Source: Folioceros fuciformis
Lineage: Eukaryota
Reading direction: 5' to 3'
Length of the DNA: 64,000 bases
Assembly: GCA_049999805.1 (NCBI GenBank)
Contig: JBNGIO010006232.1
Span: forward strand, 1 to 64,000
Of this stretch, positions 1-64,000 are shown one piece after another; positions within the stretch are counted from its first letter, which is position 1; every line of letters begins with the position of its first letter. The notes below the pieces were generated by a model. The model did no database searches. It was not told the DNA's origin and saw nothing but the letters and a program-made list of their open reading frames with translations. Made by a program: the position numbers and the translations under genes.

Positions 1-470
1 GTTCCCCAAGGACGCATCCCACTCGTATCCAAGTCTGATAGAGAGGTCATCAACTCTTCGCCCCACAACCAAGCCCTTCTTAGCTGTACACGTAACAAAG
101 TCTCTTTGCGCCCGACATTACAGGGCTTACACAGCCTCGGAAAGCTTCCTCTGCTGACACAACACCATCACCGTTACAGCCTTTACCACGCCCACTTCTT
201 ATCCTGCACTCGTGCCAGGTTCAAGATTATCTGGAGAGCTCGACTTGGAAGAAGAGACATCATGGCCCATCTGAAAATCCAAAGAAACGAGCTGCTCATC
301 AACCCAACCTGGCTTGAGCATGCTATTTAACCACAAGACCTCGCCAGCCCCTTACGACGGACATCAAGAGAACGGGAGCACCTCTCATCTCGTATATTGT
401 CCCACCACATCGTAGGATTCTGAAAAACTTCATGCCACATGTGGTCCAGCCCCTTGCGATGACCATCGTT
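1..470 (-). pseudogene. Frameshifted remnant of a PDF-motif (OSB-type) + PLS-class PPR gene, running off the left edge
   Basis: Minus strand reads MWHEVFQNPTMWWDNIRDERC..., then after a frameshift GEVLWLNSMLKPGWVDEQL, resembling the WxxxFxNPxxWWDN...ALWL..PxWV motif of organellar ssDNA-binding (PDF) repeats. Bases 1-90 read CTAKKGLVVG / GRRVDDLSIRLGYEWDASLGN across a 1-nt shift, like a PLS PPR repeat. In-frame stops lie between these segments. Confidence 0.5.
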
Positions 471-833
471 GGAGAATCCGTCCCCACTCAGACATTGTTT
501 CGGAAGTGGAAGTGCTGGGATCTTTAAACTGCTGTGCCTGGAGGATTTGTTGGCCAGGTGCTGACTCCCTGAGACTAGGTGAGAGGGATCTCCTCGCAGA
601 ATCCCTGTACACACTCTAATTTCGTGGGTCCACAACGGATCTGGCTGCCATACTGTGCACATAATTCCGAGAGACGCTATGGGAAGATGAGTCTAATACA
701 AACAGGCCACGGAAGGATCCCATGGTACTTTGCTTGTCATCCACACCATACGAGCTGGTCTGCCTCTAAGGAACTCAAGTCACTTAACGTAATCGCCAGG
801 CCCAAACACAAGGTGTGTGTGCTTAGCAAACTC

Positions 834-869
834 GTTGCACTCACTCGGAGGGTTGCACTCACTCGGAGG
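834..869. repeat. 18-bp perfect tandem duplication (gttgcactcactcggagg x2)
   Basis: Read directly at 834-851 and 852-869. Confidence 0.9.
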
Positions 870-1197
870 GAATCCGTCACTCTACAAACCAGTGTGAAAG
901 GAAACGAAACTTCGTTGCTTGAGCCCCTTGCGCCTCTACCAAATCCAGCATTGCTGCAACGTGGGTGGAAATGTAATTGGCGGCAGATGTCGATGTCTGG
1001 AGCTCGTACTCACAAACTTGGAAGAAGCTAAAATTAAGGAACGTGAACAGAACACGCTTCCGACCGCCACTGGGATGAACAACTGCAGGACTGTGTGTAA
1101 GCCATGTGTCCCTCCCTGGGCGTGCTTGATATGGTGAGTTTCTGTTTACGCTTGGTCCGTCTGCGAGTGACTGGTGACCTGAGGGCGGTCCAGCGAG

Positions 1198-3228
1198 ATG
1201 ACTGCCACTGCTGCTACGGCGTGTGCCCGGGACAGTCTCCTCGTCCGCATCGGCTGGCATGCTTCCGTTAGCAGTCCTTCGGAAGCTCGGGCCGAACGCG
1301 TGTCAGCAGCACGGAAATGCCCCGGTGGGGCTGCTTGCGCTGGATCCATTGGGAGCTTGACCAGATTGGGGCACCGGACTGAAACTTCGTGGAGAATGGC
1401 AAACAGGGATCGCAAGCAACGGATGAGGAGCGGTGTGGCGAGATCAGATCTTAATCCAGACGGAAACGCGCAGGGAATGGCTCCGGAGAATCCTGTTCTT
1501 CACGATATTCCTCACTTGCGTGAATATCTGCCAGGGCTGCCGACTTACGAGAGTTCGCTGGCTTACAATCCTTTCTTTCATGCTGTGCACGGGTTCTATG
1601 TGACAGACACCGACATGATCTCGGTGGAAGTGGCAGTGGATACCAACAAGCCCTTGCATCAGGCTCACTACCGCAGAGCTGGACCGCGCGAGAGAGTGTT
1701 TTACAAGGCAGAGGACGTGAAGGCAGCGATTGTGACTTGTGGTGGAGTTTGTCCTGGGATAAACACTGTCATCCGGGAATTGGTCAACACTCTTTGCTTG
1801 CAGTATGGTGTGAAAAATGTGAAAGGCATTGTGGCAGGATATCGTGGATTCTACGGTGCAAATTACAAGGACCTGAATCCTAAGGTTGTAGACGATTGGC
1901 ATAAGAGAGGTGGGACGATGCTTAGCACTACCAGAGGGGGATTTGACCTCAATAAGATCGTCGACAGCATTGAGGTATGTCAGATACTTGGGGAGGGACT
2001 GTGGGGCTAGTTTCAGAGATGTAAGTCTTTGCAGTCCTTTCCACGTTGGAAGGCTACAGTAGATTGTTTCGCGTTGTTGTCGATCCCTTCCAGTGCGTCT
2101 TTGCAGGCCCGTGGATTGAATCAAGTGTACATAATTGGTGGTGATGGAACGATGCGAGGTGCGACTGCAATTTTTGATGAGGTGCAGAGGAGAAAGTTGA
2201 AGGTTTCTGTAGTTGGCATCCCGAAGACCGTGGACAACGATGTGGGCATCATAGACAGGTGTTTTGGACNNNNNNNNNNNNNNNNNNNNNNNNNNNNNNN
2301 NNNNNNNNNNNNNNNNNNNNNNNNNNNNNNNNNNNNNNNNNNNNNNNNNNNNNNNNNNNNNNNNNNNNNACTGCCGTGGAGGCTGCACAAGCTGCGATCA
2401 ACGCTGCACACACCGAAGCGGAGAGTACGCCTAATTGTGTGGGACTGGTCAAGCTCATGGGCCGATACTCTGGACATATTGCAGTGCATGCGACGCTCAG
2501 CAACAGGGATGTGGATTGTTGCCTCATTCCAGAAGTTCCTTTTTTCATGGAAGGAAAAGGAGGTCTTTTAGAGTTTCTGGATCATCGAATAGCTGAGAAT
2601 GGGCACATGGTCATTGTTACGGCTGAAGGTGCGGGGCAACATCTGATACCACGAGGTCATGGAGATGCTAGGGATGAATCAGGCAAGTCTGGGTCCTCAG
2701 GGCTTCACAATTCCAACATGCAGTCCAAACCGTTTCTTCTGATATGTATTAATGTTCAGTTTGTCGCCTTGAACAGGGAACCTGTTGTTGCAAGACATCG
2801 GCTCCTGGTTGAGCAAAGAGCTGAAGCAGTACTGGAAGACAGTAAATCCTAATAAGCCGTTTGGTCTCAAGTATATCGATCCTACATATATGGTACGAGC
2901 TGTTCCAAGCAATTCCGCAGACACCCTCTACTGCACATTGTTGGCTCATTCTGCTGTACATGGGGCCATGGCTGGGTACACTGGATTTGTGGCAGGGCCA
3001 GTTAACGGGGGCTATTGTTACATACCTCTTGATAAAGTTGCAGCCACTCAGCACGTGGTTAATGTTAACGATAACAGATGGGCTTGGATCAGATCCGTCA
3101 ATAATCAGCCAGACTTTGCTGTCCCATCTGAGCAGAGCAGGGGTGACGGGAAAACCTCAGAATATTCGCAGGCACATGAGCAAAAGCAACCATTTCATGT
3201 ACTGGGCACTCCGGAAGCTGACGTATAG
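1198..3228 (+). CDS. PFK2: ATP-dependent 6-phosphofructokinase, plant PFK2-like
   Basis: Motifs [67 protein letters not shown]. Exons ~1198-1974, 2107-2682 (interrupted by N gap 2270-2369) and 2777-3228. The N-terminal extension may be a transit peptide; start codon uncertain. Confidence 0.93.
2270..2369. other. Scaffold gap (100 N) inside the PFK coding region
   Basis: Run of N. The flanks read IDRCFG...TAVEAAQ, so little coding sequence appears to be missing. Confidence 0.95.
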
Positions 3229-3352
3229 TGCCTTGTTGGAGGTTCTGTTTGTACCGATTAATTGAGACACAGGACATCTCTCTTTCCGCACAGTGTTCAC
3301 CCCGTATATTATTAGACTCTCCGACGAAGAAGCTGATTTTGGTTCATTTATA

Positions 3353-6300
3353 TTAATCCGACAGCAAGACAGACTCCACAGGCAAATGACCTAGACAAGT
3401 CAAAACAGATCTTCCTAGCACCTCACAGCTACCCGCTTCAAACTGATCTGCTTTAGCTCCTGCGACATCGTTCAGGAGGAACTTCACACGTCCTCGATGT
3501 CTCAGAATATCTGCATTTTGAGGTTGAATACTGTAAGCTCTATCTAAATCAAGGAAAGCTCCTTCGAGATCGCCTGTGAGGTATTTGGCTACACCTCTCT
3601 CTAGAAGTCCATATGCACTAGCTGTTTTTTCCGGCAGCGAATGGTTGAGGTCTGCCAGGGCCCCTTCATAATCTCCCAAGAGCCCTCTAATACTAGCTCG
3701 TATCCTGCAGCGCAAGGAACGGGGAAATAAGTGTATTATACAATGAGGTTCCCTTCTGGACATCATGTCAGATACAGTGCAACAACTCACAGCAGCGTGT
3801 AAGGGTTATCTGGCTTCAGCTCATTCGCTATATTCAGGTCCTCTAGTGCACCACGATGATCACCTAGACACCTTTTCACATTTCCTCTGAATCTGGTAAA
3901 ACCAAATATGTCAAACACAAACTCAAACAATCATCAACAACCCTTCAGAGAAAAAAAATGCGTACTTGAGGGTGTAGCTGTTCCGTGGATCCATGAAATT
4001 GCTCCTGGTTAAATCTCTAAGTGCCCCTTCGCTGTCACCTACGAGCCTTTTGACATTGCCTCTCAGCCTAGAAAGCCAAACTTGTGTCTTAGAACCATGC
4101 ACTTCAGAAGCAGGACCTAGCTCTACCCTCAAATATACGAGCAGGCACAGGAAACTGTACAGTACCTTAGGACATCGGTGTCATCTGGGTCTAATTCGCA
4201 ACTATGATCGAGATCTTCAAGCGCTCCTGTGTACTTTCCTAATAGGACCTTAGCTGTCGCTCGCAAGCTGCACATACAAAAAAACAGACAAACATCTAGC
4301 ATTCTGATCTAATACCTCAGATTCTATCAATTCATCAGAAACATAGTAGCTTACTTGAGAGTGAAGTTGTCGTTGGGGTATAGCTTATCAGCCTCATCAA
4401 GGTCATCCAAAGCTCCTTGAACATCGCCTGTGTTCAATTTCACGGCTCCCCTAATGCTGTTACCGCACAAACTTTCAAGCATTCAGCAAGAAGACTCCGA
4501 TATTGTTCTGGCAAGAGTAGGCGCTGATTAAACCTGAGCGTGAAACTTCTGTTGGGATCTTGCGCTCCATGTACTGGTTTGTCCAATACAGCACTGCAGA
4601 CATGGAAGAGAGTTTATTACGGTCCATGATCAGGAATAAGTGGGATGCAGGCGACTCATCCGAAGGAGATGGTTGTCACATACTAACTTGGACATGGACT
4701 TGCTGGAAGATAGCCGCTCAAGGGCCTTGTCCAGGGCTCTGTCAAGATCTTCCATTGCTCCTTGGTAGTCTTCCAAATGGAGCTTTGTGTTGCCTCTCAC
4801 TCTACACCACAGGCAACCCATGACTTTCAGTTGGCAACAGGAACAGAAACTCAGAAGTATGTTACTGTGTAAGGGCTTCTCGGATTCTTCATACGTGAGG
4901 ATGAAGTGGTCATCGGGCTCAATTTGGGCAGCTCTATCTAGATCCATCAACGCACCACGATAGTCACCGAGATTGAGCTTCACAGCTCCCATGACGCTGC
5001 ACGATAAACTATAACACATTCAGCCTTGATTCTGCAGCCACTGTCCTCTTTAGTCGTTAATATGGCTGGATGTGCATCAAATTTCGATATGCAAAAACTC
5101 ATACCTGAGAGTCAAGCTCCTGTTAGGCTCCAACTCGTTTGCCTTTTCCAGATCGTGCAAAGCCCCTTCGTTGTCATCCACACATCGCTTGATGTTGCCC
5201 CGAATTCTGAGACACGCCGCCTTTAATTAATGCGTGTCAAAAAACAAAAACTTCCGAATCACACCAGAAGGAGTTATCAGAGGGTACTGAAGGGTAAAGC
5301 TGTCATTGGGTGCGAGCTCGTCTGCTTTGTCCACGTCTGCCAGGGCAGCCTCATAGTCTTCAAAATGCACCAAGATAGCTCCCCTCATCCTGGGACACAT
5401 GCATAGCCAAGCCTTCAGAGTTCAAGACGCATTTCTGCTGGCTACTTCATCCAAGGTCAGATATCTACAATAACCCATCTATTGTCTGACCTTGTGCTGG
5501 TCTGTGCAGACGTTATCTGAGAGTGAAATGCACAATCCAAATGGGTGGAAAGCCTTACTGCAACGTGAGCACGTGGTCCGGCTTTAACTTGTACGATCTA
5601 TTCAGCTCAGCAAGAGCACCCTTCAAGTCCCCTAAGCTTGTCCTTAGATTCCCTGACTGGCGCAAAGTGGCTGCCAAAACCATATCAGCCTGCTGCTCAG
5701 GCTCCAAAATCGGTAGCCTTCCCTCCTCTGTGCATATGGAGAAAGCCATCTGCTGTACATCTTCCATGACACCTCCCAATACGGAAGACTCTAAACCTAA
5801 CTGTTTAACAAGAATTTTCCTCAGATCACCATGACCATAGGAAAGCAGAAAGGAGTTAAGCAGCCTTATCTTAGGCCCACGAGATCTTTCAATTGTCATA
5901 TCCGAACTCAAATGACCTAGATGAACCTGTAGGACAGAGGTGCCGATGTCTGCACGATACCGTGCCAAGAATCGGGCGACCATGGAGTGGACCCAGAAAA
6001 AATTCTGCAACAGCAAAAGGAAACACATCACTGCCATGAATATGAACAAGTCATGAACTTCACCATGTCATAAACTTTTGAAACTCCCAAGTATTCACCA
6101 CAGTGCGTAGGAATGCTTTCACACGCCATAACAAACGGTGAAGGGCAACTCTAACCTTATCACCGTTATGACACACCACACCTAACTGCACAAGATGCCC
6201 CATGAGCTGTGGAAACTGTGAAGCCAACTTGCCACCTGTGACCTCGAGTGCCAGCTCCACCACAGGTGCAGGAATCAGACATTCGCTCTCAAACAGGCTC

Positions 6301-9256
6301 ATTGCCTTGATTGCTTCCTGTTGTTCTGTTGGTAGGCGGCTAAGACACAGGTCGATTACCCCAATCAGTACTGAGTGAGGATCGGGACCAGGCAAACGTT
6401 TTGGTTCTATAACCCAGGGCTCCACATTCTGTTCTGGAGCAGGTGCCACCTTGATGCCATGATCAGAAATGCGAAAGGAATCTATTCGCCACGAACCAGT
6501 CTTTGTGGGAACTCCAAGGTTGTTGAGGAAAGGATCACTGAAGTTGCTGCGCATAGAGAGGAAGGACCCCTCCGTGACGAATCTCACATCATCTTTCAAA
6601 TTTGATGCAGCTGAGTATGAATTAACATCAAAGCATTGCAAGGATGGATCACTGAAGTTGCTCTTGCGCATTGAAAGGAAAGACCCATCGGCAACGCCCC
6701 TGACCTCATCTTTCAGGGTCATGGAAACTGAGTAGAAAGACGTATCGGCATCTGTTGACGTCGTTGTGGCTCCACTTTCTGACACCTTCTTCGTCAGGCC
6801 TTCGAGCAGGATTTGAAGGTCGGCAGACATATTGGCCCATGCAGTTGCATCTTTGCCTCGTAACATGCCACCAATGATGCTCACAGCAAGAGGGCAACCA
6901 CCACAGGTCTCAAGTATTTTGGTGGCTGACTCCTGAACAGAGCCAAACGCATCATCATTTTTCACTGCAAAGCTCAAGTTACGAAGCGTGTAGCTGACAA
7001 CCTTCACGGACATGGTGTGACATACCTTCCGGTCTAGATCAATAGTTGTCCATGAACATGACTCAAGTATCCGATGATCAACCTGTTTACCATAGTAATC
7101 ATCTGATCCAATCTGGATCAGGGTGCAGGAGGAAACTCCAGCACTCCCCACACACTGCGTCCGTATATTGTCATCAGTCAGCATACTTCCAGTCAGCCCG
7201 AGGCTACTTGTCACAAGTATCTTGCCTTTGTGCCCGGGGAACAAGAACTTCTCAACAATTTTTGGACTCCAGACCTCGTCCATAATCAAAAGCGACCGCT
7301 TTCCTGCTTTACACAAGGACGAATATTTTAAACATGACGGTCACCAAGGCATGATAACAACTACAGCATAGTCAGCAAAATGTGCTCACCTGAGAGTCTG
7401 GAAGCAAGTAACTGAGTTGTGTCTGCTTTCGACACACCTGGAGTCTCCGACACCTTTTCACCATCATAGGCCATTAGCATAATCAGCAGCTTCTGTTGCT
7501 CTATTATCTTCGTGTCTAATTCAGCCTCATCGCATTGTGCTCCAAATCTCTCACCAAAGTGTAAATAATACACACCACCAGGATAATCAAGACCTGAGAG
7601 CACCCCACAATTTCATAAGCAGGTGTACACTAGTTGACATGCAGCTCTCATATCTCGAGGTGTACGGAGCAAGATGGCATTGCGCTAAAAACGTCTGAAA
7701 CAACCACCTACACCAACTGCTCACCATTTTCAAGCTCAAGCGCAATGTCAAGGGCAAGGAGCGACTTGCCCATACCAAACATGCCATGAAGCAAGACAAC
7801 CTTATGCGGGCCAGATCTCAGAGTTTGCAACATCAGATCCGCAAGCCTCTTCACCCTTACATACGTAGGTGGCGTGTTTTTCAACCCCAGACCAGTGCAA
7901 ATTTCCTACAAGGGGAGAAGACCTCGATCAGAAGCTGGAATGCGCATCATTTTAGAGGACCCAAATTCGCCTTCCACTTACCGTTAATTGGCTTTTGCGT
8001 GAGAAGGCTCCACAAGTGACAGCTTGATCCCTCAATCTTGCCAGCTCTCTGTCCCAGTACTGCAATTTTGCAAGGAAATGACTGCCCAGTTTCTGTACGT
8101 CCTGAGCAGCATCCTGTGTGTAACTGATAGACGAGACCTAGGTGGCAATGAGACTGTGTCAGCTCTTCTCCCTACTTGCTCTTGATGTCCCGAGATATGT
8201 AGATCAGAGTTTACCATTGCCATGTGCCTAGAATTTGAATTCCTGAGAAATTAACTTTACAGTAACGTGCTACGCAGCAATGAGCTCGAGAAGCTTTCTA
8301 CTGCAAGATACCTGAGAACCACCTCTTGGCCGAAGACAGCATGCCAGCCTCCTCAGTAGTCCACCAGCTGTGCGCTCTGATTTGCTGATGCTCTTCCCTG
8401 GTGATTTCTTGCCTCCGACATCCTGATGAAGCAATCCTGCTGTGATCTCACCATCACTATTCGATCGTCCAAATCGCGCGATCTTCCCCTTCAGTACGTC
8501 AGGAGACGAAGATTCTGAGCCCTTTCTCATGGAACCTGCAGCTTTAGACCAACCAAACCAGGAACTGGTCCTTCTGTGACCTCCATTGGATGGAACAGTA
8601 GCCTTTGAGGATAACAGAGCTGTGTTGATCAGAAGTATTTCGTTGCTTTCCTCGTCCTCCAAAGCTGAGAAAAAGTCTTCGGAATCATCAAGGTGGCGGT
8701 TCTTTCGCTGAAAGAGCAACGATGATTTCTGTCCCACAGCCACCTACAAGCAAGAAACAGGCATTCAGACTGGAACCAGAGGATCATTTTTTCACTAAAG
8801 CTGAGGCTTTCATCAACTTCAGGTGATTTCGCCACGGCACAATCCCATCCACTGCATGCATGGCAAGGTTAGTCACATCTCGACATCAGGGATGTGTACC
8901 TCTTGTCGACCAGCGAGTCCAAGAGATGTTCCAGCCTGATGTATACCCTTCCGCAGTTTGTCAAGGGCGTTCTCCCCAGCACGAGACATAGGACGGCCAG
9001 ACCCACTTGCCTCGATCTCCTTGTCTAGAGCAGACAGCCTGCCAATAAAAGCCGTCACAAACTCCAGACTGTCGTTCTCAATAGATGGCGCATCGACTGG
9101 GCTCCTTTTCGGATAAACATCCTGCGATTGCAGAGAGAGCTTTTCCAGTATCACTCCAATTGCTCGCACATTGCTGATGATATCCGTGAGATGTTGATCA
9201 CCCATCGTATATCTGGCCGCAAGATTTAGTGCAGATTCCAATCTCTCTCTCAGCAA
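3353..9256 (-). CDS. NB-ARC (STAND NTPase)-TPR protein, NLR-like, with an unassigned helical N-terminal domain
   Basis: Spliced frame gives Walker A GMFGMGKS (7762-7785), Walker B/kinase-2 LLIMDEVW, RNBS-B KILVTS, GLPL-type GGCPLAVSIIGG and an MHD-position WVHSMV. These are followed by about 12 TPRs of consensus RGxVKxxLGDxxGALxDLxxAxxLxPxxxxxL. All junctions traced are GT-AG and in frame. The 5' end upstream of ~9256 is unresolved (in-frame ATG at 9205). Confidence 0.88.
6530..6718 (-). repeat. Internal coding duplication (~114-117 nt period) within the NB-ARC exon
   Basis: LKDEVRGVADGSFLSMRKSNFSDPSL vs LKDDVRFVTEGSFLSMRSNFSDPFL; ggatcactgaagttgct occurs at 6532 and 6646. Confidence 0.85.
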
Positions 9257-11052
9257 ACTGTCAGACAGATCCCGGCAGTTGGCTCACGGATGCCTACAAA
9301 CTTGGGTCTGGCTCGAAAGCATGTTTCTAAATTGTGTGTGTCTCAATCTGAACATAGAACTCAACCTCTTGTCCTCCAGTTGATGCTCGACAGATCAGAA
9401 CATCCACTACCACCAGTAATGTGAGCAGACCTGCCGTGATATCACAAACATACCCGTTCTCTTCAAAGGACTCATCAGGAAGGACGAGGAATATGAGTCA
9501 GGCCCAAGGGTGGAAGAAGACTGGATCCCAATTTCCAGAGAAATCAGCAAGCCCGTAGTTCACATCGCCCATGGGCACAGCCAGTGGTGAACGTTACGGG
9601 AAAAGTCTTGCATTGCAGAACGAGACTGCTCCAATCATCCAACACCCTTGCATCAAAATCAAGAAACCGCAAGAGAATTATCATTGCAGGGTCGGATGTG
9701 GGGACATTGAGGCAGATGGTGGAGCAACCAGGCGGTGATGTGGGGACTTAAGCGAGGAAGAGAGCTCCAGGACCAAGCATCTGTCTGGCCAGCTCTCGTG
9801 AGCTGGGCCTGAGGAGGACGGCAGAACAACACCAAACAGGAATAGCGAGGCTGGATATCCAGTCGGACGGATGCATAGTATATCAAGGCAGCCAACGAGA
9901 CAGCCACTGTGGGACAGAGATCCCGTGAAGCAACCATGACTGCCAGCAGAGAGAGGGTCTCCCAGAGCGGAGGCACAGTGACGAGATGTTGCAACCTTCA
10001 AAAAGTCAGCTGACATCCACGAAGTGCCAGGACACACCGCGCTCCAACAGCTCTGGCATGGGACCCCTGGAGACTAAAAGAAGATGGGCGTGGAGAGCGT
10101 CGTTCATGCAAACGGACGTGCTCACACGATCCGCCGGCTGCCATGGCCAAACTGGTAGACCATGGTCCACGAAAGGAGGGGGCCCACCGGCTCTCCTTCA
10201 CCTCATCCCAAATATGTATGATTTCCACACCTCTGCTGCAGGAACCTCTGCAACCAACTTCTCGCTCGATTCACGGACTCCTCGTACTCCCCACACCCTA
10301 CCTATTCTCATTGGAACACGTTGTCAAACCTACACGATCAAACCGACATACATTGTGTAGTGCATCTATCTACATCACCAGTGAAATTACACTACAGAGC
10401 AGGATTACACGCAAGGCCTCACACCTCCATGCAACTTTCTCCACGCAGCGAAGTAAACTGCTAGCACCAAATACAGTAAAGACTGTACATTCCTATTTAG
10501 GCTCCCCATCCAGGTCCTTACTGCAGTGTAGAGCTTTTAACCACGACTTTCTTAAGATACATCTGGACTGAGCCATCGAGCAACTCGGACATACATCATC
10601 TCTTTTCGTGGCTGTCGGAGACCTGGAGACGCCGAGAGGATGCAGGCGAACATGAAAAGGGTTGGTTGCGGAGGAATTAAATCTGTCGAAATATTTTAAT
10701 TTTTGGTTAAGGTTTGATTATGGTAGTCGGCAAGTGACGAAGAGTGGAGGGCTTCAAGCTTAGAGACCTCAGGGCGTGATGGGCAACATAGACTTCTGAT
10801 GAGAGCCCGTGTTCGTAAGGAGGCAAACCGGTGTGGAAAAGGCGGGAAGCTCAGGCCTTGAGAGTTTGGATTAACTAGGTTGTTCATAACCCGTGACATG
10901 AATCACAAGAGTGTTCACACACGAAGGAAGCAAACGTCGTGCCTTTGGTTGAAGGCAAACCAGCTGCTACTGGTGGGTGGGTTTGTCCGACAGACTTCTC
11001 CGAGGTCCTGAAGCAGGCGTCCGGGTCCTGCCTGGGTGGCTCGAGCTTCACC

Positions 11053-13948
11053 ATGGGGAAGAAGCAGCACAGCAAGGATCGCATGTTCATCACCCGCTCG
11101 GAGTGGGCTACAGAGTGGGGCGGTGCGAAGAATCGGGACTTGCGATTGCCTTTCAAGCAACTGCCCTTCTACTGCTGCGCGTACGTTGGTGTGAGGGAAT
11201 TTTCGGTTTGGTCTCTTTTCGTGTTTTTGGGTGCTGGTTGCTGACCCGATAGTGGATGGCGCCTGCAGGCTGACTTTCACCCCGTTTGAAGACCCCGTGG
11301 GAACAGCAGAGGGACATGTTTTTGAGATCATGTGAGTGGGTTGATGCAAGATGAGAATGTGAAAGTTTGAGTAGAGACGTGATTTGACTTACTGTGATGA
11401 GAGGACATGACATGAGATGAGGACTTGGGCTTTTGTTCTGTGCAGGAACATCGTGCCGTACATACAAAAGTACGGCAAAAATCCAGTTTCTGGGACACCG
11501 TTGGCCGTGAAGGATCTCATTAAGCTGCGATTCCACAGGAACTCAGATGGTATGATTTACGATGGTGACTGATGGGTTTGGAAAGTTGGTGAGATGCTTT
11601 GATGTTTGATAGCTGGCTCCGTAGTGACGTTCCCTTCGTGAACGTGCCCGTCTTCAGGAGAGTATCAGTGTCCAGTGCTCAACAAGGTTTTCACGGAGTT
11701 CACCCATATCGTGGCTGTGAAGACAACTGGCAACGTATTTTGTTATGAGGTTTTTCTCAGTTCATGAGATTTCTTGTTTTTCTGCATGTGTTGTATCACA
11801 TTCAACGCAGTGTTGTGACCTGACCTGGGATGGGACCTGGGATGCAGGCGGTTCGTGAGCTCAACATTAAGACCAAAAATTGGAGGGAACTGCTTTCCGA
11901 TGAGCCGTTTTGTAGGGATGACATCATCACCATTCAGGTCAGCCTTCAATCGTGAAACCATGGCAGGCTGAAAATCTGTCAGGCGAGGCAAACTTTGCTT
12001 TGCAGGGCCACCCAGTAGCTGCAATATGGATATAATTTGAACTGGATGTTTCCCAGATCCTGTGAGGCTGAAGGGCCAGCCTGGCGTTTGAACCGAATCT
12101 TGACATTCATCTGTTGCGACAGGATCCTAATAACCTGAATGCCAAGCTTCTAACAGAATTTGACCATGTGAAGCGTGAGCTTAAACTTGATGATGAAGGT
12201 ATGCTTTTAGCAGACTGTTTGATGTGTGGAGCTCCGTTCAAGATGGGTCCGTGGGGCCGTGGGGCTCATCATTCTCATGTTAATCTGAGCGTATTGTGAT
12301 TACAGAGTTGAGAAAGCTGCAGGAAGATCCTACGTACAACATCAATATGTCGGACGATATCAAGCGCATGATGCATGACCTTGGAACAGACAAAGGCAAA
12401 GAAGCCGCCTTGAATGGTGGAGGTGGTGGAAAGGCCCAACGGGAAAGAGCTGCCGCAGTAGCAGCTTTGGATGAAACAAGAGAGCGCGCAGCTAAAATGG
12501 AAGCAGCTACTAAATCCAAGCCTGATAAGCCACCAGCTATGAGTGTGGTTGATGCCGCGTCAGCCTCAGTTCACGGAAGGAGTGCAGCGGCTGCTAAAGC
12601 TGGGACACCTGAAAATACAGCTGCTCGTGTAGCTCTCCATGCACAGGGAGAGCTAGTTCCTGTGAACACTAAGCTGGTAGGCTACTGCTCGTTGACCTTG
12701 CAGCCATCTAGGAGATCCTGTCGTTCACAACTTGTTTTGCCACTGACACCCTGTGATTCCTCGACACAGATCAAAAGCAAGTACACCACCGGGGCTGCAT
12801 CTCGATCCTTTACTTCCACCTCCTATGACCCTGTCACAACTAATGATTTTGAGTATGTCAAAGCTGAGAAGAATCCCACGAAGAAAGGGTATGTCCGATT
12901 GCATTCCACACATGGAGACCTTAACATTGAACTCCATTGTGACATAACACCCCGAGCATGTGAGAACTTTATCACCCTGTGCGAGCGGGGCTATTATGAC
13001 GGCATTGCTTTCCACCGGAATATCAGGTTTGCTTGTGTCCGCAGCCGTCAGCTTCTGTTGTTGTGTCCGTGAGGTGAAGCGCCACCATATCTAACATGAA
13101 GTTGTTGTCTTGTGTAGGAATTTTATGATTCAAGGGGGTGATCCAACTGGGACAGGTAAAGGTGGGGAGTCCATTTGGGGAAAGCCTTTCAAAGATGAGC
13201 TGAACTCGAAGCTCATCCATTCAGGACGGGGTGTTGTTAGTATGGCCAACAGTGGACCACACACAAATGGGTCTCAGTTCTTTATTTTGTACAAGTCAGC
13301 TCAGCATCTCAACTACAAACACACAATATTTGGAAAAGTTGTCGGAGGGCTAGAGACACTTGCAGCCATGGAAAAAGTTCCTATTGATGATGACGACAGG
13401 CCATTGGTAATCTCGTAACTTGGCAGACTCCTGTTTCTCGCCGTTGGCTATGTTAATCTGGCTAGATGTGAGACTGAGCGCAATCGCCCTTGCATTTTTT
13501 GCCTGACATTCGCGGAACTGTTATCATTGTGGGATTGTGGCAGGAGGAGATCAAGATCCTGAGTGTTTCTATTTTCGTCAACCCATATGCAGAGCTAGAC
13601 GAAGAGGAGGAACGGGAGAAGAGCAAGCCAGTCAAAACTCCTCAGGAACTTGCTGAGGATGTGAGCACCATCCATCCTTTTGCTTTGACGTCCCTAGTTT
13701 GTGGTTTGCTGAGCATCGGTGTTGGCTAACAGAGTCTCTCTATCCCACAGGAAAAGGTGGGCTCATGGTTCAGCAATCCAGGGTCAGGAGTCTCTCTTGT
13801 AGCGAATGGTAATGGTGTCGGCAAATACCTAAAAGTGAGGCAGGTGGCGAAGGATGTTGGAGCCTCGAGCTTAGAAGACAACATCAACAACAAGAAGCGG
13901 AAAGCCGAAGTTGCAGGAGTAGAATTCAAGGATTTCTCTGGATGGTAA
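11053..13948 (+). CDS. CYP65: U-box/cyclophilin peptidyl-prolyl isomerase (CYP65 / PPIL2 type)
   Basis: Starts [18 protein letters not shown]...LPFYCC. Cyclophilin core [10 protein letters not shown]...ENFITLC...[27 protein letters not shown]...[16 protein letters not shown]. Ends FKDFSGW-stop at 13948. Multi-exon, GT-AG introns. Confidence 0.93.
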
Positions 13949-14421
13949 TCGGCCTTTGTGTACCATAGTAGATGTCAGAACTGTCAAGTGCATGGAGTTT
14001 CCTTCCATGCCCGTGTACATTGGCACGCGTCCCCAGGCTCTCCATCCTATGTAGTTTAATGATTGTCATAAATTGAAACCATCCGGAAACGAATGTCAAA
14101 AACATGTCTGATCTTAATGAAACACGTGGGACAATAGCGACACTCTTGATTGTTCCAATTTCAAAATCTAGGTGTATCCGCACTCGGCCGCCCCCTTTTC
14201 TAGGTGCACTCAAGGGTGTAGCATGTTCCGAATATGGCCTGCATCACCCAAGTACAACGACATACTAATAACTGGCTTACCAGGAATTGCCCTTTGTTGC
14301 CTATCAAATGTTGCAGGGCATAGGAAGAATTGTGTGATGAAGCCTTTGTGAGGAAACTCTATCTAACGTGGATACAACCTTTGATGCAAAAGATGAAACA
14401 CTTCCCTTGGGTGGGCAGTGT

Positions 14422-14474
14422 CTTGCTAATGGTAGTCCTGATTAACCCTTGCTAATGGTAGTCCTGATTAACCC
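14422..14474. repeat. 26-bp perfect tandem duplication (cttgctaatggtagtcctgattaacc x2)
   Basis: Read directly. Confidence 0.9.
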
Positions 14475-15785
14475 GGCATACAAGATAGTTTGATGTGGCT
14501 TGTGTGGATAAAGGAGGCTACACTTTTTTTGTGCTAAGAGGCAACCACTCATTCCATGCAAGGTCTAGAATTATCACATCTTTCCCTGTTGAAAGAAAAG
14601 GTGAAGTGGCTGAATGCTTATGTACTCATGGGACTCACCATGGAGAAGATGCACCTTATTGCACATACCACAATACCATTGTTATGCAAGACTTTTACTT
14701 TTATAGATTGTGTCAAATACATGAGAGACGAGCTGCTAACAAGAAAGACGAAGGTTTTGAACTACTGTGGTGTAATTGACAGTAGGATATTAAATTTCTT
14801 TGTGGTAACTTCACCACATATATAAATGCCTCCTTTTTCATAGACCTTCAAGTAGATGAAAAAACACTTGTGGATGAAATGTTTGAAAAGTGGGAGTGGA
14901 AGCAACTATCAGAACACATGGATGCAACACNNNNNNNNNNNNNNNNNNNNNNNNNNNNNNNNNNNNNNNNNNNNNNNNNNNNNNNNNNNNNNNNNNNNNN
15001 NNNNNNNNNNNNNNNNNNNNNNNNNNNNNNAGCTCATGTTGGCAATGGCAACCTCGACCTTCTAAGATGACTACTGTAAACTCCAAGAGAAATTGTGCTC
15101 GTAGAAGTCATGGAATCCGAAATTCATGTAAGGGTTTGGCAACCAAACAAAAAAAAAGGGCATAAGAAGATTGAGGAGTACCATAAATTGCAAGAGATAT
15201 TGTGGTGGTAGATTTCAAGAAAATCTAAAATTCATGCAAGGGTCGGAAGGATTTTCAAGGTATGAGCAATCTAGTACAAGGAGGCGACAACTCGTATGAA
15301 GATACTATCTAGAGAGATTCTTTGAAGCATATACAAATGTGGTTGGAGAAGGCGAAGAAGCTAAACATCATCCATGTCACACTGGCCAAGCATTGAAATT
15401 GCGAAATATGAAAGCAAGTGAGAAGAAGTACCTGTAATATAACATAGCTGACCATATCAACAATTTTCAACCATCATTTCAGAATGTGGTAAGTGGACAT
15501 TAGGTTTGTGTTTTAATGCACCAAATGTTCTATACATGGAGTTTGTGGCCAGATTTGAAGTGATAATCAGTATTTGGAGGTCTTGATATTAAGTAATGTT
15601 CCCTCCATAAGCGAACATGATGCTTAAGTGAAAGGACTTTTAGGGTTTTATGGTTTAGGGTTTGCCTAGTAGTTTCAAAGAGCACATCCTAAATGCAAAG
15701 CTTTGAGGCTAATGGAAAATGTGCAGAGGCACTTGTTATATGACATTTAAGGATGACAAGGGAAGAAAGAGTAATGACTATGTAA

Positions 15786-15808
15786 TATATATATATATAT
15801 ATATATAT
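15786..15808. repeat. (AT)n microsatellite
   Basis: About 11 AT units. Confidence 0.9.
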
Positions 15809-17599
15809 CCCTACAATGGCCATATGTCATTGATAGGATTTCTTCTTCTTCTATGCACAACTAAAAGAATTAGCATTGGCATAAAAAAGATACGTAGGGA
15901 ATGCATGTATATTCTCTATGTTTTATATATATTAAGAAGCAAACCATTGCAAGATAAGACCCAAAAGAAACTAATTAGAAATAATAACAACAACATACTA
16001 TGCAAAGATGGTTTCATAAATCTAATTGTATTGAGACATCAACCCAAACATACAATCCCGATGCTCCAAACTTGCTTGACAATTTCTGGGTGGATAGCCA
16101 ATCAACTATCCACCCTAATCCTGATGCATATTGTTGTGACTCATATTGCTTTATTTGCGACACACTTTGATTTTTTTGTTTTCAATAAGGATGAATACCT
16201 CCCACTACTTTAAAGGTGAACATAAAAAAGCAATGGTAAAAAAATAAATAAATTACGGTGCATGCAAAAGTCACGACAAGTTCATAGTTCGTGTGTTTGA
16301 TAATTTGAAAAGCAACATTGTATAATAATATAGGATGTGGCTAAAATGTGTTTAATAATTCACTAAATTCTCGAAACACTAATAGTATATAACAACTAGT
16401 GTGGCAAGCGGAATGGCAAATTCTTATGTATTTGACCTTGCAATTGTATGCAATACTATACTTATTATGACCGAATGCTAAACAATATAATTTTGTTGTG
16501 ATTGACATAACAAAGTTTTTATTTGTCCCTAAGACATAAAGGAATGTTTCAACTATGCCAGTCAACATGCTTTAAGGAACTTGTGTAGGGAATGTATAAT
16601 GTGGCTACATTGTGTGATTAGGAGGCTTCTTGAAAACCTAAAATATTGGGCATTCGGTAATGTTTACCTTTGACTCAATAGGGCAACTTGCTAGGGGACA
16701 GTTATCAAGATTATTGCCCCACCAATTGAGATTTATATCTTTCATTCGCATAGTGAAGTAGATTGCCACACCCATATATGCCACTCATGCATCCAAAGTT
16801 GCTAACAGGACATAGTTGTATCATCTCCTCGATGACTTATAGTGTCTACAAATGTAGAAGCTAAAGATAAGGGCCATTGCAAACCAAGAGGTGAAGTTCA
16901 CACTAGTGGCAAAAGCTTGGAGGCCATCCATATGGACATGAGAGCTAGAGCTCCAAACAAGGAGAACCAGTTGAGCACATAGTATTGGCCTTTGATAAAT
17001 ATCTCCCTTGGTCCTACTGGTCCCCAAATCACAGATGCAGAGAAAAAAGTCCGATCCCCTAGACATCTCCAAGGGCTACTGGGAGGTAACATGTATACAT
17101 TGTAAATGTTGTTCATTGTGCTAAGTAACCACCATGCTACTCCCACATGTACGCATACAGCAACGATTGTTTCTGTAAATTGGTTATATCATGTCCAAAA
17201 AGTTCCATCAACAATTTACAATAATTTGTAAGTATATGCATAATAGATTAAAAAAAAAATATGTCTAAGAACATAGAACAAATCACCCAACAAGTTGCCA
17301 ACCAAACCAATAAAGGCCCTAAATTAAAATGTCTAAGATTGTAAGACTAATGAGACCTACAGTTTAAAATGGTTGGAGATCTAAGCATACCTATGTTGCA
17401 AACATGCTACGTGGGGGGATCTTCATGTAGAGGCCGATTTGTTGAAGTCTTGCAAAAAAGCCAAAGCTTGGGTCATACTAATGTAGCCATAAGTTTTATA
17501 ATTGACATTAGCAATGGGTTTTAGGGTGAAGGTATGAAGGTATGATTTGTAGATGGCATGTGGCCCATCATACTCATACCACTAGCAAAGAATAGATTT

Positions 17600-17664
17600 G
17601 CTAGGATTAAAGTACATATATCACCTTTGTAGAGCTAGGATTAAAGTACATTTATCACCTTTGT
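17600..17664. repeat. 31-bp near-perfect direct repeat, 34-bp period
   Basis: gctaggattaaagtacat(a/t)tatcacctttgt occurs twice. Confidence 0.88.
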
Positions 17665-20600
17665 CAAGGTTGTAGGAAGGCATAAGGATTGTAGGGTGGA
17701 CTATAGACTTGTGATGTTCGTAGTTCCCGTAGGGATCATAGGGGCAGTAGTTGGGCATAATGAAGCAGCAATCACACGAGTCGAAGCGATTTGCGAGTAA
17801 TTTTGTTACCCCTAGCTAAAGATCAAAGCATGTCTGGCAACCTTGCCACTCAGAGACACTTAACGATAAAGATATAGCTACGGCATTCTACAAACTTTCA
17901 CATCGTCAGCTTTTATTTCAATTGGTTGCCTTCGAGATTTGTAGAGGAGCTTCTTAAGCTTTGGTGTTTTAGTCGACTTCTTGGCTTTCGGGATTTCCTT
18001 TCTTGGAGTGGATTCCTTTGCCTTAAAAAGCTCTGTTTTGCATCTAATAGCTATATAAGGATGGCACGAAGTTCAAAAGGTAGCAAAATTGGAGGTAGTG
18101 ACAAAACTTGCAATTGAAGAGGTGATCTAGTTTCACTACTTTCAATTGTTACAGAGGACAACAAAATTCCTAAGACTTGTTTGAGTTTTGACCCTAGGCC
18201 AAAAAGGCCAATGTACAACTGCAATGGGTTCATGGATGGTCTTGGTCCTTTTTGCATAAGGGACTGGTGGAGGAATGCTATGGGAGCTTATTATGAATGG
18301 AAGAAGAGCTAGCTGATTTGCCAAATTGAAACACTAGGAAAAACATTCGATGTTGGACAGACACGAGCATTTGGCCAGTCTACAATTGGTTGAAGGATGA
18401 GAATGATGGAATAAGTTTGATGGACAAAACAACCTATAGCAAAACGCTCAATACCCCTCCCATATGGAAAAGTGGATAGGTTGATAGAATGCATATATAC
18501 AAAAAGTAAGAACATGTGGTGAACTAACCAAACTAAGAAGCCTAAGCGGAGAACTTTTATGAAGATTGTTCTTGGTTTGGTAAACTATTAAAGAACCTTA
18601 TACTGTAGCAATAATTTTTTTTCATTTAATGTGGACGGTAACTCTGGAGGAGAAGCCTTTAGCTAGTTGGGGGCTCATCATACATAAAGCCTACATCTAC
18701 TATCACAAAAAAGTGCCGAAGCCCAACATACACTACCAACGATGGAGGGGCCATACCTTGCTACTTGTCCACCTATCTAATCTAGTTCATGAATGGTGTA
18801 TAAATAAGGGAAGGGGTGTGTAGTGGATTAGAGTAGTTGGAGCTCACTTTGGAAGGGGAGCACGTCCACCTGATCACAATTATAAGTTGAAAAAGTAAGG
18901 CTGGTAACCTCACCCCAAGAAAATGACACTTGATGTTGGATTGCTCAAGAGTGTTGACTGGCACCACAATGCTACTAATACTAAAGTAGAGTCCTGGAAG
19001 GGTAACATACAAGCCTCATCACATTTGACGTGGAAATCGATCCTGTTGTGTTAAACATCGTCAATCATAAGCACAAGGTCTCACCACATACGCTGACCAT
19101 ATGTTGATACGCTAATATGCTGGTTAGGTTGCTGGTTGGAGCATAGGCGAGATTGTCTTGTTCGTGGACAAGGAAAAAGAGCTAACTCCTTATCCCAAAT
19201 GAGAACCAATACAATGCCTTGTGAGGAAATGCCCCAGCGTTCTATCACGCACATCGATTAGTTCTAAACAAAGAAATCGTCATAGTTAGCTCGCAGCAGC
19301 ACCGCGCTGGACAACTCGGCTCGTGCTTCTTGCAGATGTTTTTGGCTTTACAACCACTCCGCTAGGACCATACTGTGACAGCCGCCACGAGACCTTCCAA
19401 CTCGCAATCTCTTGAGAGCAAATCTACTCAACATCACGTGCCTTGTAGATCCACAAACCGTGCCCCTGGCAAACGCGGTTGTAATGAGTTGGAATAAGTT
19501 CGTGGCTACCCTATGAGCTAGGCATCCATACCATCACGCTCAAACACGCACCCTGGCACACATCCACACTCACAATCACAGCAACACGTTCATAAACATG
19601 TCGTCCTCAATTGAGAAAGTTCAGCATCAGACCACAATGTTTTGTGAGCAACATTCAACAGTGTTCAGCTCTGCACTTCCATGGTAGCCTTGTCAAGAAC
19701 TTCTAGCAATGACTCAGCCATGCTCAGCAGCTTGATACTCATTTATGTCTTTCTTGCTCCAGGCTATGTGACGCATTCTCACTCCACGCTGTTGCTGCCA
19801 TGCCACCCATGATCTCAATCTCGCAGCCATCTCCCAACATGATGCCCTACGCTCCCCGTCACCCAAGTTCAATCATCACTCGCCCGTTTGGCCCATTACG
19901 CCTCACTCACGAACTTGCCCTAACTATGCCCACACTTTCTATATTTGCTGATTTTTTGGTTATTTGATAACCAGCCCAATTATCTAGCCAAATTAATCAG
20001 CATAGCCTGACAATCCTTTATTGCAAAGACGTACATAAGTGCTCGTCCAATGACTTCTTACACCCGATCTTTTGGCTCTTGTAGAGACAAAGGAATGACA
20101 AAAGCCAAGCAACCCACTACCTAACTAATTGACAGCAGTGCTTCCTCCTTCTCAAAGTATCGGGCCTTGGTGAGGATGCTCGATTAAAGACCAAGCTGAA
20201 TGCCTACACCACCTCGTTGAGATGTGGGGCAAACCTTGCACAGGGTCCAAGCTCTACTTCCCTAAGGTGTTGCTAGAATTATTCGACTGTACGTGGGAGG
20301 AATTGTCCTCCACAACTAACTTTGAATCCAAGTTGCTAGGGTTTTCGAGCCCCAACCCCTTACGAGGGACTTAACCAGTCTGACTGCAAGGCGAACGCAC
20401 ATTGACCATATTGGCCCAAGAGAACATTGCCAAGCAAGCAATGAGGAGGTGGTAGTAGAAATGCAAAGCAAAATTGGGAGGTGGTAGTAGAAACGCGAAT
20501 CATAGAGTGAGCCATAGTGCGGAGCAAACCAAGATTTACTATGGAAGTTTCTCAAAACCTTCCATCATTGGTTGGATTTTCACAATAGAATAAGAGGAGG

Positions 20601-22393
20601 CCCCACACCAATTACCTCTTGCCTTGCAAAGCCTATAGAAAGATTTTCTAGCCATTAGTATTGTCACCAATTTCTTGAAGGCGGTTTTCAATATCTAGCA
20701 TACTTGGGACTATAAGTCAGGGTAGTTGAAGTGTGTGTAATTCCTATATGTTAGTTGCTTTTTGCTTTTGTTACCCCTTGACTCGTGTCTTCATTTGATT
20801 CAGGGATTGCCTTGCTGGTTTAATGTCCAAAGCCTATCATGGTGGCTAGAGATACGACGAAGGCAACATGGATTCTCATCACCTTTGGTTCACTTCTATT
20901 CATTGGGCTTGAAGTATGAGTACCCATGTAAACCTATTGTTATAAGCTAGTTGAGGTAGCTAGTCTTGCTCATGGGGACGAATTTGGGAGATCTAATGAC
21001 AACAATGGAAAAGTGTGGTTAGTAAATTGCAAAGCCCTAGGGACCTGGGGTTTTCCAACTACAAGGGCGGGACCCTCATTTAGGATGAACTTCCACCAAG
21101 TAATAGAGACTTAGAGCACCTTGGGCGCAGGTGAGCATATAGCATGGTATCCATCAGCTTGCCTAACGGGAGCATGATCATGTGCACATATACACCATAT
21201 CCATCCTCTATCTCATTTTTGTATTACAAAGGAATGCAACTCATTGAAGACAAAGTATTATTTATAAAGTTCAATTTGCCCTCTTAGTTTTCGCTCTCAC
21301 CAATGTTTTTATAATATCTTGGATCTATTATAAGAAATCTCTTGGACTTACTATAAGGAATCTTTGGAGTGGAGGGGACTTTCCATCTCTCTTTCAAGAA
21401 TAGAAAATATATAATATGCATTATAAAAAATACATCTATACATAGCTTGCAACATATGTTATGAATATCATTCCCTTAGGTGAACCTGTCTTCATTTTAT
21501 GATCTTTTATTACTGAAGTTATTATGTTTTGAAATTGTGAGATGCTAGTTAAACGGATCTGAGTTATGTAAGTTCAGCAAAGCGCGGAGAAAGAAATGAA
21601 ATGTGTGAATCCTCAGCAACTTTGGTTCTACCGAATCTGTCACTAGAACCAAGGTCCCGCTTCCTATGCAATAAGTAAAATAATAATATATATTAGAAAA
21701 TGAATATACGACCTTTTGGTTCACACCTGACAGTGTGGTCCGGGTGGACTAAGTGTCAAAGTGTGGCATGCAAAATGATGGAGGCTCATGTTCGGCATTT
21801 AAAATGCATCTGGGAGGTGCGCGGGACAGCGTGACGAGGCCGGGATTCGCCCTCCATTCCCGATGCAGGCAGCAAGAAAGCGAAAGAAGCATGCCGTCTC
21901 TGTCTCGAATGCTTTGTCCCTAAACGAATCGAGAGTTCCGATGCAGCTGGCCGAGGTCTTGCGACTCTCCCGGCACTCACCTTCTCCGGCCGTCAGCTGG
22001 CAACCAGAGAATTGCAGACTTGCTGTGGTAGGCAAATGGTGATCCAGGGCCGCAGCAGACTGACACTGATTCTTTAGAACAGTTTGAAGGATTGCGGAGG
22101 AAGCAGATTGGAGCTGCCGTGGCAGCAACCGACGGCGGTTATCACTGTGTTGTAGAAGGCGATTGCACAATTGCCGGAGTTGGCAGTGTCGACGAGATCT
22201 GTGCTGTGGTTCAGACTGTTCTGATGGGAGCTGAGGAGCGTGAAGGGGTTTGCTGGTGGTAATGTGATGCGGACCATGAGGTCAAGGAGCTTAGCTTGGT
22301 GTGTGAGGAAGTAAGAAAGTGGAGGTGCATCGTGTGATGCTAGAGGTGTGGGAGCTGATGGGTAGATTTTTAGGGCTTTTAGCGGGGAGGGTG

Positions 22394-24980
22394 ATGAGGA
22401 GGGACAGGGGACACTCGGTCAGGAGTTGGAGGGTGGCACGGCAGAGGGCTGGAGTTGTGTTTTTTCTGGTTTTGCTTTTCATGCTGGTGTATCAGTTTCA
22501 GCATCTGTTTCAGCCGGACCCGGTGTCTTTGAGGAGGGATCTTTATCCCTTGGACGTGACTCTGGAGGTACTGGAGCCACTGAGGTTAGATGATGATGAG
22601 GCGTTGGTAAGAGGAAGAGGGAGTGGGGAGGTGTCTCCTGGGGGTGCCACGATGACGGTGAATAAACTTGAGAATGGGTATGCGGTGCATCCGGTTAAGC
22701 ATCCGAGGACCAGGCGTAGGAGTAAGGTTGACGTAGGCATGCCTCAGTCAGTGTCGTTAGCTAAGGATAACCGGGATTCGTATCGGGGTCTGGAGGAGCA
22801 GGCGAAGGCTGCGTTTGCTGCGGGTGCGAAGAAATGGGAGGAATTGCAGCAGCTGTTGGCGAATAATAGTGGTTTTGGGGAAGCACGGGAGCCTCTGCCG
22901 AGTGAGAAGGAGGTCTGTCTGCCGAGTCGAAAGATGTCTGGGTGGGAATTTGGGCAGGCGGGGAATACGATGTTGCTGCCTTGCGGGCTTGTTTTTGGGT
23001 CGGCCATCACCATCCAGGGGAGGCCTCGAGAAGCTCATTTCGAGCACTCGTCGACTATTGGCAGGAAGGATGAGAAGAGCGTTCCTATTTCTCAGTTTTT
23101 TGTGGACCTGCTTGGATTAGGGCTGGCACATAATGATGAGGAGGTTCCAAGGATCTTGCACTTGAACCCGCGTGTGAGGGGTGACTGGAGTCAGAAGCCC
23201 GTCATTGAGCATAACTCTTGCTATCGTGGGCAGTGGGGGAATGCCCAGCGGTGTGATGGAACAGCATCTTCTGAGGACAGCGAGCCGAGAGGTATTGCAG
23301 CTTGCTGTTTGTGAGCTTCCTCTGGAGGGTGCAGGCATGCTTCTCTGTTCCGTGGGCTCCAGGAGATGAGAGGAAGATGGCTTTTTGTGTGCAGTGGAAG
23401 GGTACCTCACGTGTGAACCATGGGCTGACGATCAGGTCAGTCTGTCTGAAGAGAAGATTTCCTCGTGGCCTGACTGGATTCGAGGAACCAAGACACCAGC
23501 AGAATGGAAGTTCCCTTTCGTTGAGAATCGAGACTTTTCGCTTACCCTCAGGGCTGGGTATCAGGGGTATCATGTGATGGTGAATGGGCGGCATATTTCC
23601 TCTGTCCCTTACCGCCCTGTAAGAAAGTGGCAACTAACATCCTTTTAAGTCCTTTGCGACGGTATGTGACAAACTCGTTCTGAGGCTGAAGTGTTTCCTG
23701 CAGAGTTTTGTTGTGGAAGAGGCAACAGGACTGTCTGTGGGTGGGGACATCGACATTGATTCAGTATCCGTCGTAGACTTGCCTACGTCGTACCCTACGT
23801 TTTCATCCTTGCAGCTCCTCGAAGAGTGGTCTTCTAAGTATAAGGCGCCCCAAATTTCGGAAGGACCTACCGAACTGTTCATCGGCATCATGTCTCGCAG
23901 TGACCATTTCATTGAAAGGATGGCGGTTCGCAAAACATGGATGCAGTCAAAATCTGTACAAGATTCCACAGTGGTTGCTCGGTTTTTTGTTAGTTTGGTG
24001 AGCAGGATTCCTGTCAAGCGCCGCTGCAGTGTTCCCCTAGTTGCAGTGTTCCAGACTCTGAAATCTCTTTCTGGCTGTTGCAGGATGCAGATCAAGTTAC
24101 AAATGCCCAACTTGTGAAGGAAGCAAATTTTTATAACGACATTGTTATTGTACCCTTTATGGACAGCTATCCCCTGGTGGTGCTGAAGACATACGCCATT
24201 TGCGAACATGCGGTTAGTGTTACTTGGTTATACTAACCGCATGTGATAGGACGTGCTTGTGATTGCTTACTGCCATGTGATGAACGTCTTGTGGATTAAT
24301 GCTGATGGCCACTTTCTTCCAGGTGGGGACTTTCATGGCTCAGTACATCATGAAATGTGATGACGACACATTCATACGGGTGGAAGCCATCCTGAGCCTG
24401 GTTAGAAATGTACCTCCTGGCAAAAGTGTATACATCGGGAGCATGAACTACTACCATGAAGTCCTTCGAGGTGGCAAATGGGCAGTGACATACGAGGTAC
24501 GCGACGTGTAGTGGCGTTGCATGGAAGTCAGTCAGAGTCCGAAGCATTCCCCCTTTCCTTGCTGACGTGGAGATGTGTTACAGGAATGGTCTGGAGACGT
24601 CTATCCCCCGTACGCTAACGGACCGGGATATATAATATCGTCTGACATCGCACATTATACAGTAAAGCAACAATCGGAGGGAAACCTTACGGTAACTTCC
24701 TCTGCACATTGGCTCTGCTTCACAATCCCTGCTTCACAATCCCTGTCGTGGGCAGTACTTAATTCCCAATGTAATGCAGTTGTTCAAAATGGAGGACGTA
24801 GCCATGGGCATGTGGGTCGCGGAGTTCCATCAGCAGAAAAAAGTAGAGATTAGGGACGAGAAAAGGTTTTGCCAGGCAGGTTGTGTTCCTGACTACTACA
24901 GTGCCCACTACCAAACCCCTCGGCTCATGATGTGTTTGTGGAGGAATTTGATTCGCGGAAGTGGACGCTGCTGCGATTGA
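22394..24980 (+). CDS. GT31 galectin-domain beta-1,3-galactosyltransferase (hydroxyproline O-galactosyltransferase GALT2-6-like)
   Basis: N-terminal TM anchor. Galectin part [12 protein letters not shown]...[33 protein letters not shown]31 part LFIGIMS...[54 protein letters not shown], ending GRCCD-stop. Alternative ATGs at 22337 and 22358. Confidence 0.92.
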
Positions 24981-25346
24981 CGTCCGGCTGACGTCCACTC
25001 CATTCTTTCCCATTGCTGGAAGTCTATCGATGGCCATCTTCCGGTCATCTCATTGTTTAACATTATATCCTTGTACGTAGTCAATCTTTCCAATCCATCA
25101 GTCCATTTAATGATGCTTGTTAAAACGCCATTTGAAAGGCGTCCTTAGCCTCAGCTGAGGTTTGGATGCGTTGTGACAATGACCCATTGCACATTAGTGG
25201 AGAAGATGCCCTTCGGCAAGAGGAGGTTCGCTATGAGAGTGGCTTTTGCCTATTTGATTGCGTTCTGACAGCCAGCCCCATACTACCAGCCGATTATGTA
25301 CGTTCTGACAGCCGCTTGCGAACAGTCGATTTCGTTCACTAGAGGC

Positions 25347-26720
25347 AAATCGATTGCTCAAGACAACCGGAACGCAATTGAAGTGAATCCTGTGGAGCAG
25401 CCGCGCTGTGTACCTCGAAGCCGGGGGGACGTGCAGGCAGAACTTGCTTCTGGGGAGGTGACAGTCGTACGAAAGGCCCCTGGCGACACCACTGTAGATA
25501 TCCATGTCTGTGTACGTAGTTGCCCCACAAAGGTCTCGGAAGTTCTTCCGGACAAAACTGTTTGGTTGCCTGCCTCCAAAGAATACTAATCTTGTTCTGC
25601 GCAAAATCAACAACAATCGAGGGCATCGAAAAGCTTAGTTTAGTGGCAGTCGGATAAACATTAAGATCTCTCGCCGTGGGAAGACGAGATGCTTCGTGAC
25701 CAGGTAACTGGAGGGCCAGGCCCCATCCAGGAGGAAAATCTCACTGGACGGCCTATCTGAAATAACAAATAGGAAATCCAATGTATGTAGGCATACCGTA
25801 GGAAGGATGGAGGCGGACGGAGCTACGGCATGCTAGGCCAGACTTGCGCCAGGGACACCTCTCTGTGATCTATGTCGTGCTTGTGATATATGTTGGAGGA
25901 GCGTGTGACCTGGACGCGTTCTGACGAAGAGCCGGAGCTTGAGCCATGACGTCGCGGCACACGGAGTGGCAGCATACGTAGAAGCGGTCGGGACCTGAAG
26001 ATCGGTTCCGGACGCCGTACTCTCTCTTCACTCGGGCAACATAGTCGGCCACAAATGTTGCGGTCGGAGACTCCGGTCTCATCCGCGCTTCGCTGCGCAG
26101 CGCGTTGACGGAGAACGGGAGGAAGAAGACGCTGACTTCAGCGGAGACGGCGGTGACGAAGGTGCTTGAGAAGCAAGATCTTGAACGTGTGCTCATTGAA
26201 GTAATTGCCGAGCTTCTTGTCGTAGGGATTCGGCTGCGGCGTGAAGACCTGTGAGAACGGGCCGGTGCTGTCGAGTGCATCACGGCAGACGAAGATCTTG
26301 AACCATGGCAGCATATCCTTGTATTGCCGTTCGAAGAGCCCCCAGTCACGGTACAGGGTAGCGCTCGTCTGAAGCTCTGGTCTTGAGTTGGAAAGCATCC
26401 CTGTAACAGCTTGTTGCTCAATCCGGAGCTAGCTCTCCCGAAGATGTCTTCCTCCTCTCCCATTCCTGCTCCTTGCGTCTGCCTCCTTGACTGTTCTCCA
26501 CCTTCCTGCCTGTATCTTCGGCTCCCGTACCGCTGTCGTGATTCGGCCGGCTTGTGGTCGAGAAGAATGCACCACTGCTGCCTGCAAGGTACCGTCCTCT
26601 TCAGACTATGGATACCAGATTTTACCGGACCACAGCAGCCAGAAAGGTCCCGCTGATGAGCCCTAGCAGCAGCAGCTGCCAGCATCCCCTCGATATGGAC
26701 AGTTTCTGTGTTGCATTCCT
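25347..26720 (-). pseudogene. GT47 exostosin-family glycosyltransferase pseudogene
   Basis: Exostosin segments are spread over different frames: LGNYFNEHTFKILLL / FFLPFSVNALR...GPDRFYVCCHS / VSLAQVWP / LVFFGGR...RSKFCLHV...IHFNCVPVVLSN. At least three frameshifts, a stop just after the TM segment, and no recognisable C-terminus. Confidence 0.8.
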
Positions 26721-27091
26721 TTCTGTGCGACGTCTCCCAACTGCATCAGTAACAAGCCAACAAACACACCATTCGCCTGGATCGCCACGAGGATGCGAAC
26801 AACTCCCATCTTCTTCCTTACCACGCACGGGTCTGGGGAACTGCGGCAGCAGGCTCTCAGAAAAGACGGATGTCCGTGTCAGCCAGTATCGAAAACGATA
26901 ACGAGATGTGCTTTTCAAACACAAGGGGTCAATTTGTCTTCAGTTTGCCGCCTTCCGCTGCAGCCGTCAGCGATGGCGGCGAGCGGATCGGAACGAGACT
27001 GTGAGACGGACAGTGCGAAATTCTGAGAATTTTTGCACGCATCGCTGAATGCAAGTTGCGCGCAAGATGAGAAGCGTTTCTTTCGTCTGAG

Positions 27092-29689
27092 ATGGGAGAC
27101 TTCTGCCTGGATTCCGAGCGAGGGGAGGCAGGGCTTGCTGGGCCCTGCTCAGAGCCTCATTCCAACTTGATAGCGAACAGGGGTCTTGAGCTGCGCTTTG
27201 ATGTGCCAGCTATGGGTTTGCAGCAGCAGCTTGGGATAAGCCACTTCCACCAGCTGGGGGGGATGCAGGAGCACGTGCAGGTACAGTTACACCCGGATGG
27301 TCGACTTGGCGGAACTCTGCACTGTCAGGAGGAGCCGGCGATGCAGGCTGACCAATGCTTTCACAGCAGGGATTTGGTGCAACTGGGGGTTGAGTTCCAA
27401 TCGCAGGACCCCGATTTGGAGGTCTACCAGGTGCAACCGGATATCCATCTCTTCCACCCGCAGCCGCAACCGTTTGCCCAAGCTGAGCTGCTGCCGTCAG
27501 GGAGCGGTCATGGTGTAGAGGAGCCCGAGCATGTTCAATCTCATGATCAATTTGAGGGAAGGGGTGGAGACGACAATGGCAGGTTTTTTCACTGCAAACG
27601 AGCTGAGAGCGCATCCCCTGGGACAGACTACGACGATGAAGGATATGATTTGGTGGTGGATGGCAGGGAGTTGTCTTTGCATGAGGTGAGTAGAGGCAAG
27701 GTATTTACAATCTTCGATTTGGGTGTTTGAAATGATTGGCTCTTCTAGAGAAAGGTGCCTTGTTGGATTTGGGAGTCCATCGGGTTCTTTGCATGTCCAG
27801 CGGGCCCCTGAGACTTCCTCAGACGGTGGAATGCGGCCTGCCACGCCTTCATCTCCTGCCCAGCTGGATGCACAGACGAGAAGGGAAAAGAGAATGAAGC
27901 AAGTTCATATCCGTTTAGATGTGGCAGGTGATGCTTTTACGTCAGCTGGGAAGATTCTGATGGATCTTGGGCTTTGAGCTAACCCGTCTTTTTGCCTCTT
28001 ACCCTCTAACCCGGGACTTCAAAATTGCTGCAGCTCACCGAAATTTGATGAAACTTGTAACCGAGCAACATAATGGAAGCTTGGAGGAGTTTGTGAACAC
28101 GACCATCGCTGCCGGTATGCTGCGTTCGAAACAAGTACCTGTGCGGAAGCCCGCTATTACGAAGTGGAAACGATTGAGGTGCGTGCTCATCAAGTTCCAG
28201 CTCTCTCTCTCTCTGCAGCCGCGGGGCTTGGAGGCTGCATTCTGCTAAGCCTTGGTTGTTATGGAAGCACTGAAAACGTTTTAACGCCTCCGAGAAACGC
28301 TGTCTAATATCAGCCTGCTGTGTGTGGTGAGCCTTCAGATTTGACCAGTTGAAAGGAACAGAGACACGGGAACTGGCTCTGGCCTACAGATGTCTTGCAG
28401 AATCGTTTCCAGGTTTACAGCTGACCACCTGTCTACTGGAAACGTCGTGGGAGGATTTGACTATGGCGCAGATGAAGAAGGTGTTGCTCCTTCGTTTCTA
28501 TCAGGATCTGTTACTATGTGGATGTCTAGAGGCTTGCCCAAGTCAAGTATTCATTTGATTGGCAGCCCTGAGGATGTAGCTGCGTGCATCCTCTTCTTCA
28601 TGTTGGGTGATGTTTGCAAGAAGCTGAGATCTTTCTCCGTCTGAATGTGAGGCATTGTCTGATCCACTTGTAAGCTCGGATCATGATAACAATCCATCGT
28701 TACAAGCCTCTGTAAATATAGATTGAAAGGCTTGGTGTATGGGTGGAACGTGCACCTTTCTAGGTGAAGGTTGTGTTCTAGCTCTCAAGCTGGTCTTCCA
28801 AAAATCAGTTGTCCACTCTTTCCAGTTGCGGAAAACAGCCTGCTTATCTCTCTTGTTCCAGATGCTGGAGGAGACAAAGCAGATGCTTGTGCTCATGGAG
28901 AAACAGCACACTTGCCCAGAAGCCGAATGTGGTCGTCATTTCCCCACACCAGGAATGCTGCGTGATCACATGAACGAGCACAGGTACTTTCCTAGCCTCC
29001 CTCCTGTGCATTCCTGTGAGTGGTTCTCCAGCACTGCGCCATCGTTGATATCCCAGGTTACTGTGGACAGTGGTGACCGGCCCTATGTCTGCACCTTTGA
29101 AGGCTGCTCGAGTAGCTTTGCCCGAAGGCAGTTTCTCTGCCGACATATGAAGATGCATCAGTGTGCTTTCCTCTGCCCCGTTGACGGGTGCTCCAAGCGT
29201 TTTGCTTTTCGAGAAAGACTGGTGAGACTCTTCTAGTAGCAGAAAAAGCAACGCTGTTCATGAAAGGCAGTTGTGGGTGGGTTGCTCATGTCTGTCCTCG
29301 ATCAGGTGGCTCACCAAAAAACTCACGAGAGCGATAGGCCCCTCTCATGTCCCTACGAGGGGTGTGGGAAGACGTTCAAGTGGTTGAATTCTTTGAATGG
29401 TCACCTTAGAACGCACACTGGGGAAAAACCTTTCAAATGCTTGTGAGTACCAGTCCTCCTCCCAACTGCCGTAGTATTAGCATAAGTATCCGAGACCCAA
29501 AGGCGACTAGCTCTCTTGTACCCTGTGAAGCTCTTTTCCTGTCCAATCCGTCAAGCCTCTCTAACCACCGCTCCGTACCGCAACATGGTGTGCAGGTATC
29601 CTGAGTGTGGCCGGGATTTCGGCTACAAGGTGGATCTCACTCGGCACGAACGCACTCACTACGGGCAACTGGCAAGAGTACACCGTTGA
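27092..29689 (+). CDS. C2H2 zinc-finger protein with five tandem C-terminal fingers
   Basis: Exons ~27092-27685, 27801-27928, 28033-28178, 28338-28480, 28862-28983, ~29071-29221, 29306-29442 and 29597-29689 join in frame. Fingers CPEAEC..HMNEH, CTFEGC..HMKMH, CPVDGC..HQKTH, CPYEGC..HLRTH and CLYPEC..HERTH, with linkers SGDRP, ESDRP and TGEKP. Confidence 0.85.
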
Positions 29690-32600
29690 TTCCTTGTTGG
29701 TGCGGTTACAGCCTTTCCAGGTCGGCCCCTGACCAACTACTAGCAAACAAGCTCCTCAGAAGATGTGCCTGAGCATTTGGCAAGAGCTCACCGGTCTATG
29801 GTCACACGGCTCTCTTCGAGCAGGTCGAGTGTCTGTTACCTCCTCGGAAGTCACTGAAGAAAGCGAAGCAAGGAGCATCTCTTGGGCAAGCCAACGATGG
29901 CGACCAGCCAGCCCACCACTATTTTCCAGCTCGACAGGTGATGGCGCGACGGATTTCTGCTCTCAACTTTAACAACTCTACGAGTACTTCAGCAAATGAA
30001 GGTTGTGTTCCACACATTACTGAGGACAAGTAATAGGTCCTTAAATAGTTTGGTGTTCTGAATCAAGGCCAGCCAATGCAAGAGCAGAAGGTCATCTTTC
30101 AACTGCCTCCCCTTAACTTAGGCGTATTCCTCGGTGATCCTTACTATCTTGCACAGGAATAAGCAGCACAAGAATGCCTCGAAAACAGCACCCCTAGGAT
30201 TGTTTCCAGCTCTCAGAGTTGAAGTCTACGTCTCCCCAAGGGCCGTGACTGGTAGCGTAATTCCCAGCTGCCTTGTCAAGCAAGGAGCAGCCACTTCACT
30301 GCAGAGCACAAGGACGACTCCCATTGAAAGAAAAAGTCCGTTTCCTCCATGTCACGCAGCTTGCGGCATTTTCTCCCAAACAACCCATTGCACATCAGTC
30401 CCTAGTATCCTTGAAGAGTGGGAGCTCAGTATCGGCATGCGCATCCGCACACTTCGCGCTGCTTTCCTGCCGTACTTTCGACAAGGGAAAGCATCTCGGC
30501 TCCTGGGCTCCGTTTGCGTCTACAATGTGGCTCCTGTGGGTCATGCCTCTTCCGAATCAGGGAGTGCCGTATCTCATGCCGGGACGTGCATCACATCTTC
30601 ACACACTCACAAGCCTTCAAGCGTTCTCTCTTCTCCGCACTTCCGACAGGCAGTCACAAGATTCCACATCCCTTCACATCTTATTCCCAGCCCGTCAGCC
30701 CATTCCTGGCCCACCGGCCGACGAATCAGGCACCTCTCTTCCCACACCAAACCACAAAACTCGTCCCAAGCTCTCTCCTAGCCATGCAGAACTCCCAACA
30801 CATGGATATCCCACCACGCCCATATGAGTGCCGATATCGAGGACTCCACCACCCTTCCACCACTCCTCTCACCTCAACCTGCCCAACCACCATGCCAAAT
30901 TTCGTTCCTGGCTAGCCAATCCTTCGCTTTAGCCCCGAGTTCCTGGGAAGCTTCTGAGGCCACCTACACAAGGCCGTAATTCACTGCTCCCTGCATCCAT
31001 TTTCAAGTACAGTCGCTCCTGTCAACCAACACTAAACATGATACAGCAACGTCTGTACCAGGACTTCCCGACATCTCACCATCGGGGCAAACAAGGCGTT
31101 GAGTACACATAATGTTCTTTATAATCCGTACTCCGTACCTCCCTTTTCGCTGTCCATCATTTGGGATTCCCGGTGAGTGCGCACATGCAAATATGTATGC
31201 GTACGCGGATACGGCGCCGGCTTCCATGTGCCACGCCTGTTTCAGTGGGAAAGGAGATGATGAGTTTATTGTGAACTGTCTTGCGCTGAACAACTCACTC
31301 CCATTCGTATTCCATATTTCTCTTATTTATTGAACGGTGCTGAGACTTGGTTTTCGTGTCCTGCATCACTTCTCGGAACCCTAGGTGCTTCAGAAATGAA
31401 CCATCGCTGCAACTGAAGGCTGCTTTTCCACCACGCGGCTGTACAAACTGCTGTCAGACCGAATTGTACCCGGCAATCCACGTCTACGCGGGCATGTGAC
31501 ATCCACGTATACATAGATTGGTGGTACCCCGGTTTTTCGTTACGCTTTTGACCCTGACCCACCAATAATTTGATACATGATGATTTTAGAAGAAAACCTA
31601 TGGATAGTTACCAAGCACTCACTTTGTTTAGTGGGCTTTTTTCCATATAAAGGACCGCAAAGATATTTTCCTAGGCATTGGCATGTTGGTCTCTTGTAAC
31701 TCTTTTTTAGGGTTGGTTCTTATAGGGTTTACTCTTTGAGTGTGAGGCATATTTTAGGGATTGTTTTCCAATGGATAATGTACATTAATTTTTATTATAT
31801 TTAGCCCTTACTCTTATCATGACTATGCAAGCTACAATGTTTGTAGAAACAATGACTATTCAGCCCTTACTTCTACTTCATGCATATTATCAACACTATG
31901 TATATGTATATGTTTTGTTTGTGTTACAAATGGATGGCAAACAATCTCAACTTTTTGTTCTTGTCAAAGATGAGCACATTTGTGGTAGTTGTAATAACTA
32001 AAATCTTTTGCATATTTGTGAAAGTTGTAATAAATGGAATCTTTTGAAACAATCACCTATATTTGAAACGATCACATGTAGGTGTCAAGTGTATGTAGTG
32101 TGTTCTCAAAGAGTATGCCATACTTATAGATGCAGGGTATTGGACAAAGGCTATACTTGTTCACTTCCTTTCGTGGGAGTTAAGACGGGTTTTTGGCATA
32201 GCAAGTACACTAGAATTTCATACAATCTGGCAGCAACATTTGTGTGGAAAGGACCTTTGGAATGCTAAAGTGCAGGTTTAGAATTCTTCAAAAGCGAGGT
32301 GATATGGCTCTTCAAAACATGCCTTCCATTATATTTGTGCATAAAATCAACTTCTGATAAGAGTGGGTTTGTGCGTAATATCAATAGTATAAAGATAAAG
32401 ATACCCACACTTATCTTGTGGTGCTGCCCCAAACACATTCCTACTACTCTCTCTCTCTGACTTGTAGTCATTGTAAATATCTTTATATTTCTAATGGCAA
32501 AGTTATACATCTTTTATCTAGACATGCTCCAACTAGCATCACCAATACTAGTTTACAAGTCTAAATGGTAGGCATAAGTGGAGCCAAGACCATGAATGAT

Positions 32601-34157
32601 CTTCACTCACTAAACAAATTGGTCGGGACTAAAACAGGCAAGTGATAAAGGAGCTAGAACCTTGATCAAAATTCTTACCAAAAAGCATACAGATCCGCAA
32701 AGTTTAGGCATAAAGGAAGCAAGGCGAGAGAGCAAGTTACGATTTCATTGGTGGATGCATGGGCTTCAAACGTCCTAGGTACAAACCTAACACAAATTGT
32801 TATTGGACGTATATGCCACGTTTTACTCATGTAGAAGTGCCACAAACCTAGTGAAAAAGGAGAAAAAATGCATCAACCTCTTTGTGCCACCTCAATAAGC
32901 CCATTGCTATTGAGGGCTCCTCAAAAACCTCTTTTACAACATACATAGTTTTGTTCAATAGCACTTAGAGCCTTCTTAAGATACTCATGGTATACTATCC
33001 TTTCCTTAGCCTAACTCGACAAGGCAATATGGTCTTCCAATTTAGAAGGGCTGTCGTTTTGAGCTTATTTGTTGACTTTGCTTTTACTTACATAACGAGT
33101 GGTGTTTGTTACCTCCAATAAGTTTGATTAGAATTGTTGTGGGTTGAACTTCTATGTTGTGCAATAAGATTGAAACTCTAGGCAAGGGAGACATTCATTT
33201 TGAAGGAGGACAATGTGCTCACTTAGTACAAGAATGCACTTAAAGTGAGTGGGAATCCTCCATTCAAGCTGCTTGATTACAAATTTCATTCAAGCATCAT
33301 ATCATAATGAAGGGGATCTTGAGAGTTGTCCAAAGCCCCAAGGTATGCATAGTTTTTGTGCCAATATAGAGCTCTATGGAGCTAGAACATTCACTGGAAA
33401 GGGTATCGATGTAAAGTTACTTTCCATGGGAGCTCAAAATCGTACCCGTTTCTTTCATCTTATTTGACTGTATTAAATTTTAATATTATTACTGAAGATT
33501 GAGTATTATATTTATATCATGGAGCGCTTGCACTGAAAATAAGATATCGGGAAAGATGCCTCGTTGAAGAGACGTCACGAGCAATTAATGTTTGTGGGTG
33601 TGATCACCTAGTGATGATGTAGCAGATGTGTACAGTATTTACATTCATATTCATGTTTGCCGCAAGCCCCGCAAGAAAGTTTTCAGTGCGACCTAGGCTT
33701 TATTCGTCGTACACATGTGACGAAGGTGGGTCCAAGCCGAAACCGAACAGCGTCTCGACAAGGGAGACTGGCAATGTGCAGGTCGTGGGGCGTGAGAGTT
33801 TTTCAATTCTCCACTTTGTTCCACGTTCTTCTTGCCAGTAGACGCCGGTTATTTCCTGCCGGGTCTTCTGTCCGTCACACCGACATGTGCCGTCTATTTA
33901 TTCTCTGCCTCGCACAATTTGGCGAGGCAATGCCGGACGCTCCCATTGGTGAAAGCTGGCTCGGAGGTTTCTGCCTCACACGAGCTCTCAGTTTCAGACT
34001 GGCGCAGGTGGCATGTGGCCATGGCAGACGCGCATGTCGATTGAGGTGTACATTTATCGATAGCTGAACATTGTGGGCGATTGTGAGCCAGGCAAATCGT
34101 TGGAGGAATCGGCACGGGAAAATGAGGCTCGCAAGGGGGCGAGGGATTTGTGTGGAG

Positions 34158-36085
34158 ATGGTTCCCATCGCGGAGAACAGGAAGGCAGACGGCCGGGGAT
34201 GGCCGGGGACCTGCCATGGGAAGGCGGGGCCGGGGACGGGGCCCGGGGCGGCGGCGGCGGCGGCGGCGGCTGCTGCTGCTGGTAGGAACAACCTGAGGTT
34301 TGTGTTTGTCTCCACAGTCGCCGCCGGGGTGGTGTTCGTGCTGTTTGCAAGGGTATGTCTGCTCCAGGAATCTCTGTTGACGGACAGCGAAAGGGGGCCG
34401 AAGGAGAGGGAGAAATTGCCGGGAGCTGCCCGGGTGATTCAGAGGCGGCTCACCTATGGGGCGGTGTTGTGGGAGAGGTTTAATTCCGTCGCTGTTGGGG
34501 AGGACGATGTGGCGGATTTGCGGGCTGCCAGCCCGCTGTTCAATGTGTCCGATCCGAGAGTGTTGCAGGTGGTGAAGCTGGTGAAGAAGTATACCGAGGC
34601 TTTCCAGCCTTACCCCGGGGTTCGGGAGGGCTTCGGGAGCCGGAAGCAGGGGAGGATTGAGATGCTGCGGACAGCTGCGGTGGTGACCAGTCTGATGCAG
34701 TGCTGTGTGCATGTGAGGGTAGTGGGCGGGAAGGTGTACTTTCGGTATGGGCATTTTCTGGATACTGGGTATCGGCTGAACAGGGCAAATGATTTGGTGA
34801 CCTTCCTGCAGAAAACGGTGGATGTTTATGGGTTGCAGGATTTGAAGGTGGAGCTGTTGTTCAATACTTGTGATCACCCTCTGGCTCCGTCTTCGAGCTT
34901 TCCGATGGACAGGGCCAACTATTTGGTGTGGAGTAACCATGTGGTTGATGGGTTCGTGGATGTGTTGGCTCCTGATTTTCTGGATTGGGGGGCGGATTAC
35001 ATGCCCTCGAGGGAGGAGCTGGCGAGGCAGATCCCGTGGCGGGAGAAGCAGTCAAAGGCTGTCTTTCGGGGGGCTACTACCAACTACAACATGCATTCGT
35101 CTAACTGGGGCAGCAGTGGAAGGCTCCGGCTGCACGCCATGACGGATTCCTACCCCGACCTGCTCGAGGCAAGGGTGTCCCGGTGGAGCCATCTCGCGCG
35201 GGGGCAGAGCTGGGGGATGAAGAGGGACGGGCTCAGGTTGGGGTCACGCTTGAACTTCACCGCCAAGAATGCGTACAAGTATGAGATCCTGGCTGATGGT
35301 GGGCTCGGAACTACGAGGCTTTGCGGCGTGCTGATGACCAACCGGGTGGTGGTGCGCCAGAGCTCACCCTTCTACCAGTTCTATGATCCCCTGCTCAAGC
35401 CTGGCCACCATTTCATGGAAGTGGATCACCAGTAAGTGCTCGCACCAGTTTTCACAATGCGGCGGTCCACGTGCTGTGTAGACATTGGAGAGCTTGCTGC
35501 TAGCCTTCTGCAATAGAGACATTAGAGGCTGCTGGTAGACAGGCATGTGCTGTAGAGGCTGTAGGGGCTGCCATCCATGTGCTACGGAGACGTCTTAGAG
35601 CGGTAGCCAGGCACGTATGTGCATCACCCAAGTCTGGTTTTGTGGGCTGTGGCGGAATCGCCTACTGATGCTTCTTGTGCGTTGTCTGCAGGTTCCGGAA
35701 CCTTGCCGAGACAGTAGTTTTCATGCGGGATCGCGATGCGGAGATGGAGCAGGTGGTGGAGAACGCGCACAAGGAGCTCGGGTGGGTGTGCAGCCCGGAA
35801 GGCCGGATGATGTCCTACGCGGTGCTCTTGGTGAAGTACCAGCAGATGATGGACGATGTGTCACGGATCCAGGCGCCCACCCCCGACCACATGTGCAGGA
35901 ACGGGGCAGTGCGCAGTACGTTCAAGCACCGGCAGATCATGCGGCCCGATTGCCTGAGGACGGAGCCCGATCCTGTGTTGGATGTGGCCGGCTGCCCCAC
36001 CGTCTGCGGCTATGCGGGGTCCTTGGAGAAGCACTGGTTCTGGCTTGAGGCATCCGAGCTAGCAGGCTGGGGGAATCACTCTTGA
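34158..36085 (+). CDS. GT90 / CAP10 (POGLUT/KDELC-like) glycosyltransferase, type II membrane protein
   Basis: TM segment, then IPWREKQSKAVFRGATT, YKYEILADG and SPFYQFYDPLLKPGHHF. Exons 34158-35431 and 35692-36085 join as CA|G. A GCG/GCT poly-Ala tract lies near the N-terminus. Alternative ATG at 34122. Confidence 0.82.
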
Positions 36086-36293
36086 TTTTGGGCGGTCTCC
36101 CATCTTGCTGGCCCGATCTGTACGCAGGGATTTGTCAAGCTCGAAGGCATGAAGCTGGGAAAGAGAAATCGACATCCGCTCGAATCTTACCCAGCCCAGG
36201 GAGGCAACCGACCGTCTGTGACCGTCGCTTGAGGATCTCTGAAACGGAATGTCTTCGGTGGAAGCGGTGATTGACGGGCGAAGCTGGAAGGTC

Positions 36294-36393
36294 NNNNNNN
36301 NNNNNNNNNNNNNNNNNNNNNNNNNNNNNNNNNNNNNNNNNNNNNNNNNNNNNNNNNNNNNNNNNNNNNNNNNNNNNNNNNNNNNNNNNNNNN
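36294..36393. other. Scaffold gap (100 N)
   Basis: Run of N. Confidence 0.95.
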
Positions 36394-36479
36394 AGGCAAC
36401 GGAGCAAGACGTGGAATTAGATTGGAAGATCATTGCGCAGACAGCGTGAGAAACGACAGTTCCCGGCTGGTCGCAATCT

Positions 36480-37140
36480 AGACGCCAGTTCACTTGCTCT
36501 GTCCCACTGCTTGTATGTGACGCCAAGACGAGAGGAAGGAGACAGCAGAAACGGTTTGTTCACTCAGTCGCTGCCAGACAGGTCTGATGACAACCCGCTT
36601 GTTCCTTTGACCATGAAACATAGCGGAAGTGAGATACGGAGAGAAAACTACTGTAGTTGACAATGTTTATCGCTGTGCAACATGTGTCAGCGGCACAACT
36701 ATGTGAGCCCACGAAGGAGTCAGGAGAACTCGAGGAACAGGACCTTTCTATCTGGTCACCCAATACATTTACATATTGCGTCAATTCGTCCAGGGCTGTC
36801 GGAAATGTGATTGCAGTTCACTTCTTCTGTCCCGTTGCCTGTATGTGAGATCACGACGAGAACAAGGAGACAGCAGAAACGGTTTCTTCTCCCAGTCGCT
36901 GCCAAACAGATATGGTCATAAAATGGTTGTTCCTTTGACCGTGAAACAGAATGAAACAATAGGGGAAGTGAGCTGTGGATGTAGAACTAATTTACAACGT
37001 TTAACGCTGTTCAACATGTGTCAGTCGCTCAGCTATGTAATATAACGAAGAGTCACGAGAACTCGTGAGGGACGAGATCTTTAGATCTAGTCACCAAATA
37101 TATACGTCCATACGCCCAGGGTTGTCCAGAATGTGATTCC
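36480..37140. repeat. Diverged ~330-bp tandem duplication covering the PGRL2 last exon and 3' flank
   Basis: ggagacagcagaaacggttt occurs at 36538 and 36866. ccaggg(c/t)tgtc..aatgtgatt occurs near 36790 and 37116. Confidence 0.8.
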
Positions 37141-38702
37141 ACACGCTGGAAGGCAAACATGGAGGGGACAGAAAGCTCAGTACGATGTTGAACCATTGGG
37201 GTTCTCTTACACAACGTAATACAGAAGTTACCTCTACGTTGACATGAAAGATGAGAGGATGCTCGCACACATGGCACTCGGTCTTGTGTCGAGGTTGTGC
37301 CTCCTTGGACTGGATGAAGGCGTACACCTAACGGCAAGCATGATCACCACCACCTCAGAAACTTGAGAGCACCAGTAGTTGTAGATTAGCAGATGAAGTA
37401 AGGAGGATTACGATGGAAGTCACCTCCTCTCCACAGCTGGGACAGCAACCCTTCAAAGCCAGCAGCTCCCCACGCCAAAGACCTTGCAGTGCTTTCACTG
37501 CGAGTAGCAAATTATACGAAAACAAATCATTAAGTTATTCGACAGCAGCGGAGAATGATGCTTTCAAGCACCTGGTCACACTGCCAAAGACTTGACATAC
37601 AGTGCGACATACCTGCCGCTACAGAGACCGGGATGCCAGCCATGAGGCCGAAGGCGATGGCAAAGAGCAAGTTCCCGGTCTTGACTCCGTCAGCGGCCAT
37701 GCCCATGCCGTGAGTTATGAAATGCGGTACCACTGCGGCTTGGCAAGCCTTGTTCAGCATGCACGCAGGTGGAAGGAATGTCACAGCCACACCACTTGCG
37801 AGTAAAACACCCCATATACTAACGAGCGTCCACATTTGAGAAGGATCAAACTGTTGCCCATCCCTCCAACCCCACATCACAAATTCCTCTCAGTACAAAA
37901 TCAATTCAACGTCGAAGGCAACAGCACGTCCAGGGTGCAGTCAGAGCTGAGGAATGAAGCTCTTCCTTTGAAGACTCTATTAGCTTTTACCTCAGCATCA
38001 GCATAAGCAGAGTAGGCCCGGAGGCTGCACCGCGGGTACTTCAACACAATTTTGGAGCCATGCCAACGAAGCTTCTTCTGCAAGGTAAAGGTAAAAAAAG
38101 AAAGCAACAACTTCTTAGCAGCTGAGTACTAATACCCATCAAGCGAGAAACTGCTGGCATGAAAACGAACCATACCTCCACTCTGTCAAACATGTCATCC
38201 AGGATCAAGGGCTGGCCACTGTAGTACGAATCCCTGGCCTGAAACCATCACCAAACACGTCCCTCATAATCCTCCTCTAAAATCATCCAGCACAACCTTG
38301 GGACCTGATTCCGATCGCCCCAACACCCCCAACACATACCTGCTCATACAAAGCTTCCAATCGAGACGGCTCAGCAGAGTCCAACGGCCCCACAAATATA
38401 CAAGAAGGTCCTTCGTTCACCACAGACCCCGCCCTGGCTCTACCAATCTGTCTTCCACTTCCTTCCCCCCTGCCAGTATGCCAGGTCTCCACCCTAGCAG
38501 GCCACCGCCTCACTTGCCTCACCACATCCTCCGGCCTACCCATCGCACCCGTCCCCGTGCTTGCCCAACACCCGTACGGCAGCGCACATCCTTCTGCCCT
38601 ACCCGCCCCCTTCCCATCCCACAGCCACGACGTTCTCCAGGGCCTGTCTCCAACCCCGAGGAGCTGCGCTTCCCCAACCCTAATTGAGACACACGCATTC
38701 AT
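37053..38702 (-). CDS. PGRL2: PGR5-like protein, PGRL2 type (thylakoid membrane)
   Basis: Exons join to NEGPSCIFVGPLDSA...LEALYEQ|ARDSYYSGQPLILDDMFDRVE|KKLRWHGSKIVLKYPRCSL...YADAE|FDPSQMW (two TM segments)|...LKGCCPSCGEE|VYAF...CHVCE...|...WAYGRIYLV..., stop at 37053. This matches the PGRL1/PGRL2 layout with two CxxC pairs. Start codon tentative. Confidence 0.85.
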
Positions 38703-39745
38703 CGAAGATGGACCGATCGAAGCTACCACAGATGCATGTATGATTATGTCCTTCGCATCCAAGCTGCCATTCACAGTAGAGTCCGTGCTGGTTCCGATCC
38801 GACCCGACCCAGCTCGGCCAAGCTTGCTCTTCCCGCAGCACCCAGACTGTCACGCAATCGGGGCTACGTGGCGGTATGCGTGCCGAAGTGTCCGTATCTT
38901 GGACGTTTTGTCTTAGACCTCACAACCCACCTTCTTGCGTAACTTTTACACGATCCCAGGAACCCACGAACGCAAAAACCGTTTTCCAACAGACAGACCC
39001 CTTTCAATTTTGACACACGGCGATGTATGCATGCAAGAACGACACACAGATACCAGACACGACACACAGGTACCCTTCGTCGATAGTGAGATTATGTGTG
39101 CGACGTAATCTTACTACTACTCTGAAGCACCGTGATTGCCTGTAGCACAAAGGAGATGCAAGTAGAGACTGCCACACCTTTCTTGGGCGATCTGAAATCT
39201 ATTATCCTACTGGACTTCTAGCACGAACAACATGAAACGATGAGGAGCTGCACAAGCCAATCTCACGTATTGAGAGCGTGGTTGAAGACTAAGTTGTCTG
39301 GGTGCCTGTGCATTGTTGTACATTACTTTCCAATTCTACATGCAAATGTTAGGAGGACAGTAACAAAATCCAGTGTCTCGGTGAGTACATTGCTGTGAAT
39401 CGCGTTCTATACTCTGTGAACCAGCAGAGGGTCCATGCCGTCCAATAGATCATTGATTTTGTTTGCACTCTCTGAATCTCGGGTACCTGTCATGACACAG
39501 AATGTGAGCAATGACTCTCGACGATCCCAGACAAACCTGATGTAGCGGGTCCAGAGGCCCACGTCCTGCCCTCGTTTGCAGCCAGCCGTGAACTCTATCC
39601 ACTTTTCGTGTTAATCTTGGCGTACTTTGGTTGGAGTCTGACACTGACAAGTTTCTCAGCCCGCTGCACCTGCTTAGGCCTGGGCCTTGCTTGTGCTAGG
39701 CATGAACTGGCGCCGAAATATGTCGGGAGAGACTGAACATGCGTC

Positions 39746-41236
39746 CTACTTCTCCTTACCCCCACCGAACATGCCTCCAAAATCTTTGCTCCCAATATTC
39801 TTCATCAAACTCTGCAAGCCTCCGACACCACCTATTTGCTGTAGCATTTGGGGTGGAAGCACCCGGCTCATATGTTGTGCATTCATATTCCTGGCCATGG
39901 AGCTCATATCTCCCTTCTTGGGTATTTTGAGACCTTTCATCTTACTCCAGATCTTGGCCAGCCTCATAAACTCTTCCAGCAGATCATGCACCTCCTTCAG
40001 AGTGCGTCCAGAACCTCGTGCCACTCTCATCATCCGTGAGGGCTCTGTCATTATTTTCGGATTCGTGCTATCGAGCTCTGCGTTTGTCATGGAGTCCATC
40101 ATGGTCATGTACTTCTGAATCTTACTCTGACTCTCTTTCTCCCGGCCCTTGGGCATGAGCTCAGCACTGAAACCTGGAATCATGGCCATCACCGAGCTCA
40201 GCGGGCCCATGTTCAGAATGTTCTGAAACTGCTCGTACATAATCCGTAAGGTGAAAGTTCCCTCCGTCAGCTTCTGCAACAGTTCTGGCTGCTGCTCCAT
40301 GGGCACCACTTCATGAATCTTGTCCATGAACCCAGACCAGTCTCCCATGCCGAGCAATCTCTGCACGAAAGGCTTCGGCTCAAACTGCTCGAACTCATCC
40401 ATATGCTCTCCAGTACCAAGGAAGATGATGGGGCTTTTCGTTGCTGCAACAGCACTGAGAGCACCACCTCCCTTCGCGTGCCCGTCCATCTTCGTCACGA
40501 TCACAGCCCCCACTGCAACACTCTGCTTGAAAGCTTGTGCTTGATCGAATGCAGCCTGTCCTATGCTACTGTCCATGGTGAAAATGACCAAGTCCGGTGA
40601 CACGGCCTCAGAAACTTGCCTCATTTCCTCAAACAAGGCAGCCTCCTGCTTGTGCCGTCCACTGGTATCCACAATAATCAGATCACAATTCTCCTTCTTA
40701 AACCTCTCCACGCCTTCCTGCGAAATTTTGACTGGATCAGTCTCCGTGTAGCTGCCAAAAAACGGGATCTTCGCCTTGGTTGCGTTCTGCTTCAGCTGAT
40801 CGAATGCTCCAGCCCTGAATGTATCTGCACACACCAACGCCGGTTTCCACCCTTTCTTCTGATAGTAATATGCATACTTGGTACAGGTGGTAGTCTTCCC
40901 CGCCCCCTGAAGTCCTACAAACATGATTATGTTCAGCTTCCCTTTCTTCGGCGTGAAAGCAGGCTTTCCTGGGTCCAGCATCGAGCACAGCTCGTTGAAC
41001 ACAGCCTGCTGGATGATCCGCCTCTTGTTGTGCCCTGCAGCCAGATCCTCCAAGTTCACTATTTTCTTGATGTTGTTCTGCATGGTCCTCACCATCTGGA
41101 ACTGCACATCAGCCTGCATCAACGCCCTGGTGATCTCATTCAAGCAATCTGCTAGCACCTTCTCGTCTATCACAGTAGCGTTGCTCATATGCTGCAGGGC
41201 CCGGGCAATCCGCCCACCAAGCTCTGCGAGCACCAT
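39746..41236 (-). CDS. SRP54: Signal recognition particle 54 kDa subunit (cytosolic), single exon
   Basis: Uninterrupted 496-aa [51 protein letters not shown] and a Met-rich M domain. Confidence 0.97.
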
Positions 41237-41561
41237 CTTGCCACCCCTCTCCGGCTTCTCCCGGCCTCAATCAAAATCCTGGCCCGGTTAGTTGCTTTGC
41301 ACTCACGACCCTCTTCGGTTTTCGGTCAAGCAATCTAAAGTGTTCTTCCAGGAAGCGTCCTGCGCACGGAGGGCACTCCGTCAGCCGCCTGAGAGACCCG
41401 ATTTTGCTAGACGTCTTTACGCTTTATAAGTGCGTCTTGACAGGACCCAGATGCTGTGTCTATTATTTGACTTCTAGGAGCAGTCCACACCCAGTATGTA
41501 GGGTTGAGCTGGGAATATAGCCTAGACGTTTGCGACAGGTAGATTGGAAAGGGTATTCGAG

Positions 41562-43017
41562 ATGTCGTCGCCAGCTGAGTACGTTGCATGTTCTAGGCAC
41601 ATCGTCTGCGGTTGTTGTTGCGCGCTGTAAACAAATTTGGTTCTACGATAGGTGTATCTAATTCCGAGTCGTGTTGCAGCTTCTACAAGTCCCTTCCTCC
41701 AGTATGCAGGGCTTTTGGGACGATATGTGTGCTCACAACTGCGGGATACCACTTAGGATTGGTGAATCCTGCAAAATTGTCCCTTGATTGGCCGTTTATC
41801 TTATACAAGTTTCAGGTGCGTCTGCCTCCCTGTCAGGGTTTCTGACTTTCGTGTTCATTATTCGACAAAGGAGAATTTGAGTTGGTAATCGTCGTGCGTA
41901 AACAGCTGTGGAGGTTGGTGACGAATTTCTTCTGGTTGGGTCCCTTCTCCCTCTCATTTGGCTGGCATATTCTCATGATGTAAGTATGCCTTGTTGTAGC
42001 CATCTACACGGTGTCGTCTTGTTGGATCATTGCACAGCACAGAAGCAAGTCTGTGATTTTTGTAATTCGGTTTCAGAGCTTGTTCCGTGAGGATGCCTGA
42101 TCCTTGTATGACACTTTATAGATGCTGAGTTGTTATCTGATCCCATCTTCTGCTCCAGAGCTAGGTATGGTGTGCAGCTGGAACGGGGTTCGTATGCAAA
42201 GCGTACAGCAGACTTTGTTTGGATGATTATGTCATCCGTCGGAGTTCTTCTGGTACGTTGATCTGTTTCTATGAGAGTTCAACAGCGCTTTAGAGCAATT
42301 TGCTGTCGTGTGAAGGGACATGGGAGCTAAACAGTTCCATCATGCAGATCTTGCATCTTATCTCGTTCTTGGTAGGATCAACACTGTACCTTTATGCCAT
42401 GGGCAGCGTCATCGTGTTCGAAATGATGTACTTGTGGAGTAGAGAGTTCCCGACCACCAAAGTGAATTTCTTCGGACTGGTGCAGTTGCAGGTGAGCCCA
42501 TACGATGCATACTCTTACCCAGGTCGGCCTGCCACTGTTGACGAGCTTGCTGTTGAAGGCTGATATTTTGGTTCACAAGCTTGCTCGGAACTGCTGGGGC
42601 TATGGTTGCCGGCCTTTGCTCTCAATTGCTGATGTAATTCCCCTACAGGGCTTCTACTTGCCATGGGCTTTCGTGGTGGCGAACACCTTCTTCGGTGGTA
42701 GCGTTGTCGGAGACTTACTGGGCATTTTTGTGGGACACGCATACTACTTCTTGAACACCCTGTACCCCCGCCAGTCAGGAAGGCAGCTGCTCAAGACTCC
42801 CCTTTGGGTGTATCCTTTTAACACCTTTCCCATTTCCTGCCTGCATCAGTTGTGATATCGTGTTGTATGACTTTTCTGCCCGACTCCTTGACTGCATTTC
42901 AGGCACAAGCTCGTGGCCAGATGGGCCGAAGCTGGGCCACAGCATATGTCTCCTGTCCCTCCTCCAACCACATCAAGTGCCTTCACTGGTCGCAGCTACA
43001 GGCTGAATAGGGACTAG
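41562..43017 (+). CDS. DER1: Derlin-1 (ERAD rhomboid-like membrane protein)
   Basis: MSSPA(D)FYKSLPPVCRAFGT, LWRLVTNF, RYGVQLERG, YLWSREFP, GFYLPWA, GHAYYFL and the C-terminal SHP-like AFTGRSYRL; stop at 43017. Confidence 0.92.
42810..42902 (+). other. U12-type (minor spliceosome) GT-AG intron in Derlin-1
   Basis: 5' site GTATCCTTTT; branch point TCCTTGAC at 42885-42892, about 10 nt before the AG. Splicing restores KTPLWVHKLVARW. Confidence 0.88.
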
Positions 43018-43484
43018 CCTGAGCTACGGACTCAAGGGGACACAGATGGCGTGCTTTCTGGGTGTTTCAACATCTCGTCTGCTTCCATAGAGATACACAG
43101 CAGCCATCGTTCGTCCTTCAAGCAAAGGACTTTGGCATGTAGGTTAAAGTGTCTTGCCATGCCGTTGATGTGTTTGTGGCTCTGTGTTCTAGCAGTATTG
43201 ACGCAAAGAGCTTGAAAGGACTAGCTTTATGCTGGCTGTGTGCCTATCTTGAACAGAAAGGAAAGACTTTGTCAACCCATATCATTGTTAGATAAATAAA
43301 CCACACCAGATCCTTTTGTCGGAGATTGCTACACGCACCTCATAGGCCGTGGGCAGTCTCTGTCGAGTTTCAGATTTCTTTGCGATTCCCACAGAGTGGA
43401 GGGACAGCTCTCGGTACAAAAGCCCCAACAAAGGCTTCTTCGTTTCGGGCGGGTACTACACGTAAGGGGAGTTATTAACCAGAG

Positions 43485-43516
43485 TTAGGGTTTTTGAGCG
43501 TGCGGGGTTAGGGTTT
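43485..43516 (-). promoter_or_regulatory. Two telo-box (AAACCCTAA) motifs upstream of the SR gene
   Basis: ttagggttt at 43485-43493 and 43508-43516, followed by a long GA-rich leader. Function is inferred only. Confidence 0.35.
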
Positions 43517-44564
43517 GGACGCTGTGTAAGAGGACGTTCAGAACTCCTGGGAGAGTTTACTTCGAGGCGAAGTTACCGTTCTGGCAGCGCCAAGAGGGAC
43601 GCTTGTGCATGTCTTGTTCCTGCTGCAGCCAACGAGCTCGACGTGGGCAGGGTTTGGTGAGGCTGGGCTGTCGGTGGGAGGAAGGAAGGATCTGTGTGAG
43701 AGCGGCGAAGGCAAGGGAGGCCGCCGCCGCGAAATGAGGTAGATGATAGAGTGGGTGAGAAGAGAATCTGCTGTCTTGAGCAGCGTTGTGCAGAGAAGAG
43801 AGGAGAGCAGAGGGACAGAGATAGCAGAGGGGGAAGGCGGATAGTGTCGTGTGCTGGCTGCATCGAGGCGGTGTGAAGAGGAGAGAGGTAGTCAAGGTAA
43901 AGAGGCTGCCGGAGCCGTTCACCACCACTCATCACTCTTGACATCCACCCCATGTGCATGTATGTAGGCGTGGCGCTTGGAACAAGCAGAGGAGCCTAGC
44001 AGCGAGTCAGAGAGGGAGGGAGAGGAGAGGTTGAGAGTGGGAGGTAGAGGGAGCGAGGGTGTGGCTTTTGGGATAAAGGAGCGTGAGGCACAAAGGAGGG
44101 AGGGAGCGAGCGCATGTGTTTGGAAACGAGGGAGGGAGCGCACGTAATTTGCGTAAGGTGCTTCAGAAGAGAGGGCCGCAGTGGGATTATGTCCTTTGTT
44201 AATGTGTGGATATCTGAGGAGCTTCTTGGAGCAACGGAGGGAGCGATGGAGCTTCTTTTGGGGCATCGGACGGACCAAAGATGTCTTTCTTGGTTTGCCT
44301 CGTAGAATCCCGCTCCTAGCTCAGCTCTGTGCTAATGAATGAGAAGCCCCAGGGTTTGCTTTCGGGATTGTCCTTTCTCCTCCTGGCCAGCACACCAAGC
44401 CGGCTGCTGCTAATGTTGCTGCTGGTGCTTCTGTCTGAGTAGGTGGGTTGGGTCTGAGAAAGAGAGATTTTTTGTTGTTGGTCTGGACTTTCTGACTCGT
44501 TCATCTTTCTGTCGTGTTCAAAGGGTGGTGCGCAGGGGAGAGTGCGTCTGCGTAAGTTGTAATC

Positions 44565-46789
44565 ATGAGCAGCCGGGCCAGTCGCACTATTTATGTTGGC
44601 AACCTCCCTGGTGATGTGCGGGAGAGGGAGATCGAGGACCTTTTTTACAAGGTTGCGCTGCTATCTAAAAATTCTAAGATGTCAGATGAGTGTTTTATGC
44701 GATTACTGGACCTTTTCTCTTGAAGCAGCCTCCCACGTGTCATTCATTTCTCGTATGCCTGATTTGAACAGTATGGACGCATTGTCGATATTGACTTGAA
44801 GCTGCCGCCCCGCCCACCCGGCTACTGCTTCATTGAGGTATGGTTTTATATATTGTCCGCATCATTCACGTCCTCACCGGTTGGCAACCGGAGGTACTCC
44901 ATTGTGCATGGAATAACTCTTCAATGCGTGGTGAAGTTTGAGGATGCACGTGATGCTGAGGATGCGATCAGGGGACGGGATGGTTACAACTTTGATGGAA
45001 GCCGATTGAGGGTATGTATCGGGACTCTCCGAGGGAGGTACTCTGAGGTACTCTTTGCTCAGTATCTGTGTTGCATTTGCTTTCAGAGTTCTGAAATTTT
45101 TAGGTGATTGCTCTTCTGGCCGTGTCTTCCAGGTTGAACTTGCGCATGGTGGTCGTGGCCCATCATCCTCTGTTGATAGGTATAGTAGCCACAGCTCAGG
45201 AGGTGGTGCAGGAGGCGGTTTTGGTGGGGCTGGTGGAGGAGGCGGCGGTGGTGGAGGTGGCCGCGCAGGTGGTGTTTCCAGGCGCTCTGAATACAGAGGT
45301 AACTTGTTCTTTCCTGACTGCTGCTATGAAAGCAAATTTACTGGTCAACATTAGTTTGACGTGATCGAGGTTGCTTGCAGTTATTGTAACAGGGCTGCCG
45401 TCGTCAGCTTCATGGCAGGATTTGAAGGTACTGGACTTATTGTGCCCCATGGCATTCTTGTGAGTGTTTCTCTCGCTAACTTTTTGACCTGCAGGATCAC
45501 ATGCGACGCGCAGGAGATGTTTGTTTCGCACAGGTGTTCCGTGATGGTAACGGTATATTAAGCGCTTTCGCATGACATATCCAGCAGCTAGTTTTATTCA
45601 AAGTTTGAACATGTGGGTTGTCGTAGAAAGGCATGGGCTTTTATGAAGTTTGACTTAGAATTGAGTCGGGCGTCTGCGCAGGTACCATGGGAATTGTGGA
45701 CTTCACCAATTACGATGATATGAAATATGCGGTATGGGAGCACATTCTTTACGCCCATGAACTTTTCAGGATCGTGGACGCGGGTAGTTGTGTCATACCG
45801 TCTTTTCTGATCCAGATCCGGAAGCTGGACGATTCAGAGTTTCGGAACCCGTTTTCTCGTTCATTCATTCGGGTAATTGACCGTCTCCATGGGTTTCGTA
45901 TTTCTGGGTACTTCTGTTTGACTCTTCTTCAGAAGTCCCTATCCAAAGGCTGAATGTTCGTCATGTCTCATAGGTGAAAGAAGATAAAGGGTACGGCCTC
46001 CAGAGGAGTCCCTCTCGGAGCAGAAGCAGGAGCCGGAGCAGGAGGTATTGCACACTCCCTTCCCTCGCTTGTGGCTCCAGGTGGTTTCCAGCGGGCGCTA
46101 ACTTGGAATGTCTCATGTGCACAGCCGGTCAGTGAGCAAATCACCACGCAGTCGGTCACCATCTCGCTCTCGCTCCAGGTCTCCCCGTTCTGCATCACCG
46201 CGGTGAGCACCTTTTCCAGCTCACCCTTACTCTTGCTGTGGTAGAAACGATATGATAAGTTGCTAACTGAGCGGCTTCCATCGATTGGGTGGTGTAGATC
46301 TAGGTCCAAGTCTCCAACGAGACGCTCTGTACGTGACCCTTATCCTCCTTGATTTTTGTTATTTTGAGCGTTCTGTTTCATCTGATACGACGTTTTAGTT
46401 ATGTTCTTATTCGTTACTGTCGATATTTACAGCGTTCACCCTCCCCGAAGGAAAGGAGTCGAAGTCCGAGTCGCTCGCGATCACCACCTGCTCCGGTACA
46501 CCTATCTTTTCTCGGTTGGTACTTCGTAATATGACAAATTGTGTACAGGGTTTCTCAAATTTTCTGTCTCAGGCTAAGGAGCGTACTCCGAGTGAGGGTG
46601 CCAAGAGTCGGAGCAGGAGCCGCAGTCCCCCTTTCACTGCCGCGGAAGCTAATGTAGGTGTTCCGATGACTTGATCTTGTTTCGCGGACCTGTTTGCAGT
46701 TTAGAGGCCTAGGGACTAACATCATTGTTGGTTTTCAGGGAAGGACCTCAGACCGCAGCTTATCCCCAGCGTCAAACAATGATGCATGA
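44565..46789 (+). CDS. SF2/ASF-type serine/arginine-rich splicing factor (SR30/SR34-like)
   Basis: RRM1 [21 protein letters not shown]...PPGYCFIEF, Gly-rich hinge, pseudo-RRM signature SWQDLKDHMR and an RS/SP tail over many short exons. Stop at 46789 is tentative. Confidence 0.92.
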
Positions 46790-49241
46790 TTCATGCCTAC
46801 AAGGAAATAATAATCCCTGTTGCTTGCATGATCACCTATTGAAAGAGCGGAGGTCAGAGGATATTCTTAACTGGTCAGTCACATTTTTGCAGAGGACCAC
46901 CTTGCTGGTTAAGTAGACTCCTATAGTCAGAACATGTAGATAGGCTGCTGAGATGTTGGGTGTTAAGAAGTTGTTGCGTTGTGATCGTAACGAAGTGTAT
47001 TCGCTTCCTTATTTCATTTCTGGTGGCTCATGTTCTGTGCTACTGGATCATAATGGCGTCGTTGAACTTAGATATTATCTGTTGAGCGGACTCCTATCAG
47101 TCTGGATGTCGAGGAGCGAGGGGTATGTAATAGGACATCTGAAAATTAGGATATCACTGGCATGTGGATTGGAACTTGGAAGCTGCCTGGAGCTCTTCGA
47201 AGTCGGAGTTTGTGGATAAGGATGCCGAGAGGTTTTGAATTTTTTCCGAGGGCAACAACTCAGGTCCAGGCCGAGAGCAGGGAAAAGCTGGTCTCAGTTT
47301 TAGCGTGGGACAACGTCAGTGCCTGACCAGCCTGTGGCTCTGGTACAGGTGCTACCGTAGCCGGGGATTGACATCATTCTAATGTCGCGGCTGTCGTCGA
47401 GATAGCGGAAGCTACGGAACCAACGACCTTTTTGGTGCTAGTCCAGTTTAGCCATGGAGGCTTCTTGAATTACCCCACCATAACGCCCGGCCAGCAGTAC
47501 ACCGGGCGTGTAGGGCTCAGTTTTGTATCAATTGGCGGGCCAGTTACCGGCGGATCTCACTGTATAATGGATCCATAGTTCTCGCAAACGATTCGTCCAG
47601 TGTTTCGTATCCGTGTAGACTGCCTGCCCGTGACGGGGACATGTACGTACCCTAAAATGTAGAATATTTTCTATTGGGGTTTGCTCCTCCCAAAGGGGGA
47701 GTAATGAGGTGCGGAACTTTGCATATGAAACTCATTAAGCTTCACCCGGGCTGTGCCCACCGAAAAATGAAACGGGTACGAAACAAAAATGCCTCCGCAA
47801 GAAACACAAAATACGTATAAATAATAGAAAACACGTATGTAAAGGGTACAATGGTTTTCAGAGTCTTCTATTAAAACTTTCCATGCTGCAAGGAGTAGGA
47901 TGTCGAATCTCGGGTTTTTTATCTGGAGATTGCATGGTGGTCGACATGCATACTGGACCTTAACTTGCCACATGACCGATAAGATTCTCCACTTTAAGTG
48001 GCAATGATTCTCCACTATATTCTCCACTTCACAATGCAGTGCCAGTCTCTCCGGAAAGGCCGAACATATGCTACGCACTCAGATCTTGCCAGTGAAGAAG
48101 TGTTCTACATACTGATGTATACAAACAGCGTGCATCAACCTCGCGAGATTGGATGCAAAAACGTGGCGCCTGCTTCGGGGTGGAGCATCCAGCCCAGGGA
48201 CACCCACTGTCACCCAGCAATGACAAGCTTATTATTAGCTTAGCAACCTGCCACAAATCGGGCCCTACTCCACCGTCCTTGGAACATTACAGATCTGAGA
48301 AACTGTAACTGGTGTCGTGTTGCTGGAGTCTACTGCCTATCTTATCCACCTGCGACATCGGACATCGGCGTTTGGAGGTTGACCTGTCCTGGCTTTTCTC
48401 CCAGTTCTCCGCCTACACGCGTGCCTCCGCTCATGGGCCGGTCTGGTTCCATGCGGAAACCTGCAACGGCTCGGTAACGCTACGTGAATCCCAATTTGAC
48501 TGACGGACTCTGTGAAGTCCCTTCCCTGTGCATATCTACTTGTTGGGCTACGGCGACATACAGTACGTATGTATGTATGTTCCACGCAAACTAGACTAAA
48601 GCACACTCACGCAGTGGCCGGGTTCGTGAACAAATCAAGGGCGGTTGCGAGGCAGCTGGCATGAAGGCAATGTGAGAAGGAAGAAGCCTCCGAGCGATCT
48701 GCGCAACCAAAACGGAACAGGTTTTCGTCACCAGGTGGGTCTTCCAATGGAAATTTGGAATCATGCCATCATGGATGTTGTTGAAACCATACATGATTTG
48801 AGGAAACCATGTCATCAGGCACACAGGTGTACTAGTAATACATGTACCGGACCGCCTCGGTTTGTGCCGGAAGTCACGTGATGCACTCGTAGACATACCG
48901 GGACCACACTCCTGAGCATGCCCGTGTGGTGTCCCACTCTGGCTTGTCAGATTCCTGGCCGCTGGTTGCCCATCTCTGCTGCTTGCGTGCTGTCTTGGTT
49001 AAGGTCAGATTCAGTCGGCGATAACAAAGCCTGAAGCTCCAGCTTCCTGTTTCGAGATGCCACCATGTGGACAAAGAAGCTATCAAACGGCAAACTGTAG
49101 TGCCCGAGCCATGTAGCCATATAGGGAACACCCAATTCGAATGGTGGAACGTGGTATAATGTCTGGAATATGTACAATAATATAGTGGCGAAATGGTATC
49201 CTCTTGTGAGTACTCGCCTAAGTTAATGCTGGTGAAGAGAT

Positions 49242-50557
49242 TCAGACGGGGCGCAGTCCAAGAGACTTTCGGAGCTGCTCGAAGACGAAGAAAGTGATGA
49301 TGGTGTGCGGCCCAATTCGCATCCACACGGGAATGAAGCCCTTGTAGAGCCCTTGAGGACCCTCGGACTTGAGAGTTTTCCAGAAGCACTCTACGGTCGA
49401 ATTGTAAAGGGTGCCATTTCCATCAGCCTGAATAGCCTGCTGCATGATCCTGCTTGGGAGCGAGGGAAAGGGTTAGAGGCTGGGTGGGTTGGGGCAAGAG
49501 AAGAGGAGTGCAAAGGAATTGATGAGAGGATGTCTCACCTTGTCTTGACGAGGTCAACTGGAGCGATGGCGATGGCAGTCATGAGGCCTGCTGTCATGGA
49601 GGACGAGAGATGGCACAGAACTCCTTCCTCCATCCAGCCTGAGTTGAGCAGAGCATGCTTTGTGTGGTCATAGCTAGCTATCTGCACAGCGGTGAGCAGT
49701 CCGGCTCGTTGCATGGTGGGCCACACTCCACGGTACAAACCTCGCAACCCTTCCGTTTTGGCTATGGATCCCAAAGCGTGCATCGGTCCTTTGTACGCCC
49801 ACTGCTGGGAACCTGCAAGTTTGCACGTCATTCATTAAGCCGGTCCGAATTCGTTGCACCATCAAGTACAGCTGCAATATGAGTCAGTCGAGAGGTAACC
49901 TATCCCCATGGAGGGAGCTTGCATCCGGATCATGACAACATCTGTGGGATTGGCAATAGCGCTGCCAATGATCCCTGCGAATGCTCCTGCTGTCAGCTTC
50001 ACCCACAGCGGCGTGTGCGCAGGATTTTCCCCTCCAAGAACCTGGGCCCGGAGTGGGATGCCAGCATTCCATCAGACAGGCCGCACTTGGAGGAGCGAAA
50101 CCACACCACGAAACAGGTATGCGAGCATGATGTTAGCTACCTTCTTCAAAGGCTCGTATGCGCCCATGCGTATGCTAGAATAGGACGCCTCCCTCATCAA
50201 AGCCGCACCTGTGCCCTTCCACAAACCTGACACTCCCTCATCTCGGGCAATTTGGAGAATGCCTGGAAACATTCTCCGATAGCGCCTGCCCTGCGGAAAG
50301 CGCAGCGGCCAAGTGAACCCAGTGCGGACGCGCACGCAGCAAATCTGTCATCATCCTCTCAAAGTGGTTACCGTAGGTGATGAGCAACACGAAACCTGGT
50401 GAGATGAAGCAAGAGCACCGTCCAGCTGCATCCGGACTTTAATCACATTGACGGGATTGGTGACGGCTGCTCCACACATGTTGCTTATCCCCGCCAGCGC
50501 GAAAATCAGCAAATCACTCTGCGTCTGTCCCTTGTCCGAAAGGGTCAGCCCTGCCAT
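49242..50557 (-). CDS. Mitochondrial carrier family protein, UCP/oxoglutarate-carrier-like
   Basis: Three carrier signatures (NPVNVIKVRMQ, NPTDVVMIRMQ, APVDLVKTR), plus EGVSGLWKG, EGLRGLYRG and EGPQGLYKGF; five exons. Confidence 0.9.
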
Positions 50558-51975
50558 TGCACACAGTACACGAGCTGTCACACACACAATTGATCCGTGA
50601 AAACACTCCTTCCACTCACGGTCTGCAAGAGGACGGATGCTCCCGTTGCACGGCTGCCTCACACTCAATTCTCCACCAAAACTACACAAGCTGGAATCCG
50701 ATGGACGAAACTCACCCGCGGAAGGAGCCTTGAGCGCCAAGCTCGGGGAAGGGGAAGCCTGCTCCTCCATCAGAAAAGCGCGCACCGGGAAGCTCCAGGC
50801 CGAGATCTACAACAAAACACTTCACAAAACAGGGGAGTGAGGATCTCAGCCTACAACACTGCAGCGCGGCAATCCGATCCACGAGCAATTCCCGGAGCAG
50901 AGCGGATTGGAGCGGGCGGAAATGCGGAGGCGGTAACGCAGCGAGCTGCCAGTGTGAGCAGCAGGGGGAGAGATGGACGCACCTGAGGGCCGGACAGCAG
51001 GCGGGAGCGGTGGCCGCGAGAAAGGGGGTGAAGGGAGGCGGGAAGAAGCGGGTAGGGGCAGGGGTGGCCATGGCATCGCGTGAAGCCGTGGCCGTAGCAA
51101 TAGCGACCATGGCTGTAGCCAGTGGCGTCCCGTCGCGATGAAAGCGAAATATGCGAGCGAGTGAGTGAAGTGAGGCGTTCAGTCCCAGTGTGGGCCAAGG
51201 GCAGGGGCCAGGCCATGGCCAAGGCCAAGGCCGCACAACACCCGAACCAACGAAGGATCAAAGAATGAGCCAATCACCATTTCGTTAGGCGTTAGGCGTT
51301 AGGTGTCAGGCGTCAATATTCCATCCTCGTCAGCGTGGTCCGTACGCGTCATCCTCATACTGTATGAGCGGCAAGCTGAATCAGGCGTACGGGTTGCGCC
51401 TTTGCCTGATAAAAGATATGAATACCATACATACCTGGTGGGTGGCAGGCGAGAGCTGGCCTCCAACACAAGCTTTGCTTCGGGTTGCCGGTGACAGACT
51501 CCCATACATGTCCTGACGGAGTGTTGGAACCAGGGTTACACATGAAGGCTTTATTAGCTGTAAGCCTGAACATAACCTCGGAATTTCTTGGTCCAAGCTC
51601 GTAACATTACCTTACCTTGGATAACATACTTTATCACAAAGTGTCCCTTTTGAGTATAATTTCATCCACCTCAAAGTGCAAGGAGTAGGGTCGACCGGGA
51701 TTGACCCCCTTTATTGAAGCCCTCTCTTCCAGCATTTAAAGGTGTTAGACTTCAGTTTTGTGGGAAGAGAGCGTAGGAATGCTCGCGGTGCGTGACGTAT
51801 TTGGAGGAAAATTGGGGCAGTAAGATTCATAACGCGATGCAAAATCCACAAACAACACTTGGCTTGCTGAGTGAGGGGCTCGAGAACTAGTTGTTAACCA
51901 GCGTGTAGGAACCTCATCGGTCGATCAAGCCTCACTGGCCCCCAAAGCCTCCTAAAAGCTCCTCAATCATCTTTG

Positions 51976-54900
51976 TCAGCTCAAACTACCTTGGAGGTGA
52001 GATCTTGGGCTCCAGATCCGGATGTTGAAGTCTGCACAGCAAGTCGCTAGGATAGGCTCTTGTGGGTGAAACACGGCAGCACACACTCTGTCCGTGTGCC
52101 CTTCCAGCCGTTGGATCAGCTCTGCACTGCCCTGCAACACTCCGACCAAGCACCAATAAGAGGTACGCATTTGACATACGGGGTCTCCTTCCACTGACGT
52201 AAGCGTTTCGGCTGCTTACAGGAGGTCCACTGACGTCAAAAATGTATGCGTGGTTATCCGCACTTCCTGTTGCCACCAGCAAGGATTCCTGGACGGTGAT
52301 GTCCTGGAATGACCTGCTCGCACTCAACCATGTGTTAACCAAACAGTAGGAAGCGCGTGGGTATCAAAATGCATCAAGTTACAGTGCATGTGAAACTCAG
52401 GGGTCTTACTCGGTTTCTTGGTTCCATAGTCTGTGATCTCCGTTTCCAGACAGAGTCTCCTGCTGCTTCACTGATCTCTTCTTCAAGGTGTGGTGAACTG
52501 CATACAAAATTTGTCAAACGAAATAGCCTAATCCACCGGATGCAGTCCCTATGAACATCACATGGCTTACAGGTGTGGCCTTGAAAGAGCGAACTTTTGA
52601 TAGACCAGTTCTTCGTCCGTGCTCCCTTGATAGCATGCACCAACTTCAACCCACCCATGTGAAGTTGTGGCTGCTCGATTACACTGAAGTTGTCATATAC
52701 TCTCAATACTGCCATTCAGAAACACGATTCCCAGTCAGAGTGATCCGGAGACACGTACGTGATTGCGCATGTTGCCTGAGGCTAAGGCTACACACTCACC
52801 ATTGTCGTAGCTGTTCACAGCAATATGCCGTCCATCGTCTGCTCCATGAGCTGCAAAAGAGAGCATTTGCACAACAATTTCCAGTGGAAGGTTGGTCAAT
52901 GTGTCTCTCAGAACAGGAAAAAGCTGGACCAATGACCAGGTGAGGGAGAGAGAGGTCACACGGACGAGAGAAGGGATGGGCAAGACGGAGGCACGGCATT
53001 AGTGAAACAAGACCTTCTAGCCAATCTTATTTTTTTTGGGATGCTGAGGATGTGGAAAGATGGAGGGAGGGCATGGATTGCAAAAGGCCCTCACTTCTTG
53101 AAGCACTCCCAGATCATATGCACTTTGATGATAGACTTCCACTTTCTCTGGCAGAAAGATCACTGAGACACCAAGGACTGGGGATGGATACCGTCAGGCG
53201 CGAGTGACATATCCAAAGATGTGATGGGTTTGTGTGTATCTTCATTGTAGACAGTTTCTACACAAGCCTTTGAGCGTAAATCCCACAACTTCATCGCCCC
53301 ATGTGAATCTCCAGATAAGCAGGCAATGCCATTGCGGTACAGAATCAATGCACTCACTTTTGCATCATTATTCAGCACCATAACTATCCCACCAGTAGTA
53401 TGCAATCTCCGATCAAGGACGTATATGTGCTTCGCGGTACTACCAACTAGAAATACGTCATTATCTGCAAGTAGCACAGCGAGGCAAGGTCAACTTTTGC
53501 CACAACCTCACACATGTACTATTAATGCCTCCCACAAGAGGCACAGCGGCACCATGTACCTGCGGGGTTGAAGCGGACTGATTGAATGAAACCCTGCAAC
53601 TCGTTGTATGAGTGCACCGATTTGCCTTTCACCACATCCCACTCCTTTACACAGTGATCGAACCCTCCAGACAGAAGCACGGTCCCATCATTTGACCAGC
53701 AAATATCAGATACATTTAACTGATGTTCTTGAAGACAAAGAACCTGTCACACGATGGCCAGAGAGCTGAAAAGTAAGATGGGACCAAAAAACAAAGGCTC
53801 TGAACAAGAATCCACGTACATGAGATCCCCTGGAAACAGCGGCTCTTTTTGCGTTTCAAATCCCATACAAAAGGACTTTAACCAAAGGGCAAAAAAAACC
53901 AAGTCACGAACAGACAACCCTGAAAAGGAATCCAAGACCAGGAGAGGAAAAGAGATCCCTAGAATCAACACCTCTCTTTGCGCTTTTACATCCCACACGC
54001 GAACACTTTGATCAAAAGATCCAGAAGCGAGAAGCCCAGTTGTCCTTGAGAACTGAGCAGCATAAACGGAGCCTGAATGTCCCTACAGCACATAACAGAG
54101 CACAGGCCACCATACCTGATTAGTGTTTGGGACGAAATCAAGGTCGTGCTTTCGGACTGCATCAGAAGAGACAGTCCACAAATGTCTATGGCAGTGACCG
54201 TAGCCAGTATGTAACCCAAGTCCTTGGCGACCATGCGGTCCTTCCTTCACTCATACCCAATAGTTGAAGGGGCATCATATTTTCAAAAAGACTTTCTAGA
54301 TGCACACTAGAGACAGCCGGCAAAGGCAGTGCCAAGTCTACAAACTTCTAAGCGGTTAGGACATTGTGATTAAGAAAACAGATTCACTGGGACAGACAGG
54401 ACCTTGAAGTCAAACAAATGGAGGAACTGCCTGCCATCGGCCTTCCGGTTGGACTGTGTGCCACCTACTCCTGAAAGAAGAGGCAAATCAAGAACCAGTG
54501 AAAACGACCTAAGCTTGCCTTGTCGGTATGTGCAAAAAACTGTGAGCCCCTAAGAGCCAGGCTGGAACTGTCAGAGACGAGGTAAAGGATCCGAAGGCAG
54601 GAATGGGTGCAGGAGTCCACCTACCTTGATGCACAGCCTTCTGAGCTCCAAGGTCAGGAAGACGAACACCATCCACATGCTCAGATGGCACAGTCTCCGG
54701 AGTGAGTATGCTGTCCATGTCGAAACGATTGACAGCCTTCCCCATATGCTCAATGCATGCACTGTGCCTGGACCAGCCCGCACAAAGCCAATCAGGTACG
54801 GCGTGCAAAAGGCAATGGAATGATCGTACACCGACACTGAAAAGGAAAGCTCTCCTACTCACCTCACGCTGAGGTCGTACACGGCCTTTTTCAAACCACG

Positions 54901-55056
54901 GTTCTCCTTCTCGAGCTGCTCCAATCGCAATTTCAACTGCTTGTTCTCCTTGAGCACCAGGTCGAGGTTGCTCTTGTAGTAGGCTTCCGAGCCTGACGTC
55001 TTCATGCTCTGGCCGCCACCAGACAAAGGCACTCGGGAGGAGGACGATGAGGCCAT
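51976..55056 (-). CDS. WD40-repeat protein with N-terminal coiled coil
   Basis: Coiled coil LKENKQLKLRLEQLEKENRGLKKAVYDL. WD repeats GHSGSVYAAQFS...ASGSFDQSVRVWD, LLSGGFDHCVKEWD, SGDSHGAMKLWD, ATGSADNHAYIFD and LEGHTDRV...ADFNIRIWS. Some internal junctions not fully traced. Confidence 0.85.
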
Positions 55057-57092
55057 GGCTGCGACCGTCCACTCTCCTCCCCGAAACAACACCTTCAGCA
55101 GCTCATCGCCAATCCAGGGACACAAAACGGTGCGACGATGCCTCCCAGCTGCATCAACAAGCCCAAATCACTCGGCTGACACCATGGACGTAGACGATGC
55201 GCAGTGAACGTCGGAGAGCGGAAATTCACGTGCTTGTCTCAAGGATTGGCAGGAGAGGAGAATTACGGCGGGCTTTACCTCGGCTAGCGCCTGGGAATTG
55301 AGTGATCCGGGAGTGACAAGAGTGTGGGAAGCGAAGAGACCCCGGATTCCATCAGGCGAGAGCAATGCCGAGTAAGCAAAGCTGGAGGTCCCACACTGAC
55401 AAGTTGATTTGGACCCCGGAGGAGAGCCCCAGGTGAAGCTACAAGATAGAGCACGCAAGCAGCGCAATTGCAGTGCGATCGTATCCGTGAGAGCGGCATC
55501 CGACCAGAACTGTGCCAAGCGTAGCGCGATTTTAACAAGCCATGGTGTGCGGCTCGCCGTTACCGCGGCGGTTAGTCGGCACCTGGAAGGCATCCTGTTA
55601 GTCCAGACTAAGAATATGCTCAACTCATCATTTCTACCCGCCTACCAACAAGCATATGGCGCTTAATTCCAAGGATATTACCCTACTTTTTATAACTTAC
55701 AAAAAAATAGTTTTTTATATCAAATTTTTATATGACTTTATACCTCAGTAGAGTAGGTAGAGCGTCAGTCCCTGGAGCTGCGGTTCTTGCGTTCCGTCCA
55801 TACCCAAGGGATAGGGCTCTTCATTAGGTATAATAATACATATATATTTTTATTACTGAAATACTTTTTTTAAAGACAGAGAATAATTTTAACTCCTTCA
55901 AATAGTTTTTAATCTAAGATATAAAAAATTAAACAAAATCATGACATCTTCAACTTGGAAATATAACTATCATTTCTTGTCTTCTATAAAATAATATATA
56001 CGCAGTGATATTTTATAAAATAATACCTCTAAATTTTTTAGTCCATGACTAGCTTGGGTGGTTGGGTTGGTAGTTTATGGAATGCTAAAAATAGACTTAT
56101 CTTCCTATACTAATAGATAATAAATTATTTTTGGGTCAAGTTTAACTTATTATTTTATTATGTGATTGGGTTTCTTGTCAAAAAAAATTATCTAGTTTGA
56201 AAGGTTAGAAGAAGGTTGATGTTAGCCTGACTTATGTAGAGACAAAAGAAACTTATTTTATGTTAAAATACATTATAAATGAATATTTATTTAATTATAT
56301 AATAAATATTATTTAACCTAAATTTTATAAAAGTTACCATAGAAAAGAAGGGTATCCAAAGTAAGAAGTCTAGGATTAAGCATTCTACGTATACTTTCAA
56401 AGCAAGTAGCTATGTATAGGCAAAAAAAATATATACCTTTGCAGCAAGTATCTATGAATATATAGCTCAAAGATGCCTTCAGAGCAAGTAGCTGGGTGCA
56501 CAAGTCCCACCACCAGATCCGTCCTTAGTCGACTCTAATAGACTACTTCTTCGACTCCATGGCAAAAATCCGACTCAATGGGAAAGTGTCTAGAGTGGGG
56601 CCCGCGAGGGTGCTCATCGAAGGCCGCGATTAGTATGCGTCCTGCTCTAAGCTGCAACCAAGTGGACGCTCCTCATCAACTTGTCCGTACTGTCAGGTGC
56701 GAGTCCCAAACCGATCGTCACCCGTGTGAAGTACACAATTCGCGGTTTTAGTAATAGTCTGCAGGTGCTGATGATACGATGCGACCACATCCTATCAGCT
56801 GCCCCGGATGCGGTAGAGGATTTCATTGGAGTGGCAATCTCCTTAGCCCCGTCTCAGCTCGCCGGCACGGCCTCGATCGGTGGGGCAGCATGCTGAACAA
56901 CTGTCCGCAGGCTAGTTGCAACCCACAGGCGGCAGTGACATCACTGGCTATCTAGTGTTACATCCGTCGAAGAGCCTAGCGACCAGAAGCTATCGACAAC
57001 CAAACGCTACAGCTAGCTGAGAATGCTCAACTTACTGAAAGAATGAGAAATAACAATTGCACCAGGGAACAGTAACGTAGCTTCAAGTGACG

Positions 57093-59716
<2,624 letters not shown>

Positions 59717-60614
59717 GACCGTGAGTCTACTGACGTTGGACTTCCTCAGAATTTTTCAAAAGACCTGGTAATGTGCTCCCTACTTTTCATCAACAGGTTT
59801 GTCACTCACTTCTCACCCTACACCAGACACAAACACTCAATCCCGCCAGATATCCGCCTACAAACGTCCAACTCTGCTACAGGGATCACAGTAGTTTCTC
59901 AATTGCGAAACGCGTCGCACGACGTAGACCTTCAAATCAGGACATTACACAGGAATGAGAACTACAACCAGATCTTTAAGATCGCTGCAAAGACAGACAC
60001 CTTCGCACGAGCGCAACACCGTGATCAAACACCAACGCTTCTCAAATCACTCACTCCTTGATCTCGTTCCCTCACCTTGGCAATCGAAGCGCTTCCTGTA
60101 AACCGCGTCTCTAGAGAAGGATTTCCGTGGCCTTGAGCAGGGAGCAATGCGTCTGCACAGGGGCAAATCGCAATGAGATCGCAGCCCTGCTCCGAGACTA
60201 CGCGCGCCCTAAGCGCAACAGCAGCAGCTCCCGTCGCATGCACCGACTCCGAACGCTTGGCCGCGGACCAAAAAGATGGAGCAATTTGACAACCGCGCAA
60301 ACAGGCAGCTCCTCTCACGACCGCGTTCGACAGGGAGCAACGTGCGGTGAATCAACAGCGCACACGACGGAAGTCGGGCAAGTTGCTCTGAGCAACCGGA
60401 CTATAAATCCCTCTAACAAGGCAAACAAAGGGGTAGAGGCCTCGGACAGCTTCAGCTGCTCGTGGGACGAGTACTGTATGCAACTTGTAATGTTCGACAC
60501 TTGAAATAACACACGACGGCTAAACTACCGGTAATAACTCGGGTCTTGGCGTTATGCCGTGTCGGTATGTTTATTCATCGGTAGGCGCCTGGCCCCAAAA
60601 GCCGTATAAACGTT

Positions 60615-63370
<2,756 letters not shown>

Positions 63371-63659
63371 TCCTTCCACCGCCGTGAGCATGGCACGCGA
63401 TTCCGATGAAGCTATGTGCCCAGAATTCGCTGTGGAGTCCAGCTCGCGGCGTAGCGCTTCCAGCAACGAAAACACGTTGGATGACGAGGCAGCGAGTAGT
63501 TCGTTTCAGCACGCTGCGCTGATGCAGCAGGAAAGCTCGGTGACGAGACCACGTGACTACGCCAAAGCCCGCTGATCCCGCCAACGTATGTACATAAGGA
63601 TGTACTCTAAGGTGCCAATAACAATAACAAACAGCAACTAACACAATGGTGGGTCACAA

Positions 63660-63740
63660 TAACAAACAGCATCTAAGGTTTAATAGGGGGTCTCACCCGG
63701 GGTGTCATCCTAACAAACAGCATCTAAGGTTTGATAGGGG
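63660..63740. repeat. ~30-bp direct repeat, 51-bp period
   Basis: taacaaacagcatctaaggttt(a/g)atagggg occurs twice. Confidence 0.85.
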
Positions 63741-64000
63741 TTTCAAACGTCGACCGAGTTCGACTGTATACAGACCTGGGTAGAAGCCCGAGTTCACAAA
63801 AGCGGCCACCCGAGAACTGAAAACGTGAGAACTTTGAAACCATCCTATTTACGTCACAAGCGGGATTTGGGATCAACCTAACTTGCATCTATGAACGCGA
63901 CCGAAACGACTCGTCTTGTGCCAAATTTGAAATGGCTGCTCCCATATTTTGCCCTCATCCTGTACTCCCAGCTACCATCAGTCTTTACCACTTGAAGCTA

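What the first reader, a model, noticed from the sequence alone, without database searches (positions are those of the whole stretch)
3353..9256. Non-canonical NLR-like receptor: unknown N-terminal domain + NB-ARC + TPR array, with no LRR or recognisable TIR
Seen: a complete ordered set of NB-ARC motifs followed by about 12 TPRs in one traceable reading frame. Established: land-plant NLRs mostly use LRR sensors. TPR-ended STAND proteins are typical of bacteria, fungi and some algae, and the plant TNP class carries a TIR domain, which I do not see here. Inference: an under-described immune or cell-death receptor class in a non-seed plant.
Basis: partly seen in the sequence, partly recalled or inferred. 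Interest (0 to 1): 0.78.

Follow-up and report, generated by a model that had tools for sequence, protein, structure and literature searches.

The report
Spliced plant NB-ARC–TPR switch gene without TIR
This is a real, transcribed 18-exon gene of a land plant or close algal relative that encodes an NLR-like switch protein with TPR repeats in place of LRRs and an unrecognised helical head; it is a rare variant of a known receptor design, and its immune role is untested.

Summary
On the minus strand an 18-exon gene (CDS 9205..3353, 1,339 aa) encodes four parts. First, a roughly 100-aa helical N-terminus and a roughly 145-aa Ser/Gly-rich linker, with no Pfam match. Second, an NB-ARC ATPase with Walker A, Walker B, GLPL and a VHS (MHD-like) motif in order. 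Third, a helical linker. Fourth, 11 full TPRs and a partial twelfth, mostly one 102-nt phase-2 exon each. No TIR or LRR was found. Spliced contigs of public run X1 support all 17 GT..AG introns, and one contig joins the 5' end, the NB-ARC and the first two TPRs. The "separate transcripts" refutation therefore fails.

The neighbouring PFK gene matches bryophytes and lycophytes best (60% identity or less), so the host is a streptophyte poorly sampled in the protein database.

Relatives are scarce. Of 1.84 billion representatives, 11 scored. Only two unnamed fragments and one chlorophyte protein ([Myrmecia] bisecta) look like family members.

The NB-ARC sits on a long branch apart from two plant NLRs and four prokaryote-type NB-ARCs. 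TNP sequences could not be obtained for comparison.

TIR-less NB-TPR proteins are already on record in green and brown algae. Verdict: a new variant of a known kind, with function inferred only.

The parts
3353..9205 (-). Complete CDS, 18 exons, 1,339 aa (ATG at 9205, stop codon 3355-3353)
   Evidence: spliced contigs of run X1, GT..AG introns, one open frame
9206..9900 (-). 5' UTR of at least 695 nt, unspliced in the RNA contig (the contig runs on beyond 9900). An in-frame stop at 9284-9286 excludes an N-terminal extension within this exon
   Evidence: table 8 (record 3, piece 8898-9900)
8900..9205 (-). E1 coding part, aa 1-102: N-terminal all-helical region with no family match
   Evidence: Pfam: none at E<=10. 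AF2 single sequence: helices 2-28, 44-67, 75-94, pLDDT 58. ESM Atlas: no usable hit. Foldseek PDB: no match at E<=0.001
8312..8743 (-). E2, aa 103-246: Ser/Gly/Lys/Arg-rich low-complexity linker
   Evidence: Composition S 16%, G 12%; no Pfam family at E<=10
7982..8137 (-). E3, aa 247-298: region just before the NB-ARC, no family match
   Evidence: no family at E<=0.01.
7725..7905 (-). E4, aa 299-359: start of NB-ARC with Walker A GMFGMGKS (aa 339-346)
   Evidence: (weak AAA_16 and NB-ARC hits)
7390..7593 (-). E5, aa 359-427: RNBS-A-like YPGGVYYLHFG, which resembles the FPDGI..G of prokaryote-type NB-ARCs
   Evidence: alignment
7026..7303 (-). E6, aa 427-519: Walker B LLIMDEVW; RNBS-B KILVTSS with Ser where the sensor-I Arg should be; lineage-specific insertion of about 18 aa
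   Evidence: 62% identity to fragment P0002
6156..6932 (-). E7, aa 520-778: GLPL-type GGCPLAV; insertion of about 150 aa that holds an internal tandem duplication (aa 586-617 and 626-655); winged-helix part
   Evidence: Pfam NB-ARC E 1.4e-8. Duplication scores 92 against shuffles 22 +/- 4.4, maximum 43 of 500
5559..6004 (-). E8, aa 779-927: MHD-position VHS (783-785), helical linker, first TPR (896-926)
3791..5389 (-). E9-E17: TPR units 2-9. Exons: 5288-5389, 5105-5206, 4895-4996, 4688-4801, 4534-4593, 4355-4456, 4166-4267, 3966-4067, 3791-3892. Seven are exactly 102 nt. All are phase 2. E12+E13 together form one unit with an insert
3353..3704 (-). E18: TPR units 10, 11 and a partial twelfth, a 33-aa tail and the stop codon
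   Evidence: Pfam TPR_9, TPR_11, TPR_2

Best explanation
This is an intact, transcribed nuclear gene of a streptophyte. It encodes a 1,339-aa STAND (signal-transducing ATPase) switch of the NB-ARC-TPR type.

Shown here: the exon structure, the splicing, the domain order (helical head, disordered linker, NB-ARC, helical linker, 11-12 TPRs), the absence of TIR and LRR, and membership of a small, deeply branching NB-ARC lineage shared with a chlorophyte alga.

Inferred from what is established for Apaf-1, plant NLRs and bacterial NB-ARC/TPR sensors: the TPR solenoid folds back on the NB-ARC and keeps it in an ADP-bound off state. Binding of a still unknown ligand to the TPRs releases it. Nucleotide exchange at the Walker A/B site then drives oligomerisation. 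This clusters the N-terminal helical domains, which pass on the signal, most probably a defence or cell-death output.

The one-TPR-per-symmetric-exon layout would let repeats be gained or lost without breaking the frame.
For: Gene and transcript:
- 17 GT..AG introns are supported by spliced contigs of run X1. Record 3 (3,842 nt) carries the 5' UTR, the N-terminus, the whole NB-ARC and TPR units 1-2. Record 2 (684 nt) carries E10-E16. Short contigs bridge the remaining joints.

Domains:
- Pfam NB-ARC 34.7 bits, above its cut-off, and TPR_1 30.6 bits, above its cut-off.
- Ordered motifs.
- 11 full TPR units and 1 partial unit.
- No TIR or LRR.

Lineage:
- The spliced protein matches the [Myrmecia] bisecta protein P0004 collinearly across NBD, linker and TPR: 115 bits and 34% identity over the NBD. 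Prokaryote-type NB-ARC scores 81 bits and plant CNL/RNL 44-48 bits.
- In an 8-row ML tree the window protein and P0004 group at 100/100 on a branch of length 2.04.

Host context:
- The flanking genes are ordinary plant genes: PFK, cyclophilin-type PPIase, SRP54, GT90, citrate synthase.
Against: - No functional evidence of any kind exists. Ligand, output and nucleotide cycle are all inferred.
- The sensor-I arginine of RNBS-B is replaced: VTSS here and VTSG in the unnamed relative P0002, against VTSR in the alga. The MHD Asp is Ser. The ATPase cycle may therefore be altered or lost.
- There are no signs of the rapid diversification typical of immune receptors. The TPR exons share only 32-60% nucleotide identity, the introns are unrelated, and there is no paralogue in the 64-kb window.
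- The N-terminal fold is only a low-confidence model (pLDDT 58), with no match to any executioner domain.
- The tree has 8 rows and no TNP, fungal, brown-algal or Klebsormidium sequence, so 'distinct lineage' is provisional.
- Run X1 is RNA only by the tool's guess. The intron-less contigs are what argue for RNA.
Confidence: 0.55

Rival explanations
1. It is a TNP (TIR-NB-ARC-TPR, XTNX) descendant that lost its TIR domain and kept the NB-ARC and TPR parts.
For: TNPs are nearly ubiquitous in land plants, have C-terminal TPRs, and bryophytes have their own clade III (PMC9806590, passages). The domain order from NB-ARC onward is the same. The TNP NB-ARC is said there to resemble actinobacterial and fungal NB-TPR proteins, and prokaryote-type NB-ARCs are among this protein's nearest non-family hits.
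Against: No TIR remnant was found in E1-E3 or in upstream ORFs, including scans at E<=10. The roughly 300 aa before the P-loop are helical or low-complexity, not alpha/beta. The RNBS-B 'TTR' motif described for TNPs is VTSS here. None of the 11 hits in 1.84 billion representatives is a plant TIR-NB-ARC-TPR protein, although plant CNL/RNL proteins did score. That query lacked the P-loop exons.
Confidence: 0.15
2. It is a conserved regulatory or scaffolding STAND protein with no immune role. It would be comparable to Apaf-1-like or bacterial AfsR/MalT-type NB-ARC/TPR regulators, and may have an impaired ATPase.
For: The gene is single-copy in the window. The TPR exons are old and diverged. A homologue exists in a chlorophyte, so the lineage is ancient. 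The sensor-I Arg is lost and the MHD Asp is lost. Weak NCBIfam similarity of the algal relative to AfsR, HaaT and FxSxx_TPR-type NB-ARC-TPR proteins, E 3.5e-4 to 1.9e-3 and far below their cut-offs.
Against: The family is very patchy. Three family-like hits in 1.84 billion representatives is unlike a housekeeping gene. The large lineage-specific insertions and 44-62% identity to the nearest relative fragments indicate fast evolution.
Confidence: 0.22
3. It is an artefact: a pseudogene, a chimeric gene model, or a recent bacterial transfer or contaminant.
For: The NB-ARC scores better against prokaryote-type NB-ARCs than against plant NLRs. The assembly has four runs of 100 N in the window.
Against: One open frame of 1,339 codons runs across 18 exons with 17 GT..AG introns, all removed in RNA-type contigs. 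None of the N runs lies in the gene. Plant genes flank it on both sides.
Confidence: 0.03

Closest known systems
Plant TNP / XTNX proteins (TIR-NB-ARC-TPR; e.g. AT5G56220, AT4G23440, Mapoly0134s0035, ZmTNP-IIa; Johanndrees et al., PMC9806590)
   Same: NB-ARC followed by C-terminal TPRs instead of LRRs; present in non-seed plants; NB-ARC closer to prokaryote-like forms than the classical NLR domain is.
   Different: No TIR domain. The N-terminus is helical and low-complexity. RNBS-B is VTSS, not TTR. NB-ARC relatedness was not testable here.
[Myrmecia] bisecta hypothetical protein KAK9820258.1 (P0004; chlorophyte, Trebouxiophyceae)
   Same: Closest named relative: GMFGMGK[ST] P-loop, [FY]PGGVY motif, collinear NB-ARC, linker and TPR; 34% identity over the NBD; sister at 100/100 in the tree.
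   Different: It is a 532-aa model with a PIF1-helicase fragment at its N-terminus, probably a mis-model. It keeps the sensor-I Arg. It lacks the roughly 18-aa and roughly 150-aa insertions. Its N-terminal domain is unknown.
Klebsormidium NB-TPR 'clade I' (Andolfo et al. 2019, PMC7145615) and chlorophyte NB-ARC+TPR_12 proteins of Coccomyxa and Volvox (Sarris et al. 2016, PMC4759884)
   Same: TIR-less NB-ARC-TPR architecture in the green lineage. The Klebsormidium NB domains are said to lack the typical R-protein signatures (passages).
   Different: No such protein was among the 11 hits.
Ectocarpus NB-ARC-TPR family (Zambounis et al. 2012, PMC3341825)
   Same: NB-ARC-TPR with each TPR encoded by its own frame-symmetric exon (passages).
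   Different: Brown-algal exons are 42 aa and show active shuffling, clustering and pseudogenes. Here the exons are 34 aa (102 nt, phase 2), only 32-60% identical, and single-copy in the window. Probably convergent.
Prokaryote-type Apaf-1-like NB-ARC proteins (metagenomic P0012 and P0011 with APAF-1-like WHD and helical domain; TIR-NB-ARC P0009; EAD1-NB-ARC P0007)
   Same: Best non-family matches: 30% identity and 81 bits over the NBD for P0008/P0012; shared FPDG/YPGG RNBS-A-like motif.
   Different: Different N-terminal domains, no introns, and separated by a long branch.

Membership tests
Canonical plant NLR (CNL/TNL/RNL) | Central NB-ARC domain | tested here: met
   PF00931 34.7 bits against cut-off 23.5; ordered motifs
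Canonical plant NLR (CNL/TNL/RNL) | C-terminal leucine-rich repeats | tested here: not met
   No LRR family on any exon ORF scanned. The C-terminus is 11-12 TPRs
Canonical plant NLR (CNL/TNL/RNL) | N-terminal TIR, CC or RPW8 domain | tested here: inconclusive
   TIR and RPW8 absent by Pfam. A CC-like helical bundle can be neither shown nor excluded: 3 helices at pLDDT 58, no fold match
Canonical plant NLR (CNL/TNL/RNL) | NB-ARC groups with plant NLR NB-ARCs | tested here: not met
   44-48 bits to CNL/RNL against 81 bits to prokaryote-type and 115 bits to the algal relative. Separate long branch in the 8-row tree
TNP / XTNX | TIR domain N-terminal of the NB-ARC | tested here: not met
   No TIR or TIR_2 hit: E<=1, E<=0.01 for E3, E<=10 for E1, E2 and 7 upstream ORFs
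TNP / XTNX | RNBS-B with TTR motif (as described in PMC9806590) | tested here: not met
   KILVTSS, Ser at the Arg position
TNP / XTNX | C-terminal TPRs | tested here: met
TNP / XTNX | NB-ARC inside the TNP clade | not testable with these tools
   No TNP sequence could be obtained. 0 of 11 hits is a plant TIR-NB-ARC-TPR protein, but the query lacked the P-loop exons
NB-ARC-TPR STAND NTPases (bacteria, fungi, algae) | NB-ARC NTPase with Walker A and Walker B followed by a TPR array in one polypeptide | tested here: met
NB-ARC-TPR STAND NTPases (bacteria, fungi, algae) | Intact sensor-I Arg and MHD-type His-Asp | tested here: not met
   Arg replaced by Ser460. His784 is kept, but the Asp is Ser785
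Ectocarpus-type exon-shuffled NB-ARC-TPR | One TPR per frame-symmetric exon | tested here: met
   7 exons of exactly 102 nt, all phase 2. The unit is 34 aa, against 42 aa in Ectocarpus
Ectocarpus-type exon-shuffled NB-ARC-TPR | Signs of ongoing exon shuffling or gene clustering | tested here: not met
   Exons share 32-60% nucleotide identity and the introns show no mutual similarity. No second copy in the window

The most novel reading that the evidence does not exclude
The gene represents a third NLR-like receptor lineage of the green plants, ancient enough to be shared by chlorophytes and streptophytes. It would be neither an LRR-NLR nor a TNP. It would have a new helical N-terminal signalling domain and a cassette-like array of one TPR per symmetric exon. 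[quoted passage not shown]
Probability: 0.35. Interest if true: 0.65.

Novelty: new variant of a known kind. Interest (0 to 1): 0.45.

Why it matters
Plant intracellular immunity is described almost entirely in terms of LRR-NLRs, with TNPs as the single TPR-bearing exception. An expressed TIR-less NB-ARC-TPR gene in a streptophyte, with a chlorophyte homologue, would show that a second TPR-type STAND lineage survived into (or near) land plants. It would also offer an N-terminal domain of unknown output to test. The one-repeat-per-exon layout parallels brown-algal candidate receptors and bears on how repeat sensors diversify. If the gene turns out to be a TIR-less TNP or a member of the Klebsormidium NB-TPR group, it is only one more catalogue entry.

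Tried and rejected
- Whole-genome search: no genome is held for this window, so no paralogue census was possible.
- Word-indexed protein searches for longer relatives. The 426-aa ORF alone gave 0 of 4,796 candidates. Profile A1 gave 1 of 7,999 candidates, a TPR-only protein (P0134) that is not a family member.
- Metagenome contig scans with E7 and E6: 87 and 215 pattern matches, 0 confirmed.
- RNA evidence: no listed holder is on record as RNA. X1 is 'RNA?' by the tool's guess. Its depths were not used to rank anything.
- N-terminal domain: the ESM Atlas gave no usable hit. AF2 without an alignment gave pLDDT 58. Foldseek against the PDB gave 0 matches at E<=0.001; the best were designed 3-helix bundles at E 0.83 or worse. 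This is uninformative.
- PADLOC: no defence-system family for the NB-ARC exons or P0004 at E<=0.01, apart from two weak P-loop hits.
- NCBIfam: only far-sub-threshold NB-ARC-TPR regulator hits.
- PDB sequence profile: weak matches to NRG1-like, NRC, ZAR1 and Apaf-1, E 8e-5 or worse. These do not discriminate.
- Earlier scan notes: nothing for this genome or sequence. The word search returned bacterial TIR-NB-ARC-TPR cases only, which do not bear on this gene.
The spliced transcript uses VHS in exon 8 instead.
- Supplementary tables of PMC9806590, PMC7145615, PMC4759884 and PMC11218826 were closed. They may list related proteins.

Full report
**What is there**

Six-frame translation of 3,000-9,900 shows a chain of minus-strand open segments. 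These carry a P-loop, a Walker B, a GLPL-type motif and a long run of 34-residue repeats. Pfam confirms NB-ARC on the largest segment (PF00931, 34.7 bits against a cut-off of 23.5, E 1.4e-8). It also finds TPR families on the downstream segments, for example TPR_1 at 30.6 bits against 27.8.

**Gene model and transcription**

One public run (coded X1; 'RNA?' by the tool's guess) holds 69% of the sampled words of 3100-9700. I laid its contigs on 2900-9900. They show 15 listed joints whose skipped parts end in CT..AC, which is GT..AG on the minus strand. Three further joints were not listed.

- Shifting within the stated ambiguity gives exact GT..AG borders for all 15.
- A 16th intron (8744-8899) follows from two pieces that are adjacent in record 3.
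- The last two (7906-7981, 8138-8311) are the only GT..AG pair that satisfies both conditions: the 337 nt of exon that record 3 must still hold, and an open frame.

The result is an 18-exon gene. Its 17 introns measure 73-174 nt, median 93. The ORF is 1,339 codons, from the ATG at 9205 to the stop codon at 3355-3353, and an in-frame stop lies 26 codons upstream of the ATG.

Record 3 (3,842 nt) runs from beyond 9900 through the N-terminus and the entire NB-ARC into exon 9, so it includes TPR units 1 and 2. Record 2 (684 nt) covers exons 10-16. Short contigs bridge the joints 5206/5288, 3892/3966 and 3703/3790.

**Anatomy of the protein**

- aa 1-102: no family at Pfam E<=10. AF2 without an alignment gives three helices (2-28, 44-67, 75-94), but at pLDDT 58.
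- aa 103-246: low complexity, 16% Ser and 12% Gly.
- aa 247-298: a short region before the NB-ARC, with no family match.
- NB-ARC motifs:
  - Walker A: GMFGMGKS (339).
  - RNBS-A-like: YPGGVYYLHFG (362), which resembles the FPDGI..G of prokaryote-type NB-ARCs.
  - Walker B: LLIMDEVW (431).
  - RNBS-B: KILVTSS (454), where Ser460 replaces the sensor-I arginine.
  - GLPL-type: GGCPLAV (530).
  - MHD position: VHS (783-785).
- Lineage-specific insertions: about 18 aa after RNBS-B, and about 150 aa between ARC1 and the winged helix. The larger one holds an internal tandem duplication, with alignment score 92 against 22 +/- 4.4 for 500 shuffles (maximum 43). Both insertions are shared with the unnamed relatives P0001 and P0002 and are absent from the algal homologue.
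- TPR array: after a helical linker come 11 full TPR units and a partial twelfth. Nine of these units were used to build the repeat HMM. Two match it independently, at iE 1.8e-8 and 2.1e-9.
- TPR exon layout: units 2-9 are encoded one per exon. Seven exons are exactly 102 nt and all are in phase 2. One unit is split over a 114-nt and a 60-nt exon.
- Absent domains: no TIR or LRR was found on the exon ORFs scanned or on seven upstream minus-strand ORFs.

**Host and context**

The convergent neighbour upstream is an ATP-dependent phosphofructokinase. Its best matches are Sphagnum (60%), Physcomitrium (58%), Adiantum (58%), Diphasiastrum (57%) and Selaginella (56%). Closterium scores about 50% and nothing scores above 60% (297 of 830 candidates scored).

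Other ORFs in the window carry cyclophilin-type PPIase, SRP54, GT90, galectin-domain and citrate synthase families. The locus is thus an ordinary streptophyte nuclear region from a lineage that is poorly represented among annotated proteins.

A bryophyte is plausible. From memory, and not from any call, the short introns suggest a hornwort or a lycophyte. A streptophyte alga is not excluded.

**Relatives**

An exhaustive phmmer search of the 426-aa ORF against 1.84 billion representatives gave 11 hits at E<=1e-3.

- Two are fragments from one unnamed 10-kb contig: P0001, 44% identical to the spliced protein, and P0002, 62%.
- One is a hypothetical protein of the chlorophyte [Myrmecia] bisecta, P0004. 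It is collinear over NBD, linker and TPR: 115 bits and 34% identity over the NBD. Its N-terminus is a PIF1 fragment and probably a mis-model.
- The remaining eight are prokaryote-type NB-ARCs, with TIR_2, EAD1 or Apaf-1-like WHD and helical domains, and angiosperm CNL/RNL proteins.

By BLAST the order is alga (115 bits), then prokaryote-type (81), then plant NLR (44-48). In an ML tree of 8 rows, the window protein and P0004 group at 100/100 on a branch of 2.04 substitutions per site, apart from both other groups.

This tree contains no TNP, fungal, brown-algal or Klebsormidium sequence, because none could be obtained. Word-indexed searches and two metagenome scans added nothing.

**Comparison with the literature (passages only; supplements closed)**

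- Johanndrees et al. (PMC9806590) define TNPs as TIR-NB-ARC-TPR proteins. [quoted passage not shown]
- The preprint of Chia et al. (10.1101/2022.10.19.512840) places TNPs and other atypical proteins sister to the CC clade. The published version (PMC11218826) notes untapped atypical C-terminal repeats in non-flowering plants.
- Andolfo et al. 2019 (PMC7145615) report a Klebsormidium NB-TPR clade whose NB domains lack R-protein signatures.
- Sarris et al. 2016 (PMC4759884) list NB-ARC with TPR_12 in Coccomyxa and Volvox.
- Zambounis et al. 2012 (PMC3341825) describe Ectocarpus NB-ARC-TPR genes with one 42-aa TPR exon per repeat and active exon shuffling.

The architecture as such is therefore on record in green and brown algae. 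What is not on record in these texts is this particular family. Searches for 'NB-ARC-TPR', for NB-TPR variants, for hornwort or Anthoceros with NB-ARC, and for charophyte with NB-ARC and TPR found no description of it.

**How it most likely works**

Shown: a single polypeptide with a nucleotide-binding switch between an N-terminal helical module and a TPR solenoid.

Inferred, by analogy with Apaf-1, plant resistosomes and bacterial NB-ARC/TPR sensors: TPR-mediated autoinhibition, ligand binding to the TPRs, nucleotide exchange, oligomerisation, and signalling by clustered N-termini.

Three points argue for caution:
- The sensor-I Arg and the MHD Asp are replaced.
- The TPR exons are old (32-60% nucleotide identity, unrelated introns).
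- No paralogue lies in the window.

A non-immune regulatory role, or a TIR-less TNP derivative, therefore remain live rivals.

**Verdict**

This is a new variant of a known kind (NB-ARC-TPR STAND proteins). It has an unrecognised N-terminal domain, unusual NB-ARC insertions and an exon-per-repeat sensor. Its family placement relative to TNPs, and its function, remain open.

Noticed in passing
window 1396-3580 (+) against 3353-3704 (-): The ATP-dependent phosphofructokinase gene converges on the NB-ARC-TPR gene. Its RNA-type contig (record 1, 2,161 nt) runs to 3580, about 230 nt past the other gene's stop codon. A plus-strand GT..AG joint (3578 to 3709) lies inside the last TPR exon. The two 3' ends therefore appear to overlap as an antisense pair.
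   Followed up: no
window 3703/3790, 3892/3966 and 5206/5288: The RNA-type contigs break at exactly these three TPR exon junctions, and the pieces have different word depths (18, 82, 38-64). This could reflect isoforms or related transcripts that share TPR exons. Contig data cannot decide.
   Followed up: no
window 39749-41266 (-): An uninterrupted 506-codon ORF encodes a complete SRP54 (SRP54_N, GTPase and signal-peptide-binding domains). It appears to be intron-less, in a window where the NB-ARC-TPR gene has 17 introns.
   Followed up: partly
window 6156-6932 (-), aa 586-617 and 626-655: A tandem duplication of about 30 aa sits inside a roughly 150-aa insertion between the ARC1 and winged-helix parts of the NB-ARC. 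The insertion is conserved in the unnamed relative P0001 and absent from the algal homologue. Its role is unknown.
   Followed up: partly
window 2270-2369, 14931-15030, 36294-36393, 63193-63292: Four runs of exactly 100 N (scaffold gaps). None lies within the gene studied; the first interrupts the PFK gene.
   Followed up: no
window 10897-13069 (+): The next gene upstream, transcribed divergently, carries a cyclophilin-type PPIase domain. From memory, its first exon resembles PPIL2/CYP65-type U-box cyclophilins; this was not tested. About 1.7-1.85 kb separate it from the NB-ARC-TPR start codon, and at least 695 nt of that is covered by the NB-ARC-TPR RNA contig as 5' UTR.
   Followed up: partly

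Follow-up and report, generated by a model that had tools for sequence, protein, structure and literature searches.

We report that the minus strand of the analysed window (the whole stretch of 64,000 nucleotides) carries an expressed gene of a non-seed land plant encoding an NB-ARC ATPase with a TPR arm, and we put at roughly 0.7 the probability that its one-repeat-per-exon layout is the footprint of old tandem duplications in an array that is now constitutively spliced. The land-plant host and the NB-ARC plus TPR assignment had both been proposed in a sequence-only reading of this DNA; the window also encodes an SRP54 that most resembles those of non-seed land plants (84-88% identity), and Pfam profiles match the NB-ARC as well as the TPR part. 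The gene is a very clean case of a repeat array made from symmetric phase-2 exons and provides a concrete locus for asking whether plants vary an immune-type sensor via cassette exons. The evidence so far makes the layout a relic of ancient duplication rather than a working diversity generator, and the biological surprise is moderate.

Once its 18 exons are joined, the gene gives a single open frame of 1339 codons from the ATG at 9205, which is the earliest in-frame ATG downstream of an in-frame stop, to the stop at 3353-3355. The encoded protein has approximately 310 N-terminal residues without known family, followed by the NB-ARC ATPase and 12 TPRs. Splice joints were taken from X3, the sole RNA data set, which is in contig form (contigs drop rare isoforms) and which is treated as RNA because it has 17 joints with GT..AG polarity, none of which occurs in the DNA runs X1 and X2. 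In total 18 joints are present in X3, corresponding to 17 constitutive introns and one 130-nt joint with plus-strand polarity; 15 of these are listed and the other three were assigned by inference to record 13 via its coordinates. The 130-nt joint (3578/3709) was considered as cassette skipping and rejected, since its length is not divisible by three and it reads GT..AG on the plus strand, and spliced RNA together with one long open frame led us to reject a pseudogene or mis-read ORFs. The X3 contig runs on upstream of the ATG to at least position 9600, and the seven introns outside the repeat region have phases 0, 0, 0, 1, 1, 0 and 0. Depth in X3 is one mean per contig, which cannot rank parts of the gene, and contig depths as well as stretches without RNA cover were left out as evidence on expression level. 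The features of the gene are as follows, with the evidence in brackets:

8900-9205, minus strand: exon 1, coding part, residues 1-102, no known family (model; RNA piece 8898-9600)
8312-8743, minus strand: exon 2, Ser/Gly/Lys-rich linker, probably disordered (RNA piece 8310-8741; composition)
7982-8137, minus strand: exon 3, short helical segment ahead of the ATPase (GT..AG borders; length fits record 13, joint inferred)
7725-7905, minus strand: exon 4, P-loop / Walker A, GMFGMGKS (weak P-loop matches; joint 7591/7723)
7390-7593, minus strand: exon 5, NB subdomain from Walker A to Walker B (X3 joints; model)
7026-7303, minus strand: exon 6, Walker B, LLIMDEVW, and RNBS-B-like KILVTSS (motifs read; P0002 alignment)
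6156-6932, minus strand: exon 7, GLPL-like GGCPLAV, internally duplicated insert, winged-helix part (Pfam NB-ARC; P0001)
5559-6004, minus strand: exon 8, MHD-like VHS, linker, TPR 1 (joints 6004/6156 and 5389/5559)
5288-5389, minus strand: cassette exon, 102 nt, TPR 2 (borders and X3 joints)
5105-5206, minus strand: cassette exon, 102 nt, TPR 3 (borders and X3 joints)
4895-4996, minus strand: cassette exon, 102 nt, TPR 4 (borders and X3 joints)
4688-4801, minus strand: 114-nt exon, extended TPR 5, part one (borders and X3 joints)
4534-4593, minus strand: 60-nt exon, extended TPR 5, part two (borders and X3 joints)
4355-4456, minus strand: cassette exon, 102 nt, TPR 6 (borders and X3 joints)
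4166-4267, minus strand: cassette exon, 102 nt, TPR 7 (borders and X3 joints)
3966-4067, minus strand: cassette exon, 102 nt, TPR 8 (borders and X3 joints)
3791-3892, minus strand: cassette exon, 102 nt, TPR 9 (borders and X3 joints)
3353-3704, minus strand: last coding exon, intron-less TPR 10-12, short tail, stop at 3353-3355 (Pfam TPRs; joint 3704/3791)

All seven exons for which a length of exactly 102 nt had been claimed have that length (7/7), with AG before and GT after each on the minus strand. Their phase-2 borders at one and the same repeat position were likewise recovered, each cassette being open only in the frame with one nucleotide at its start and two at its end, and the predicted split and extended repeat (114 nt and 60 nt) is borne out, also with phase-2 borders. 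The 3' border of exon 8 is also phase 2 and lies where the cassette borders lie within the repeat, and phase 2 holds for all ten repeat-region introns, the first at 5390-5558 and the last at 3705-3790. X3 contigs carry joints at 10/10 of these introns (CT..AC on the plus strand, i.e. GT..AG on the minus strand) and none of the joints is present in X1 or X2; we therefore conclude that the exons are spliced as read.

A period of 34 residues with conserved small or hydrophobic positions (equivalents of G8, A20 and P32) is the hallmark of the TPR. The 12 repeats align in register with G in 10/12, A in 12/12, P in nine of the 11 scored and L in all 11 scored, where TPR 5 was omitted from the column counts past position 24. 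Apart from the cassettes and the split repeat, they comprise TPR 1 at the end of 5559-6004 and TPR 10-12 in 3356-3704. The idea of one TPR per exon holds in that each cassette encodes one 34-residue period, and fails in that this is not one structural TPR unit: according to the Pfam TPR_2 coordinates in the last exon, the intron splits the codon of TPR position 5, inside helix A, and a cassette exon contains positions 5/6-34 of one TPR and positions 1-4 of the next. Pfam matches to the last exon are TPR_9 (2.7e-07), TPR_11 (3.1e-05) and TPR_2 (3.6e-05), each under its own curated bit cut-off, and the NCBIfam TOM70 TPR region is matched at E 2.6e-04, with nothing exceeding the NCBIfam cut-offs.

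Because intron position and phase are identical in every repeat, a single origin followed by many rounds of copying is indicated. Specifically, a 102-nt exon and its intron would have been duplicated serially in tandem long ago, and divergence would since have turned the copies into fixed repeats, each specific to its position, that are constitutively spliced; the last three repeats, at the 3' end, which lack introns, would be older than the intron or would have lost theirs. Compared in register, cassette pairs have a DNA identity of 43-60% and a protein identity of 33-58%, dS is >2 or undefined in 21/21 pairs, identity at third positions is 0.33 (chance expectation 0.25), and scores between introns resemble those of shuffled sequence (14 at best vs 8±2). 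The cassette repeats have a mean identity of 43.6% among themselves (21 pairs) vs 35.0% to the four non-cassette repeats (28 pairs), which suggests a modest excess in likeness, and these repeat identities do not settle the duplication history. It is distinctly unlikely that the introns were instead gained independently, one per repeat, at one favoured proto-splice site of an intron-less TPR array. Consistent with independent gain, the last three repeats are without introns, no sequence is common to the introns, and the junction sequence is alike in all repeats (...T-L codons and the split codon), a possible recurrent target. However, unrelated intron sequence is expected anyway given the saturated dS, the cassettes are nearer to one another than to the intron-less repeats, and at least nine separate gains at the same nucleotide and in the same phase would be far less parsimonious than exon-intron copying.

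The sequence-only reading went further and proposed sensor diversification by exon shuffling or combinatorial splicing; that either is ongoing we find unsupported rather than refuted. The copies are old, the introns unrelated, and only full inclusion is seen in X3. Its premise that cassettes can be skipped or swapped without consequence for the frame is correct: in all 100 donor x acceptor combinations of the repeat region the frame is kept, and 0/100 have stop codons. This frame neutrality fits a gene that actively varies its TPR sensor via exon shuffling within or between loci or via combinatorial skipping, as do the parallel in layout with the NB-ARC-TPR genes of Ectocarpus, where shuffling has been argued for (PMC3341825), and the X3 contig breaks at some exon borders, which could stem from branching of the assembly graph. 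We nevertheless consider active diversification unlikely. None of the 18 X3 joints (three inferred; one RNA data set) is an exon-skipping joint; dS is saturated in all cassette pairs here, whereas the mean reported for Ectocarpus is well below 2 (PMC3341825); and the cassette introns are unrelated to one another. Moreover, neither inactivated TPR exons, a reported hallmark of the Ectocarpus genes, nor orphan exons, a search for which had been suggested, were found in the introns (73-169 nt long), on the other strand or in the rest of the 64 kb. With the seven cassette peptides as queries, tblastn against the 64-kb window gave matches at E≤1e-3 only at 3503-5653 on the minus strand, and the best match outside the repeats of the gene had E 0.008 (22236-22301). 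Among DNA contigs at ≥90% likeness only the locus itself was found, with no second copy and with 0 contigs fitting two places. Old copies within one gene may be compatible with exchange with paralogs elsewhere.

Contig 12 of X3 has both its ends precisely at borders of exons (3966 and 5206), and the depth is 82 for this TPR contig (exons 3966-5206) vs 18 for the NB-ARC contig (exon 5288 upstream). We read the contig ends and the depth difference as intron retention together with 3' bias; alternative paths could hide there. The same depths might suggest that the TPRs are additionally made from a transcript of their own, begun at an internal start and present in larger amounts, such that the cassette region serves a second product, which we regard as very improbable: per-contig means are unfit for ranking parts of a gene, 3' bias and an overlapping transcript of the convergent neighbour account for the values, and the junction 5206/5288, which links both contigs, is present.

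The Ectocarpus precedent that had been invoked is real. Repetitive TPR exons in NB-ARC-TPR genes of Ectocarpus siliculosus were reported by Zambounis et al. 2012 (PMC3341825). These genes and the present one have in common that the TPR array lies behind an NB-ARC and that every period has an exon to itself, of constant length and divisible by three, which lets exons be gained or lost without a frameshift. The Ectocarpus exons are 126 nt, i.e. a 34-residue TPR plus linker giving 42 amino acids, while here 102 nt encode the full 34-residue period; 102-nt exons of Ectocarpus are described in the article as truncated and probably non-functional 'TPR-like' exons. The article gives 24 loci, inactivated exons in introns and the low mean dS among exons referred to above, in contrast to the single locus in view here with dead exons absent (64 kb) and saturated dS. 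Since the hosts are a brown alga and a land plant, the layout probably arose independently in the two. Our literature search, which covered abstracts and text passages, found a published TPR-per-exon structure only for Ectocarpus.

The ATPase is recognised by the Pfam NB-ARC profile (PF00931; 34.7 bits vs a cut-off of 23.5, E 1.4e-08) in ORF 6063-7340, which reads through one in-frame intron, and the match spans only profile positions 172-222; on exon 7 alone, whose insert carries an internal duplication, the profile scores 21.3 bits, slightly below the cut-off. Weak matches to the AAA_16, nSTAND and NB-ARC profiles cover the P-loop in exon 4. The motifs GMFGMGKS, LLIMDEVW, GGCPLAV and VHS, which we take to be Walker A, Walker B, the GLPL-like motif and the MHD position, occur in that order along the protein, and weak NB-ARC matches in a PDB sequence search were to Apaf-1 (best, E 0.014), NRC4 (0.019) and ZAR1 (0.087). 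Judged from its sequence, the protein is a STAND AAA+ ATPase of the NB-ARC type with a TPR arm. No LRR family was reported, and the C-terminal 450 residues are TPRs. At the other end, exon 1 has no Pfam or NCBIfam match and exon 2 no Pfam match; an AlphaFold single-sequence model of exon 1 shows three helices, although with a pLDDT of 58 its confidence is low.

NB-ARC/TPR STAND proteins of bacteria and fungi consist of a variable N-terminal module, an NB-ARC switch and a TPR sensor arm, and the protein described here has the same three-part logic. Such bacterial and fungal proteins are mentioned in PMC9806590. Their TPRs are mostly 42-residue repeats of the TPR_10/12 kind, and their genes are not known to contain introns. 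If the present protein works as its NB-ARC/TPR relatives do, the TPR arm would hold the ATPase off and bind a ligand, ligand binding would permit oligomerisation and the exchange of nucleotide, and the N-terminal region, which is unclassified, might pass the signal on.

Plant TIR-NBARC-TPR or XTNX proteins, referred to as TNPs (Johanndrees et al. 2022; PMC9806590), share with this gene a land-plant NB-ARC-type ATPase in which TPRs replace the LRRs. TNPs begin with a TIR, whereas none was found in the N-terminal exons or upstream ORFs of the present gene. Pfam searches matched no family, and hence no TIR, in exons 1-3 at E≤0.1 or in four ORFs located upstream, within 9330-11388, at E≤0.01, and membership among the TNPs was rejected as the N-terminal TIR is absent. 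The survey states that TNPs are the only NLR-like plant proteins with TPRs (PMC9806590); the present gene, an expressed NB-ARC-TPR gene without a TIR in a non-seed land plant, is an exception to that statement.

The closest named relative is the chlorophyte NB-ARC-TPR protein P0004 (KAK9820258.1, [Myrmecia] bisecta), with Pfam matches to NB-ARC (4.7e-18) and TPRs. In alignments with the joined model its identity is 34% across residues 332-546, the NB-ARC (E 9.5e-30), and 27% in a segment reaching from the winged helix into the initial TPRs; the GMFGMGK P-loop recurs in it, and its TPRs have the flavour seen here. Unlike the present protein, it has 532 residues, a low number of TPRs and, in front, a helicase-like fragment. 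The NB-TPR 'clade I' of Klebsormidium (Andolfo et al. 2019; PMC7145615) is likened to this gene by its published description. We hold it improbable that a lineage of non-seed land plants has retained a receptor family of TIR-less NB-ARC-TPR proteins, common to green algae as well and separate from the TNPs, whose sensor arm consists of frame-neutral cassettes that are gained, lost or skipped, on an evolutionary time scale or in a small share of transcripts, such that sensor length and specificity change; if true, cassette gain, loss or skipping would be the plant counterpart of the brown-alga system.

An exhaustive HMMER search of very large protein collections returned 11 matches, with only two close fragments. 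P0001 aligns to residues 518-778 and P0002 to 427-519, which is exactly exon 6, and both derive from one related contig. The TPR part of this relative was not recovered, as word-based searches gave 0/4796 candidates for the NB-ARC exon among proteins of 747-2130 aa and 0/29 for the last exon among proteins of 63-203 aa. TNP-like length and architecture were recognised in none of the 11 HMMER matches, among which only P0003, a TIR-NB-ARC protein in which TPRs are not evident, and P0005, which reads as NB-ARC-LRR-like, are long enough. Finally, the metagenome proteins P0008 and P0012 are 30% identical to the present protein across the NB-ARC.

We report that the gene in question, on the minus strand, adds a new, lineage-restricted land-plant member to the NB-ARC-TPR class and has strikingly regular cassettes. 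Its 18 exons join into one uninterrupted reading frame, 1339 codons long (ATG at 9205, stop at 3353-3355), the gene model being based on GT..AG borders and on joints in X3, a sequencing run taken as RNA, with one intron placed at 8744-8899 (two ambiguous bases shifted). The seven introns of the first part have phases 0,0,0,1,1,0,0; each of the ten repeat-region introns is in phase 2. The protein comprises approximately 310 N-terminal residues, an NB-ARC ATPase and twelve TPRs, arranged as follows.

TPRs and cassette exons of the gene
TPR 1, minus strand: end of exon 8
TPRs 2-9, minus strand: cassettes, TPR 5 extended and split
5288-5389, minus strand: cassette exon, 102 nt; AG before, GT after; one open frame
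5105-5206, minus strand: cassette exon, 102 nt; AG before, GT after; one open frame
4895-4996, minus strand: cassette exon, 102 nt; AG before, GT after; one open frame
4355-4456, minus strand: cassette exon, 102 nt; AG before, GT after; one open frame
4166-4267, minus strand: cassette exon, 102 nt; AG before, GT after; one open frame
3966-4067, minus strand: cassette exon, 102 nt; AG before, GT after; one open frame
3791-3892, minus strand: cassette exon, 102 nt; AG before, GT after; one open frame
TPRs 10-12, minus strand: together in the last exon

The NB-ARC scored 34.7 bits against Pfam PF00931 (cut-off 23.5; read-through ORF), and by reading it carries a P-loop (GMFGMGKS), a Walker B (LLIMDEVW), a GLPL-like motif (GGCPLAV) and VHS at the MHD position. 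Within the NB-ARC, an insert (6510-6740, minus strand) flanked by the GLPL-like motif and the winged-helix part contains a stretch of about 30 residues duplicated in tandem (L-K-D-x-V-R ... G-S-F-L-S-M-R ... S-N-F-S-D-P), and a comparable insert is present in the related fragment P0001. No Pfam or NCBIfam family was found in the roughly 310 N-terminal residues, and the single-sequence AlphaFold model of exon 1 (three helices, pLDDT 58) was too weak for use. Unlike TIR-NBARC-TPR plant proteins (TNPs), the gene has no TIR according to Pfam (N-terminal exons and upstream ORFs), and it was therefore rejected as a TNP.

The sequence-only reading had described seven exons of exactly 102 nt with symmetric phase-2 junctions; scripted exon cutting, the AG/GT borders and a frame check confirmed this for all seven, the sole open frame of each leaving 1 base at the start and 2 at the end, and the split repeat (114 + 60 nt) was as it had described. 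Each cassette yields one 34-residue period, x-R-G-x-x-K-x-x-L-G-D-x-x-G-A-L-x-D-L-x-x-A-x-x-L-x-P-x-x-x-x-T-L. By the Pfam TPR_2 coordinates on the last exon, the intron interrupts helix A at the codon for TPR position 5, and thus a cassette exon represents one repeat period rather than one structural unit. The extended TPR 5 (4534-4801, minus strand) matches a normal cassette over roughly its first 24 and last 8 residues; the part between them holds some 24 additional residues and an additional phase-2 intron. Speculatively, judging by the sequence as read, two cassettes that had each lost one end might have left this remnant.

Three sequencing runs matched the stretch and their contigs were compared over 3300-9600, where the DNA runs X1 and X2 were colinear with zero joints. 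X3 had joints at 10/10 predicted repeat-region introns (3704/3791, 3892/3966, 4067/4166, 4267/4355, 4456/4534, 4593/4688, 4801/4895, 4996/5105, 5206/5288 and 5389/5559), all CT..AC on the plus strand, i.e. GT..AG on the minus strand. Its RNA label is a guess only; it is because of its joints that we take X3 to hold spliced transcripts, and the exon observation is correct, now with transcript support. Specifically, one 684-nt X3 contig equals exactly seven exons, 3966 to 5206, which is direct evidence for full inclusion of the cassettes, in the order of the genome.

Among the 18 X3 joints (15 listed and 3 inferred from record coordinates as the upstream introns of a 3842-nt contig; one RNA run, as contigs) none skips a cassette; 17 are constitutive introns. 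The remaining 130-nt joint (3578/3709) was ruled out as a cassette skip, having GT..AG polarity on the plus strand and a length that is not a multiple of three. Contigs lose rare variants, which limits the isoform result accordingly and, together with three X3 contig ends coinciding exactly with exon borders and unequal depths (82 for the TPR contig vs 18 for the NB-ARC contig), counts against a no-isoform reading. As candidate causes of the ends and the depth gap we see introns being partly retained, a 3' bias, and a phosphofructokinase transcript that overlaps from the convergent gene.

Frame-neutral skipping or swapping of cassettes, as proposed earlier, is arithmetically right: of the 100 donor x acceptor pairings within the repeat region, none gave a stop and all kept the frame. 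The sensor diversification built on it, by ongoing exon shuffling or combinatorial splicing, is without support in the data reached (one locus, 64 kb, one RNA run), with several signs of recent shuffling absent, including any skipping joint. Cassette exons share 43-60% DNA and 33-58% protein identity, Nei-Gojobori dS is >2 or undefined in 21/21 pairs, i.e. saturated, and third-position identity is 0.33 vs 0.25 expected by chance. Pairwise, the introns align only as well as shuffled controls do (best 14 vs 8±2). In tblastn of the seven cassette peptides against the 64 kb, E≤1e-3 was reached only within the repeats of this gene (3503-5653, minus strand) and the top match outside them had E 0.008; hence there are no dead TPR exons and no orphan 102-nt ones in the 64-kb window at this threshold. 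Moreover, DNA contigs at ≥90% likeness all represent this very locus, and none could be placed twice.

The Ectocarpus paper describes 24 NB-ARC-TPR loci, thirteen with 126-nt TPR exons, a mean dS <2, and 102-nt exons termed truncated 'TPR-like' exons (PMC3341825); it also reports dead TPR exons in introns, whereas the present gene has none in 64 kb. Our literature search, with supplementary material outside its scope, found the TPR-per-exon structure only in Ectocarpus; NB-TPR genes are reported in Klebsormidium (PMC7145615).

Ten introns at the same repeat nucleotide and in the same phase are best explained by one exon-intron unit having been copied many times. Cassette repeats have a mean identity of 43.6% among themselves (21 pairs) vs 35.0% to four non-cassette repeats (28 pairs), a weak fit to such copying. 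The intron-less TPRs 10-12 would either be older than the intron or have lost their introns; 3' intron loss via cDNA recombination is a known process.

An exhaustive HMMER search with the 426-residue NB-ARC ORF against 1.84 billion representatives gave 11 matches only. Two of these are close, P0001 (46%) and P0002 (61%), each an ORF whose source contig measures 10,116 nt; they align to model residues 518-778 and 427-519, almost exactly exons 7 and 6. The relative is therefore genomic DNA with the same NB-ARC intron positions, and a separate homologue search with the last exon recovered no TPR part of it. The nearest named protein comes from the chlorophyte [Myrmecia] bisecta: P0004 (KAK9820258.1), at 34% identity (pairwise E 9.5e-30), likewise combines an NB-ARC with TPRs of this kind.

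The X3 contig with the NB-ARC exons extends colinearly at least 395 nt 5' of the first in-frame ATG (9206-9600, minus strand), and its size suggests about 565 nt more; the two readings are an exceptionally long 5' leader and a contig joined to a neighbouring transcript. ORFs upstream of the ATG at 9205 gave no protein family. At the other end, the convergent phosphofructokinase frame runs to about 3228 (plus strand), facing the stop at 3353-3355 (minus strand), and the two transcripts seem to overlap in antisense. A 2161-nt X3 contig reaching left into the phosphofructokinase gene also spans 3300-3580, and the plus-strand 130-nt joint (3578-3709) lies within the last exon of the TPR gene and extends over its acceptor. 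The sequence has four scaffold gaps, each of exactly 100 N, at 2270-2369, which interrupts the phosphofructokinase gene, 14931-15030, 36294-36393 and 63193-63292. Finally, a complete cytosolic SRP54 of 506 residues (39746-41266, minus strand) is one uninterrupted ORF, without intron though the surrounding region is otherwise intron-rich. Its matches place the window in a green plant that resembles non-seed land plants most, so that a land plant is a reasonable reading and a streptophyte alga outside the named matches an improbable one: identity is highest with a lycophyte protein (88%), followed by two liverworts and a Sphagnum (86%), another moss (84%), and the seed plants and the fern among the listed matches checked (79-83%).
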